A DNA stretch of 62,629 bases, filler included, from Globobulimina sp. (taxonomy: Eukaryota): NCBI GenBank assembly GCA_003354225.1. It is 36 parts of 36 records of this genome, joined end to end, with 100 filler letters (N's around TTAATTAATTAA, not from the genome) between each part and the next. Parts side by side here need not be neighbours in the genome. Positions count along the whole stretch, not along the records: positions 38,344 to 39,985 come from PIVH01013732.1; 35 more parts are not named here. The stretch is one strand, 5' to 3'. Both the position numbers and the translations under genes were made by a program. Of the stretch, positions 1 to 62,629 are shown one piece after another. The notes beneath the pieces were generated by a model, which was not told the origin of the DNA, did not search any database, and saw nothing but the letters and a program-made list of their open reading frames with translations. The first letter of the stretch is position 1. The number at the start of each line of letters is the position of its first letter.

Positions 1-297
1 GCTTTTTTCTATTTTGTGGCGGGTTGTCAATATGCGCAGAGTTTCAACAGTTTGGGCAAGAGTTTGGATGTAGATTTAAGTTCATTTGGTGGCATTGTAT
101 GGACCGAAATGTTTTATATTGCTGCAATTTGCGCTGTTACAGGTATCAGTGAACAAAATACTGAAACAAAAAATGTTGAAACTTGACAGCTCACTGCTCA
201 GCGCTAACAGCGACATTTTTTGTTTTAACTTTTGTGAAATTGTAATTTTAAAGGAGTTGATTTATGGAAACAGTTTTTAAATAAAAGAGAGTACAGA

Positions 298-804
298 ATG
301 TATACATTATTGTCATTGTATGTATTTTGTTCAATTGTGTTAGCATTTAGTTATTTGGTTGCGAGTGGTGTTGGTATTCGATCGTATCAGTCTTTGGTGC
401 CTGTGGGTATTTTATATTTGCTCGGTTTTGTCATTGCTGTGGTATATTTGGTGTTTTTCCTTATGTCGAGGTTTATTTCGGAAGAATTTGTAATGAGACC
501 CACTTTGGATCGGTTGGAACCAATTTTTGATTTGGTTGGAGCAGTTTTATTGTTGATAATGATGATAATCACTGGCATTGCATATTGGAGCGGGAAACGC
601 AAAGTTGAATGGGAATATGTATATTATTTTGGTTTTGGATTGGTTATAATATTAATATCAATAATAATGACCTTTGATATGAAATTATGGGATTTATTTC
701 AAAGCTGCAGCTATGGCAAGGAAGATGAGGATAATATGGATAATATTCAACCCGAACAACAAGAAGAGGAACAACAAGAAGAGGAACAACAATATGGACA
801 ATAA
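298..804 (+). CDS. Small multi-pass membrane protein with acidic/Gln-rich tail
   Basis: 168-aa ATG ORF with about 4 hydrophobic segments and an EQQEEEQQ tail. No family recognised. Confidence 0.6.
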   Translation: MYTLLSLYVFCSIVLAFSYLVASGVGIRSYQSLVPVGILYLLGFVIAVVYLVFFLMSRFISEEFVMRPTLDRLEPIFDLVGAVLLLIMMIITGIAYWSGKRKVEWEYVYYFGFGLVIILISIIMTFDMKLWDLFQSCSYGKEDEDNMDNIQPEQQEEEQQEEEQQYGQ

Positions 805-1003
805 TTGATTGTTAAATTCAATATACTGTGAATTGTACATAGAATTTCGTGTTTCTACTTTCTAACACAAATAGTTTTTTTTGACTAGTCTTCTATTTTT
901 ATAGTCCGTACGATCTTTATTTACAGTTTATAGTCGACTTTTTCTCTAACAAATAATAACAATCCACAAAAGTTTTATTTAAGTTTTTGATCTCGAGTCC
1001 AAA

Positions 1004-1556
1004 ATGACATCGGCGCCACAAACAAAACGAGCGAATTCTGCAAAATCATTGAACGACGGCATGCCCAGAGCCAGAAATTTAACTGGACGGAGTAATTCAT
1101 GTCCCAAATTAACATATGATGATTGCCGTGAATTTGATTCATTTGCAGGAGAATGGGTAGATTCAAATGGAGAAACCGTCTCCATATCGCCATGGGGTGT
1201 CATCCGATACCCGATTAACCCCAAATTACTTAATCACAGATTTGAATCTACTTTCCTTGGACCACATCATTTATCTTTCGTGATTGATAAAGATGTAAAT
1301 AAAACAAAACGTGTTGGTAAATTGAGTCATGATAAACAAATATTAGTTTGGCAGGCTGACACAAAATGGGTTAAAAAAGGTATTTCTATATCATGCATAT
1401 CAACAAATTTGCGTATATTTATCTACGTATACATATGTACAAAAATATAATATAGGATCTAAATATGACCCAAGGTTTCAAAAGTTTGCTAATAAAAGCA
1501 AATGGAGATGTTTCTCGTCAGCAAAAATTAAAAGAAAATTAAAATATAAAAATTAA
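1004..1556 (+). CDS. Hypothetical protein, 2 exons (intron 1380..1455)
   Basis: Removing the 76-nt GT..AG intron continues the frame (KWVKKG-SKYDPRF...) to TAA at 1554-1556. Confidence 0.55.
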
Positions 1557-1643
1557 ATAAAAGAAAAGAAAAATTCATTCATTGTTCCAATTATAAACGA
1601 GCTTTTTTCAAATGAATTGTTTTTTTTTATGCATTTAACGGTT

Positions 1644-1743
1644 NNNNNNNNNNNNNNNNNNNNNNNNNNNNNNNNNNNNNNNNNNNNTTAATTAATTAAN
1701 NNNNNNNNNNNNNNNNNNNNNNNNNNNNNNNNNNNNNNNNNNN
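1644..1743. other. Artificial contig-joining linker (first of 35 identical linkers; the last is 60889..60988)
   Basis: 44 N + TTAATTAATTAA (stops in all six frames) + 44 N, recurring every 1741-1743 nt. Contig lengths fall monotonically from 1643 to 1641. Confidence 0.99.
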
Positions 1744-2173
1744 GCGCGCGCGCTGGCGTGGGGGGACGGAATGGTCCAATGAACGGCCAGAAACCGATTT
1801 TTTTTGCGGTTTTAGTCTGAGTTGAAAACCTACTATCATCAGGGCTATGAAATGAATTAACCATGTCTGACCATGTCTGACTCAACACGCAGTGGTTCGT
1901 AAGTGGTCTATGAATCATCATCTGCTCATGGTATGGTAATGGATTCGAAGGAGCCGTTCGAGCTTTCAAGTCTTTCAACAAAAATTGATTACATTGACCA
2001 TAACCTGCTGTATATGCTCATCGATTTTGTGTTGCATTCGAAAACTGTGCGAATAACTTTTATTCAAAATTCATGGACAATCGTCATAAAGAAAGTAAAA
2101 TAGAGTGTAAAAATCTAGAAATTATATCTAGCAAGTGTAACATTTTGGAGTTACACCCTGAAGTGGTTAAATA

Positions 2174-2773
2174 TCACGCTTTTTCACGTTGCTGTCGCCT
2201 GAAAGGACATCTATTTAATTTCAAGTGTTTAGTTTTACCATATTTGTGTTTGAATACGGCGTTGCAATTTTCACAGTGAAACACACCACAATACTCTGTG
2301 GTGGATCGAATCAGGGAATATTTTAGGGTATTGGGGCACAGTTCCATATTCACTTCAGGAAATTCAAGGAATTGTTCATCAGAAAGTTCTCCTTCGTGTG
2401 TTACTGCTTTTGTTTCTGGACTCCATATCTTGATGTTTCTTTTAAAAATAACATCCAATTCGGTTAGGTTAAGTTTTATATTATTTCCGTTCAAATTTGG
2501 TACATAAATTTTAGCCAGTCTTGTTAATTGATTAGCTTTGTTCGCGTGGCTTCCATAATATTTTAACTCTCCATCAAATTTCTCACGACATATTTCAAAT
2601 ATTCCCAGACATGAGAAAAATGATGAGATCGGGATTGAGGTCTTTTGTTGGAGCTTACCAATGATGAGGTTTTCTGAAAAGCGTTCTAAATATTAATCAC
2701 AGAACAATGCTAGATAGAAAAATTAAATAAATATCTCACTTTTGGATCGTTTTGGTTTTGAAGGAGCAGACAT
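2174..2773 (-). CDS. 181-aa protein with C-terminal CxxC..H..C zinc finger, 2 exons (intron 2686..2739)
   Basis: ATG at 2773. A 54-nt GTGAG..TTTAG intron joins MSAPSKPKRSK to an open 512-nt exon ending FHCENCNAVFKHKYGKTKHLKLNRC...TGA. Confidence 0.55.
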
Positions 2774-3797
2774 GATACTAGGTTTGGAGGACAGATTTTA
2801 ACCAAAAATCAACAATTTTATCTTTGATAACTCAATTTCCGATTACCTTTCATAAAATTTTCCAATTTCTTTAAGAAAGGATCCCCAACACACTACAGAG
2901 GTGTTTTTAAGAGGGTCAATACAGGCTTCTTTCACAGTCAAGATAAGAATTTTGCTTAAAACTTAGCACTCTTTGTAAAGTGAATGAATGGTTACAACCA
3001 AAATCTGAGAGTTTCACAGTTTTCATGACCGAGAGCGTACATACATACAAGGAAATTGTTTAATATTGTATTACTATCTACCCAAAAAATAATACCGAAT
3101 AATCTGTGTCTAACCAAAATACAGTTCCTATGCCTAAAAGATCAAAGCCTCGCACTTACTTACTTAAGCACTTTTTTATATTCCAATGGTATCAATGTTC
3201 TGTAATGTACTGAAAGGTTTGGCAAGAATTACATTGGGAGGTGAAGGATTTTTTGGGTGAGTCATCAACAGACATAACAATTCCCATAATCTAACTTGGC
3301 TACACCATATGAAACAAGCAGTAAACAATGACACATCAAAATCTGACCCAATTTGGTAATCGATTCTTATCTTGACTGTGAAAGAANNNNNNNNNNNNNN
3401 NNNNNNNNNNNNNNNNNNNNNNNNNNNNNNTTAATTAATTAANNNNNNNNNNNNNNNNNNNNNNNNNNNNNNNNNNNNNNNNNNNNGTCCATTGAGTAGC
3501 TGGTTAGAGAGTGTATTTTCAGATGAAATGCGTTGTAAATTTGTTGAGAGTAATTTTTTTGTTGAGTTAAGAAAACGTGAATTAACAATTTGTAAAACTA
3601 AATAATGATTTTATCACTTTTTAATTTAAATATTCTTTTTTTTTTGGTTTTGATTGTGGTCAATGTGGTGTCGTGAATTTTCTTTTAAAATAATTTTTGT
3701 TTGAACAAATCACGTTTTCTACAATCACTGTAAAGGGTGATGCAAAGAAGAAGAAGATGTTTCTTTATTAAAACACTAATGAAAAACAAATGTGAAT

Positions 3798-5129
3798 TCA
3801 GTTTAAATATGGTTTAATTGGTTGAATAGTAATATTTTTCGCATTGAATAAATACTTAATAATTGTCGACCATTTATGCTTTGTTTGGTGATGTTTCCTG
3901 TCATATTTTGCAATAATTATACTTTGCAAACAAATGCGATATTTTTCAATCAAATCCAATTTCTTTGTTTCATTCTGTTCCAATTGTAATTGCTTGCTTT
4001 GTCTTAATAATATTTGTGTTTCCAAACATTTTGAATCCAATTTTTGTAATATTTCAAACTTAAAAATCGATTCATTGTTAATTATTATCTTTGAGCCATA
4101 AACATGTTCCAAAATGGTGCTTAATTCCAATAACAATCTGTCATTCAGCAACTGCGCAATCAATGAATCCGCAAACATCTCTCGCATCAAATCGCCCTCT
4201 TCATTCTTGCTGTTATTCTGATTGTGATTTAGTTCCATAATTTTTAGCAATGAAACCGCATCAAAACAAATATGAATCAAAGCAATGGCATCTGGCGGCA
4301 ATGGCAAATTATTATTCTTATTCTCATCATTTTCATTATGCGTATTCTGGCCAAATAATAATAAGTGTCTCTTTGCTCTGTCATTCAGATTTTGAAAGAT
4401 CTTTTTCTTTTTTTTTGAGATATTTACTAAATTATCAATCTGCAAATGTTTGGAGTTGGAGTTGGAGGCAGAGCCGGAGCCAAATATCAGGTCTCTGAAA
4501 GCGTGGGAGCCCAAACTTTGTATCAATTTGGACCACGTCGCCAAGCGATTGCTATAAATGAAGGGCGACACATAAATGTTTGTATGAATGTCTTTGATCC
4601 AGCCATTGAATGAGGTGTCGAAGCATAGGCCGCCAATACGAATACGATCAAAATAGCGCTGATTTAACAAATTGTTGTTTCCATCTCCGATCACACTCAA
4701 AATATCGATATCTGCCTTTTTTTCGTCACTCTCACAAAATGTAAAAGATTTCAATGTTTCACTGTGTTGTTTCTGGAAATAATCCAAAAATTCCCTTTTG
4801 TGTTGCTGTGTGTCTTTGAGTTTCGAATCATTTGCAGTTTTAAAAAAGTAATCTCTTAATTTCTTGGCATCTTTCAAGTTTAAGTCGATTTTAATAGGAA
4901 AGAGGTTGATTTCTAAATGTTTATATCGCGTGATATTGTGAGATATTTTGTGGTTCTGTCCAAAGATTAGTTTGTTATTATTTATTGTATGCGGTTTGCC
5001 ATTATCTGCACGAATGGTTAACATTATTCGCCGTGATCTCTGTTTAAAATTCGAGTCAAATCGTCGCCATTCTTCAGGCTGCGGCTCAATCATTGTGCTG
5101 CTCACATATTCGCCTTCCAATTCGCATTC
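3798..5129 (-). CDS. BLTP2/FMP27/Hobbit/SABRE-family bulk lipid transfer protein, C-terminal (Apt1-like) part, 5'-truncated
   Basis: YKHLEINLFPIKIDL..LRDYFF and YFDRIRIG..SF.G..PFIYSNRLATWSKL resemble the family's C-terminal blocks. Confidence 0.65.
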   Translation of the reverse strand, partial: ECELEGEYVSSTMIEPQPEEWRRFDSNFKQRSRRIMLTIRADNGKPHTINNNKLIFGQNHKISHNITRYKHLEINLFPIKIDLNLKDAKKLRDYFFKTANDSKLKDTQQHKREFLDYFQKQHSETLKSFTFCESDEKKADIDILSVIGDGNNNLLNQRYFDRIRIGGLCFDTSFNGWIKDIHTNIYVSPFIYSNRLATWSKLIQSLGSHAFRDLIFGSGSASNSNSKHLQIDNLVNISKKKKKIFQNLNDRAKRHLLLFGQNTHNENDENKNNNLPLPPDAIALIHICFDAVSLLKIMELNHNQNNSKNEEGDLMREMFADSLIAQLLNDRLLLELSTILEHVYGSKIIINNESIFKFEILQKLDSKCLETQILLRQSKQLQLEQNETKKLDLIEKYRICLQSIIIAKYDRKHHQTKHKWSTIIKYLFNAKNITIQPIKPYLN

Positions 5130-5229
5130 NNNNNNNNNNNNNNNNNNNNNNNNNNNNNNNNNNNNNNNNNNNNTTAATTAATTAANNNNNNNNNNNNNNN
5201 NNNNNNNNNNNNNNNNNNNNNNNNNNNNN

Positions 5230-5576
5230 TTATTGATTACTTCCAAGTCGCCGTCATGCCCTACAACAATATGACAAATATCATCTAAATAATGTTTGTA
5301 AATTTCCACTAAAAACGCACTGAATATTGCCTGTCCGTTACTGTTCTCCTTCTCATTTTTTGTGTTATTTAAGCTTTCATAATATTTTAAGGCTTTCACC
5401 ACTCTTTGAACCGCTTTGCATTCACTCACTGCGCAGTTATTGCTGTCATTTATCTCGTCGTTTAAAAAGAAATTAAAATCACTGCTTGGTTTGCTTGTGG
5501 TTGTATGAGTAGTTACATTGTCTTCTGATGGTTTGGCTGTATTCTCGTTTGTGTGTCGTTGATGGCAATTCCCCAT
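5230..5576 (-). CDS. N-terminus of a lineage-expanded helical-module protein with MGNC acylation motif, 3'-truncated
   Basis: Module C..V.RV..AL.YY....F......Y...LDD..HI...H, also seen at 8716..8958 and 27889..28300. Confidence 0.55.
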
Positions 5577-5711
5577 CGCGAATTAATTCGTGGCCGGTCG
5601 AACGAAAGCAGTTCACATAAAAACCGAAGGTAATGTGGGAAAAATGTGAAGTTGGAGTTTAAAAAAAAATCGTAAGGAATTAAATAATAAAATACAAGAA
5701 AACAAATATAG

Positions 5712-6872
5712 TCATTGAACATCCATTGATATTATAAATTGTTGTAATTGGTTGGTTATATTATCAATATCCATTTGGAGAATATCGTCGATTAATTGGA
5801 TGTTTTGCTGTGCCCACTTTTGAATCGATTGTATAATTTTAAACAGACCAATTTGTTCATATATTTGCTTGCAAAGCGAATGGTGTTTTTCTTTAAAACG
5901 CAAAATATTCCGCATAATATCGATAACAAATTGCAATGTTTGTTTATCCTTAATTTTGTGAATAAAATTATTAAAAATTATGCGTAAAATACCATTCTCG
6001 ACCAGATATTTGCAGTATTTTCCAGTGTTAAGACAATTGGCGATGACCCACAATGCTTCCAAAGCAACGTCAAAGGCCTTATCTTTTTGTATAATGTCAA
6101 TTATTTTGAACAGCAAATTTGATTTAATAATCAATTCGGATTCGTTTAGCAGTGTAACCATAATATTTGAGATCAGCCAGCAACAATCTCTTCGATTATT
6201 TTTGTATTCAGAATGCAAACATTCATATAATTTATCCATTAATCCGTATTCTTTTTCAATTTCTTCAATTTCCGCCGCTCCCATATATCTTTGAACATTT
6301 CCAAAAGCCACAATTGCTGAATGTTGCACTGTGCCTTTGCAATCAGGAAAATTCAACAACGATATTAAGCGTTTTACAATATTGCAGTCGTCGCATTTTA
6401 ATGATTCTACTTTTTTGTCACTAAAAACCGCAAAAAATGTGTAACATTCTCTCACAATATCCGTCGGGATATCCTTTTCAACGTTGGCTCGTTTCACCAT
6501 TTTTGACATTGCGTTGTTAAAAAATGAGGCTTCTTCGGAGGATTTCTGTCTGTACCCATTTATTATTACATCTGTACATTGCGAATTACTTAAAATAACA
6601 TCCGAATCCAAGTCAAAATCCCTAAATAAATGGGCGTACGCCCAACAAATATTGCATAATACTTCAGAATCCTCGAAAAATAGCAACGTATGCAATGCTT
6701 TTAATATTTGGCTGACATATTCCCATTTGGACTGTGGATGCGTACGGCATAAACCACAGAGAGTCCATGTCGTGGAGCGTAATATTTTTATATTTTCGAG
6801 TGGCGAACAGCGGGGCAATAAATATTGCAGAATGTTGCAGGATAATAATTTGTCTCTGTATTCCAGGCAATC
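5712..6872 (-). CDS. Importin-alpha-like armadillo-repeat protein, 5'-truncated
   Basis: ARM repeats TWTLCGLCR..P, DSEVLCNICWAYAHL, RRDCCWLISNI, EALWVIAN. The frame is open to the contig edge (DCLEYRDKLL). Confidence 0.8.
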   Translation of the reverse strand, partial: DCLEYRDKLLSCNILQYLLPRCSPLENIKILRSTTWTLCGLCRTHPQSKWEYVSQILKALHTLLFFEDSEVLCNICWAYAHLFRDFDLDSDVILSNSQCTDVIINGYRQKSSEEASFFNNAMSKMVKRANVEKDIPTDIVRECYTFFAVFSDKKVESLKCDDCNIVKRLISLLNFPDCKGTVQHSAIVAFGNVQRYMGAAEIEEIEKEYGLMDKLYECLHSEYKNNRRDCCWLISNIMVTLLNESELIIKSNLLFKIIDIIQKDKAFDVALEALWVIANCLNTGKYCKYLVENGILRIIFNNFIHKIKDKQTLQFVIDIMRNILRFKEKHHSLCKQIYEQIGLFKIIQSIQKWAQQNIQLIDDILQMDIDNITNQLQQFIISMDVQ

Positions 6873-7136
6873 NNNNNNNNNNNNNNNNNNNNNNNNNNNN
6901 NNNNNNNNNNNNNNNNTTAATTAATTAANNNNNNNNNNNNNNNNNNNNNNNNNNNNNNNNNNNNNNNNNNNNATTAGTTCATTTGTTGCTTAGTATAAAT
7001 TAAATTGTACAAAATATTAAAAATCACAAAAAAAAAAAACACACCTACGTCGCGTTTATTAGTTTAATACAGACAAAAATATTAAAAAAAAGGCGCACAA
7101 AACCTTTTCACAAAAATAAATTATTAATTTTATTGT

Positions 7137-8095
7137 TTAAGTTCGTAATTGTTGTGCCTCAGAATCACTAAATACTTGAACTTTTCTATATTTATTTGAT
7201 TTTACACCTTTACAGCAATATAACCAGCTCATAACCGGTAAATTAAGCAATAATAACGCAATTATAAAAATGTCTTTGCCATTCAAATTCAAATTATTGG
7301 CACCAGTTTCACCGCCAACAAATCCATCTAAAAAATTACTACGACCCATTTCCGCCGGAAATCCTGGACCCACCGCACCGCCGTCCAATGCCGTAACTCT
7401 GCTCCGCAACCTATTCACCGTAGTCACGAGGGAGGCGAACGCAGCGGAACACTCTAAAAAGCCATCAATGTCAAACGAATCACAGTCGACCACACATAGC
7501 CCGCCCGTCGACTCATCGCATAAATGAAACTCACCACAATCTATCGGCGTACCTGCCACACATCCACCATTCTGACAGGTTTCGGCACCGTCACATACCG
7601 CGCCATTATCACACGATAATAAATCACACGCATCCCAACATAAAAAATTGTCATGCCAGGTATGAGGATCTGCGGATTCAATAATCTGAATACATGATTT
7701 ACCACTAATTGCGCCGGCCGAACTCCATGCGAAATGTAAGGGGGAATCAGGAGGAACACATAAAAAATTATCATGCCAAGTAGTCTCGCCTGGCTCTGCG
7801 GCTTCGATGATTTGGGTACAGGTCATACCACTTATGGCGCCCTTTAGATATATATTTAATATTTATATAAAAAAAAGAAGTTTAGATATTAATATAACTG
7901 AACTGCACTACTCCATTTCATACCAAAATCTGTATCTGAGCATAAAAAATTATCCAACCAAGTTCCTGCTGTATCTGCGGCTTCGATGATTTGAACACAG
8001 ACTTTACCCGCTACTGCACCTGCGGATGACCAATAAAATGGCTGTGCACTGCTTTGCCTAAAAATATACGTCAAAGAAATGAGCACGGCCCACAT
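7137..8095 (-). CDS. Type I membrane protein: signal peptide, 3 WSSAG..C.QI.E..TW.DNFLC repeats, Cys-rich module, TM helix (intron 7842..7903)
   Basis: A 62-nt GT..AG intron joins ORFs 7889..8095 and 7137..7826 exactly inside a repeat (WSSA|GAISG). Confidence 0.8.
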
Positions 8096-8715
8096 TTTTG
8101 TCTCGTCGAAGGAGTATTTGTGTAAGAAAGAGTCAGTAATTTCGGTTAAGCAGCTTAATTATCGTTTTTGTCAAGTCGAACAGAAAGATTTATTTAAGAT
8201 TTTTTTCGAACTTGTACGAATGCTCACAAATTCATAAATAGTGATTGGGATGATTAATATGAGGAAAGTGAGTATATATAAATATTATTTAGAATAGCTA
8301 GCTATCATTTTCTTTTCTTTTTGTAATATACCATTATTAATAATTATTTTAAACTGTCGTCAATACTTCAAAACACTAAGAAATCTCTTCCCCCCCTCAA
8401 GAACAATCCTCGAATGCTATCATCTTACTTTGTTATATTTCATATCTTATTATATATACTTGTTGCAGCCTCAAAATGTAAAGTCTTGCTCTTCGCCTTT
8501 GTTCTTACAAATGAGTGTAAAACTGCAATACTAAATTTGATGATAAATACAATAAATATATATAGATAAAAAATAAAATAAACTCCTCCAAAAATTGCTT
8601 AAAAAATTGGAAATGNNNNNNNNNNNNNNNNNNNNNNNNNNNNNNNNNNNNNNNNNNNNTTAATTAATTAANNNNNNNNNNNNNNNNNNNNNNNNNNNNN
8701 NNNNNNNNNNNNNNN

Positions 8716-8958
8716 TGAATTACTGCAAAACTCAATCAATATTTGCTGCGCATTCAAATCACTCTCTTTCTGACATAATAAGTGATAATATCGCAAACAA
8801 TATGCAATTCGCAATAAATGGTCGCAATTCTTTATCACTTCATCTTCGTTATCATCAACATTACAGTTTGTTGTGTCTGTTTTGAATATTTGAAAATCAG
8901 ACTTCTCTGTTTCAGTCGCTATGGCTTTGTCTTTTATGATGGCTTCTTTGTTTGCCAT
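8716..8958 (-). CDS. N-terminus of a lineage-expanded helical-module protein, 3'-truncated
   Basis: NCDHLLRIAYCLRYY..ILIEFC matches the module at 5230..5576. Confidence 0.5.
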
Positions 8959-9625
8959 TTTTTAAAATGAAAATCCGCGTTTCTGTATAACACAAAACAA
9001 AACAAAATTAAATGAAAGGTGTTTTGACTGAGAAAGCTTTGATATTATTAATGGTTGTTTGGGCTTATTATTTTGAGTGAGTTTGTTAATGTTTTTGAGG
9101 TAGATATCAATGTAAAACATTGAACACGTTCTTTGTATATTTGCTACCTCAAAAACGAAAATCGCATTATACGCATTCGTATCATTGGATATATTCTTTT
9201 GCGTATTTGTTGCACATCACTCACCATAATAAACTCACAAATAATATCATTGAAAATGGATATGGGATTTCATAAAATAAGCAATGAGCGAGATGCTGTT
9301 TGTCACGGTTTCAAACTCAAAAAATATGTGTGAAAATGCGCAATTTCCCCTTAACATCGTCCATTACTTATTTTATGAAATGCTCTTTCTTTGTTGAAAT
9401 ACATCAATATTAATTGTGTGTGGTCGTGGGATGCGATTAAATCTAATTCAGAATTCTGATCGATATTAAATTTGTCACCTTTGACTGTGTTGGAATTTGA
9501 TTGTTTTTGTGGGATGGCGTAGCGTATAATAATAAGGGATGGCGTAGCGTATAAACACTTGCCAAAGTTTTTTGGTGGACTGAGTTTGTGAGAATATTAA
9601 TGCGGTCGTTGCTTCCTTTAAGAAA

Positions 9626-10358
9626 ATGAGGTTTGGGAAAGAATTGAAAGCCTCCATGGTTCAGGCATGGCGAAATAAGTACGTTCGTTATGCGGAGATC
9701 AAAGCAAAACTGAAGGAACTCAAGAAATTATACGAAGAACACAATATTGCATTGAACAATGACAAGAATTTAAATAATTCAAACTATGAAATTAAAGTCG
9801 GACAGGAAACATTCGCCAAATTGACACATGACTCAACAATACCAAACATGGGCGAATTGCTGATCAAGTTTGAGGATGAAATGGACGATGAGAGCAAAAA
9901 AAGGAAATATGGATTCAACAAAGTAACATCTGTCATGGAGCCCAATTTAGAGAGAAAAATGCCAATTTTTGATGTCAAATTACAAGATATTAAATTCAAA
10001 GAAAAAGAGATTGCCGTGTTACTGGAACAGGATGTATAAAGTGTCAAATTTTTATGCGCAGCAATGCAGATATTTTGGTGCGCACTGCCTCCCATTTTCT
10101 GCCTAATATTATATTATATTGATATCAATGCACATTTGATTTGTAGGGGAACAGCACAATGCGTTATGCGTTCGGGTGGAATTATTGTATGAATTGGAAG
10201 CAGCCTCTGTTGATTGCGTCGATTCCGACGACGAGAAATCAGAGAGAAACGAGAAGCAAATTGCAAATATAAGAAAGGAGAAGTCGTATTTACGTCTGTT
10301 GTTTCGTCAGATTTATAATGCAATTCGCATGTTGGAGCAGTACAGAAAAATCAACGAA
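9626..10358 (+). CDS. SPX-domain protein (phosphate signalling/transport), with a frameshift at about 10037, intron 10078..10146, 3'-truncated
   Basis: MRFGKEL..W..KYVRY..IK (SPX helix 1). KVSNFY lies in the +1 frame after TAA 10037-10039. L..Y...N marks SPX C-terminal helices. Confidence 0.8.
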
Positions 10359-10458
10359 NNNNNNNNNNNNNNNNNNNNNNNNNNNNNNNNNNNNNNNNNN
10401 NNTTAATTAATTAANNNNNNNNNNNNNNNNNNNNNNNNNNNNNNNNNNNNNNNNNNNN

Positions 10459-12101
10459 GTTTCGTATTTTTCCGTGTCAAGGGGAACCTTTTTAATAAGT
10501 CCTGCTACCTTGTCATTTACACTTGCCTTTATCTTCATATAAGTACCATCTCTCAACTGGACGTTTATTTCGACTAATAATACTTCAATTTTTTCCAATT
10601 TTTTATGTGCAAAGCCGAGGACGGAAATGGTTTCTTTACCGTATGGTTTTAATCCTAATTTGTCGCTGAATTTTTTCGTAACAAACACCCTTTGACTACC
10701 GGTGTCCATTAATACGCGACATTTTTCGTTTTTACTAAATTTGTCTTTCCTTGCGTTTACATATGCAGTCGACAAAAACACGGTGCCTTTATTTTCTTGT
10801 TCTGTGACATACAATACTCCTGAGTTTTCAATTGTTTTAATCTCTGTATCAATTTTGTTGTCAATGTAACCTTTCAATTCGGTTACAATATCGCTTTTAT
10901 CGTGTGTTAATAATGGGTTCATGTTCTCGTGAGGCATTCTACCTTTCGAATCTATACTTGGGAATTGTTTGTAACATATGCTTCCATGATGTGTATCCCT
11001 TTTGCAATAGAAACATACGACACTGTTTGGACACTTGCTTATCATATGTCCATCTCCCAAACAACGAAAACATTTATCCTCTTTTTGTAACTTTTGTCTA
11101 CGACTATCAGCGTCTGTGTATTTTTGACATTTATCCGAAAAATGATTTTCATTGCAATAAACACACTGACTTCCTTCATGTATATATAGACATTCGACTG
11201 TTTTTGTATTTCTTTTGTTAAAAATTGGCCAACTGTTACTATTGCCGGTTTTATATGGTCGATTATTCGATTCATTTCCATTTTGTTTTGGTGTATTATC
11301 ATTTGACCATCTATTTTGTAATGCTCTGTTTTGATCAATCTGTGGACTTGCGTAGGTTCGAGCAACAAAAGATGGTTTGCTATTCATATTTAAGACCTTT
11401 GATATTTCTCTCCTTTTTACCTCTTTTCCGATTTCTTGCAGTATGAATCCTATACGATCTGTTTTGTCTAACATTTTATTGTACAATTTGATCTTCATAG
11501 CTGTAGGCAATTTAGACAAAATGATTTCTACATAGAGAGGACCTTCTATTGGGACTCCTAGAGTGTCGAGACAACGCAAATGGTTTTCAAGTTCGTTATG
11601 CAATTGTTCTAATTGATCTAATTTTTCATCTACTTGAGGCAGACTTAGGAATCTTTGAGTGTGCGAAGAGATAGTTATGTTTTTGTCACCATACTTATCC
11701 TTCAAACGAGCGATAGCATGACCATAGTTATCTTCAGTCAATTGCATGCCATCCAACATATGTAAAGCTGGGCCTCGCAAATAACTTTTCAAATAACTAA
11801 ATTTTTCGACTGCGCTCAAATTCTCATTTTTATCTATTGTTACGTCGTATCTATCCCAAAATTCTTGCCAACGTAACATATTTCCTGTAAATGGCTCGAG
11901 AGATATCGTAGGTAACTTGACTGTTTTTCTGTCATTTTTACTTTGACTACTTTCCGATATTTTGTCAAGATGTGTCTCAAACACCTTTACTTGTTCTTGA
12001 TTTACTGTTGTTACATGATTGTACATAAGTTGTAATTGTTTTTCAGATGCAAGTCGTGCCTTTTCACTATCATCACGCTGATTTTGTATCTGTTCCCTTT
12101 G
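10459..12101 (-). mobile_element. BEL/Pao LTR retrotransposon gag-protease region (whole contig is one open frame)
   Basis: DUF1759-type KLPTISLEPFTG...WQEFWD..LSAVEKFSYLKSYL; three Zn knuckles (CVYC..H....C, CFRC..GH....C, CFYC...HH..IC); protease RVLMDTGSQRVFVT. Confidence 0.92.
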
Positions 12102-12207
12102 NNNNNNNNNNNNNNNNNNNNNNNNNNNNNNNNNNNNNNNNNNNNTTAATTAATTAANNNNNNNNNNNNNNNNNNNNNNNNNNNNNNNNNNNNNNNNNNN
12201 NAGTCTA

Positions 12208-12288
12208 TTTCATTTCAACGATTAGAAAAGTTTTTGGATAGCTAGAGTGGTTTTGAACCCAAAAACTTTGCTACTCGTTGAAATGAAA
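12208..12288. repeat. 30-bp imperfect inverted repeat (2 mismatches, 21-nt loop) followed by (GAAAC)n
   Basis: 12208..12237 TTTCATTTCAACGATTAGAAAAGTTTTTGG versus 12259..12288 CCAAAAACTTTGCTACTCGTTGAAATGAAA. Confidence 0.85.
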
Positions 12289-12568
12289 CGAAACGAAACG
12301 AAACTAAGCCAAAACAGTTAAATGAGACATGCGTGTTACAATTAGTTACATTTATATTGAGGCAGAATTGGTTATATTTGTATTTCATACTAATTTAGTT
12401 ACAGTTATGGATATAAACAAAGAAAATAATGATGACTAGAAACGAATTTGTCAATTTTACTATGAGTTATTGCAAAATTTTGACAGAAACATTTTGAAAT
12501 TTCAGATATTTTCCCTTAATCAAATTGCAGTACGTTGTTTGGACATAAAAATTGCGTCAATAACAATG

Positions 12569-13096
12569 TCAGTCAATAACAATTAGTTCATTTGGTCGGG
12601 TTTTTTCAAGAATTCTATTCCCGCGGATGCCTCGAAAAGAATTGATTGCTTTGGATTTATCCTCTTTCACTCGGCAGAATAAGTGCGAATGACGCAATTT
12701 AAAGAATTGATGTCTATCTCTACCGCGGTGTTTTAATACTTTTGGCTGTCTCGCTCTCCCCACATTTAGTTTATGTATAACCAAATGATCAGGATTTAGA
12801 CCAAAGATATTGACTGCATTTGATTGAGCATTTTTCAATAAACTAAAAAATTCCCATCCTTTGGGACTTCTGGCAAATCTCATTTGAATCAGTGCTTCGT
12901 CCACAGACATGCCACGTAAATGCCATATGTAATGATTGAATTTTTTTACTCTCCCTTTGATATTATGCCGTCTGGAACGGACTGTTTGTTCGTGATTCTC
13001 ATGCTTTTTGATGCTATGATGTTGTCTGAATCTCATTGATCTATAAAATAAATCATTTGTTGTTATCATTGCTCTTCTGAAAGGATGTTGATACAT
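12569..13096 (-). CDS. MRPL22: Mitochondrial-type ribosomal protein uL22 with Arg-rich presequence
   Basis: KKFN.....LRGMSVDEALIQMRF...K....LLKNAQSNA...GL....LVI....VG.....K....RGR.....K...SHL...VKE. Confidence 0.85.
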   Translation of the reverse strand: MYQHPFRRAMITTNDLFYRSMRFRQHHSIKKHENHEQTVRSRRHNIKGRVKKFNHYIWHLRGMSVDEALIQMRFARSPKGWEFFSLLKNAQSNAVNIFGLNPDHLVIHKLNVGRARQPKVLKHRGRDRHQFFKLRHSHLFCRVKEDKSKAINSFRGIRGNRILEKTRPNELIVID

Positions 13097-13441
13097 TATT
13101 CCAATATTTATTACACTTCAGACTCTTTGAAGTTTTAAATGTTTCTTAAAATCTAATTTGAGTTGAAACACTTGTTGAGAAAGATATCGATCCCAAGGAT
13201 ATCTCTCAAACACTGATGTGTTGTGTCGTGCACCTTTGATAGATTGGTTATTTCCAAACAAAAACGTTTTTGACCCCAGCAATTCATTTGTATATAGACA
13301 CAAAGTTGTAAAGTCTTGTAATTACTAAAAATAATTATATAATTAATTTAATGTGTATGTAATTATTAATAATATTTAGTCACAAGAGTGTAAGGATAGA
13401 ATGTGTAACAATGGACACACAAATGTCATATTATTAAAATT

Positions 13442-13844
13442 TCAGATAAGATTTCTATTTTCTGGTTGTGGAGGACATAAAGCTTTGCACACAAATTGCC
13501 CACTTGGAGGAAATACTGTGTTATCATCAAATGATTTATATTTTACTTTAAACACTAGAATATAACAAAAAAATGCAATTACATCTAATGATGAACATAC
13601 TAATAATACAATCAATACATTATTTGTCGTTGGATAATGGCCCAATAACAGCCAATTAGTCCATTGCATGCAATGTGCGCTTCCTGATAAAAACATAATG
13701 GTTTGTCGTAAATGAGATTTACTATCATATACACAGCGGCAACGCAAATATGATCCCATCCAAAACCAAAAAATAAGCACAAAACGTAATGAAGTCACGG
13801 TCACCGAAAAAATAAGAAAAAACCATGAATGTGCTGAAAATGTA
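13442..13844 (-). CDS. Multi-pass membrane protein, C-terminal fragment
   Basis: Several hydrophobic segments in the ORF. Family not recognised. Confidence 0.4.
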
Positions 13845-13950
13845 NNNNNNNNNNNNNNNNNNNNNNNNNNNNNNNNNNNNNNNNNNNNTTAATTAATTAA
13901 NNNNNNNNNNNNNNNNNNNNNNNNNNNNNNNNNNNNNNNNNNNNGCCGAG

Positions 13951-14080
13951 CAGAGTCAGAGTGTAGTGATCGAGTTGACATGGTTTTAGTGATCGAGTCG
14001 AGCCGAGTGACTTTACTATTATTATCAGCTAACCAAACCCATGGCACTCGATCACTACACTCGGCTCGGCTCTGACTCTG
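13951..14080. repeat. Shuffled GC-rich inverted-repeat element (MITE-like)
   Basis: Perfect 17-bp IR 13959..13975/14046..14062, 11-bp IR 13951..13961/14070..14080, and a 10-bp GAGCCGAGTG/CACTCGGCTC pair. Confidence 0.7.
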
Positions 14081-14129
14081 ACTCATAAACGACAAAGACT
14101 TACTGTCACCACACAATAATGCATTGCTA

Positions 14130-15587
14130 CTACCAACGAGCATACGTGAACTTCTTATATTTATTTGGATACCTATTTTTATACAATTTATTTTGATGTT
14201 TGCGCAAGTTTTTTTTATATTTTCTTTTCATTTGACTCTTGTATTTAGGATTACTATTCACTTCATTCAACATATATTTCCCTATATCATTCACTGATTT
14301 TACATTCAATGCATTCATTATCTGTTTATATTTATACATTTTACCAGTATTCCCAATACATGATATTCCAAATTGCATCAAAGCAATAAATGCTTCGCCA
14401 AAATCTTTATCATCATTTTGAATGAATGTAATAATATCATGTACGCATTCTTGATCAATATAATCTTTATAAAAACATACAAGTTCATCAAAACCCAGGT
14501 ATTCATATTCATATTCATCAATAAGTTCATCTTTTAAATTTATATATGTCTCAATCCAATCTACCCACACCATTGCAACATGATTATCATTATCCAGTAT
14601 GTCAACACCATTTGGTTTAATTAATAACATCGCATTTACTTTAATCTCATCCTCGAGCTCATTGCCATTGCAATGTATTTCAATTCCTTTGTATAAATTA
14701 TTTAAATCATATAATTTTGATGGATTATTTAATGGCCAAATTGCAGATAATTGAGGTTCAAACAATTGATAATATTTAAACATCTCAAATAATTCAATAT
14801 ATGCCGCAGAATTTATTCTTTTTTTATCCTCAATTTCAATATTTATTGCTATGCAAACACTCTTTGTATTCTTCACAAAATAAACAGTTCCGACATCATT
14901 AAATAAAACATATTTACATTGCTTTATAATAGTTTTATCTCTTTGTCGTTTTTGTTGATAAAAATCTCTCAACCTCGATGTCAATAAACTTGTCTTTGTC
15001 TTTGATTTGTTGCCTTTTTTGCCAGCTATGCCCAGATCAAAAGTATCATAACCATTTGGGATTTGAGCAACAATATTCTTATCAAATTGTAATGAATGAT
15101 ATAATAATGGCTTCTCATAATTGTTCATCCAAAAATATCCACAATGTAATAATAAATAGACATCAAATATTAAGGACAATAAATTGGTTGAAATATCTAT
15201 ATTATATTTAAAATAAACAGTTGTCCAAAATATTGATTTAATGACCTGCTCATTGTCCATTATATCCGTAATTATAAATTGTTTTTTATTCAAACGCGAT
15301 GGTCCTTTGATAATATTTATTTTCATTGAATAGCTATTTTTATTCCTATTCAATGATGTTGATATTTTCAATAATATTTCTCTGCTAATTTGTAAATTTT
15401 TGCATGATGAGATGATGGATATATTTCCAATATAATTTGATTCATTTGTATCACTATGCTGCTGATTTCCATCCAGTTGCTTCAAACGAGAGGTATCTAC
15501 ATTGAAATGTGAATGTTTTATCTGGAATTTAATAATGACTGTGATGTTATTTATGAAATCATGCATGATATGCATTGACAATATAAA
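14130..15587 (-). CDS. Hypothetical protein (>480 aa, intronless, basic C-terminus)
   Basis: Long uninterrupted ORF in very AT-rich DNA. No motif recognised. Confidence 0.6.
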   Translation of the reverse strand, partial: FILSMHIMHDFINNITVIIKFQIKHSHFNVDTSRLKQLDGNQQHSDTNESNYIGNISIISSCKNLQISREILLKISTSLNRNKNSYSMKINIIKGPSRLNKKQFIITDIMDNEQVIKSIFWTTVYFKYNIDISTNLLSLIFDVYLLLHCGYFWMNNYEKPLLYHSLQFDKNIVAQIPNGYDTFDLGIAGKKGNKSKTKTSLLTSRLRDFYQQKRQRDKTIIKQCKYVLFNDVGTVYFVKNTKSVCIAINIEIEDKKRINSAAYIELFEMFKYYQLFEPQLSAIWPLNNPSKLYDLNNLYKGIEIHCNGNELEDEIKVNAMLLIKPNGVDILDNDNHVAMVWVDWIETYINLKDELIDEYEYEYLGFDELVCFYKDYIDQECVHDIITFIQNDDKDFGEAFIALMQFGISCIGNTGKMYKYKQIMNALNVKSVNDIGKYMLNEVNSNPKYKSQMKRKYKKNLRKHQNKLYKNRYPNKYKKFTYARW

Positions 15588-16567
15588 NNNNNNNNNNNNN
15601 NNNNNNNNNNNNNNNNNNNNNNNNNNNNNNNTTAATTAATTAANNNNNNNNNNNNNNNNNNNNNNNNNNNNNNNNNNNNNNNNNNNNATGTTTGAGTTGA
15701 GTGTGTATGTGATACTAAATGAAAGATATTCACAAATTGAGGTCATTAAAACAAAAAGAAAAAAAAGAAAAAAAGTATGAATATGCACAGGATAGTTAGG
15801 TAATATCTAGGGAGGCCAAATTGGTTCCCCACACATCCCATGATAGGTAGAAATCCTATATTATATATAGCAACGTTTTTTTTGTTTTTATTTTATTTTT
15901 GTTTTAAGAGCTAGCCTCACACACTTGTGAAAAACAGCTTCTTTTGGGATTCATATTTGAACATACTAGCAATGCGTTCATATCACTAGAATTTCAATAT
16001 TATATTATGTAGTTGTTGCATATAGATATTACAACAATTCTGTCACATTTTCGCGAGATTTGAGAAGGCAGATCATTGTGTATTCATCTTTCCATGTACA
16101 CGCTGATCTGACAATATTCTGCATGCGTACAATGGAAACATCAACAAAAACAACAATACAAACCAAAAAACAATGGTAAAATAAAGGAATTCAAAACGCA
16201 AAAAAACAAAGATACCAAACACAACACCAAATATTACAGCTGCCCTTACATGATTTGAAATAGATAATCAAACGTATTTTTATATTTACAATCAATGTGT
16301 TTAAATAAATAGTTGCCAATGCCAAAGAACGTGTTCATTAGGTTGAGGTGCTTGAACTTATATATATCTTGCGCACCAATTATGGTCGACCTCTATGGAA
16401 CGGGTTGCACCAAATAATAACATTGATATCCATTGATAACCGGTTCGTATATGATGTGATGACTGGGTTATGGCGTTGGTTGGAGATCGATAGTGTGACA
16501 TCTCGATAAATTTGAAGTGCCGAACATTTCCAAAACTTCACAAGTGTGACAAAAAATAAATAGAGTA

Positions 16568-17014
16568 TTATTTACATTTAACAAAAGGTTCTTGCTCCTC
16601 GTGTATATATACTTGCTGATGCACAGGTGACTCACTAGTATGTGATGATGTGCAATAAATGTATATTTCATACATAAATGGCAATAAACAGGCAAATGTG
16701 ACTATTAACATTCCAATTGCTTCATAAATATTTGGTACATCATTGAACCAAAAAGTCTGAAATAAAAATGCATATAAAATTGAAATATATTCCAAGAATG
16801 ATACCTTTGTTGCATCTCCCATTTGATACCCAATAATTCCAAATAATATAGAAGCAAATCCAAGTAACCCTGACGCCGCGCACCATGCTAATGATTTTAT
16901 ATCAAACATCCACTGTGATATATTTACAAAAATGTAATCGTCATTGATATTTGCAAAATGATTTATAAATAACAACAAAGGAACCCAAATTAATAAACTT
17001 TGAAAACTACTCGC
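16568..17014 (-). CDS. DMT/EamA-family transporter, last exon
   Basis: GYQMGDATKVSFLEYISILYAFLFQTFWFNDVPN.YEAIG. In-frame AG acceptor at 17015-17016. Confidence 0.75.
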   Translation of the reverse strand, partial: ASSFQSLLIWVPLLLFINHFANINDDYIFVNISQWMFDIKSLAWCAASGLLGFASILFGIIGYQMGDATKVSFLEYISILYAFLFQTFWFNDVPNIYEAIGMLIVTFACLLPFMYEIYIYCTSSHTSESPVHQQVYIHEEQEPFVKCK

Positions 17015-17430
17015 CTGTATATTTACATTTATATTTATTTTGTTAAGGTAGTACAGGAACTAAGCAATTAGAATTTGTATGACATGATAATATAAGGCTA
17101 GATTAAAGAGAACTCAATGGAATTCAAAAATTCTTTCAACAGATAATAGCTATGATTCTCAGGTATGTTTGTACATGAAATAAATTATGTTTCTGTTGTA
17201 CATGATATTTAGAAACAAAAGCAAATACTACACGTTTTTTGGAATGATTGGTCTATAGATGCATCAAATTAGCTCGCAATATTCACTTTGAATAAAATTC
17301 CTTTGAGGTATGGACACATCCAATAAATACNNNNNNNNNNNNNNNNNNNNNNNNNNNNNNNNNNNNNNNNNNNNTTAATTAATTAANNNNNNNNNNNNNN
17401 NNNNNNNNNNNNNNNNNNNNNNNNNNNNNN

Positions 17431-17772
17431 TTATCGCAAGACACAGAAATTGCGTGGACCACTCATGTGATGAGTTTATCTCTTGATTGCGCTGTTAATT
17501 TATTCTCATTATACTTGCAATTTTCTGTTGGCGAAAAAGTGTTTTATAAAATATGCGGACAATTAGCTGGGACGTGGCAAGCAAAATTATCAAAAAAGCG
17601 TCGCAAAGCAACCATGTCCTGCAGAACCACCGATTCTGTCGTTTCATCCGCACCCAATTGCAAGAATTGCAATTGCAAAACATCACATTCTGTGCAAATA
17701 TCCATTCCACAGATCACACCGCTATCTTCTGATGATATTTTTTGCTCCACAACACAAAATATAACTAACTAA
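17431..17772 (+). CDS. C-terminus of a 7TM/GPCR-like membrane protein
   Basis: DCAVNLFSLYLQF..G..V.YKIC resembles the last helix at 48119..48300 (DSLIT..AILCLFRFG..IYPKIC). Confidence 0.45.
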   Translation, partial: LSQDTEIAWTTHVMSLSLDCAVNLFSLYLQFSVGEKVFYKICGQLAGTWQAKLSKKRRKATMSCRTTDSVVSSAPNCKNCNCKTSHSVQISIPQITPLSSDDIFCSTTQNITN

Positions 17773-17955
17773 AAATAAAACAATTGATTTGTACAAAACA
17801 TTTTACTTATTTAATTAATTTTTTTTCTTTTCCCGTAGATTGTACTGTATCGTAGATTGTGTGTGTCGTAGATTGTACTGTATTATACAGGTCTCCTTGT
17901 AAAGATTGTTAAATTTATATACAACAATTGTTTCTAGAATCATTGCAATCGCAAC

Positions 17956-18029
17956 TATTGACCTAATTTTCATTGTGGGTCGGATTTCAACTTTTGGAGA
18001 TCGATCACCACAACGAAACTAGGTCAATA
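17956..18029. repeat. 74-nt imperfect hairpin
   Basis: TATTGACCTA..TTGTGG arm pairs with CCACAA..TAGGTCAATA around a short loop. Confidence 0.7.
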
Positions 18030-18130
18030 ATGGTTTGTATACGGTCTAACGTTCACGTAGAAACAGGAACGAACTCAACGAATGAAACTTCCGATAGATA
18101 ACCCCTGCCATTCGACTTGTATCAGTTATA

Positions 18131-18739
18131 ATGGGTTGCTGCGTGTCTTCAAAAACAAATGAGGAACTATTAGCTGAAAGAGAGAAACAGATGCATCGAA
18201 TGTTAGTTATGGCTGCAGAACTTGCAAAAGAAGCGAAACAAACAAATGATGGTTGTACAATTATCCCAATGAATTCAGCAACTGGACAATTTCCAACGGA
18301 TTTGCCACAATGGCTAACAGATAGAATATCACAAAATGAATATAATATTATTTTAAGACAGTTAAATGATTGTACAGTACCATTATATTCGTCAACTGAG
18401 CCAATTCAACAAAAATTACACATTGCAAATGTTCGAGGACAGACTGATTTGCAACAAAAATATTTCAAGGAAATGCAAGTTATCCAATCAAATCTGGTCA
18501 TTAAAATAAATGAGATTTGTGATAATATAAATGATAGTTTTCTATATCCCAAAGGAATGAGAATGACAAACTCATTCGCTGAATATAAAGAGGCCAAAGT
18601 TATTATTAAACAAAAAACAATGTATTCCGGAGTTGGAGTTAAACGTACCGTTGACATTGAGTACGTTAATAAACCTACAACACCATATGTTGGTGTCTGT
18701 ATTCATATCGGTCGTCCAATCCATTCATCAACGCAGTAA
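18131..18739 (+). CDS. Acylated (MGCC) protein with ERF4/Golgin-A7-like segment
   Basis: MGCCVSS N-terminus. FPTDLPQWLTDRISQNEYNIILRQLN resembles the Erf4 motif FP..L..RI...EF...I..IN. Confidence 0.5.
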   Translation: MGCCVSSKTNEELLAEREKQMHRMLVMAAELAKEAKQTNDGCTIIPMNSATGQFPTDLPQWLTDRISQNEYNIILRQLNDCTVPLYSSTEPIQQKLHIANVRGQTDLQQKYFKEMQVIQSNLVIKINEICDNINDSFLYPKGMRMTNSFAEYKEAKVIIKQKTMYSGVGVKRTVDIEYVNKPTTPYVGVCIHIGRPIHSSTQ

Positions 18740-19275
18740 ATTAAAACAAAACACATGTTTTGTAAATTGTTTTGTTGTGTTTGTAAATTGTTTCATTTGT
18801 GTATTTTTTAATTTGTTTCTAGTACAGAACATATTTCATAACGTTTTCACAGAAACCGCACATCGATATGAATCAGAGTGACACATTAGGGTTTTTGCTT
18901 TTAGTTCATTTCTTCAATGAACGCTTTGATAATTGAAGAAAAAAAAACTTTTGCCATTTAGAAACATAACATTTTGCTTTCGTCATGGCACTCAGCGAAT
19001 TACAAATGCAATCTCAATCCAATGCACAGTCCACAAACTCCTGCCTAGCTCAAGTAGAGCACTGGATAGATATNNNNNNNNNNNNNNNNNNNNNNNNNNN
19101 NNNNNNNNNNNNNNNNNTTAATTAATTAANNNNNNNNNNNNNNNNNNNNNNNNNNNNNNNNNNNNNNNNNNNNTGGAAGTATTTAAAAAACTGTAAAGTT
19201 TTTATTCTGTTTAATAAATTTAAAAATGCAACATGTTCAAGAGCCAATGGTAAAAATAGTTATTGTGGCGGGTAT

Positions 19276-19740
19276 ATGGCAACATATTATTATCAAACGC
19301 AAAATGGTACATGTTCCACATTATTATTTGAAACGTCAGAGTGTAATTGTGACAGTACACCATCGAGCACCCCATCTGATTACAGTGGTTTATCCGATTG
19401 GGACACATGTTGGATTCTTAACTGTGATGATGAAGATGACTGGACATTCACGCATCCGGATGAATCACAGGCAATGAGTGATAATTCTTTAGTTGTTGCT
19501 ATTGTAGCAACAGTATTTTTTATTGGAATCATAATATATTGCAATTATCAATTGAGAACTTGGAATCGCAAACCTGGAAATAAGAGTAAAATGCAACATA
19601 AGGATAATAGTATTCAAGTACAGAAAGCAAACAATGTACAAATTGTACAACAACAACAAAAACAAGTACCGGTTGTGATATATCAACTACCTCCTCAACA
19701 ACAACAAATGCCACCGTATGATCCAAATGCTGGTCATTAG
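19276..19740 (+). CDS. Single-pass membrane protein, Cys-rich ectodomain and Gln/Pro tail (start uncertain)
   Basis: TM LVVAIVATVFFIGIIIYC; QQQMPPY tail. The frame is open to the contig start. Confidence 0.55.
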   Translation: MATYYYQTQNGTCSTLLFETSECNCDSTPSSTPSDYSGLSDWDTCWILNCDDEDDWTFTHPDESQAMSDNSLVVAIVATVFFIGIIIYCNYQLRTWNRKPGNKSKMQHKDNSIQVQKANNVQIVQQQQKQVPVVIYQLPPQQQQMPPYDPNAGH

Positions 19741-19852
19741 TAATAAACTTTTACTGGATCTTGTACATAAATAAATAATGAAAGATTAATTTAAAGCAAA
19801 TATTAAACAGTTTTTAGTCAGTTTCATTCTTGCACTCCTGTCGATCACTATA

Positions 19853-20682
19853 ATGTTTGGGAACTGGGATTATACACAGCCACTCCCTCGAAAATCAGAT
19901 AAATACGATGGAATGGGCATTGGTATTGAGAACGCAGAAAATGTGATCGCAGATGAGGAAGATGCACGATATGATAAAGCAATAGCTTTAGGCGACCCAG
20001 AGACCGCAGCGTTACGTGTGGTTGCATTACATAAATCAGAATCGGGTGCTTCAAGTTTTTTGTTAAAATGTATATATAATGAATTTTCGGAGGAAACCTA
20101 CGATAATAAATTATTGCAGTGGTTTGTTTCTTATAATATATAAATATATACAAATATATAAATTTAACATTTTTGTTTAGGGATCAACATCAAATGCAAT
20201 ATGAATATGAGTATCAAGTGGACGATACTAAAGAAGAGACATTAACATCAGAAACAATAAGAATATCAATGTTTGATTTACGTGGCTTTGATAATGCGCA
20301 ATCTAAGGATGATATGGACGAACGCATCCAACAAACAATGCAATATTCCAACGTTGTTTTACTTTTATATGCTGTGGATAATAAGAGTTCGTTTGAAGGC
20401 GATTATAGTATTCAAGATATGAAACCATATTTAGATAAACATTTAATTGCATCAAATGAAAAAAAAATTGCAATTTTGGTTGCCACAAAGATTGATTTAA
20501 GTGAAGACAGAAAAATATCCACTGAAACTGGTCAAAAATTAGCAAATGATTGGAAAATACCGTTTGTTGAAATATCAAATGTGAATGGAGAAAATATTAA
20601 AAAATTACTTGAAGAAATTTGTTGCATTCATAAAAAACACCCAAATGGAGTTAATAATAATGGATGTTGTATTATATTGTAA
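19853..20682 (+). CDS. Divergent Ras-superfamily small GTPase with CAAX box (intron 20122..20180)
   Basis: VLLLYAVDNKSSF, ILVATKIDL, G..LA..WKIPFVEIS, C-terminal CCIIL. The 59-nt intron joins the two ORFs in frame. Confidence 0.8.
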
Positions 20683-20916
20683 ATTATATTTGCATTTAAA
20701 TCAAAAACGACTTCAATGTATATGTACATATATAATGTCAACTTTTTGTTTCATATGTTGCAGTTTAACGTGTGCCATAATGCCTGATAATGGTAGTCCA
20801 AAATGTCAAGCGTTTTNNNNNNNNNNNNNNNNNNNNNNNNNNNNNNNNNNNNNNNNNNNNTTAATTAATTAANNNNNNNNNNNNNNNNNNNNNNNNNNNN
20901 NNNNNNNNNNNNNNNN

Positions 20917-22559
20917 TTACAGCGACATAACTATCAAAAATGCAGCAGAGTTCATAGCGAATCTACGACGGAGATTTTTGCATTGGATGACACCTATATT
21001 TCGAAATTCCTTTCCACTAAATATTGCAAACTATATTACGCACGAAAACGAAGAGAGATGGAAGCAATATATGCAAAAAGCCCAAATGAAATCAGAAATG
21101 AAATCTGTCAAACTAATGCAGGCCGCATTGTATTATGGGAAAAATAAAGACCATGGTATTATGATCGGCGATCCTATCACATTGCAGCACATTATCTCTT
21201 TGATTTGTTATTGTCATAACAGTAAATTATGCACTACATTCAGGTATGATATATAATATAATATATGATGTAATGAGTTATATTGTATGTTGTATATACT
21301 CAGAGAGACCTATCGCACTAAAAATGCATTGGAGTCGTTGGAACAGATGAAAAAACGTCATGCATCCTTTGGGCATATGGGGCAGCTATTGTATGAGTCG
21401 TTTATTTTTTTTGCATCCACTGAGAGTAAAATAGAAACACTTTATCATGGCATGTCTGTTAAATTGAGCTTCCCCACACTTTACTGCGCCTTCGATGCTC
21501 CAACCTCAACCACCTGGGATTCTATTGTAGCGTCAAACTTTTGCCACTGTGGAGGCATAATATTACAATTTGAGAGCTGTGAGTCATCGAAATATATACG
21601 GACACTCGACATGTCATTATTCAGTGCGTACGACATTGAGAGAGAACATTTAATTTTCGAAACCCGACTGCACATTGCAAATATCTCTGTGCCTGAGCAG
21701 GGCTGCTGGATCGCACACAAATATATAAAAGCTTTATCATTATATGATTTATTGGCGCATGGAAGCAGTATATACGATAACAAGTTGCTGAAAAGGCATA
21801 ATCAGGACAGATTGTTGGGATTGCTACAACGTGTAATGAAGAATGAGTTGGATGAGTTTCCGCAATATTTGAAGACATTAATTTTATCCGTAACCAAAGA
21901 AAACAAAAAAATATGGCTCAATGCTTCCGAGATAGAACGTTTGCAGAACAATTTGAAAACAATGTTTGTGACAGAAAACGATAAATTTGGCACGTTTATG
22001 TTGTATTTGAAACAGACAAGTAACGCGGTGATATGCCCCATCTTTAAAACGAAATGGAAATTTAATGAGCATACATTTGACCTTATATCAAGATCTAAAA
22101 AGATTCAAAATATGATTATTGCCGGAAAGGGTGTCAATTGCCACATGTCGCAGGGTAAAGAAGTACTTTTTCGACCAGAGTTGACCAAAATTGATGGCGT
22201 GTTTAATGTGAAAATGCAATTATTGAATGTTTATAAGGATTTGCCGATAAGAATACATTTCAACGTTGAATGTAAAGAATTAGACAATTTTTATACTTCA
22301 TCTCATCCGCGATTGATGGATACGCAGCATTTTAGTCAATATGACATCACATTGCCTTATTTAGAGGAGAAAGCAAAAGAATTGAAATCTATATCATTGC
22401 GAATGTCTATAATGATTCACAATTTTGAAGATTTTGAAATAGATCAAGATGATTTCTCATCTAATAATGGGTTGATGATGCAAGATATGGTACATTCGAA
22501 GAAATCGTATGGAATTCCAAGCTGTTTATCAATGTTTTATGGAATAAGCAACAGTGTTG
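20917..22559 (+). CDS. ADP-ribosyltransferase (ARTC/R-S-E)-like domain protein, both ends truncated (intron 21244..21303)
   Basis: LYHG ... PTSTT ... VASNF..GGIILQF ... SLFSAYDIEREHLIF in ART order and spacing. The 60-nt intron gives ..CTTFR|ETYR. Confidence 0.6.
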
Positions 22560-22659
22560 NNNNNNNNNNNNNNNNNNNNNNNNNNNNNNNNNNNNNNNNN
22601 NNNTTAATTAATTAANNNNNNNNNNNNNNNNNNNNNNNNNNNNNNNNNNNNNNNNNNNN

Positions 22660-24302
22660 CATCTTCATTTTCATTTTAATATCATTATCATTATCAAAAC
22701 AGTGTTGCTGTTGTTGCTGTAATGTCGATTTAAATTCTTCCTTTCCTCGATTTATCCATTTCTTATGGTCCTGATTGTCGACTTTATAGCAGCAGCCTCG
22801 AATATGTGCGTCGTGGATCAATGCCTTCCATATTTTATTTGCCTTCAAAGTCATGGAATTGCCCACCACCAAACAGCACAATCTCGCTCTGGTCAACGCC
22901 ACATTCAATCTCCTTAAATCTGTCAAAAAGCCTAAATTCGCCTTTTCTATATTTGTGGCGGCGACGCGTTGCGAGCGCACACACGAAAAGATAATGATAT
23001 CCTTTTCCTGCCCTTGGAAGGACTCCACGGTATCCACCACCACAGAATGCAGCAATTTATTCGAATGATTTAGCAAATGCTTCCGGAATAAGCCAACTTG
23101 GCCGCGGTACGGAGTGACAATGCCGACATTGCCAGTCCATCGCGCTTTGTTTTTCGCGTAGAATTTGTAGCTCATATAATCCAATAATCGTAATATGAAA
23201 TCCAACTCGGCTCTGTTTGTATAGGTTTTGCTGTTTTTCACAAATTCTTCCTGATGGTGGTATACATCGAAAAAAGCATATGGCCCCAATCGCGGATCCA
23301 AAGCGTGCGCCGCCACCAACGGCACCACGTCCTTTGTGATATTGGCCCCATCTTTCAACTGACTGTCATAGAAAGTGACGTTGGGCCAATGTCGAATTTG
23401 CGGATGCATTCGATATTGCACTTGCAACAAATACGGCTGCACTCCCTCACGGATGCAGCGCTCGAAAAAAGAGGTGGAATATCCGAATAAGTTGCAGCAG
23501 GAAGAGATGACTGTGGCCGCCAACTGCTTCTCGTCGCCGACCAACACAATCGAGCCGATATTGAGCTGGAAAGGAATAAGCGTCGAGATCTCGCAAGCTT
23601 GCGTTGACTCGTCGATGATCAACAAATCGAAGTGGATTTTATGCAGAAATGTGGTCGCCGCCGCGGATAACGTACTAAATATTATATCCTGTTCGCAGAC
23701 AATTGCCAATCTATCCGGTTTGCGACGATTAGTATTCAATTGCTTTTCGTTTTGGATTAAATCGTCAATTTTACGTTTCTGCAGCTGAATATTTCGAATT
23801 TTCTCTGCCAAATCTTCCTGGCACTTCTTGTCCGTTTCGCTCATTCCTGTTGACATAAAAATGTATATATCAACACAAGAAAATATATATATTTACAAAT
23901 ACCGGTCTCTCTCTTCAATTTCACCCATTGTGATGTTTGCTGCTTCTGTTCTTTTTCGATTTTCTTGAGTTCATCCTGCAATTTTCGCAATTTACTTTTT
24001 GGGTTTGATAGCTTATCAATATGTATTTTCTCAGCAATGCTCCCGGTCCGCGTACCCGATCCAATGCGCACCATACCAATGTTTCTATTGATTTCGCCAT
24101 TTTGATGCCTCATTTTGTCAAAGGCTCTCGACACAATCTCATCGATGGCAGCGTTGGAAGGAGCACAGCACAAAATCTTCGGTCGTTGCTGCTGCCGCAA
24201 ATAGCCATGTCGCAGCAAGGCAGCATTCATCAATGCGACAATTGTGGTTGTTTTGCCAGTGACGGGCGGCCCTTTTATTAAACTAATATTATTTGCACGC
24301 GT
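22660..24302 (-). CDS. Sen1/senataxin-like (Upf1-family SF1) helicase core, truncated (intron 23847..23902)
   Basis: KGPPVTGKT, CAPSNAAIDE, IIDESTQ, LVGDEKQL, QYRMHP, DTVESFQGQEKD, RLNVALTRAR. Confidence 0.9.
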
Positions 24303-24402
24303 NNNNNNNNNNNNNNNNNNNNNNNNNNNNNNNNNNNNNNNNNNNNTTAATTAATTAANNNNNNNNNNNNNNNNNNNNNNNNNNNNNNNNNNNNNNNNNN
24401 NN

Positions 24403-25318
24403 AACGCACATTTTGAAGGACTCTCTCGGCGGCAACTCGAAGACCATTATGTTGGTCGCCTGTTCGCCGCATATTTATAATCGCAACGAAACGATCCGAG
24501 CTCTGCGCTTCGCCCAAACTGCCAAAACAGTTAAAAACAAAGCAAAGAAAAACGAGGACTTATCAGTGCAGGCACTAAAGCTCAAAATCAAGAAATTGCA
24601 GCAAACGGTGCAGTCCTTGCAAGCGCAGTTAGTGCAACAAAAGGGAATGCAACAGCTCGTTGGCCGAGTTCGTAGACTAAGTAAAGTTTTTTCGAAAAAA
24701 ACATTAAATTTGTCATGTCAGCCAGGGACGGCAGCCGTTAATGTTACCTCACTGTCACCGCCAGACTCGCCACTTTGTACTGTGTCAGAAAGCAAAGAAA
24801 AGCCGGGGCCAATCCCGCCAATGCAATCAATTCAGTTAAATGAAGACGAATGGAGTGCCTCCTCTGACTATGTCTGCTCTGATGACGATATCTATTATGA
24901 AGAGGATTTGAATTATCTTTATCAAATCACTGAGTTACGAAATAAATTGGATGAAGCATTGCAATCAAATGATGTGTTAAATGAAGAGATTGTAAACAAA
25001 AACAATGAATTGGAAGAATGTAATAATAAAATTGAACATTTGCTGTCCTTATCAGATGAATGTGAGCAGTCAGTAAAAATTGAGCAATATTTATCCAATC
25101 TGGAACATCAAAGCATGGCATTTGGAGATGAGAAAATGTTAAAATATTTAATGGAGTTATCACAAAATATTGAGACTACACAAAAGGATATGTCTGATAT
25201 TAAAACAACGATTGGAAAAGGGAGGTCATTGCAGATGAGTCATATTAAAAAAATTGAGAGCCAGTTAGGTCAGGTTTTGTATGCTTTGTTTTGTACATTG
25301 ATCGATGCATTAAATTAA
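24403..25318 (+). CDS. Kinesin: end of motor domain plus coiled coil, 5'-truncated (3' end probably spliced)
   Basis: LKDSLGGNSKTIMLVACSP....ETIRALRFA..AK.VKN. Confidence 0.9.
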
Positions 25319-25783
25319 ATATATATTTTGTTAGATAATGAATATCAAAAGAATTTACGGAGAAATAAATCAAAATCGTGTTGGGCGTATTGTGGTAAAT
25401 GGTGAGTTATTTTAATGAATTATATTTTTGCTATATATTGTTATTATTTGTTGTTTTATTTTGACTCTTTATTAGGTACTAAGACTAGATCCAGTTTAAT
25501 GTGCCAATATATTTAGAATACTGACAATCAGAAACTTATTATCTATTATCCGATTTATATATGGTTTATTTGCATTATTCCATTTGATTGGTTCTCTTAT
25601 TATTTTTGATTGGTTCTATATTTTCATATTTTTATCTTTTTAGTTCCAATATATTCTCCTTTTACTTTTGTATCTATTACATTTGTTTTGTTTGTTATAA
25701 ATCCTATATTGCACAGGATAAACTTTTTTGTGTTGAGTTTTTTGTATAAATACAAAAACTTTTTACACTCTAAATTTCAATTA

Positions 25784-25822
25784 AACCTCGAAAAAGGCAT
25801 CATTTTTGCCGAAACGTCGGTT
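25784..25822 (+). ncRNA. Degenerate Penelope-type (type I) hammerhead ribozyme motif
   Basis: AACC-[TCGAAAA]A-GGCA..TGCC-GAAACGTC-GGTT. Stems I and II and the GAAAC-GUC site are intact, but the CUGANGA core is mutated. Confidence 0.45.
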
Positions 25823-26145
25823 ATCAAACTTCAAAAATACACTGTTCGAAACTTAGCCATCTCTAGAACCAAACACCACAAACCAAAAACATCAAATTCA
25901 AATACAATCAGAAATATATCTATTGAATCTCCCAGGACTCTTTGGATAACGATGGGATCCCATATGAATCTTCATAGAGACTCTGCGTATGACATTCCTG
26001 TTAATTAAGGGCAGATTCGGATTGATTTTATTTTATGAAAGTTGANNNNNNNNNNNNNNNNNNNNNNNNNNNNNNNNNNNNNNNNNNNNTTAATTAATTA
26101 ANNNNNNNNNNNNNNNNNNNNNNNNNNNNNNNNNNNNNNNNNNNN

Positions 26146-27297
26146 GGCTTATTGTGGTTGCTGTTGTTATTTTTATGGCCATTGACTTTCAAGGGCTGTT
26201 GTAGTAATTGTTGAGAGATATTTTTGTTATTTTGTTCATTTAAATTAATCACAGTCATGGAATTAGACAAATCGGATCGGGCTGAATGTACACTTGAGAC
26301 AGACGGGGAATTTTTGGGTTTGCTTTTTTTGCGATGTTTGATTTGATTCTATTTGATATTTCATGTAAAGGGAAGGGTGCAAGGATGGGAAAATAAAAAA
26401 TAAAATAACTTTTGGTTTGTTTTTATTTTTATTTTTTTTACTGTTATTTTTTTTATTACTTTTTAGATTGATTGGTGGCGTTTGGTGCGTTTTGATGGGT
26501 ATATCATCGTCGTCGTTATCGGTGTGGTTGTGATTGGAATGTGCGATATCGGCCTCTGCGTTGAGTACAATATGATACATTTCATCGTCATGATATTGGT
26601 TATATTCTTCATCATCAATGGACTCATCCACATAATATTCAACATCATCTTTGATGTCTTTGTATAATAATGCACTGATATTGGAGTTGAGGATGCGATT
26701 TAGACACAATTCCAACTGCCCTAAGTGCCACTTATTGCGCTCCAATCGTTCATTGATTTTGTTGATTTCAAAGAGATTGTTTTTTTTGTTGCGATGTTTC
26801 TTGCTCTCTCGCCGCGTGCTGCTCTGATATTTTTCTAATTGCGTATCCAAGTCATGGTTTTGAGCGAGCAAAGAGGCGATTTGTTGGTCAAACCATTGCT
26901 TCGATTCGCTTTGTTCGTACGTGAGCACTCCCTTATTATTGCTATCATTGTTGTTTAGTGTTTGCGTTTTTGATTTTCGCAGCGCCTCTTTGGAGTATGC
27001 TTTTGTTTTGGTTTCTTTCTCACATTTTTTGAAGGATTCCATCCTTTCCTCTATCTGTCTCCGCATCGACTTCAAGTGAGATTTGTCTTTTATTAGGTCG
27101 TTGTTGCACCATTGCTTGATGGTGTCACGGTATTTTTGCAATTTTTTGATTTCTTTTTTTAAATCAGATTCTAATCGCTCACGCTGATTGGATGAGCATT
27201 CTTCGATTCGACTGTGAATGTCGTCATAGTTTAGGATGCCTTCTGCACATTTTTTTAAAGTTCGATCTATTTCTGTAAATAACTTTTTGTTTGCCAT
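26146..27297 (-). CDS. NOT3: CCR4-NOT subunit NOT3/NOT5, N-terminal domain, 3'-truncated
   Basis: KKL..EIDRTLKK..EG; RE.LE.DLKKEIKKLQ..RD.IK.W; R..IE..ME.FK..EKE.KTKAYSKE.L. Confidence 0.92.
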
Positions 27298-27888
27298 GTT
27301 TCATTTATCTGAAAGGGTAGGAAAGTTCACTTCACTCAAACTAGACTAGAATGCGAAAACTATGCAATTTTATAATAAAAAGGAACATATTATATTACTG
27401 TACGTATATTACTAAATTTACAATTTTTATGTTAAATTATACTTTTTGATGAGTCGAGGAAATGGCAATACCATTATATCACGTTTCAAATTGTCTAATT
27501 GAGTTTCCATATTACTTTTTGCAATTCTTAATTCTATCACTTGAGTTTCCATGTTAGTTTTTGCAATTTTTAATCCTATCACTTGTGTATTCTTGCAAGT
27601 TATCAATTTTTGCAATTTATCAATTTCTGAATTATGTATTCCTGTTAAGGTATTGTATCACAGGATGTAAAATTTGATATTCCATAAAATCTCCGTCTAT
27701 TTGTATGCATAAAACGAAAAGTTTTGATTCTGTGCAGCTAAAATATTAATAAATAGTGGCTGCATTACCGTCTCTCCAATTTGAATGCNNNNNNNNNNNN
27801 NNNNNNNNNNNNNNNNNNNNNNNNNNNNNNNNTTAATTAATTAANNNNNNNNNNNNNNNNNNNNNNNNNNNNNNNNNNNNNNNNNNNN

Positions 27889-29531
27889 TATCAATATAAA
27901 TAAAATCATGGGCATTATCGCAATTAAATAATTTTCTTTTGGTATTAATATCTTTTGAAAAACGTTCGCTTTCATCTCTTCGCGATCTTTTAAAATGAAT
28001 ACAATCCGTTGATGTTTTTTGTTCGCATTGCAAAGTATCCGTTGGTTTGTGGCCAACAATATGTTCAATGTCATTCAGCAATTTTACCGGGCCATAGCCA
28101 GGTAATGACACCAAGAATCTTCTCATATCGAAAGGATACTTTCTATTTCTTGTTAACTAAATAAAATATATATGTACAAAGATAAATGTATACGTAAATC
28201 AGACAAAAACACAAATGACATAACTTTTGAAGTTAACTGTTCAAAATAATGAACAATAAAATTGGCGCGTTTCATTGCTGGGCATTGTAGTGATAATTGT
28301 TTGTATGTTGTACAATTAGTGCCTGTTTGCTGTGTATTGTTCAATTTTGTCAAATCAAACTCATTAATTTGCTTAAATAATTTCCCCAACGGCCCCGGCA
28401 ATTTACGATGATTGCAATATGCGGCTAAATTCTTTTTTAATTCCTTCTTTTTCAAACCAATGAATTTTTCACCAGAAATATTGTGCTGTTTAAAATAAGA
28501 TATTATCTCATTTTTATATTTAGTAATCAATGGCTGTTTGATCTCATTAAAAATATGTTTATCCAATAAATATGACAACTGTTCGGTTGAAAGTTGGAAA
28601 ATTTGGCATTTATCAACTAAACATTGCACATTTTTGTCAAATCCATTCGTTGTCTCTTGATTTGTGGCCAATATTTGCAATTTTGATTCGAATTCATCTT
28701 TCATTACGGCACTATTTGGAGATTTTGAGCTGGTGCTTATTAACAGAGCGTGATCTTTAATAAATCTATGATTGCAGCACACGACGCACACATTTAATTT
28801 ATTATATTCTCGCCATAAGCCCGCAACCATTAATTTTATATTTTTATATCCACATTCTTGGCAATTCCATGATTTTACATCGTTGTGGTCCGTATCTAAT
28901 TGCATTGTGATGGGAATATCTTCCATTGTATCGCTTGATTTTGGTGATATCGATAACGTGCTGCAGCTGTCACGATTAACAAATACTAATTTACCATTAA
29001 TATCATAGTATTTTTCTAACTTAGGGAACAATCTCAATAAATTGGCAAAGTTAACCACATCGGTTTGATCATCGTCTGTCACTGAATTAGTAAGAAATTG
29101 CCTCATTTCTTTGCTCATAAATTGTGACTCAGAGGAATACGTTTCCAGTGATATTAATCTTTTGTGTATGCACCAACGACCAAATATGATTGAAATATAT
29201 TGAGGCAACTCTGCAAATGGTTCAATTCCAATACGATCCAATATCAATTTCAATGCTAACTGTCGTGTTTCAGGCAAATACAAGGTATTATTTAATGTGT
29301 TGTAATAAGTAATATCATAAATTGTTTGCGTGAATATCTTTTCTAAATATAATATGGCATAATTATACATTGTAAAGTCTTGTGTTCCAACTTTGATTGA
29401 ATATATTTGCAATTTAGATGCTCCCATAAATAGCCTGTATATAAAACAAAATAAAATCTGAAAAAAAAAGGGGAAAAATGCATACCATTCGTTATTATCA
29501 TAGCCGGACCATTGAGATGTCGACACACATT
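27889..29531 (-). CDS. Multidomain protein: ART-like C-terminal motif, zinc ribbon, SAM-like segment, helical module (introns 29435..29485 and 28157..28224), truncated
   Basis: After splicing: SQWSGYDNNEWLFMG..LQIYSI; WNCQECGYKN..CVVC; IISYFKQHNISGEKF; CPAMKR..F..HY...LLNDIEHIVGH. Confidence 0.6.
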
Positions 29532-29632
29532 NNNNNNNNNNNNNNNNNNNNNNNNNNNNNNNNNNNNNNNNNNNNTTAATTAATTAANNNNNNNNNNNNN
29601 NNNNNNNNNNNNNNNNNNNNNNNNNNNNNNNA

Positions 29633-29773
29633 CATGGAGATGGTGCTTCAGGACAATTAATGGGATACAGGCTTGATGAAAATGGAAAGCGTCCAGATAA
29701 CAGCTCTCCCGTTCAAATTATAGGAGATTAAATGCATAATTTTTTCATAACAGGATTACCCAGAACCAGAACC
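29633..29773 (+). other. Prokaryote/phage-like operon junction fused to a eukaryotic gene
   Basis: ORF end ..PVQIIGD-TAA directly followed by ATG, with AGGAG 5 nt upstream. The new ORF MHNFFITGLPRTRT is a sulfotransferase-like P-loop start that breaks off. Confidence 0.5.
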
Positions 29774-29795
29774 GATCGTTTGTAATATGTTACAG

Positions 29796-30859
29796 CCACA
29801 ACAAATCGAGCACGAAAATATCATCAAAGTCTACGACGTGTTCGACGAAAATAACACATTATTTATCGTATTGGAGCTGGCTTTTGGCGGCGAATTATTT
29901 CAAAGGATTATCGATTGCAAGAAATTGGAGGAAGATATCGCTCGATATATCGTCAAACAATTATTGGATGCCATTATGTATTTGCATGACCACAAAATCG
30001 CCCATAGAGACTTGAAAGTTTTGTTATCTTTTTATTTTCTATGTGTATCGATATAATCCTTGCACTGATATGTATGTCTAAACTATGTGTATAAAAGCCA
30101 GAGAATATTTTAATGGTTAAAAAGGATTCCTGGGATATCAAAATAACAGACTTTGGCTTATCGCGCTTATTGCAGTACAATGCCGATATGTTCACCACGA
30201 TGTGTGGTACGCCTTTGTTTTTGGCGCCGGAGGTGTTGACCAGTAAAAAGTGCGGCGGCTATGGCTTCGAAGTGGATTATTGGTCCATTGGGGTCATATT
30301 GTATTTGATGTTGGTGGGACATCCGCCGTACAATGAAAAAGAAGGCAATCTGTTGGAATTGGTGAAGAATGCAAAGTTTTCCTTTCCCAATGCGACGTGG
30401 TCCAAAGTGTCCAAGGAAGCCAAGGATTTGGTGAGCAATTTGATGCGCGTCGATGTGAAGAAAAGGTACAATGGACAACAAGTTCTCGAGCATGAATGGA
30501 TGAATCCGCATACACAGACTAAGAATGCTATAAATGCGAAAAAGAGAAAGATTGATGCGTCGATATCGGAGAGTAAAGAGGAGGAGGAGCCGCCGAGGAA
30601 AAAATGCAAAAAAGACAAGAATTTGATGTCTATGGATTCATTGACTCATATTCATTTAAGTAATTTGACCCCATTTGATTCGATAATCGATAGAGCTGAA
30701 CCCAAGAAAGGTAAACATAATCAATTTGGTAATGATGTGCAACATTTTGGTGATGATAATAAGTGTGATTTGAATGGAAATGACCCAAACGGAAATGGAG
30801 CCAGTTTTGTGTTAAAAAATTCTGTTTCAATGAAGGAAATGAGTTTGGATCAGCTATGA
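29796..30859 (+). CDS. CAMK-group (Chk2/CaMK-like) Ser/Thr kinase lacking subdomains I-III (intron 30018..30097)
   Basis: HENIIKVYDVF, GGELF, HRDLK|PENIL, ITDFGLSR, CGTPLFLAPE, DYWSIGVI. Confidence 0.92.
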
Positions 30860-31453
30860 GCTATGCGCTATAGTTCAGTTTCAAACTCGCCGTGCTTTGT
30901 TTTTTGTTTTTTTAATTTGTATGTTTATAAATAGAGCAAAGTAAAGTATTGCAATATAAACTGAGTAACTCGACATAGACAATAATTCTCTCCGTTTTTT
31001 TGAAATTATACATTTAACGGCGGTGTTTTTAATATACGTGTTTTTCATTTTTGTGGTGGTTTAATTTAATGTTTTTTTTCATGTCAATTGTTTGAACATT
31101 TATGATTTTTTAACCCATATAGCGGTTTGTAATTTTTTTTCATTATTTATTTGGTTATGCTTTTAGTTGGGGATTTAAATTCAAAATTTGTGATCTGTGC
31201 TTATGGAACCACAGTTACTTTGTTTTATTTTAGTTTTTTTTAACAGTATTTTATTTTTTCCCAATTTACTCTCANNNNNNNNNNNNNNNNNNNNNNNNNN
31301 NNNNNNNNNNNNNNNNNNTTAATTAATTAANNNNNNNNNNNNNNNNNNNNNNNNNNNNNNNNNNNNNNNNNNNNGACTATTGTGTATGACTACACTGTAC
31401 GGCGGTACTGTGTACGACTACTATGTATGAATACTATGTCTATTTTTTTTTTT

Positions 31454-31945
31454 TCATACTATGTCTATATTGATATCATTGCGGTGCTGTATCATTTGTG
31501 TATATGTGCCATTATCTGTTTTATTCGCAACAACATATTTCCAACACATAACCAATAAATATCCCAGAAAAAAATGGCCATACATTTTCTGTCTAAGAGA
31601 GCCTCGAATGGTCTTTCTGATGTTGGTGGGGATGAAATAATTTAATAAAAGTACAATCCATCTTTGTATTGCTGTATTATTTAGATGTTGCACAGAAATA
31701 AGAATCAAGGAGATGTTATAACGTGTTCCTAGTACAGAAAAATGGTGCACGTTATAGTTTGGGTTAGAAAACTGTTTCTGTAGTTTGTCGATTTGATGCG
31801 TAGAAGCTAAGTATTGCACATATTGTGTTGGGAATTCATTAGCTAAATATCGCGCATATTTGGTGTGGATAAGGTTGTTCAATGAACTGTATACGGCATC
31901 ACATTCGCAGCCATAATATCGAAGCACATCTATGGCTTTTGACAT
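31454..31945 (-). CDS. Hypothetical protein
   Basis: ATG ORF MSKAIDVLRYYG... of 163 aa. No family recognised. Confidence 0.4.
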   Translation of the reverse strand: MSKAIDVLRYYGCECDAVYSSLNNLIHTKYARYLANEFPTQYVQYLASTHQIDKLQKQFSNPNYNVHHFSVLGTRYNISLILISVQHLNNTAIQRWIVLLLNYFIPTNIRKTIRGSLRQKMYGHFFLGYLLVMCWKYVVANKTDNGTYTQMIQHRNDINIDIV

Positions 31946-32096
31946 ATTTATGGTGTAAAATGTTGTTTTGTGCAATTTTTGTGAAAAAATTGTGAGCTGA
32001 ACTAGATTAAATAGAAACAAAAAAGAACAAAGAAAAAGGAACAAAAACTCACAAAATGGAAAATAAAAATAAGAAAAGATAGACTAAGGAAACAAA

Positions 32097-32924
32097 TTAC
32101 AAATAAGAGGGACCATTGTCCACTTTACGTTTGGCGATCATATGAGCCGTGTTCTTCAGAAGAATACAGCTAATCTCCGATGTAATGATATTAATAATAA
32201 TATTTGCATTGATATTAAATTTTGATCCATATTGATTTGCGATTCGCTTAACAAGTAGTTGAGCGGGTAAACTCCACCCACCACTTCTTTCAAATGCAAT
32301 CGGTTGAAATTTCCAATGAACTGATTTAATATCCTCTTGATACTTATGATATTTATTTCGAATGGCAATGTCAGCCGAAATACCGGGAAGCCGGATAGTT
32401 TCGGCCAACTGACTCAATTTATACGGTGACACCACGGTCACATCAAATGCATAATCCTGGCCTTTCAAATAATTAAATAAATATAAATCTGCCGGTTTCG
32501 CACCGGAATCCAATAAACCTGGCTTTTCTTTCTTTACTAAAAATCCAGCCCGCTTTGCATAATGAACGAGGCAATCCCGAATTTTATTATGTGTTCGGGT
32601 AAATAATCCGTCTTTGCTCCCACAATTTATACAGTGGGCACCGTACGCATCCATTTCTTTATCGCAATCCACGCAGTTCTTTTCATCCACATTCCAATCG
32701 AATATCTTCCATCCATACCGCGCCGATGTGGCTAACTTATACGATAAAGGCGACAAAATCGTTGCCGACCTCGTGGGCTTTGCACGGATCCAAGCTCCCG
32801 CGTTGGCAGACTTTGCCGTTGAATGCCTACTTTTGTCGATAGCTGAACTCAAATTAGTCTCATATTGAGTCAGCCTGAAATCCTTGATATGCTCTGATAC
32901 AATTTGCGTTAGAACAATACACAT
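32097..32924 (-). mobile_element. 3' part of a CRE/SLACS-type non-LTR retrotransposon (CCHC finger plus restriction-like endonuclease)
   Basis: AGAWIRAKP, CVDC.......HCINC, RTHNKIRD, KPADL, FDVTVVSP, K..KY, FQPIAFE..GGW. Confidence 0.85.
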
Positions 32925-33220
32925 TTACATTATTGGATGAAACTCATAAAGATGAGCTGATAAATTTATTATCAATTCAATTCTCCAATGAAAGCAATAC
33001 AATAACGCATACAACATNNNNNNNNNNNNNNNNNNNNNNNNNNNNNNNNNNNNNNNNNNNNTTAATTAATTAANNNNNNNNNNNNNNNNNNNNNNNNNNN
33101 NNNNNNNNNNNNNNNNNTTGCGATCAACATGGGAATATGTATCACATTTTGAATGGAAGTTGCCATTTTGAAACATTGTGGTCCAGTGTAATGTTTTCCG
33201 AACAATGATTTGTGATTAAG

Positions 33221-34168
33221 ATGTCTGAAGAAGAGCAAACATTAAATGCTGGTCAGGCTGAAAATACAAGTCACGAAACAAGTAAACAAGAAAAAGTGGA
33301 GAAGCCTGATGAATATACTCCATGGTACAAAAAGCATGGTCGATTTCCAACAGTTCCAGTAAATGATATTAAAGATTTTTTAGACAGTGGTGGAGAATTA
33401 GATATTTATCAATTATTTGCATTCAGATCAATAATTAACCCCATACCGTATCATCAAGTTGAAGATAAACTGGATGCTCTCGAGGACAACTATGAAATTC
33501 CAACTATTGATCTCATTCAATCAAAATTTCTAAATTATTGGCGTGATTTATTAAAATGTATATTGTGCGTTTTAGCCGTAATTATAAGTATTGTTACTTT
33601 GTATTTTAATATATTTGATATTGTGGAAGAATCTGAGCGTGAATGGTGTTCAATGAATGGTCCAATCCAACCCAAACTTGCCGCCATTATCTACACAATA
33701 CTGTTATCCACCACGTTTTCAAGTTTATTGTTTCAAAATCAGCGGGCTGGCTTTTATTGGCAATTACTGCAAAATTATTCAGGTGCATTCCCATCGTGTC
33801 ATTATAATTTTATATCGGCGCGAATCTTAGGATTTGGACGATTTATGAATTTAATTGTTATTTTAAATGCATTTTATTTGAGTTGTTTAATTATATTTTG
33901 GTCGGATAGCGCCATTGATATTATTTTGAATGCTGTGGCCTTATTATTTATAGCTGATATTGACAATATGTTAGTGACCAGTTATGATTGTGAATTGCTT
34001 CATGACTGGTTTGAAGGAATTGGGAATCAATATTTTTGTCAAGTGGCACAAATGAACGAATGTGAAACTAAATTCTGGAGTGCATTGCAAATCATTGGCG
34101 ATGCTTTAGTTAAATTTAGTAAATTTTTAATGTTTGCCGTCCCGGTTTGGGTCGCTGTTTGCTATTAA
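33221..34168 (+). CDS. Multi-pass membrane protein
   Basis: About 5 TM segments, including SDSAIDIILNAVALLFIADIDN. Confidence 0.65.
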   Translation: MSEEEQTLNAGQAENTSHETSKQEKVEKPDEYTPWYKKHGRFPTVPVNDIKDFLDSGGELDIYQLFAFRSIINPIPYHQVEDKLDALEDNYEIPTIDLIQSKFLNYWRDLLKCILCVLAVIISIVTLYFNIFDIVEESEREWCSMNGPIQPKLAAIIYTILLSTTFSSLLFQNQRAGFYWQLLQNYSGAFPSCHYNFISARILGFGRFMNLIVILNAFYLSCLIIFWSDSAIDIILNAVALLFIADIDNMLVTSYDCELLHDWFEGIGNQYFCQVAQMNECETKFWSALQIIGDALVKFSKFLMFAVPVWVAVCY

Positions 34169-34370
34169 ATTGTGCTTGTTTTTCTCACTCATAATTTTAG
34201 TATATTTTTCTGATTGAAAGTGAAATTAAATCACTATTAAATGTTCATTTTTTTCGTCTACATCTCATATTTAATAGACCAGCCGAAAAAAATTGTTCTC
34301 TTTCAGATCGCACCAAAAAAGGTATACAAATTACTGTAAGATTATTATTTTAACACACACACATATTATA

Positions 34371-34759
34371 TTATATATTTGCATATATTTGCATGCACTG
34401 TTCCTCTGTTTTTCCACTTTCTTCACAAATCTTCCTTTTACATGCCATAAATCCAACACCTGAATTCCCACAACCTTTGCTGTTACTCCCTCTTTTCTTT
34501 CGTTCATTTGGATTGGTGCTGGCACAATTATTTGCATTCGCCATTGCCCCGTCACCACATTTATCATCATTGCTTTTACTTTTACCTTTACCCCAACCCC
34601 ATAACCGACGCCTTGTAGTAGCATTTGCCACCGATTCATTGTATAATCCAGGCGCTGTCTTCCAATCCAGTGCAGCATTAATAATGTCGACGATGCCTTC
34701 AATATCACTTTCTTCGATCTCTTCGTGGTTATACAAAAGGGTGATATTCGATCTTGTAA
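34371..34759 (-). CDS. Putative secreted pro-peptide: acidic pro-region, RRRL site, 76-aa six-Cys peptide; 5'-truncated
   Basis: EEIEESDIEGIVD...TTRRRL|WGWGKGKSKS... followed by 6 Cys. The frame is open to the contig edge. Confidence 0.5.
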
Positions 34760-35591
34760 NNNNNNNNNNNNNNNNNNNNNNNNNNNNNNNNNNNNNNNNN
34801 NNNTTAATTAATTAANNNNNNNNNNNNNNNNNNNNNNNNNNNNNNNNNNNNNNNNNNNNTTTGCATCGTCATCATCGTTGTCTGGCATCAACGTTATGGA
34901 TGTTCTGGATGCTTTATGTCTTCTTTTCTTTTTATTTCTGTTCGACGATTTCTTTTTTTTTGATGGGTCTGGTACTAAACACAAAATACCAACGAAAAAT
35001 AATATATTTTCAATGTAAATATACGTACAAAGTTTAACTTGTTGATATATTGTCATGTTCTGATTCATTTCCATTGTTTGTATCATCGTCCTTTTCATCA
35101 TTTGTGTTTTTACTTTTTGAATTTTTTTCCGATGAAAATGCTTTGTTTTTTTTACTCCGTAATGATCCTTATATATATATATGAAGTAAATGTGTATTTT
35201 AGAATGATTGAATGCAGTCACCATTCAAGTCATAACTTTTCCTTTTATTTTCTTTAATGTCATCATCATCATTCTCTGTCTCTGCATCATCATCATCATC
35301 ATTCTCTGGAATTGTTGTGTCAGCTTTAAAAACAGATAATAAAGTGATCAATACATAGTTGTAAAAACACAATATATATTTAACTGTTTGTTTTCGTATC
35401 ATTTGAATTTTTTTCACTATATTCAGAATCATCACTCATATTTTCACTGTTATCTGTTTCTACAACGCTTTGATCTGTCATTGTTGTTGAGACTTGAGAT
35501 TTGAGTAAATATAATTACAACCCCTACAAAGATTATTCAACCCCTACAAAGATTATTAAAGTATAATTGAATATAATCTACAACAAATTGT

Positions 35592-36501
35592 TTATGTCAC
35601 CTTAAGGGCAGCAAGAAAAAATTCCAATGTGCTATATTGAGTCAATTGATTCATGGCAATATCCTGTTGTTTAATAACTTGCAAACTATTAATCCTTTGT
35701 TTATTATCTCGCGAATACAAAATAAATTGCTCGTCACCACTTGCTTTTGTATTATATCCAGTTCCTCCATTATACATTCCAACAAACACTGGATGATATT
35801 TGTCTGCAATTTGTGGACTTAAGTTACATTTCGAACATCGCAGACTGTAAACACCATTGCCAGCAGACTCAATATAAAACATCTCATCTCTCAAACAGTT
35901 GCTTGCTCCGTCAACCACATTGCCATAATTTGCGTTTCCATTCCAAATATTTTGATTACAGCTTCCGCCCAAAGTATGCGCCGATAAATACGCAAAATTG
36001 TGATTAGTCTGTCCATCAATGTACGGATTATAAATGCAGAAACTCTCTCCGTTGTTACTTGTCTCCAAAACCCATCCTGGGTCTCCTTGGTCGTTGGCAT
36101 CGACTGCATTCCCATTGTACTTATACACAGCTCCCTTACTGTTCATTGCTAAGAATGTCTGACTCGAAGCAGCTGATTGTATCCACACATTATACTTCCT
36201 ATTCACATTCAAACTTGTGGAGGAATTAATTTCTAAATACTGCATAGGACACGGAAACAACTGGTTCGCTCCGGTTTGATTATTCAACCTGAGCTTATTG
36301 GCAGTATTTTGGAGCACTGCGGTCCATTCATCCGCTAAATTCTTGTTGATATTGCTTAATTGCGGCATAATGTCACTTAAATAACGAATAAAAATAGCAT
36401 CAAATATGGAGCCATCCCCAGGATTGCCTGCTGTGCAGCCCTTGGCAGTCCATATCCGTCCGAAGCCGTCCCTGTTATCTGCAGTGTATTGGTTATAACT
36501 T
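35592..36501 (-). CDS. Possible GH76-like glycoside hydrolase C-terminus fused to a beta-trefoil-like domain, 5'-truncated
   Basis: The upstream in-frame GCTAGNPGDGSIFDAIFIRYL resembles GH76 DG..FKGIF.RYL. EMFYIESAGNGVYSLR resembles fascin/ricin-type repeats. Confidence 0.4.
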
Positions 36502-36601
36502 NNNNNNNNNNNNNNNNNNNNNNNNNNNNNNNNNNNNNNNNNNNNTTAATTAATTAANNNNNNNNNNNNNNNNNNNNNNNNNNNNNNNNNNNNNNNNNNN
36601 N

Positions 36602-38243
36602 TTAATCTTCTTAATTCTTTTCGTAGTTTCGGTATACAAGTTTTGTGCGGGCAATATCAAGGTGGCATCGCCGGAATGGACGCCGGCATTCTCTACATGT
36701 TCAGAGATGGCATAATTTAATAACTTCCCGGCATGCGCGACCCCATCAAACTCAATCTCTTTGGCGCCAACCACAAATTTCGAGATCACCACCGGATGCG
36801 ATGGGGACACTAACGTTGCGGCGGCCAAATACGTCTCTAATTGTCGCGCGTTGTAAGAGACATTCATAGCAGCTCCAGACAAGACATACGACGGCCGAAT
36901 CAAAACTGGATAGTTCACTTTCGACGCAAACAAAGAAGCTTCCTCAATATTAACTGCCTCGCACCATAGCGGTTGATCGATATGCAACTCATCCAACAAT
37001 TTGCTAAATCGATGTCGATTTTCGGCACAGTCAATATTCTCCGGTTGCGTGCCTAATATTTTACAGCCCGCTTTGTACAAAGGAATGGCTAAGTTATTGG
37101 AGATTTGTCCACCGACAGACACAATGATGCCGCGACAACCACTGCCTTCCAACTCATATATATCCAACACGCGTTCATACGAAAGCTCTTCGAAATACAT
37201 CCGGTCGCATTCATCGTAATCAGTGGACACGGTTTCCGGGTTATAATTGATCACAATCGAGCTCCATTCTTTCTTCTTCTTCAATTTCTTATGATAATGT
37301 TTCTTGTGCTTCCGCTTATAGCTATAACTGCCGTTGATTGAATACGTGTTGCTCTCCGACTTCATGTCAGCGTCTCCGGTTTCGTTCAATTGCCGGATAG
37401 TACGCACTGCGGACACTGCGCACCAATCAAACTCGCACGAGCTCCCAATGCGATAGGCACCGCAACCTAACACGATCACGCCCTTCTCATTGAACACCAA
37501 ATCGTGCTCCGATCCGTTATAAGTGACATATAAATAATTGGTAAACGCAGGGAACTCCGCAGCCAATGTATCGATTTGCTTCACCCACGGCCGAATTGCA
37601 TATTTGTCAATTCTCATTCTACGCACTTCATTTTCAGTCGATTTCAACACGCGCGCAATCTGACGATCACTGAAGCCGTATTTCTTGCATTTGAGCACTA
37701 TGTTTTTCGGTATATTTTGCACAGAATACTTATTCGCGACCATTAACTTTTCAGTCACGATGATATTACGCAACTTGCACAAAAACCAGGGATCAATGGC
37801 GGTCAACGCATGGATTTTGTCCACGCTGTAACCGCGTTGGAAAGCGCAGGCAATGGCAAATATGCGGATATCTGACGGTGAGCTCAACTCTTTGTCTAAT
37901 TCCTGATTGGATAGCCGTTGGATTTCGTTGCTGACAAAACCAAAGCCATCGCATTCGCCATTCACCATTCGGAGAGCTTTGCTCATCGCAGCTTCGAATT
38001 TACGGTCAATGGCCATCACTTCGCCCACAGACTTCATAGCGCTGCCAATGCGACACGACATGAACGAGGTATTGAACTTCTTCATGTCCCATTTGGGTAT
38101 TTTCACCACAATGTAATCCAACGACGGCTCAAAACAGGCCTGCGTAGCTTTGGTGATACTGTTTTTGATGCTGGGCAAGGTCTTATTCAATGACAACTTG
38201 GCAGCGACGTAGGCCAAGGGATAGCCCGTGGCTTTGGAGGCCA
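36602..38243 (-). CDS. Carbamoyl-phosphate synthase large-subunit domain (eukaryotic CAD/CPS type), internal fragment
   Basis: ACFEPSLDYIVVKIPKWD, IGSAMKSVGEVMAI, KQIDTLAAEFPA, GAYRIGSSCEFDWCAV, NYNPETVSTDYD, HVENAGVHSGDATL. Confidence 0.97.
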
Positions 38244-38343
38244 NNNNNNNNNNNNNNNNNNNNNNNNNNNNNNNNNNNNNNNNNNNNTTAATTAATTAAN
38301 NNNNNNNNNNNNNNNNNNNNNNNNNNNNNNNNNNNNNNNNNNN

Positions 38344-39534
38344 TATTTTTATAATAAATTCCAACATTTAAAACCAAATATTGATACATTTAAACATGTT
38401 TTATATGCCTCAAGCAATGGGACTGCATTTTATTTTGGTCAACAAATTCATGAAAATATCAAACATGACATGGATATAATGAGAAACACGTCGATTCAAA
38501 TAAATCTAATACATTTATACGGGAAATGCGGGAAACTGGATATTTGTGCGGAAATATTTGATGATATAAAACATAATGAAATAGATAAATATGAGACAGA
38601 TATTTGTATTTGGAACGCGATGATCCAGGCCCATGCAAGGAATGGTGAATTAAATGCTGTGTTGAGTTTATATTATGATGGAATTAAACAGATAGAAACG
38701 TTAAATGCAGATTGCAAAACATTTACTTTTATAATAAATGGATGCAGTCATTATGGAGACATAAACAGTGCAATAAATGTATGGCGCAATGAGATGGTAT
38801 TTGGGAAATATGATATTTATTTAGTTTCGAGTTTGGTTGATTGCTTATCACGAAAAGGTCAATTAAAAAGTGCTTATGATTTTATTAAAGAGTTTGAGGT
38901 AAATAACAATTATCCAATACAAGTTATGTATAATTCATTGATGAGTGGATGTAAGAAATATAATAATAAACTGATGGCAGAAGAGATATATTACGAAAAC
39001 AAATTAAAATTTGGAGACTATATACCAGCCACAGTTTCATTATCAAATATATATGGAATGGACTATGAATATGATAAAGTGAATAAAATTCGCGATGAGT
39101 TGAAGTTAAAAGGAATTAATAAAATTCCAGGTTTCTCTCAAATGGAAATATTTGGAGAAATTCATCAATTTTATGCAGGCGATACAAGTTATTCCAATGA
39201 TATTGATGTCAAATTAAAAGAGGTCGCGCATGAATTGAAATTATGTTATGGTTATGTGCCTGATTTGAAATGTGTAACGAGACAATTAAATCAAAGTGAA
39301 ACTGCGGAAAATGTGCTATTAACACACAGTGAGAAATTAGCATTGATTTATGGATTATTAAAGACACCAAATGATTATGATTTATTTATTAATAAAAACC
39401 TAAGGATATGTAATGACTGTCACAATTTTATAAAATTATTCACTAAACTCGAGAAACGACAAATAATAGTTGGCGATGCAAATCGTGTCCATAAATTCTA
39501 TGACGGCAACTGCTCATGCAATGACTACTATTGA
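38344..39534 (+). CDS. PLS-class PPR protein with E1-E2 and DYW cytidine deaminase domain, 5'-truncated
   Basis: L (PNIDTFKHVL..GQQIH), S (LIHLYGKCG), P2 (IWNAMIQAHARNG), L2 (TF..IINGCSHYG), S2 (LVDCLSRKG), E1, E2 (LSNIY), PG box (KIPGFSQMEI), HSEKLA, KNLRICNDCH, HKFYDGNCSCNDYY-stop. Confidence 0.95.
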   Translation, partial: YFYNKFQHLKPNIDTFKHVLYASSNGTAFYFGQQIHENIKHDMDIMRNTSIQINLIHLYGKCGKLDICAEIFDDIKHNEIDKYETDICIWNAMIQAHARNGELNAVLSLYYDGIKQIETLNADCKTFTFIINGCSHYGDINSAINVWRNEMVFGKYDIYLVSSLVDCLSRKGQLKSAYDFIKEFEVNNNYPIQVMYNSLMSGCKKYNNKLMAEEIYYENKLKFGDYIPATVSLSNIYGMDYEYDKVNKIRDELKLKGINKIPGFSQMEIFGEIHQFYAGDTSYSNDIDVKLKEVAHELKLCYGYVPDLKCVTRQLNQSETAENVLLTHSEKLALIYGLLKTPNDYDLFINKNLRICNDCHNFIKLFTKLEKRQIIVGDANRVHKFYDGNCSCNDYY

Positions 39535-39613
39535 TGTCTATTTTATGAATAATTAATTTAATACTTTTTCAGTATTACCGGGGTTATCTCTCAAAACTTA
39601 TCGTAAAGTTAAA

Positions 39614-39985
39614 ATGGGAGAGCCAGCTTGCCCGGGTAGTTGCTTCCTTGATACAGACAAAGTAAAACTGTTAAAAAACGGAAAAGAATGTATTGTCCCC
39701 GCAGCTGATATACAGGTCGGAGATTTAATAAAAACAGTATATAATGGTTATCAGCAAGTATATTATATTTGCCTTCCAAAACATAATTTATCATCACCAA
39801 TAATAAAATTAAATTTCAAATCATGTTTCTCAAACAATAAAATGTTAACTGGATCAATTGGATTAACCCCATTTCATTTACTTTATGATCAAGCAGGAAA
39901 ATTAAAACAAGCAAAAGATGTCGAAATCGATGATATTATTCAGACCTCATATGGAGCGGCAGTTGTAACGCAAATTAGCTTCGAA
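39614..39985 (+). CDS. Hint (Hedgehog/intein-type) autoprocessing domain protein, 3'-truncated
   Basis: Block A SCF....V, DIQVGDLI, block B LTPFHLL (TxxH), KQAKDVEIDDII. Confidence 0.8.
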
Positions 39986-41328
39986 NNNNNNNNNNNNNNN
40001 NNNNNNNNNNNNNNNNNNNNNNNNNNNNNTTAATTAATTAANNNNNNNNNNNNNNNNNNNNNNNNNNNNNNNNNNNNNNNNNNNNGGGGCCAAACACGCT
40101 CTGCTTCGAGCTCACTACCACCAGAAGGTGCCGCAGCGCAATGACCTTTAAACCGTAAGAACGGAGCCAGTATGGCATGCGGATGAGTTGCCACGTTGAG
40201 AAGCGATAATAAGCAACAACAAGACCGACGATCACTGGCCCAAAGCAACCATAGGACGAAGGACGGGCGTGCTTCAAATAGGCAATTACAATGCCATCGA
40301 TGAAGGCGCACTTTCAACCTAGTTATTGGAGCATGCAGATTACAGCAGAGGCCCATCGATGCATTCATGAATAAAATCTAATAAAAAACTTAACGAAATC
40401 CATCTAAAAAGTGGTGGGAATGTGCGGATGCGCCGAACTAATAAACCTAATATGTCGAACATGGATGGTAGGAATGGAAAGCATGGTGGCAGAGGCTCAA
40501 AACAGGAGGACCTATGTGTTGAACACGATGGTGGCGGCATTTTGTTTGGCATTAATGCCTACTCCGCTGGAACGCGATGCCCAGTCGCCGAGGATATATA
40601 TGCCTCACGGACGGAGGTTACTGCATTAATGAGGTTTTTATGCCTCACCTTCTAGCCCCCCGAACCGTGGATTTTTCGCCCAAGCAACTTGAGTGAAACT
40701 CAGAGGTTGCTCCCAATCAACACAATTATAGGCCTGGATAGTGATGGAAATGGACGGATTTGCGGTAGGAATGGTGCGACCACGGCGATTGTGGTAATTT
40801 CGGCCATGGCGATCATCGCGGTATGACCACGTCGATTGTGGCATTATTTTCGACGATTCGACGATTTAGCATCATCGACGATCATCGCGGATTTAATCTG
40901 AATAAATTAATTAATTTGTCTATAAAAAATATATATAAAAATTAAATATGTAAAAAAATATAACAAAAAAAAAGTATATAAAAAAAAAACAAAAAAAAGA
41001 AATTTCTTAACAACTCAATTTGTGGCAATCTCGATATTTGATGCGTTCCCGGCATTTGGTGGCGATTTAATGGCTGCGGACGTCGATACGAATTAATTAA
41101 TTATATCTGTATATATTATATATTATAAATTATAGACAAACAAACAGAAAAAGAAAGAGAAAGAAAAAGAGAAAGATATTTAAAAAAAATTAACTTTTTT
41201 TTTCTTGAATCTATAATTTGATTATTCATCAAATTAATTGATTAATTAATGAATATATGATTGATTTCACCCAAACCAGGCATTTAATGGGAACCTGGAT
41301 GGGTTTTTTCTCAATCAATAGGACACGG

Positions 41329-41442
41329 ACTCATTATCACTCATTCTGCGGTGGCAAATCGCAGAAATTACAAATCTCATTTTCGCAGAAATTACACAAC
41401 TCATTATCACTCATTCTGCGGTGGCAAATCGCAGAAATTACA
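41329..41442. repeat. 44-bp direct repeat (period 70) within a degenerate CTCATT-rich array extending to about 41710
   Basis: ACTCATTATCACTCATTCTGCGGTGGCAAATCGCAGAAATTACA at 41329..41372 and 41399..41442. Confidence 0.85.
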
Positions 41443-41827
41443 CAACTTATTTTCACTCATTTCGCGGCGGGCATTACAAAACTCATTATTCAACCCATTC
41501 CGCGACAATTAGGACAAAATATTTACTACGACGTTTGGCGCGATCTCAATCAACATCGCGATGAACGTAAACCAATCCGTAAGGACATAATTCAACTCAT
41601 TCTCAAACTGCGAATATGCGTGGCAAATCTCATTATTTTGCCTAATTTCCAATTTCTTCTCTCAATCAACCCAATCATTGCGACGACGAATTCAAATCAA
41701 CTCATTTCGGACACGATACGTAATGGTNNNNNNNNNNNNNNNNNNNNNNNNNNNNNNNNNNNNNNNNNNNNTTAATTAATTAANNNNNNNNNNNNNNNNN
41801 NNNNNNNNNNNNNNNNNNNNNNNNNNN

Positions 41828-41986
41828 CGTGTCACAGGTCAGAACCCTTGGTTGTCTTGGCAAGTTACTACCACCACCAATGTGCTGTTCTTCTTCTTGA
41901 TGTTGAAATTTAGGTACCAACCAATCGGGAATAGGTTCAGGAATATTCGAAGTACCAGTAGAAATACCAGTCAAACCAGTTGACAT
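41828..41986 (-). CDS. Small Polinton protein, N-terminus (candidate protease-cleaved core protein)
   Basis: Directly follows the penton. QHIGGG resembles adenain-type cleavage sites. Confidence 0.4.
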
Positions 41987-42022
41987 GACCGCATAGGAAA
42001 TTAAAATTATGAAGAATGAAAA

Positions 42023-42883
42023 TTATAGCAAGCAGTATCCTTTTTGAAAGTGCAATGTCAATATGAAGGGGGCATCATCAAGCCATGTGACAGGCTTATT
42101 CATTTCATTGACAATGTCAATTTCCAAGTTTCGCAAGGTAGACAATTGGACCGGTTGGTAGGTACGGTTATGAATCCTATGTTCCACATAATGGCGTTCA
42201 CCATAGACGATGGCTTGGCTACTGCTGACTCTGTAAGGCATGGCTTGTACAGTATCCAACAATGGTAGCCATTTGTCACCGACGAAAGAATGCTTGACAC
42301 CGTCCATCATGACAGACAGCAGCTGATTTCCATAGACAATGAATTCTGGGTAGTTAGCTATATATTCTTTATCGATTCCAAGTTGATCAGCTGTTATTAG
42401 GTGACCTGGGTTAAATCCAAGTTTCTTGCTAAGTTTGTCACTTAGGTAAAAACCGTAGTTTAGATTTTTGGCAAAATTCAATGTTATTCTGTATTTCCTA
42501 CTATCCTTGTCGTAAGCCCATTTGACAGCTCTCTTTGGCAGTACAGTTCCAACTTTCAAGAAATCTGAAACTTCGTTGCTGCCAAACAATGTATTCAAGG
42601 CGGAAGCCACATTTTCTGGCTTGAAGAAAAATGTAGTCAACTGAGGGAAAACATATAAGCTGTCGATCATTTCTTGCTGTTCGTTAAACTTCTCCAACAC
42701 GATAAATGAATCTTTGTCAAAAATGTTGATGTAACCAGAGAAGAATATGCTTTTCACAGCTACTTGCCAGTGAGCATTGCTGTCAAGCGTAGGCAAAGCG
42801 GACGGTATCATAAAACAATATTTTCTGCCATACTGGTGACTAGACTTGTCACTGTGAAGTTGAACAGTAAATTCGTTAGTCAT
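42023..42883 (-). CDS. Polinton minor capsid protein (penton, single jelly-roll)
   Basis: F.V.L.SD.S, WQVAVKSI, SFVGD..LPLL, YQPV....L.NLEIDI.NE..KPV.....ILTLHF. The start overlaps the integrase stop by 8 nt (ATGACTAA). Confidence 0.8.
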   Translation of the reverse strand: MTNEFTVQLHSDKSSHQYGRKYCFMIPSALPTLDSNAHWQVAVKSIFFSGYINIFDKDSFIVLEKFNEQQEMIDSLYVFPQLTTFFFKPENVASALNTLFGSNEVSDFLKVGTVLPKRAVKWAYDKDSRKYRITLNFAKNLNYGFYLSDKLSKKLGFNPGHLITADQLGIDKEYIANYPEFIVYGNQLLSVMMDGVKHSFVGDKWLPLLDTVQAMPYRVSSSQAIVYGERHYVEHRIHNRTYQPVQLSTLRNLEIDIVNEMNKPVTWLDDAPFILTLHFQKGYCLL

Positions 42884-43469
42884 TATTTGTGGGAACCAAC
42901 CAGTTTTCGGGATAGCTTCCTTGAAGACTGATATGTGGTTTCGTACTCGTCTTTAAGTAATAGGAAGTCATAGGCAAGGTAGGCTTGATTCCTGTCACAA
43001 CATACTTTTGGTTTTCAATAACAGGATCGCTGGACTTGAAAAACTTAGATCTGCTTTTCTTTCTCAGATAAACCAGGGAACCTATATGAAATTTTCGTTT
43101 TAATGGGCCATTCAATTTGTCAAGCAGTTTGGATTTCTGTTTAAGTTCATACTGGATAACTTGTGCAGCGTTGGCAGGTTTCAACGCCTGAGTTGGTGTC
43201 ATTCCGATACTTCTATGGTATTGATGGTTGTATGATTCCGTAGCCATTTTGAAAGCTACCAATGGTATCTTTGCAGCTCCACTGTCCAATATTCTACCAA
43301 CTTTAAGTCTAAGTGTCCTATGCCAACGTTCCACAACTGATGTCTTGTTAGGGTTTCTTGGATTGCTGAACATATGACGAATACCTTTGTCTGTCAACAT
43401 CTGATGGAAATGCGCCTTAAATTCGGCAACATTATCAGATCTAATAGTTACTGGCATTGTTCCTGAATA
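42876..43469 (-). CDS. Retroviral-type (rve) integrase of a Polinton, 5'-truncated
   Basis: IRSDN..EF, K.SVVERWHRTLR, SYNHQYHRSIGMTP, KFHIGSLVYL..K..F.K, G.YPE..L. Confidence 0.9.
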   Translation of the reverse strand, partial: YSGTMPVTIRSDNVAEFKAHFHQMLTDKGIRHMFSNPRNPNKTSVVERWHRTLRLKVGRILDSGAAKIPLVAFKMATESYNHQYHRSIGMTPTQALKPANAAQVIQYELKQKSKLLDKLNGPLKRKFHIGSLVYLRKKSRSKFFKSSDPVIENQKYVVTGIKPTLPMTSYYLKTSTKPHISLQGSYPENWLVPTNND

Positions 43470-43601
43470 NNNNNNNNNNNNNNNNNNNNNNNNNNNNNNN
43501 NNNNNNNNNNNNNTTAATTAATTAANNNNNNNNNNNNNNNNNNNNNNNNNNNNNNNNNNNNNNNNNNNNGTTCAACCTTCAACCAAAGGCAAAATTACCT
43601 G

Positions 43602-45202
43602 ATGTTAACACATTCAACGTTGGGAGACCTCGATGTTAAATACTCATATTTAACACCCAAAGTACCTATAAATCTAAAACGTAATATTCAACGACGAAAA
43701 GTATCGTCTGCCATACACAATGATGATAAATGTCCCATTTGTTTGGACAATCAAATACCTTCATGTATTACATTATTTCCATGTGGTCACAAATTCCATG
43801 GTAACTGCTTAATCGATTGGATGAGATCACAAAATAGAACACAATTTACCTGCTCATTATGTAGACAACACATTCAATATTTTGTCAACAATTCAGTACT
43901 TTGTAACCAACAACAAATCAATCAGCAATTAAATGAAATATGGCAACATCAGTACGAATATAAAGCATCAGATCAAGATACGAATAAAAAGAAATTAAAC
44001 GCAAACGCAAAAATATTCAAACCACAAAAACAAAGTTATACATTATCGCCAATTAAGGAAAATATGTCATTTAAAAATTGTTTCTCACACAATGTTATTT
44101 GCAAAAACAAGTTGTACATTAATTTAACGAATGACAATAAATATTGCTATGATCCTAAGCCATCGCAAAGAGCAAAAGGAAATGTGCAAATATGCAGACA
44201 ATTAACAACCTCAATCATCCCCAAATTAATCCGTCAAAACATACCTAATTTGTATGGATATATGGATAAAATCATAGCAACACAAAACTTTTGCATATAC
44301 GACAATGAATTATGTATAATCGACTATGGATTTCGCGAAAAAGAAACAAATCAGATTTTGTACTGTGTTGCGAATCGGCAAGATGCCAATTTGAAGAAAA
44401 ACAAAAATTACGCGTGGGCGATGGGAAACAATTTATGGAAACAAAAACAGATCGAAAGAAGATTTGGCATTGCATCAAATAAATTACCTGCTTTGCCGAC
44501 ATTGAATGCGCATTTGGATAAACACATAGATTCTGAGGAGATAGAAGACATTATCTCTGATACAAAATGGCATAAAATTGCAATTTTTAATAAATTAAAC
44601 GTAAATACAATACGAATGACATTATCGTTGACCAATGAAGAATTTAGGCGACAATTTAGACAATGTAGGAACACGCAATTTCAATCAATCCAAAATAGAA
44701 ACAATTTAGTACCAATTTTAATGTTTGCAATTGATTCTGATGGTTATCGTATTGAGTATGTGCAAATTATCTCGCTTTGTCATAACAATATTAGTTCAAA
44801 TGTTGGAATATCTTACAAGTATATTGATGATGATATATTTGTAATTGTTGGCATTCATTTGGCGAAGAATCGTCTGATTGAGGCTCATGAATTGGCATCA
44901 GGCCATCATATCTGTCGCTGTTTGAATGCGTTTGAATCATTTATTGATGTATTACAAATTGGTAACCCAGATACTATAGTTTTGTCCCTTTTTTTTTCTG
45001 ATTATATAATATTGAATTTGTCACACAACTATAATATGTATACACTATACACGAATATGTTAAAATATTTGTGACACAGCTTAATAAATTGAAGGATTCA
45101 AATCAGAGAAAAGAAATATTAAAAAATGAAAACAGAGGGTTGAAGGCAGAGATTTCAGAATTACAAAAACGACTAAAATTACAGTCAACGGAATCATTGT
45201 GA
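43602..45202 (+). CDS. RING-H2 E3 ligase-like protein with PAM2 motif (intron 44979..45079)
   Basis: CPIC..PCGHKFH..C..W..C.LCR; KLNANAKIFKP; spliced coiled-coil last exon ending TGA 45200-45202. Confidence 0.75.
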
Positions 45203-45311
45203 CCAGTAATANNNNNNNNNNNNNNNNNNNNNNNNNNNNNNNNNNNNNNNNNNNNTTAATTAATTAANNNNNNNNNNNNNNNNNNNNNNNNNNNNNNNNN
45301 NNNNNNNNNNN

Positions 45312-45430
45312 TAGATCGTTTGCGCTTGATTTAGTAGTAGATCGCTGTGTGTTTGTCGTTTCTAGTAAAAGCTAAGTTAAAAACTCCGATACAGCTTCAT
45401 GGCAAGATGTTCAACTTTCAAGTCGATGTG
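45312..45430 (+). repeat. Left arm of a perfect 119-bp terminal inverted repeat
   Basis: Exact reverse complement of 46835..46953. Both arms reach the contig ends. Confidence 0.95.
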
Positions 45431-46834
45431 TTTTGTAAATTGAATACAAAAATCAAAACATTGAAAACGATGAAGACTCAGTTGACACAGAGCAGAAAAT
45501 AAATGGGGAGCAAGCCACAGAGGATAAATATGAGAAATTAGCAGACATTGCCACACCCACGTCCTTGTCACATGCGTTGGCCTCTGTTGAAGAGAATATC
45601 GAAGATGATCAAATGTGGATATAATTTACGGATTTAAATTTGACGCACCATATGCCACACAGCCAAACTCAAACAATACCCACGTTCAATTGGGTTTGTA
45701 TGACGAGCCAGGCTGGAATTCCTCTGTGATTTTGAACAGAGAAGATCAATTATCGCAGCGATATTTGAATGAATCACAAATTGAATTAGCACAAACGAAA
45801 AGCAAGTATGGGAGGTTCAGATTCAGGATCGTGGTTGTAGCACAGCGGAACAATTTTTATATTCTTTGCTGCTATGGCAGCCTGTGACAGTTTACATAAT
45901 AACGTGGCTCAAAATTTGGATGTTCACTTGGCATTTGGTATGTTTTGTTGGTTGCCAATGTTATTTATTGAAACATTTTTAAAAATTGTAAATTCTATGC
46001 AGAAAATGTCAATTGTTCCGAAGATCGAATGTGTGCAAATTATTTTGTAAATGTTGCTGTGGTTGTCAGAGTACTGCGAGGGATAAGAACTCATTGCGGA
46101 AAGAAACAACAGTGACAGCGCACAAAGACAGACCAAACGATTTGATTTCATTCTTAGGCGAGGAGGAGTGGAATATTGACGACATCACACCAAAGCACAA
46201 TTATAAGAGTAATATTCAAATCAAATATGTTATGACTGATGCGATGACTGAAACTGAAACCGCAATGGACGAAAAAGATACTGAGGTGAATACAAGCAAG
46301 AATGAGCCAACATCTGAGGAAATTGAGTGAGTGGTGATTGAGAACCAAAATGAGTCAATAAATAAATAGCGACCAAATAAATTCAGAAAGAGATGAGTCT
46401 TTAGAGCGAACATATTCTATGTCATTCAATGAAGAAATAAATGAGAGAAATGAAGAGAAATCTAAAGAAAATGAGTTGGTTGCAACTCAAATAAGTTGTA
46501 ATATAAATTTGACTGTCATAATTAAATTGTTGTGATTTTTTTGTTTGTTTGTGTGCATACAAAAAATTAAAATGTACATACACCATTGCACCCAATCGTT
46601 TGCTTGACAATGCTGCACAATCTCTGACAATGAAACATATTAAAATATGCAAATCGTTTCTAATTTTAAACACAAAACAAACTCAGACAAAACCGAACGC
46701 AAACCGGATGCGCATTGAGGAGCTGCGAGTTGATTTGTCTTTGGATTTGGAAACGATATGCTTTGAGAAAACACGAACTTTTCACTTTTTGAAGTTCTTT
46801 TGCTTACTAAAACACTTTAGAAATAACTTTTATC

Positions 46835-46953
46835 CACATCGACTTGAAAGTTGAACATCTTGCCATGAAGCTGTATCGGAGTTTTTAACTTAGCTTTTAC
46901 TAGAAACGACAAACACACAGCGATCTACTACTAAATCAAGCGCAAACGATCTA
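46835..46953 (-). repeat. Right arm of a perfect 119-bp terminal inverted repeat
   Basis: Exact reverse complement of 45312..45430. Confidence 0.95.
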
Positions 46954-47053
46954 NNNNNNNNNNNNNNNNNNNNNNNNNNNNNNNNNNNNNNNNNNNNTTA
47001 ATTAATTAANNNNNNNNNNNNNNNNNNNNNNNNNNNNNNNNNNNNNNNNNNNN

Positions 47054-47988
47054 CCGTCGGTGAATATTTCCAGATCATCCGGGAGATGGCGATGGACGCT
47101 GTCACAAATATCACCGCAGATAAAGTAACGCTGTCACATGGTTTATTTTTCACTGTCAATCAAATCATAAAATTATGCGACATCATCAAGAATGAGACCA
47201 TGGCAACCAATGCATTATCGGTAGTGGAGAAATTCCGTTCCATATTGACTCGTTTTCCTTTATCCGATGTGGTGACACATTTATATTTTATGGGCAGATA
47301 CAATTTGCAAAGAGGCGGCATACATTTACATAAAGCAAAGCAAGACCTACAATATGCATATAATTTATGTGCGAATTCGAATGATAATATTAATAAAATT
47401 CGTATTTTATTGCTGCTGATCCCCATCCAAATCATCAGCGGATATTTACCAAATTTAAAGAAGTTACCCCGGTGTTTACATGACCGGTTTTTTCCAATCA
47501 TTTCTGCGCTCAAAACTGGAAATATTTTGTTGTTCAAGAAAGGACTACGTTTTTATGAAAAGGACTTTATAAATTGCGGCATTTATTTGTTGTTAACCAA
47601 ATTGGAGATATTGGTGCATAGGGCGTTAGTCTCTAAAATATATGTTTTACACAAGAAAATGACTGACATTGTAGCAAAACCACATATTGTAAATCTAACT
47701 CAAATTAAAAACGCAATTCACATTCGAAGCAAACAATATTACGAGTCACAATTTAATGTTGCGTTTGAAATTGAAGCCAAAAACCAAGAAAAAACAGTTG
47801 ATTTTGACGAAGTTTTGATAAATGAAATTGATGAGGACGAGATTCAATGTATTTTGTCGACTTTAATATATAAAAAATTAATCGGTGGCTATGTTGCACA
47901 TAATACGGCATGTTGTTTATCTAAAATAATGCATAAAGCTTTTCCACCGGTTCGGGCATGCAAAGATTGGTGGATTCATGATTTCTAA
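47054..47988 (+). CDS. PCID2/Thp1/Csn12-family PCI-domain protein, 5'-truncated
   Basis: VT.LYFMGR, NKIRIL..LIP....GYLP, ALKTGN, GIYLLL.KL, DEIQCILS.LI..KLI.GYV.H, LSK..AFP. Confidence 0.85.
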
Positions 47989-48118
47989 TCTTTTTTTTGT
48001 TTTTTTAACTTTTTTTTTAAGTTTTCTGACTATTAAATTATCCGAAAATGATCGATAAGAGTATATAAAAGATAAATTATTATAATAATAACATTTTAAA
48101 TTATAAAAAAACCAAAAG

Positions 48119-48695
48119 TTATTGGACTACTCTGTTAAGGAGAGTCTTTTTAGCAAATCTAATGCAAATTATCTTGAAACAAACATTGGGAAATTTACAA
48201 ATTTTTGGATAAATATTATCACCAAAACGAAATAGACAAAGAATAGCAACGCTTGTAATTAAGCTGTCGACAGCAGCCACATTCATTGGTAATAATAATG
48301 AAATGCGCGTTTGTTCACCAATCATAAATCTAAATGCCATGAATGAGAAAAAAACAAATAAGATGGATATTGCCACGGTGACAACCAATACAGCATTCCG
48401 TGTGGTGATATTTATGAAACCTATGCCCCGGTCACTTTGCAATTGGATGGATCCGGATTGTATGCACTCTGTTGATGGTATTCGTGATTCGATGGCGAAT
48501 CGCGAAATTGATGGACTATTTGGTGGTAATTGTAAATTGAAATTGGGAGTGTTTGACCTGTTGGCGAATCGGGGTATTGATGGACTATTTGGAGTACTGG
48601 TTTGTGGTGTTTCTGCATTGCTATTTTTCGTTTTCGAATTCTGTGCATCTGACTGTATTTTTATGTGGTTTTGTCTGACTGTATTTGTATCGGCA
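48119..48695 (-). CDS. 7TM/GPCR-like protein C-terminal part, with a duplicated PNSPSI.RFA motif in a cytoplasmic loop
   Basis: The frame is open to the contig edge. Two terminal TM helices, then YPKIC. Confidence 0.5.
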
Positions 48696-48795
48696 NNNNN
48701 NNNNNNNNNNNNNNNNNNNNNNNNNNNNNNNNNNNNNNNTTAATTAATTAANNNNNNNNNNNNNNNNNNNNNNNNNNNNNNNNNNNNNNNNNNNN

Positions 48796-49523
48796 TAGTT
48801 GGCGAAATTGTAGGATTATATGTTGGAGAAAGAGTTGGATGTTTGGACGGATTTAATGTAACAGACGTCGGACTGTCCGTTGGTGCACTTGTCGGAATGT
48901 TTGCTATTTAAAAACAAAATTACATTGAAGCTGTTACTGTCAACATTTCCGTATATTCAAAATAAAGACTAAACTTAAACTATTTACAGGGACAATATAT
49001 ATATTTGAGGGAGGGCTCCCGCCAGATTGTGAATCGCAAGATAAATAGTGATCAACCCCAGAATCAATATTTCGAGCACGATTACTATTCGTGCAACGCA
49101 ACTCTATCGATTTCATATTAATACTGTCGGAAGCGAGCATTGGAATGGTTGAGGCTGCCTCATAAATCCGAAAAATACAATTGCTTGAAAATGTGGTGAC
49201 ATGATAGAGTCCATTTCCTCGCGTTCTGCTCAGTACAATGATATTTCTGGCGGGTTTACAATCAAATCGATGCTATTCACGTAAAACATTGCTAATTGGA
49301 GAGATGCGCTATTATCCAAACGTATTTTATTATCTGATTCTGATCTTGGTTCTGTGCTGACCCATCCTTCGGTACAACATGGAGTGTAAATATAAAATGG
49401 TTCGTTCCATTGATACATTAAGTTTAAATAAGCCAACGTATTGTCGAATAGTGCGCCACCGTTTACTGAAATATTGAATAAAATTACATAAAAAACAGCA
49501 GCGACCATCTGTATGGTTATCAT
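48796..49523 (-). pseudogene. Secreted protein with Pro/Thr (PTxxPT) stalk, interrupted by a frameshift near 49230-49275
   Basis: The signal-peptide ORF stops at 49230 while another frame is open from about 49272 through 48940. A probable intron then leads to PTSAPTDSPT..PTLSPTYNPTISPT. Confidence 0.45.
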
Positions 49524-50098
49524 TAGGGTCTCCGATAAGTACTGTTTTTTTTACTGTTTGAAAACACTTTTCTATCATAGTCACGATCCTATCGAACAGG
49601 TCTTTAATAAGTCAGCCAAATTAGGTATTTATTGAGTACATATTTGCGAGCGAAGCTCGCCATTATTCCCTTCCGTATAAGATTGTGATGATAGCTCAAT
49701 GAGAGCATCTTATTAAATAAGATTTGGGTCCAAATCCCAATCATTTTTAGCCAATCGTGTGTATATGTTAAGGTTTCCATTTTATACCATCAATAAAACG
49801 GAAACGTTTCTATTTTATTAGGCAATAAAGTGACTTTTATAGTAGTCAAATAAAAGTTTTTTATAGGCGTTTTTTGGAATAAACCTATATTATTTTTAAC
49901 TTTATCAGTCACCAGAAACGGTTTGCGTATACATTACCCAATAAAAATCTGACGCTGAAGACCGGATGTTCTTGGACACCGAGTGCGAGGATACAAAAAA
50001 TAGCCTCATGCTCTTTCCATCATCGTAAAAATTATAATTAATTAAGTTAAACTCTTAAAAGAGTTATTCAACACAATTGCAACAAGAACTTATACATT

Positions 50099-50437
50099 TT
50101 ATTCACAAAACACAAATTCAGCGTTACCAACGTATTGTTGACTGCTATTCTCTTTTTTACTGCCACTATTTGCAATGTTTAACCCTTCCATTTCTGTCTC
50201 TTGCATCCATTGCTCAATCTGATCTGTTTCAAATTGCTCATCTCCTTCATTCATATTATCATTATCGTCATTATATTGATTTGCTGTCGCCATTGATTCG
50301 GTGCTCCATGCTTGTCCTTGAATATCTATGCAATGATATTTCCTCAAATATAAATATATAATAATTATTACAAATATCATTAATATTATCAACATAAAGA
50401 GCCACCATAACCCATCATTATTATTAGCATCACGCAC
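50099..50437 (-). CDS. C-terminus of a single-pass membrane protein
   Basis: Strong TM (LWWLFMLIILMIFVIIIIYLYL) followed by RK and an acidic tail. Confidence 0.5.
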   Translation of the reverse strand: MRDANNNDGLWWLFMLIILMIFVIIIIYLYLRKYHCIDIQGQAWSTESMATANQYNDDNDNMNEGDEQFETDQIEQWMQETEMEGLNIANSGSKKENSSQQYVGNAEFVFCE

Positions 50438-50537
50438 NNNNNNNNNNNNNNNNNNNNNNNNNNNNNNNNNNNNNNNNNNNNTTAATTAATTAANNNNNNN
50501 NNNNNNNNNNNNNNNNNNNNNNNNNNNNNNNNNNNNN

Positions 50538-52073
50538 AGCAATGGATGTGATTTTGATATATCCTAAGGTGGCCGCAATGGGATTTGCTTCGGAGTTTAT
50601 AGAAAAAGCTATCTATCAATACCATGTCAATCAAAGTAAACATATTTATGTGAAAACACCGCATCGATTTAATAAAATGCATGAAATTATTAAAATTATT
50701 GATGATTTACAGAAAAAGAATAAGAAACCCGATGTTACGGTCGAACAGCGCTTATTGTCTATGGGCTATGATCCACATTTAATACAAACTGCTATGATCC
50801 AGGAATATAATGCGAAAACTACTAAAGATATATCCAGTTATTACCAGCCCACGGATATCAATCAAGTCATTCAAATCATGCAAAGTTTAGTTTGCAAACA
50901 ACAACAGATACAACGGCAACATTTAATCGCTCAACAACAATTACAATATGCTCAGCAACAATATGCGCAGCGACAATTAATATTACATCAACAAAGTCAA
51001 TTACAAATTGCGATTGAATGCAAATTGAATGCCATTTCCAAAGAAAGCAATTGCAATCAAACTAAGAAAGCGATTGGAGACGAGTTATTTGCAAAGATAG
51101 CAGAGATTGGACCGACTTTTATTTCAAAGATTACTGGGATGATTATGGAATTTGATATCAACAAATTGATTTTATTGAACAACGATCAAAATTATTTATT
51201 GAAGACAGTAAATGAGGCGGTTGCTTTTCTGAAAGCAAATAACTATATAGAGTCTGAACAAAAAGTAGAAGCAGGAAATGAATGTCCGGAGAATGATAAT
51301 GATAATAATAATAACAATACATATGATGAGAAGAAAGAAGGTGAGAATGAGTATGAAGTGGCTGGAGATAATAGAAACAGTGATGTAGTACAAATGAAGC
51401 GATTAACATTAGCATCGATGCCGGAAGTTAATGATAAAGATTTGTCGCAATTCAGAATGCAGGAAATGGCGGAAGAAAAACACTTTAATTCAGAATGGCA
51501 AGAAGAAAAAAACTATAAAAACAATCAACAGAAATATCGGAAAAAATCAAAAAAAGATATTATTTTTTATATGTCACAACAAAAGAAAATTGCAAAAAAA
51601 TGGATAAAAAAAGCAATGACAACATATGAAGTTAAGAAAAATTTGATAGATAATTTATTTTGTTTTTATGATTTTATATAAACGACAATGTCCAGCGTAT
51701 GTATGGAGATCGTTATAATGTTAAAGTGATTTCAGAAATTGTTGAAAGAGTGAAAAATAAAGAATTTATACAAATCGATTCAAATAAAGTTGAAAATCCA
51801 ATAAGATATGATTTGTGGAGTTGTTCTGATGCGTTAAAGTGGATTATAAATGTGGATAATATGAGATTTAGAAAATATCAAAAAATATTAGCTGTGAAAT
51901 TGAAAGACGAAGGGATGAATGGAATGTGTTTGATTGATATGAATAAAAATGATTTTCATAGAATAGGTATAATAAATGATAAAGATAAAGAAATATTGCT
52001 TCAAAAGATTGCTGAAATGTTGAAACAAAATGCAAATTGTTATATTTCAGAGTTACAAATTGAAGGATGTTAG
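50538..52073 (+). CDS. UBA-like x2 - polyQ - MLLE(PABC) - SAM protein (intron 51631..51695)
   Basis: MGF..EFIEKAI and LLSMGYD...IQTAM; KKAIGDELF..I......KITGMIME...LL..VNEAV..L; WSCSDALKWI..G.CL.......IGI. Confidence 0.75.
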
Positions 52074-52303
52074 CTTTTGTTAATTTTTTTATATATATTC
52101 GAGACCCATAATATAAGGAGTGATTCAACAAATGTTCTCGTTATTCGTCAACAAATGACGGTCATTTTTTTTTTTTTTTNNNNNNNNNNNNNNNNNNNNN
52201 NNNNNNNNNNNNNNNNNNNNNNNTTAATTAATTAANNNNNNNNNNNNNNNNNNNNNNNNNNNNNNNNNNNNNNNNNNNNTGGGGAATAAATAATGGCAAT
52301 TGA

Positions 52304-53593
52304 ATGATTAATAAAATAACTGCAAAAACAAAAGGCATCATACAATATCATAGCGATGTATTTTACGATATATTTCAACTAAAAGTATCCCGCGAGAATG
52401 ATCTGAATCGGTTTATAATTTCCATTGTTGGTTTACCGCAACGTACACATAAAATGGGTGTAAAATTAGAATTATTCGCCATGGATATGAGTGGGAAGAG
52501 TAATAACAATAAAATAAAGATTATATCCTCCATTGTTTCTTTTTCATATACGTCGCATTCGTTTATTTTATCACGGAGTAAGAATGAATTATTAATTGAC
52601 TTATTATTAAATTATAACAAGTTAACATTATTTTGCACTGCTAATATTATACAAAAATATGATGAACAAAATAATTGCATCGCCACTCAAATGAAAGCCA
52701 TATTTGATCGTAATATTACTGTAAAAAAAGAGGAGAAAAAAGAGAAAAAGAAAAGAGAAAAGAAAATATTGATTGTGGATAATATGGAGGAGATTCGCAA
52801 AGAAATCATATTATCCAAAGAAAAGATTGTCAGCTTACACTCAGAAACATTTGTATGGCATATCACAAAATATTCAGATAACGGATTGCTGGACAAATTA
52901 AAAGGCACTGTCAAGAGACAAACGTTTAACAGCGACATCTTTGTGTTATTTGGCTGTAAATGGTATATTTCCATTTATGTATATTATAGGCAGCGACATA
53001 GCGGTCGGCGAAGGAGGTCATTGTCGGAGAGTGACGGCAACGGAGAGCATAATAATAAAGTGTCAATATTTGTGAATTGCATAATGTATGGCTCAATTAA
53101 TTGGAAAGTATCGTATGAATTGCTTCAAACTGGTGCAAAATGTGAGTTTTATGACAATTTTGATGGTCATTGGCGGCGTGGTTCGTTGCGACCGGATCCA
53201 GATTCAAAAGTATTATCAGAAAATGTATCTGCGATTAAATTATTGAATGAAATGACAATAAAAATTAAGTTATCGCTTATTTCCGATTATTCAGAGAATA
53301 GAAGAAGGAGAGGACCACGACAACAACAACAAGAATATAATCAGAATGCATATGAGAGGAAATATGAAAGAGAGGAGATTGAGAATAATAATAAGATTGA
53401 TAAGGAGGTTATAGATTGGTTATGTGATACGGTTAAATTGCCACAATATATTCATGTATTTAGGCAAGAAGCAATTGAAGATTTAAATATTGTTAAATTG
53501 TTGACATTGGAATGTTTGAATAAAATGGGTATAGTCAAAATTGGACATCAACTTAAGATATTACGTCAAATTGACATTTTAAAAGCAAAATAA
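52304..53593 (+). CDS. MATH/TRAF-domain protein with C-terminal SAM domain
   Basis: FVWHI...F.SDIF.LFGCKWYISIY; V.DWL...KLPQY...F..E.I.......L..MGI.KIGHQLKIL. Confidence 0.75.
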   Translation: MINKITAKTKGIIQYHSDVFYDIFQLKVSRENDLNRFIISIVGLPQRTHKMGVKLELFAMDMSGKSNNNKIKIISSIVSFSYTSHSFILSRSKNELLIDLLLNYNKLTLFCTANIIQKYDEQNNCIATQMKAIFDRNITVKKEEKKEKKKREKKILIVDNMEEIRKEIILSKEKIVSLHSETFVWHITKYSDNGLLDKLKGTVKRQTFNSDIFVLFGCKWYISIYVYYRQRHSGRRRRSLSESDGNGEHNNKVSIFVNCIMYGSINWKVSYELLQTGAKCEFYDNFDGHWRRGSLRPDPDSKVLSENVSAIKLLNEMTIKIKLSLISDYSENRRRRGPRQQQQEYNQNAYERKYEREEIENNNKIDKEVIDWLCDTVKLPQYIHVFRQEAIEDLNIVKLLTLECLNKMGIVKIGHQLKILRQIDILKAK

Positions 53594-53666
53594 CAGACCA
53601 AAAAAAAAGCGTTCGTTTGCATGATATTTGATATTTATTTGACTCAAAAACTTGCAGTGCAGGACA

Positions 53667-53921
53667 ATGGGCAGCAAGAAAGATGGCAAACTCACCAAAC
53701 GAAAGGAGAAACCAAAGACAAAACCAAAAACTAAAAGGCCGGTATATTGTGTCTGCCGTCGTGAATGGGATGGCAACTCATTAATGGTTCAATGCGATCA
53801 TTGTCAAGAATGGTTTCATCCAAAATGTGTCGGTGTATCCACCAAAGAAGCAAAAGATAATCCATGTATATGTCCACAGTGTCAGCACAAGCCAATATTA
53901 AAATTAATTAATTACAAAATG
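53667..53921 (+). CDS. PHD-finger protein N-terminus
   Basis: VYCVCR......MVQCDHCQEWFHPKCVG.......ICPQC. Confidence 0.85.
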
Positions 53922-54021
53922 NNNNNNNNNNNNNNNNNNNNNNNNNNNNNNNNNNNNNNNNNNNNTTAATTAATTAANNNNNNNNNNNNNNNNNNNNNNN
54001 NNNNNNNNNNNNNNNNNNNNN

Positions 54022-55400
54022 TTTGAAAGTATAATCACAAAAAGAATTATCCTTCTTCGGCCCCGGCGCGTTCTTGGTCTGTTTCTGCATATCCTGCTCC
54101 GCCTGAATATTCTCAAAATTGCTCGTATCAATCTCGCTCGTTAACTTGGGCACAAAGGGCGGCCGCATCGACAACAAGTTATGCCACGGTATCTGCTTAA
54201 AATAGGAATGCGACTTAATTTGCCCAAAGGAATAGCGCCTCCGATACGAACAGACCAAATTATGGATCAAATCCGCACATTCCTTGCTCAACTTGGCGTC
54301 GTACGGTATCTTAAAATATTTCCTATAATGCACAATCTTCCTGCAAGTTTGCAGCGGGTCCTCGGCATAAAAGGGCGGATAACCCACCAAGCACTCGAAC
54401 ATAATCACGCCCATCGACCACCAATCCACCATCTTATCATAGCCTTTCTGCGAAAACACTTCCGGTGCGATGTAATCCGGAGTGCCCACCGTGGAATACA
54501 TCAACTTGCGGTCGCGATGATACTTTTTCTTCTTCTTACTGCTCACAGTGTCGTTCACCACGGGCTCGTCCTTGATCTGCTCCTTCATGGTCTGATACTT
54601 GCTGATAACTTGGTCGTTTTCGGTGTTGAACGACTTGGCGAGTCCGAAATCGCTCAATTTTATATGTCCATCGTTGGCGATTAAGATATTATCGGGCTTA
54701 ACATATGTATTTGTTGTATGACAGCAATGTAAGTAATACAGATCAATGTAAGCAATACCTTCAAGTCTCGGTGCACGAAATCCAACTCATGCACCGCGTT
54801 GATAGCGGCCGCCAACTCGCACACATAAAATTTGGTTTGGTTCTCGCTCAAAATGTCTTCCCGCATCAAGATGGTCATCAAGTCGCCGCCGCCGCAATAC
54901 TCCATCACCAAATATAAATAGATGTCGTCCTGGAAAGAGAAGTGGAGCTTGACTAAGAAGCCAGAGACGCGCGACGCGTTGGCCATTAAATCGCGCTCAG
55001 CCTTGACGTGCGCCACCTGGTTCTTGGCGATCATGTCCTTTTTGCGCATCGTCTTCATGGCATACACCACATTGTCGCCCATACAGCGCACAATGCGCAC
55101 TTCGCCGAAAGCGCCTTTGCCGATAACTTTGATCAATTCGAAATCCTTTAAGCCTAATTTTTTGCGCGAATCGCGTAAGAGCTTCTTCTCTTCTTTGTAA
55201 TATTTGTTCATCATCTCGTTCTTTTTGGAGTCGTCTAAGTTGGCGTTTTGCTTTAATTTATGTTGCATTTGTAAGGTGCGGAGACGTCGTTGCGTCACAT
55301 CGCGCATACGGCCTTGGATGGTGCCTTCCACCTTCTTCTTCATCGCCTGCACCTTTTCCAATGTCTCTTTGGACGGTTTGGCTTTGGTATGCGATGCCAT
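54022..55400 (-). CDS. NDR/LATS (STK38/Cbk1-type) AGC kinase, 3'-truncated (intron 54697..54758)
   Basis: N-terminal regulatory segment; IGKGAFGEVR, NQVAHVKAERD, HRDLK|PDNIL, SDFGL, YSTVGTPDYIAPE, DTSNF. Confidence 0.95.
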
Positions 55401-56609
55401 GTTTTTGCTGTGTATTTATGTGATGTGCTTTAATGGTTGGTTTGTTCTGAGCAACACAACGTTAACATGCTTTTCGGTATTGATAATTGTTGGATTTTTG
55501 AGGTGTGAAGTAAAAAAAAACTTTAACTGAAAACATTGTCATATTCTAGAGTCACTGTTCCCGCCAAGTGTGTCTTAGGACTAATAATCATGGAAACAAA
55601 ACTATTTTTATTATTAATAATATATAATATTTATTAAGTTTATTAAGGTTATTAAGTTTATTANNNNNNNNNNNNNNNNNNNNNNNNNNNNNNNNNNNNN
55701 NNNNNNNTTAATTAATTAANNNNNNNNNNNNNNNNNNNNNNNNNNNNNNNNNNNNNNNNNNNNTTTTTCCAAAGTACATTCTACGCTCAATCGAGCATCA
55801 CCAAAATCAGAATGATACGAATTACAACTTCCAAAATCTGTACAGTCACTAAATTCCGATACTTTATCATCAGATTCAGAGGTATTGCAATATTGAATAG
55901 CAAATGTAGTCATCACAATAAATGCTAAAGAATAATTCATTTGTATTTGTTATACTTGCTTGTAAGGAATTTGTTTAGTTTAAAGTTGTGCGATTGTGCG
56001 AACTCTAGAGTTTTTGATTTTAGCTCATTTAATGATGAAAATCTTAATATCAGGGTTCTCACCTCATAGACGATAGCAAGGATAGATTTTTCCTGATTCT
56101 AGCATATGAAACACCCTTACCAGTCTTAAAAGGATTTGATCATTATTTTGGTCCATATAATGGAACTATATCCTATTAATAATATAACAGCAAAATTAAA
56201 ATTGTAGCAAATAAATGTGATGGCTGTAATTTCGATCAAAACAAGTTTAGATTGAATTTGGAAATTTTGGTTAATTGACTTAATTCGATTCGATTACAAT
56301 TTAAAGTTTTCAAAATTCCGATAGGTTTCTGTTTTGATGTACATCCCTGAGGTAACTATAGCTAATCGTATCAACAAACGATGTATTATCTATCCGCTGA
56401 AACAAACGACGTATTATGCACTTATTCCATTTGTGTAAATATGATCGCATCGATGTTGTTAAGTGGCTTTTCTCATCACGTTTTATTAAACGGTGTATTC
56501 TGGATCTGTTTGATATTGAAGAAAGGGGTGAATAATATATATATATACTTTATTCGAGACTGTGCGATAGTAGTCTTAAGGAGTTGATCTAACTATCTGA
56601 TTTACAATG

Positions 56610-56649
56610 TTTGACGTTTCGACCTCATAAAGGAGGCCTTCATCAGAAA
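56610..56649 (-). ncRNA. Minimal type I hammerhead ribozyme of Penelope-like-element type
   Basis: Minus strand UUU-CUGAUGA-A-GGCCUC-CUUUAU-GAGGUC-GAAAC-GUC-AAA: full core, 6-bp stem II, palindromic ACGU stem III, short stem I. Confidence 0.7.
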
Positions 56650-57505
56650 AGTAGTAAATTGAAGAACTGTTTTTGTGATAAAACAATTGGAAAATTTCTT
56701 AGTCACTCACACTCAGTGAAAAAAGAACAAAAGTAATAATAATAGAATATAGACGATAGGATACAATGTAAACAATATATAGATTTACAAAAATAATAAA
56801 ATATCCAGAAAGAGTCACCTAAACATTCATAAATTGTGAACGAATGGAAAGGGCAAAAATGGATAATATATTGGAGGAAAATAACAGTTTGAGATACAAA
56901 TCCAACATAAAATACTAATAAATAGATCAGAAGAAATAATAGATTAATAAAATGATTTAAAATATGTACAATGATAGAACAACAGGCAAATAAGTGATTG
57001 TTTGCTTCTTTTTTGCTTTGCTTTCCTCTGCTTCTGTAATAATTTAATTCTCTTTCTCTCGATTTCATTCTTCGCCTTAATTTGGGCAATGGTTTGAGTG
57101 GCCAAATTGATGCGGGCCCGCGTAGATCGCTTTGGATATTGTGTTGGCAACGGGATATTCTGGATCTGTTAACACCGAAACTTACAACATTAACCATAAG
57201 TTGCTTGCGAATACTTGCTGGAATTGCAACACATAAACCATTTTCCGATTTGATTTGATCGAAACAAGAAAGCCAGAAACATAAATGTATCCACTTCTCA
57301 CCATCCAAATTTTTTTCTCGATCCTGCAGTATTCCATACATTCTTAAATATATTGCATAAATTTGATCGCAATTGAAACCCAAATCAGATGCTCGAAATC
57401 AATAANNNNNNNNNNNNNNNNNNNNNNNNNNNNNNNNNNNNNNNNNNNNTTAATTAATTAANNNNNNNNNNNNNNNNNNNNNNNNNNNNNNNNNNNNNNN
57501 NNNNN

Positions 57506-58479
57506 CAACCCAGCATTGGCAAAATAAAATATTACAATGGAATAAAAAATATGAAGATTGCTCATTTACTTGTTCAAACGAATATGGTTGTTGGAATTCT
57601 ACATTCATTTGCCCAGCAACAGTCAGTTTATGCACAGTAACATGTACAAATCATTATGCATGTCATTCAACCAACATTATTTGTGCCAGAAATAGCGAAT
57701 GTAATATCATTGGAAACGGCAAATATTCGTTAGCGTATTCTAAAATAAATGGACCATACTTACATAAAACAACAATTCAATGCAAACAGGATTATTCATG
57801 TAAACAGTCATGGATTGATGCCCGACATTCTACAAATTTAAATCTTTTATGTCACACAAATACGCAATATGATGGCTGCCAAGATATTATATTATACTGT
57901 CCATATAATGATGGCGATGCAACCACGATCACTCCAACCTGCTCTATTCAACGTATATCTGTTTCTATTCTAAATAAGTCTGACATGAAAACATTTATAT
58001 AAAAAACAGAAACGAGATCTCATCCACAAAGAATAACACATAAAAAACTGACATTTTATGCGCGAAACAGTTTCTCGGATATGGATATTTCATGGGATGT
58101 TCCCGTAAATGGAGAATCGCAAATGTTTTGCGGAAACGAATATAAATATGGGTGCTATATTGGAAGTGCGTTAATTGATACATATAGATACCAATGGAAT
58201 TGTATTGATCATGATTCGCATTGTTATGTAAATTATGGACATAATGGTGATAAACAAACACTGGGTGCAATATGGAACAGTGATAGTATTGTAACTATAT
58301 TATATATATGTACTTTTACAATTGTATTAATATTAAGTTGTCGCTATGGACGTAAATCGTTGCAAATAAAGAATAAATATAAAAATAAAAATGTCAAATT
58401 GAAAAACAAAGGAAATGTAAAATCGCCTAATCGACATTTATTTGATATGGGTGGAGCTGGAACCAACAGTTTTATGTAA
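57506..58479 (+). CDS. Cys-rich repeat surface protein with C-terminal TM, spliced, 5'-truncated
   Basis: Regularly spaced Cys motifs (..C...YSC....I..), then TM IVTILYICTFTIVLILSC. Confidence 0.55.
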
Positions 58480-58631
58480 TACTATTTCTTTTCGCAAGTC
58501 TTTCATATTGTTTATACTCGTTTTGTTGAATTATTCTCGTTTTTGTTCATATGTTTTCACGTATTAAATGCAAAAAGGTTTATTGTTTAAATGTGTAAAC
58601 GGCCACAAGTTTTTGTGCTTTTTAACAAAGA

Positions 58632-59147
58632 ATGTCAACGGAAGGAATTTGGACGAGATTAAATGAGGCTCCTTTGATTAAATTTGAGTCAATCACTAAG
58701 TTGGGTGATGAAGAATTTATGATAGCACCATATGGAGGTAAAATAAATCGTAATGTACCATCAAAATTGTATAAATATCATACTACCAACAATGAATGGT
58801 CTATATTTATTGAGGATTCGCAACATTATGTTGAAAAAGCATCATTTGCAGTTGACGCCAACTCAAATGAATTATATTTCTGTAAAAGTGAAGCTAACCC
58901 ATATAATCAACATACAGTGATTGGTGTCATTGACATAATGCAAGAATCATTGACAAATATTCATAAAATTGATGCAATCATCAAAGAATGTGACGATGCA
59001 AAGGTTTGCTGTTTGATGATGAATAATAAATTAAATGTAATTGGTAATGCTCATTATATTTGGAACGATACAACAAAGAAATTGGAAACTGTCAATAGTA
59101 ATATTGGCTGTGTTAAATTTATAAACATTTTGCATATAACATCAAGA
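58632..59147 (+). CDS. Kelch-like beta-propeller protein, 3'-truncated
   Basis: LYKY.T..NEW, NKLNVIG..HYIWN. Confidence 0.5.
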
Positions 59148-59247
59148 NNNNNNNNNNNNNNNNNNNNNNNNNNNNNNNNNNNNNNNNNNNNTTAATTAAT
59201 TAANNNNNNNNNNNNNNNNNNNNNNNNNNNNNNNNNNNNNNNNNNNN

Positions 59248-60695
59248 GAAAAAAACCGAACATAATAATTTCTGTTCGTGTTGTCCCTGTGGTAAAAACG
59301 CACATTCTGCGCGGTTAACATTTGGCATTTTGTGTGATGACAGTAAGTGCATCAACGCAAATGCAATGAATCCGAAATTTAATAAACAATTTCCATATAA
59401 GTTCTTATTTCAAAGTAAGCGTTTGTTTGAGCAGATATATCGTAATAAATTTATACGTTTATTTGATTCGAGTGCAAGGAAACAAGGCGCCCAACTTAAG
59501 TTAGCTGAAATCCATACGTATGATTTGAGTGTGTTTGAATACCCAAAGTACGAAATTGACACTATGTTAACTGCACAATTTGCATTACCGTCCACCTCAC
59601 CCAATGATATCAGCTCTAACTCTGCGGAGTTAATGCGTTTACACAATAAGGAATCGCGCAAGATTCAGAAACATATTCAACAGCAGGAAGCAGTGGAAAA
59701 TTACTTCATGCGTTCCTTTGATAGCAGGAACTTGGCGGAATTTGGGGAGACTATACTTGAGGAAGATTATGGTGTGATGCTCGAAACGCGCGTTGTGAAC
59801 TGCTTAAATAAGGTGTTGTCCATAATAAATCCGCCTGTGGTTTACAGCAAAGCATCAAATTCAAATTCAAATGGAATGGAGATGCAATCCATGGATAGGA
59901 ATACCAGTAATACATCGGATGCGGAGGCAAACAGAAAAAGAGGACATTCCGTATGTTGTGGACATTGTTATGTGTCATTTGGTATGGTGGTGTTTGCCAT
60001 TATTATGGCTGTCATCGTCGGTATTGGTGGATTAAACATTTGGTTGATTGGTAATGCGCCAATGCAAGCCACTATTGAGCACATATTAGGATTCTCACAG
60101 AAAATGATTGCCGCCGAGGCGCAGTATGTGGCACAAAGGGCGGTATTCTCCACGCAGCAATTCATTGATTTTTCCAATGTATTGCCAGATGTTACGCAAT
60201 CGATGGATAACCAACAAGTATTTGATTCTTTTTTGGATAATAACTTAATTGCATCGCCTCGATTCGATGGCATTATACAAATTGCACATAATAACACAAA
60301 CAGTGTTACAACCTCAACTTTTATCTTTAACAAAGAGGAAAATGAGCTACATCATTATGATTGTAATTTAAATCTAGCTGTGGATGATACAGATAATGCA
60401 CAAAATTGTATGGCTGATTTATATACAATGTCCAGTAAGATATGGGACGATCGGGACAATGGCTTGTTATCCAGTCATACCAATAGTTATTTCATTGCTA
60501 ATTCCATCATCAATGCGGATATGACGGGTGGATCCATATGGTTTGTTACCTGGCGATATATCAATTCGACCAACTTTATTATTGGCGCGATATTTGACAG
60601 TCAGCGCATCAACGAAGAATATGCCACTTTGACCTTTGCGAAAGAAGGCATTGTATATTGGCTCACAACCGATGAATATACGCATGTATGTCACT
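59248..60695 (+). CDS. Membrane signalling-type protein (cytosolic region, TM, extracellular sensor-like region), cut by a foreign junction
   Basis: Long ORF with one strong TM (FGMVVFAIIMAVIVGIGGLNIW). Family assignment is tentative. Confidence 0.5.
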
Positions 60696-60888
60696 ATCGA
60701 ACTGCGGTTACTTGCCCACATGAGTGAAGACCCAAAGTTGCTTGCAGCTTTCCAAAACCAGGAAGACATTCATGCTTCTACGGCGGCCTCTGTTTTTGAG
60801 GTCCCTCTAGATCAAGTCACTAAAGAGATGCGCGCCCAAGCAAAAGCTGTGAACTTCGGAATCCTTTACGGGCAGCAGGCCTTCGGCC
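60696..60888 (+). CDS. polA: Bacterial DNA polymerase I fragment (motif A end to motif B), Chlamydiae-like
   Basis: IELRLLAHMSED..L..AF...EDIH..TA..VF..P...VT..MR..AKAVNFGILYGQQAFG. GC is clearly higher than upstream. Confidence 0.92.
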
Positions 60889-60988
60889 NNNNNNNNNNNN
60901 NNNNNNNNNNNNNNNNNNNNNNNNNNNNNNNNTTAATTAATTAANNNNNNNNNNNNNNNNNNNNNNNNNNNNNNNNNNNNNNNNNNNN

Positions 60989-61344
60989 AAAAAGGCGATT
61001 TGAGCCCCAAAATATGTTTCTTTGTCAGAAATATCATACACAATTATCGCTGCATATGCACCGCGATAATATAATGGTGTCATTGATCTATATTTTTCCT
61101 GTCCAGCTGTATTAATTGATCGATATGAGTTATTGATATGTAATGTAATATGTTTACCTGTGTCCCAAATATCGAATTTAATTTGCCGGTTATTGACATT
61201 TATCACCTTCGTGGTAAAGGCTGCACCGACTGTTGGTGGTTTGTGTTCGTTGTAAATATCTGATGCAAATCGTTGGAGGACAGATGACTTTCCAACAGAT
61301 GCATTCCCCAATAATACCAATTTTACACTTGCTAAAGAGCTCAT
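60989..61344 (-). CDS. Rab5/Rab22-family GTPase, 3'-truncated (intron 61107..61157)
   Basis: KLVLLGNASVGKSS, PTVGAAF, IWDT|AGQEKYRSM.PLYYRGA.AAIIVYDI. Confidence 0.9.
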
Positions 61345-61379
61345 AGCAGTTAACTGAAGTAAAGAGTTTTAATTTGAAA

Positions 61380-62281
61380 ATGAACAAATATCCTGTATTG
61401 GATGACATTGGTTTAACACAAAATAAATCAGAAATTGTGGAATGTTTAAAATTACGATATAAAAATAGTGATCCAAAATGTATATTGTCCATTGAGTGGT
61501 TATATTGCATAATCTCGAGCCAATTACAAATTATTGTGTACAAAATACATATTATTCATAACGAACAATATCTGATATTAACCGACTTATTAGGCTTATT
61601 GTCAAATTTAGAAATTTATTTGGATCTATCCACAAAAAAAATATTAATCAACGAAAATAAAGTGAGAGAAAAATTGGATGATTTGTCAACAAAAAAATTA
61701 CGAACAAAAAACACCGTTAAAACATCAGAACAATTGAGTTTATCAAAGGATTTACAAAAAGTAGTTCATGTTAATTACATTTAATTTATTTGTTTGACGC
61801 AATTTCGCATATTTCCAATATATGAATATATGAATAATAGGATGATTTAGAAGGACTTCGTGAGCGGAGAGAGGCAACATTTTCAACATTAAGTGCAATG
61901 GTAACAGAAAGAGCAAATACCGCCGATATAATGGCGTCATTAAGATTTTTCGGCGGAAAAATACAAAAAACATTTCCATCTCTAAAGTGTTGTTTTAATA
62001 ATGGCGATCATCAGCAATTTATAGATAACAATATTCAGTATACTTCTAAATTAGCTCTGATGATGCAAGATTGTCATACATTTTTACAGGAAAACCATAT
62101 TTTAAAGGAAATAATTGAAGAGAACAATAGTCAAAGTCAAGCATTTGAGACGCTCAATGAAAGAATGAGTGTAACAATACGTAGTATGAACCAACATTGT
62201 AGCACTTTGCAAGAGTTATTTGAATTAAAAAGCAAATTAGGAAAACAGTTGGTGAAATTTGTCAAATTCCATTGGAAGTGA
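61380..62281 (+). CDS. Hypothetical coiled-coil protein, spliced (intron about 61761..61840)
   Basis: Removing the GT..AG segment joins ORFs 61374..61784 and 61898..62281 in frame. Confidence 0.5.
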
Positions 62282-62629
62282 ATTGAAATTAAACAATACT
62301 TTTTATACAGAGACAGATACAGTTATGAATATATAGTACTAGTTCTAGTTCATTTGTAGTAAAAATAAGTAAATGTAGTTTTAATTGTTCTATTTATGAT
62401 TTACATATTTTGCTTTTTGCAGAACTGACAGAAAAATATAAATATTGGTTCGCCATAATGCCCCAAATATGCATGATAAAATGGCAAGCGCTTGCATAAT
62501 TTTTATTGTTTTTCACACCAAAGTAAATTGCTGCTGAATAGCAAAATAGAAAACCAATCAAACCGGGATAAAAATACATATCCCATTGATATTGGCTAAC
62601 ATTATAATAAGCAATATAAAAATGATAGA

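Follow-up and report, generated by a model that had tools for sequence, protein, structure and literature searches.

A PLS-class PPR-DYW gene fragment in a Globobulimina assembly and its placement in a foraminifer-type clade of candidate C-to-U editing factors

PPR-DYW proteins in plants, protists and animals

The best-characterized systems that resemble the gene described here are the PLS-class PPR-DYW proteins of land plants, represented structurally by OTP86 (7o4e/7o4f), DYW1 (7w86), and a synthetic protein in complex with RNA (9kfx). The protein encoded in the window has the same motif order, the same PG/HxE/CxxCH/CxC elements, and the same fold. Its identity to plant proteins is 30-33% over the fragment and about 40% within the DYW domain. 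It differs from the plant proteins in belonging to a separate clade, in having PGFSQME rather than PGCSWIE in the PG box, in lacking SHP, in ending in Y rather than W, in carrying insertions in S1, P2, and S2, and in its AT-rich coding sequence.

Outside plants, PPR-DYW proteins have been recorded in an increasing number of protists, rotifers, and fungi, and their presence has predicted mitochondrial C-to-U editing wherever this has been examined. In the available text of two reports, lineage-specific PPR-DYW expansions are described for Naegleria, Acrasis, Physarum, Soliformovum, and Gefionella, with mitochondrial C-to-U editing where examined (PMC4758236; bioRxiv 10.64898/2026.09.04.749523); C-to-U editing in Naegleria and Physarum is cited in the former (PMC4758236). 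The arrays of Physarum are described there as mostly LS-type (PMC4758236), whereas the window gene has a plant-like P2-L2-S2 arrangement. Among these heterolobosean, amoebozoan, and malawimonad families, only Soliformovum is represented in the trees presented below. Diplonemids are described as having a single PPR-DYW protein, Diplonema PPRD1, for which multisite deamination of both C and A is reported (bioRxiv 10.64898/2026.09.04.749523). Bdelloid rotifers (Rotaria, Adineta) also carry DYW domains; these form a distinct clade (100/98) with a non-W aromatic at the end of their DYF tail, and they retain SW/TW in the PG box together with SHP, unlike the clade to which the window protein belongs.

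Within Rhizaria there is a precedent. The paradinids (Ascetosporea) were described in 2025 as having PPR-DYW genes together with demonstrated mitochondrial C-to-U and A-to-I editing, and their DYW sequences, according to the same text, have a deletion and a clade in common with fungal DYW proteins (PMC11946409). The comparison of the window gene with this precedent is one of description rather than of sequence. Rhizaria account for 31 DYW domains in a 2026 census, which gives the species only in its Supplementary Table S10 (PMC13386178). The initial annotation knew of no description of such a factor in Foraminifera or Rhizaria. For Rhizaria this is overtaken by the paradinids and the census; for Foraminifera it holds in that the literature search found no description of a PPR-DYW protein or of RNA editing, the rhizarian species behind the 31 census domains not being named in the text searched. 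On the side against editing, a paper on retarian mitochondrial genomes reports, in its available text, no substitution editing, and a comparison with transcripts is not evident there (PMC10127745). The window gene is a candidate addition to the PPR-DYW editing factors already known outside plants.

The contig, its reading frame, and the encoded domains

The window, which is the whole 62,629-nt stretch of Globobulimina sp. DNA analysed (assembly GCA_003354225.1), consists of about 36 unrelated contigs of 1.64 kb with N spacers between them. The gene lies on the contig at 38344-39985 (PIVH01013732.1), which is organized as follows.

38344..39534, plus strand: 3' part of a PLS-class PPR-E1-E2-DYW gene (396 codons and stop), its 5' part cut by the contig end; open reading frame and translation, Pfam, PDB sequence matches, model and Foldseek
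39535..39613, plus strand: AT-rich spacer of 79 nt between the DYW frame and the downstream frame; sequence
39614..39985, plus strand: neighbouring open reading frame of 124 codons that runs off the contig at its 3' end, perhaps a Hint-like module and not part of the editing factor; open reading frame, language-model lead

The frame is open from the first base of the contig, 38344, to a TGA at 39532-39534, giving 396 amino acids with the 5' end missing. The contigs of the sequencing run in which the sequence is best represented begin at the identical base, and so yield no 5' extension; the contig stands at about 4x word depth in that run. A run from another study, under a second organism label, contains the gene too, about 99% identical: 513 nt show 4 differences, of which 2 are synonymous. 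Within the window, tblastn with both frames returned no second copy, and neither Rfam (gathering thresholds) nor ARAGORN gave a match (0 each).

One alternative is that the contig comes from a contaminating or associated eukaryote, such as plant debris, moss, a rotifer, an amoeba, prey, or a parasite. Its short length (1.6 kb) and low depth leave room for this, as does the spread of the window contigs in GC (0.29-0.46) and GC3 (0.24-0.60), which could mean more than one genome. The composition of the gene itself speaks for its belonging with the rest. The contig has a GC of 0.30, and the initial remark that it is as AT-rich as the other contigs is borne out; the GC3 of the DYW coding sequence is 0.25, and the correlation of its RSCU values with 21 pooled open reading frames is 0.72, where those frames' own values run from 0.24 to 0.80. 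Both GC and codon use agree with most window contigs. A search for host proteins is uninformative on the host: an open reading frame with a Not3 N-terminal domain (26266-27297) has as its best match an ENA protein at 57%, and stands at about 40% to eukaryotes as varied as fishes and oomycetes. An exact look-up of 5 complete open reading frames of the window gave no identical protein in the collection searched.

The downstream frame has no identifiable relatives, a point on the side of the contaminant reading. It had initially been called a Hint gene lying 80 nt downstream and had been used as an argument against land-plant contamination. A frame does begin 79 nt downstream, at 39614, but its Hint identity is weakly supported: it comes solely from a language-model feature lead (Atlas) to Hint/PT-HINT clusters with a score of 0.91, and as an argument against contamination it is a weak one. 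Pfam, Hint included, gives no match at E<=1, no homologue was found among longer proteins, the single PDB match is a lectin at the chance-level E of 1.3, and the single-sequence model (pLDDT 35) is unusable. Among the runs listed for the contig none is recorded as RNA. Two runs guessed to be RNA lie on 39639-39983, within this frame, apart from one 34-nt piece; the DYW gene is covered by neither.

The motifs of the PPR array and the E region, all on the plus strand and placed by alignment with 9kfx, are listed here under the published PLS nomenclature.

38344..38379, plus strand: tail of a P1-type PPR motif, residues 1-12, ending KPN
38380..38487, plus strand: L1 motif, residues 13-48
38488..38601, plus strand: S1 motif, residues 49-86, with a 7-residue insertion; position 5 is I, last is D
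38602..38712, plus strand: P2 motif, residues 87-123; position 5 is N, last is D, predicting U at -6
38713..38814, plus strand: L2 motif, residues 124-157
38815..38919, plus strand: S2 motif, residues 158-189, with a 3-residue insertion at 190-192; position 5 is S, last is N, for which the code would give A at -4
38920..39123, plus strand: E1 and E2 motifs, residues 193-260; also Pfam E_motif at 232-267, and helical in the model

The order L1-S1-P2-L2-S2-E1-E2-DYW is colinear with the synthetic PLS-DYW protein 9kfx over residues 8-396 (E 1.2e-78 against PDB sequences), and the OTP86 DYW domain 7o4e matches residues 263-395 (E 1.2e-31). Pfam PPR (PF01535) is found in 4 stretches (E 4.9e-16). 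With E-values of this order from both Pfam and the PDB sequences, the match is not one of chance. The contig holds only the last five PPR repeats, and these form a P/L/S-type array ending P2-L2-S2, as in PLS-class PPR-DYW factors, seen in the Pfam matches, in the 9kfx alignment, and as helix pairs in the model. E1 and E2 lie between this array and the deaminase, as indicated by the alignment and by the Pfam E_motif (E 5.9e-6; 26.9 bits, slightly under the gathering score of 27.3). An AlphaFold model of the 396-residue fragment (pLDDT 90.9, pTM 0.89) superimposes along the whole chain on RNA-bound 9kfx_A, with a Foldseek E of 6.2e-22, a TMq of 0.86, and an rmsd of 2.9 A across 397 columns. It also fits the DYW domain of OTP86 (7o4e_B, TMt 0.86). 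The tail L-S-P2-L2-S2-E1-E2-DYW described in the initial annotation is thus recovered by Pfam, alignment, and model alike.

In the PPR code, N at position 5 with D at the last position specifies U. The P2 motif carries this pair, in keeping with the earlier prediction of U at -6, and its IWNAMI is kept in the consensus of the clade. The I/D pair of S1 is non-canonical, so the base opposite this motif is not predictable; with only three code-bearing motifs (S1, P2, S2) on the contig, one of them non-canonical, no target is predicted.

The deaminase domain contains the following elements.

39124..39531, plus strand: DYW cytidine deaminase domain, residues 261-396; Pfam PF14432, alignments with 7o4e, 7w86 and 9kfx, clade-invariant residues
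39127-39132, plus strand: PG of the PG box, residues 262-263 (KIPGFSQMEI); translation, alignments
39325-39333, plus strand: HSE, residues 328-330; 7o4e, 7w86 and 9kfx alignments
39409-39423, plus strand: CNDCH, residues 356-360; 7o4e, 7w86 and 9kfx alignments
39511-39519, plus strand: CSC, residues 390-392; translation, alignments
39523-39531, plus strand: terminal DYY, residues 394-396; translation

Pfam DYW_deaminase (PF14432) matches residues 303-396 over its full length (profile positions 1-93 of 93; E 1.8e-31), scoring 108 bits where the cut-off is 24. The catalytic zinc site HxE...CxxC is complete, being formed by HSE 328-330 and CNDCH 356-360, both invariant in the clade. The residues H360, H383, C390, and C392, which we take from OTP86 structure work to be the ligands of the second zinc, are likewise present and invariant in the clade. 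The PG box has its P262-G263; the residues that follow, FSQMEI in place of the plant CSWIEV, differ from plants in a way common to the clade, and SYS stands at the position of the plant SHP. The PG box, HSE, CxxCH, CSC, SYS, and DYY end had all been read correctly at the outset, and the canonical PG and HSE uphold the assignment to the C-to-U type. The DYW:KP variant, a candidate U-to-C factor, has a KP-type sequence in place of the PG box and a changed catalytic region; it is ruled out here by the PG and the canonical HSE. In the available text of the census, DYW:KP proteins are those of hornworts, lycophytes, and ferns (PMC13386178).

Relatives and phylogenetic position

Foraminiferan transcriptome proteins are the nearest named relatives of the window protein and have clade-specific residues in common with it. 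Among 25 matches that were looked up, 8 bear EukProt foraminifer labels, 5 of them from Nonionella stella (P0003, P0056, P0058, P0059/P0203, P0063) and 3 from Bolivina argentea (P0004, P0099, P0126). The best match of one homology search is Nonionella stella P0003 (42% identity) and that of another is Nonionella stella P0056 (E 1.8e-110), with foraminifer labels on 5 of the 10 best rows of that search; the three Bolivina proteins, although truncated, rank among the best matches. Identities over the fragment are 38-46% for the Nonionella rows and 44% for Bolivina P0004. The highest values come from the ENA proteins P0005 and P0006, which reach 49% across the fragment and 55% in the DYW region (174 columns).

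The main tree was built from the last 175 residues of 46 rows (careful IQ-TREE search, unrooted, sampled from the best matches of the window protein). In it, the window protein, 5 Nonionella proteins, and 5 marine/ENA proteins form a clade with support of 100/99, a value that depends on removal of the long-branch row P0050. With this row included, a 64-row tree gives 97/72 with bootstraps unsettled; a 185-row FastTree gives 89 (SH-like). The clade together with the bdelloid rotifers is separated from the plant-like rest at 99/97, and the non-plant origin argued initially is upheld by this placement. Rotifers are the sister group within the sample, a relation that, in an unrooted tree sampled in this way, may not survive wider sampling. 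Within the clade the window protein branches first (90/66), and none of the Nonionella or Bolivina matches is its orthologue. The clade is marked by SE/SQ for SW in the PG box, absence of SHP, VINKNLRIC, ANRVHxF, and a terminal Y in 10 of 11 rows. By both its placement and these shared residues the window protein belongs to this foraminifer-type, Y-terminated group, whose only organism-labelled members are foraminiferan transcriptome proteins.

The same results bear on the contaminant reading. The gene lies outside the plant-like group and outside the rotifer clade, the amoebozoan Soliformovum rows fall in the plant-like part of the tree, and the nearest named relatives come from two different foraminiferan transcriptomes. 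In JGI metagenomes, the clade alignment as query gave 583 confirmed relatives, of which 80 were kept; all are at 30-34% identity, so that this source provided neither a close relative nor informative context. The Nonionella and Bolivina transcriptomes are, we presume, from field-collected cells, and their labels may for that reason reflect a shared associate. On balance, an origin from a contaminant or associate appears improbable, and the host is putatively a foraminifer, an assignment made from the gene's nearest named relatives being foraminiferan transcripts.

A second alternative accepts the gene as the host's and denies the protein C-to-U activity, making it a relic, a non-catalytic RNA binder or stabiliser, or a pseudogene with a broken 5' part. 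The visible sequence is confined to the 3' part, the PG box, the SYS, and the DYY tail depart from the plant forms, and the two guessed RNA runs contain no transcript of it. Set against this are 396 codons without a stop and the retention of all residues common to the clade: each of the 38 columns invariant in the 10-row clade alignment has the shared residue in the window protein, and H328, S329, E330, C356, C359, H360, C390, and C392 are invariant across the clade. The departures from the plant forms are common to the whole clade, expressed Nonionella transcripts included, and therefore look like a conserved variant rather than decay. We give an inactive protein little credence.

Taken together, these analyses make it probable that the contig carries a genuine nuclear gene fragment of an AT-rich protist, encoding the C-terminal 396 residues of a PLS-class PPR protein, including E1, E2, and the whole DYW domain, belonging to a distinct foraminifer-type clade and likely acting in mitochondrial C-to-U editing.

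Predicted function and its consequences

The most likely function would be site-specific C-to-U editing of mitochondrial transcripts, a prediction drawn from other protists with PPR-DYW genes, which showed C-to-U editing where examined. The protein would be imported into the mitochondrion, where each motif of its PPR array would recognize one base of a specific RNA sequence directly 5' of the target cytidine: P2 would face position -6 and S2 position -4. The DYW domain, which depends on zinc (HSE...CxxCH), would then deaminate the target C to U. The N-terminus and most of the PPR array lie off the contig, so that neither location nor target can be derived from the fragment itself. Full-length members of the clade are 693-1223 amino acids long with long PPR arrays, and the N-termini are basic and acid-poor in 5 of the 8 members that start with M and exceed 690 amino acids, which may be a crude sign of a mitochondrial presequence. 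That Nonionella and Bolivina have several paralogues suggests a small family whose members would each have a site, or a set of sites, of their own, a situation known from plants, Naegleria, and Physarum.

An active deaminase might also have another target or mode: it could act on kleptoplast transcripts, rely on partner specificity factors for editing at many sites, or deaminate adenosine as well. Nonionella stella keeps stolen diatom plastids. Members of the clade are found in Bolivina and in this genome too, however, and kleptoplasty is not known to be a common denominator of the three. For the other modes there are the precedents, as described in the available texts, of Diplonema PPRD1 with its multisite C- and A-deamination (bioRxiv 10.64898/2026.09.04.749523) and of paradinid mitochondria with both C-to-U and A-to-I editing (PMC11946409). 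Against this, each species in the clade has several paralogues, whose PLS arrays are long and differ from one another, which is the pattern of site-specific factors, and the published protist cases (paradinids, Naegleria/Physarum, Diplonema), as far as their available texts go, have a mitochondrial substrate. Such a different target or mode is accordingly held to be unlikely, and site-specific mitochondrial editing is the reading followed here.

Whether Foraminifera carry their own expanded, Y-terminated PPR-DYW family, and with it plant-type site-specific mitochondrial C-to-U editing, is a proposition to which we assign an even chance. Foraminifera are a large group of ecological and geological importance whose mitochondrial genomes were recently sequenced and described as highly divergent. 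If the proposition is true, this would be an editing system unreported for Retaria, and foraminiferan mitochondrial proteins and COI barcodes inferred from DNA would be partly wrong; mitochondrial annotation and COI barcoding in the group should then use edited sequences. The grouping of the clade with bdelloid rotifers and not with plants would point to spread other than by direct transfer from land plants, and the clade is a data point in the debate between horizontal transfer and ancient origin. For structure-function studies of the DYW deaminase, the SE/SQ in the PG box and the terminal Y that mark the clade are a source of naturally occurring variants. The C-terminal tripeptide itself is not constant: among 185 complete relatives it is DYW in 107, and in the rest it is DFW, DYF, GYW, DYY, or others.

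Architecture and predicted fold of the DYW gene product

Two open reading frames share the contig at 38344-39985 (1642 bp, GC 0.30):

38344-39534 (+), fragment of a PPR-E1-E2-DYW gene (the DYW gene)
39614-39985 (+), neighbouring ORF, earlier called a Hint gene

The frame of the DYW gene lacks its 5' end: it is already open at the first base of the contig and runs for 396 residues to a TGA (39532-39534). Pfam searches find the DYW deaminase family at full length (PF14432, profile 1-93 of 93, E 1.8e-31), together with four PPR stretches (E 4.9e-16) and an E motif slightly below the gathering score (E 5.9e-6). In a PDB sequence search, a synthetic PLS-type PPR-DYW protein solved with RNA (9kfx) is colinear with residues 8-396 (E 1.2e-78), and the last 134 residues match the DYW domain of OTP86 (7o4e, E 1.2e-31) and DYW1 (7w86, E 1.4e-29). 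An AlphaFold2 model, built from a 10-row alignment of the gene's own clade, is confident (pLDDT 90.9, pTM 0.89); Foldseek ranks 9kfx_A, solved with RNA, first among its matches (E 6.2e-22, TMq 0.86, rmsd 2.9 A, 397 columns) and the OTP86 DYW domain next (TMt 0.86). The canonical PPR-DYW tail proposed in the initial annotation is thus borne out by frame, Pfam domains, PDB alignments and model, and the DYW gene is a genuine 3' portion, intact by appearance, of a PPR-E1-E2-DYW gene.

Motif boundaries were assigned by alignment with 9kfx. Because this alignment gives the same order, the motif string originally read, L-S-P2-L2-S2-E1-E2-DYW, is correct.

Motifs of the DYW gene product
Residues 1-12: P1 tail
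Residues 13-48: L1
Residues 49-86: S1, with a 7-residue insertion
Residues 87-123: P2
Residues 124-157: L2
Residues 158-189: S2, followed by a 3-residue insertion
Residues 193-260: E1 and E2
Residues 261-396: DYW

The protein keeps PG (262-263), HSE (328-330), CNDCH (356-360), H383 and CSC (390-392) and has DYY as its C-terminal tail; where plant DYW enzymes have SHP, it has SYS. In the PPR code, whose register places S2 opposite position -4, P2 (N5/D-last) predicts U at -6, as had been suggested, and S2 (S5/N-last) would specify A at -4; S1 is non-canonical (I5/D-last). Three code-bearing motifs are too few, which precludes a target prediction.

Relatives of the DYW gene and its clade

In a word-indexed protein search with the DYW gene, 51 of 1109 candidates reach E<=1e-3, and an exhaustive phmmer search yields 9261 proteins at E<=1e-3, 1015 of them at E<=1e-30; the best 150 of the 9261 were examined. 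When 25 matched proteins were traced to their source records, five came from EukProt Nonionella stella (a further member, P0203, lies inside a cluster), three from EukProt Bolivina argentea, two from Soliformovum irregulare (Amoebozoa), one each from Adineta ricciae, Carica papaya and Coffea arabica, and 12 from ENA, JGI or MERC records without a species label. The top match is a Nonionella protein in either search (P0003 at 42% identity in the word-indexed search, P0056 at E 1.8e-110 with phmmer). Five of the ten best phmmer rows are foraminifer-labelled and two are same-clade rows without a species label; the other three, with EYW or DYW at the end, group with the plant-like rows in the tree. 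In the word-indexed search, named land-plant proteins show 29-34% identity and Rotaria proteins 27-35%. By these comparisons the nearest named relatives are foraminiferan transcripts.

For the trees, 202 proteins (P0001-P0203 minus P0002, the DYW gene being P0001) were reduced to 185 rows by requiring at least 175 aa and an HxE 66-74 residues from the C-terminus, and the last 175 residues were used; the 17 rows removed include all three Bolivina proteins, whose C-terminus is cut off. FastTree places the DYW gene in a 14-row group (SH-like support 89) with all six Nonionella rows and seven rows without a species label, and the long-branch row P0050 joins outside this group. With IQ-TREE (LG+C20+F+G4 PMSF) on 64 chosen rows including P0050, an 11-row clade receives 97/72, the bootstraps being unsettled. 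When P0050 is excluded and a 46-row set is used (each of the 11 non-redundant clade rows, with five rotifers, two Soliformovum, 13 plants with names and 15 rows without a species label), the clade is supported at 100/99 and the rotifers at 100/98, and the split that sets both together apart from the plant-like remainder has 99/97. The trees exclude a plant, rotifer or Soliformovum sequence, in agreement with the original argument against plant contamination. They are unrooted, with rows drawn from the DYW gene's own best matches, and are silent on the direction of any transfer.

The clade also has a signature. PG is followed by SE or SQ in place of the SW or TW of plants and rotifers; the SHP site is gone; and VINKNLRIC and ANRVHxF are common to its members. 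Ten of its 11 rows end in Y (DYY, EYY, NYY, EFY, DRY, DNY, DCY). A final Y also occurs outside the clade: 17 of the 185 rows have one, of which three (one from Coffea) are placed elsewhere and P0050 is the seventeenth. The ENA protein P0057 is very similar to Bolivina P0004 in the DYW region. Full-length members measure 693-1223 aa and combine a long PPR array with E motifs and a DYW domain. By a crude count, the first 40 residues are basic and acid-poor in 5 of the 8 members longer than 690 aa with an initial M, which is compatible with mitochondrial presequences. Sequence comparison thus assigns the DYW gene to a distinct clade tied to Foraminifera.

Proposed function

The DYW gene product has the architecture, catalytic residues and fold of a PPR-DYW protein. 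From plant work together with protists in which, in the accessible text of the reports, DYW genes coincide with C-to-U editing (PMC4758236, PMC11946409, bioRxiv 10.64898/2026.09.04.749523), we infer that such a protein would be imported into the mitochondrion, that its PLS array would bind RNA sequence-specifically 5' of a cytidine, and that the DYW domain would carry out zinc-dependent deamination of cytidine to uridine, with separate paralogues serving separate sites. For Nonionella, kleptoplasts are in principle another possible site of editing; nothing in the present data favours this.

The initial annotation knew of no description in foraminifera or Rhizaria. For foraminifera this stands, in that the accessible portions of the literature on foraminifera, Retaria, Reticulomyxa and Nonionella yielded no description of DYW proteins or C-to-U editing; for Rhizaria it is out of date. 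According to the available sections of PMC11946409 (2025), paradinids have PPR-DYW genes and C-to-U plus A-to-I editing, C-to-U being previously unreported in rhizarians, and those of PMC13386178 (2026), using BLASTP on NCBI NR, count 31 rhizarian DYW domains, whose source species may include foraminifera. For retarian mitogenomes, the corresponding portion of PMC10127745 offers nothing beyond a cox1 frameshift, conserved in Miliolida, whose repair might have to occur after transcription. The DYW gene turns organellar C-to-U editing in foraminifera into a definite prediction that can be put to the test.

Host origin and the surrounding contigs

The window (62,629 bases) is not one locus; it consists of about 36 separate contigs of 1641-1643 bp, sorted by length and joined by 44 N, TTAATTAATTAA and 44 N. 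It chains unrelated contigs; genes adjacent across a spacer are not linked, and physical linkage to the DYW gene is limited to 38344-39985. The AT-richness noted initially holds, the GC of this contig lying inside the contig range of 0.29-0.46. Also counted for host origin are the GC3 of the DYW gene (0.25), its RSCU correlation with 21 pooled ORFs of other contigs (0.72, within the pooled ORFs' own range of 0.24-0.80), and the ordinary eukaryotic nuclear proteins on other contigs (Not3, kinesin tail, CPSase, UPF1-like helicase, kinases, Ras-family GTPase, Arm, RING, SAM and MLLE domains, and retroelement gag/protease). Composition on its own is weak evidence, and the heterogeneity of the assembly counts against assured host origin. 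The best-matching public run spans all of the contig in four pieces with 8 differences, and the assembly may have been made from it; 513 nt of the DYW gene are also present, with 4 differences (2 synonymous), in a run that belongs to a different study and bears a second organism label. A protein search with Not3 gave no placement of the host among eukaryotes. The Hint gene proposed about 80 nt downstream keeps its feature-based lead; the ORF at 39614-39985 is otherwise unplaceable (no Pfam match, homologue, usable PDB match or model). Given the weak compositional evidence, the heterogeneous assembly, the Not3 search and this unplaceable neighbour, the foraminifer link is limited to the nearest named kin.

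The neighbouring ORF lies, in the public run X4, on a 602-nt contig at word depth 111, against 3-6 for the DYW gene; the match ends at 39615, one base past the first base of the start codon, and at about 97% identity the ORF recurs in runs carrying three organism labels. These observations point to a gene family that is multi-copy or highly represented and conserved in its coding part alone.

Three contigs (22660-24302, 36602-38243, 54022-55663) stand out clearly by a higher GC, 0.43-0.46 against 0.29-0.40 elsewhere, and encode conserved proteins: a UPF1-like helicase, carbamoyl-phosphate synthase and a protein kinase. Their GC3 is 0.53-0.60 (0.24-0.48 for the remaining window ORFs) and the RSCU correlation of their ORFs with the pool is low (0.30-0.53), which could reflect codon bias tied to expression, or else the presence of a second organism among the assembled sequences. 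Both the helicase (AAA_11/AAA_12) and one kinase are divided over a pair of ORFs that differ in frame and share an overlap of roughly 50-100 nt (23844-23892 and 54684-54786), and a short intron or an assembly frameshift could account for this. Many contigs carry open frames of 440-490 aa (e.g. 3801-5129, 14133-15587, 28156-29529, 59249-60724) for which Pfam gives no family at E<=1e-3 or 1e-4; they apparently encode proteins specific to the lineage of a eukaryote that has been little sampled. A retroelement-like ORF of 547 aa at 10461-12101, open at both contig ends, contains DUF1759 (gag-like, E 6.4e-32) and an aspartyl protease (E 3.3e-5). At 41257-41775 the peptide HYHSFCGGKSQKL is present in two ORFs of different frames, and this implies a roughly 100-nt direct repeat in the DNA of that contig.
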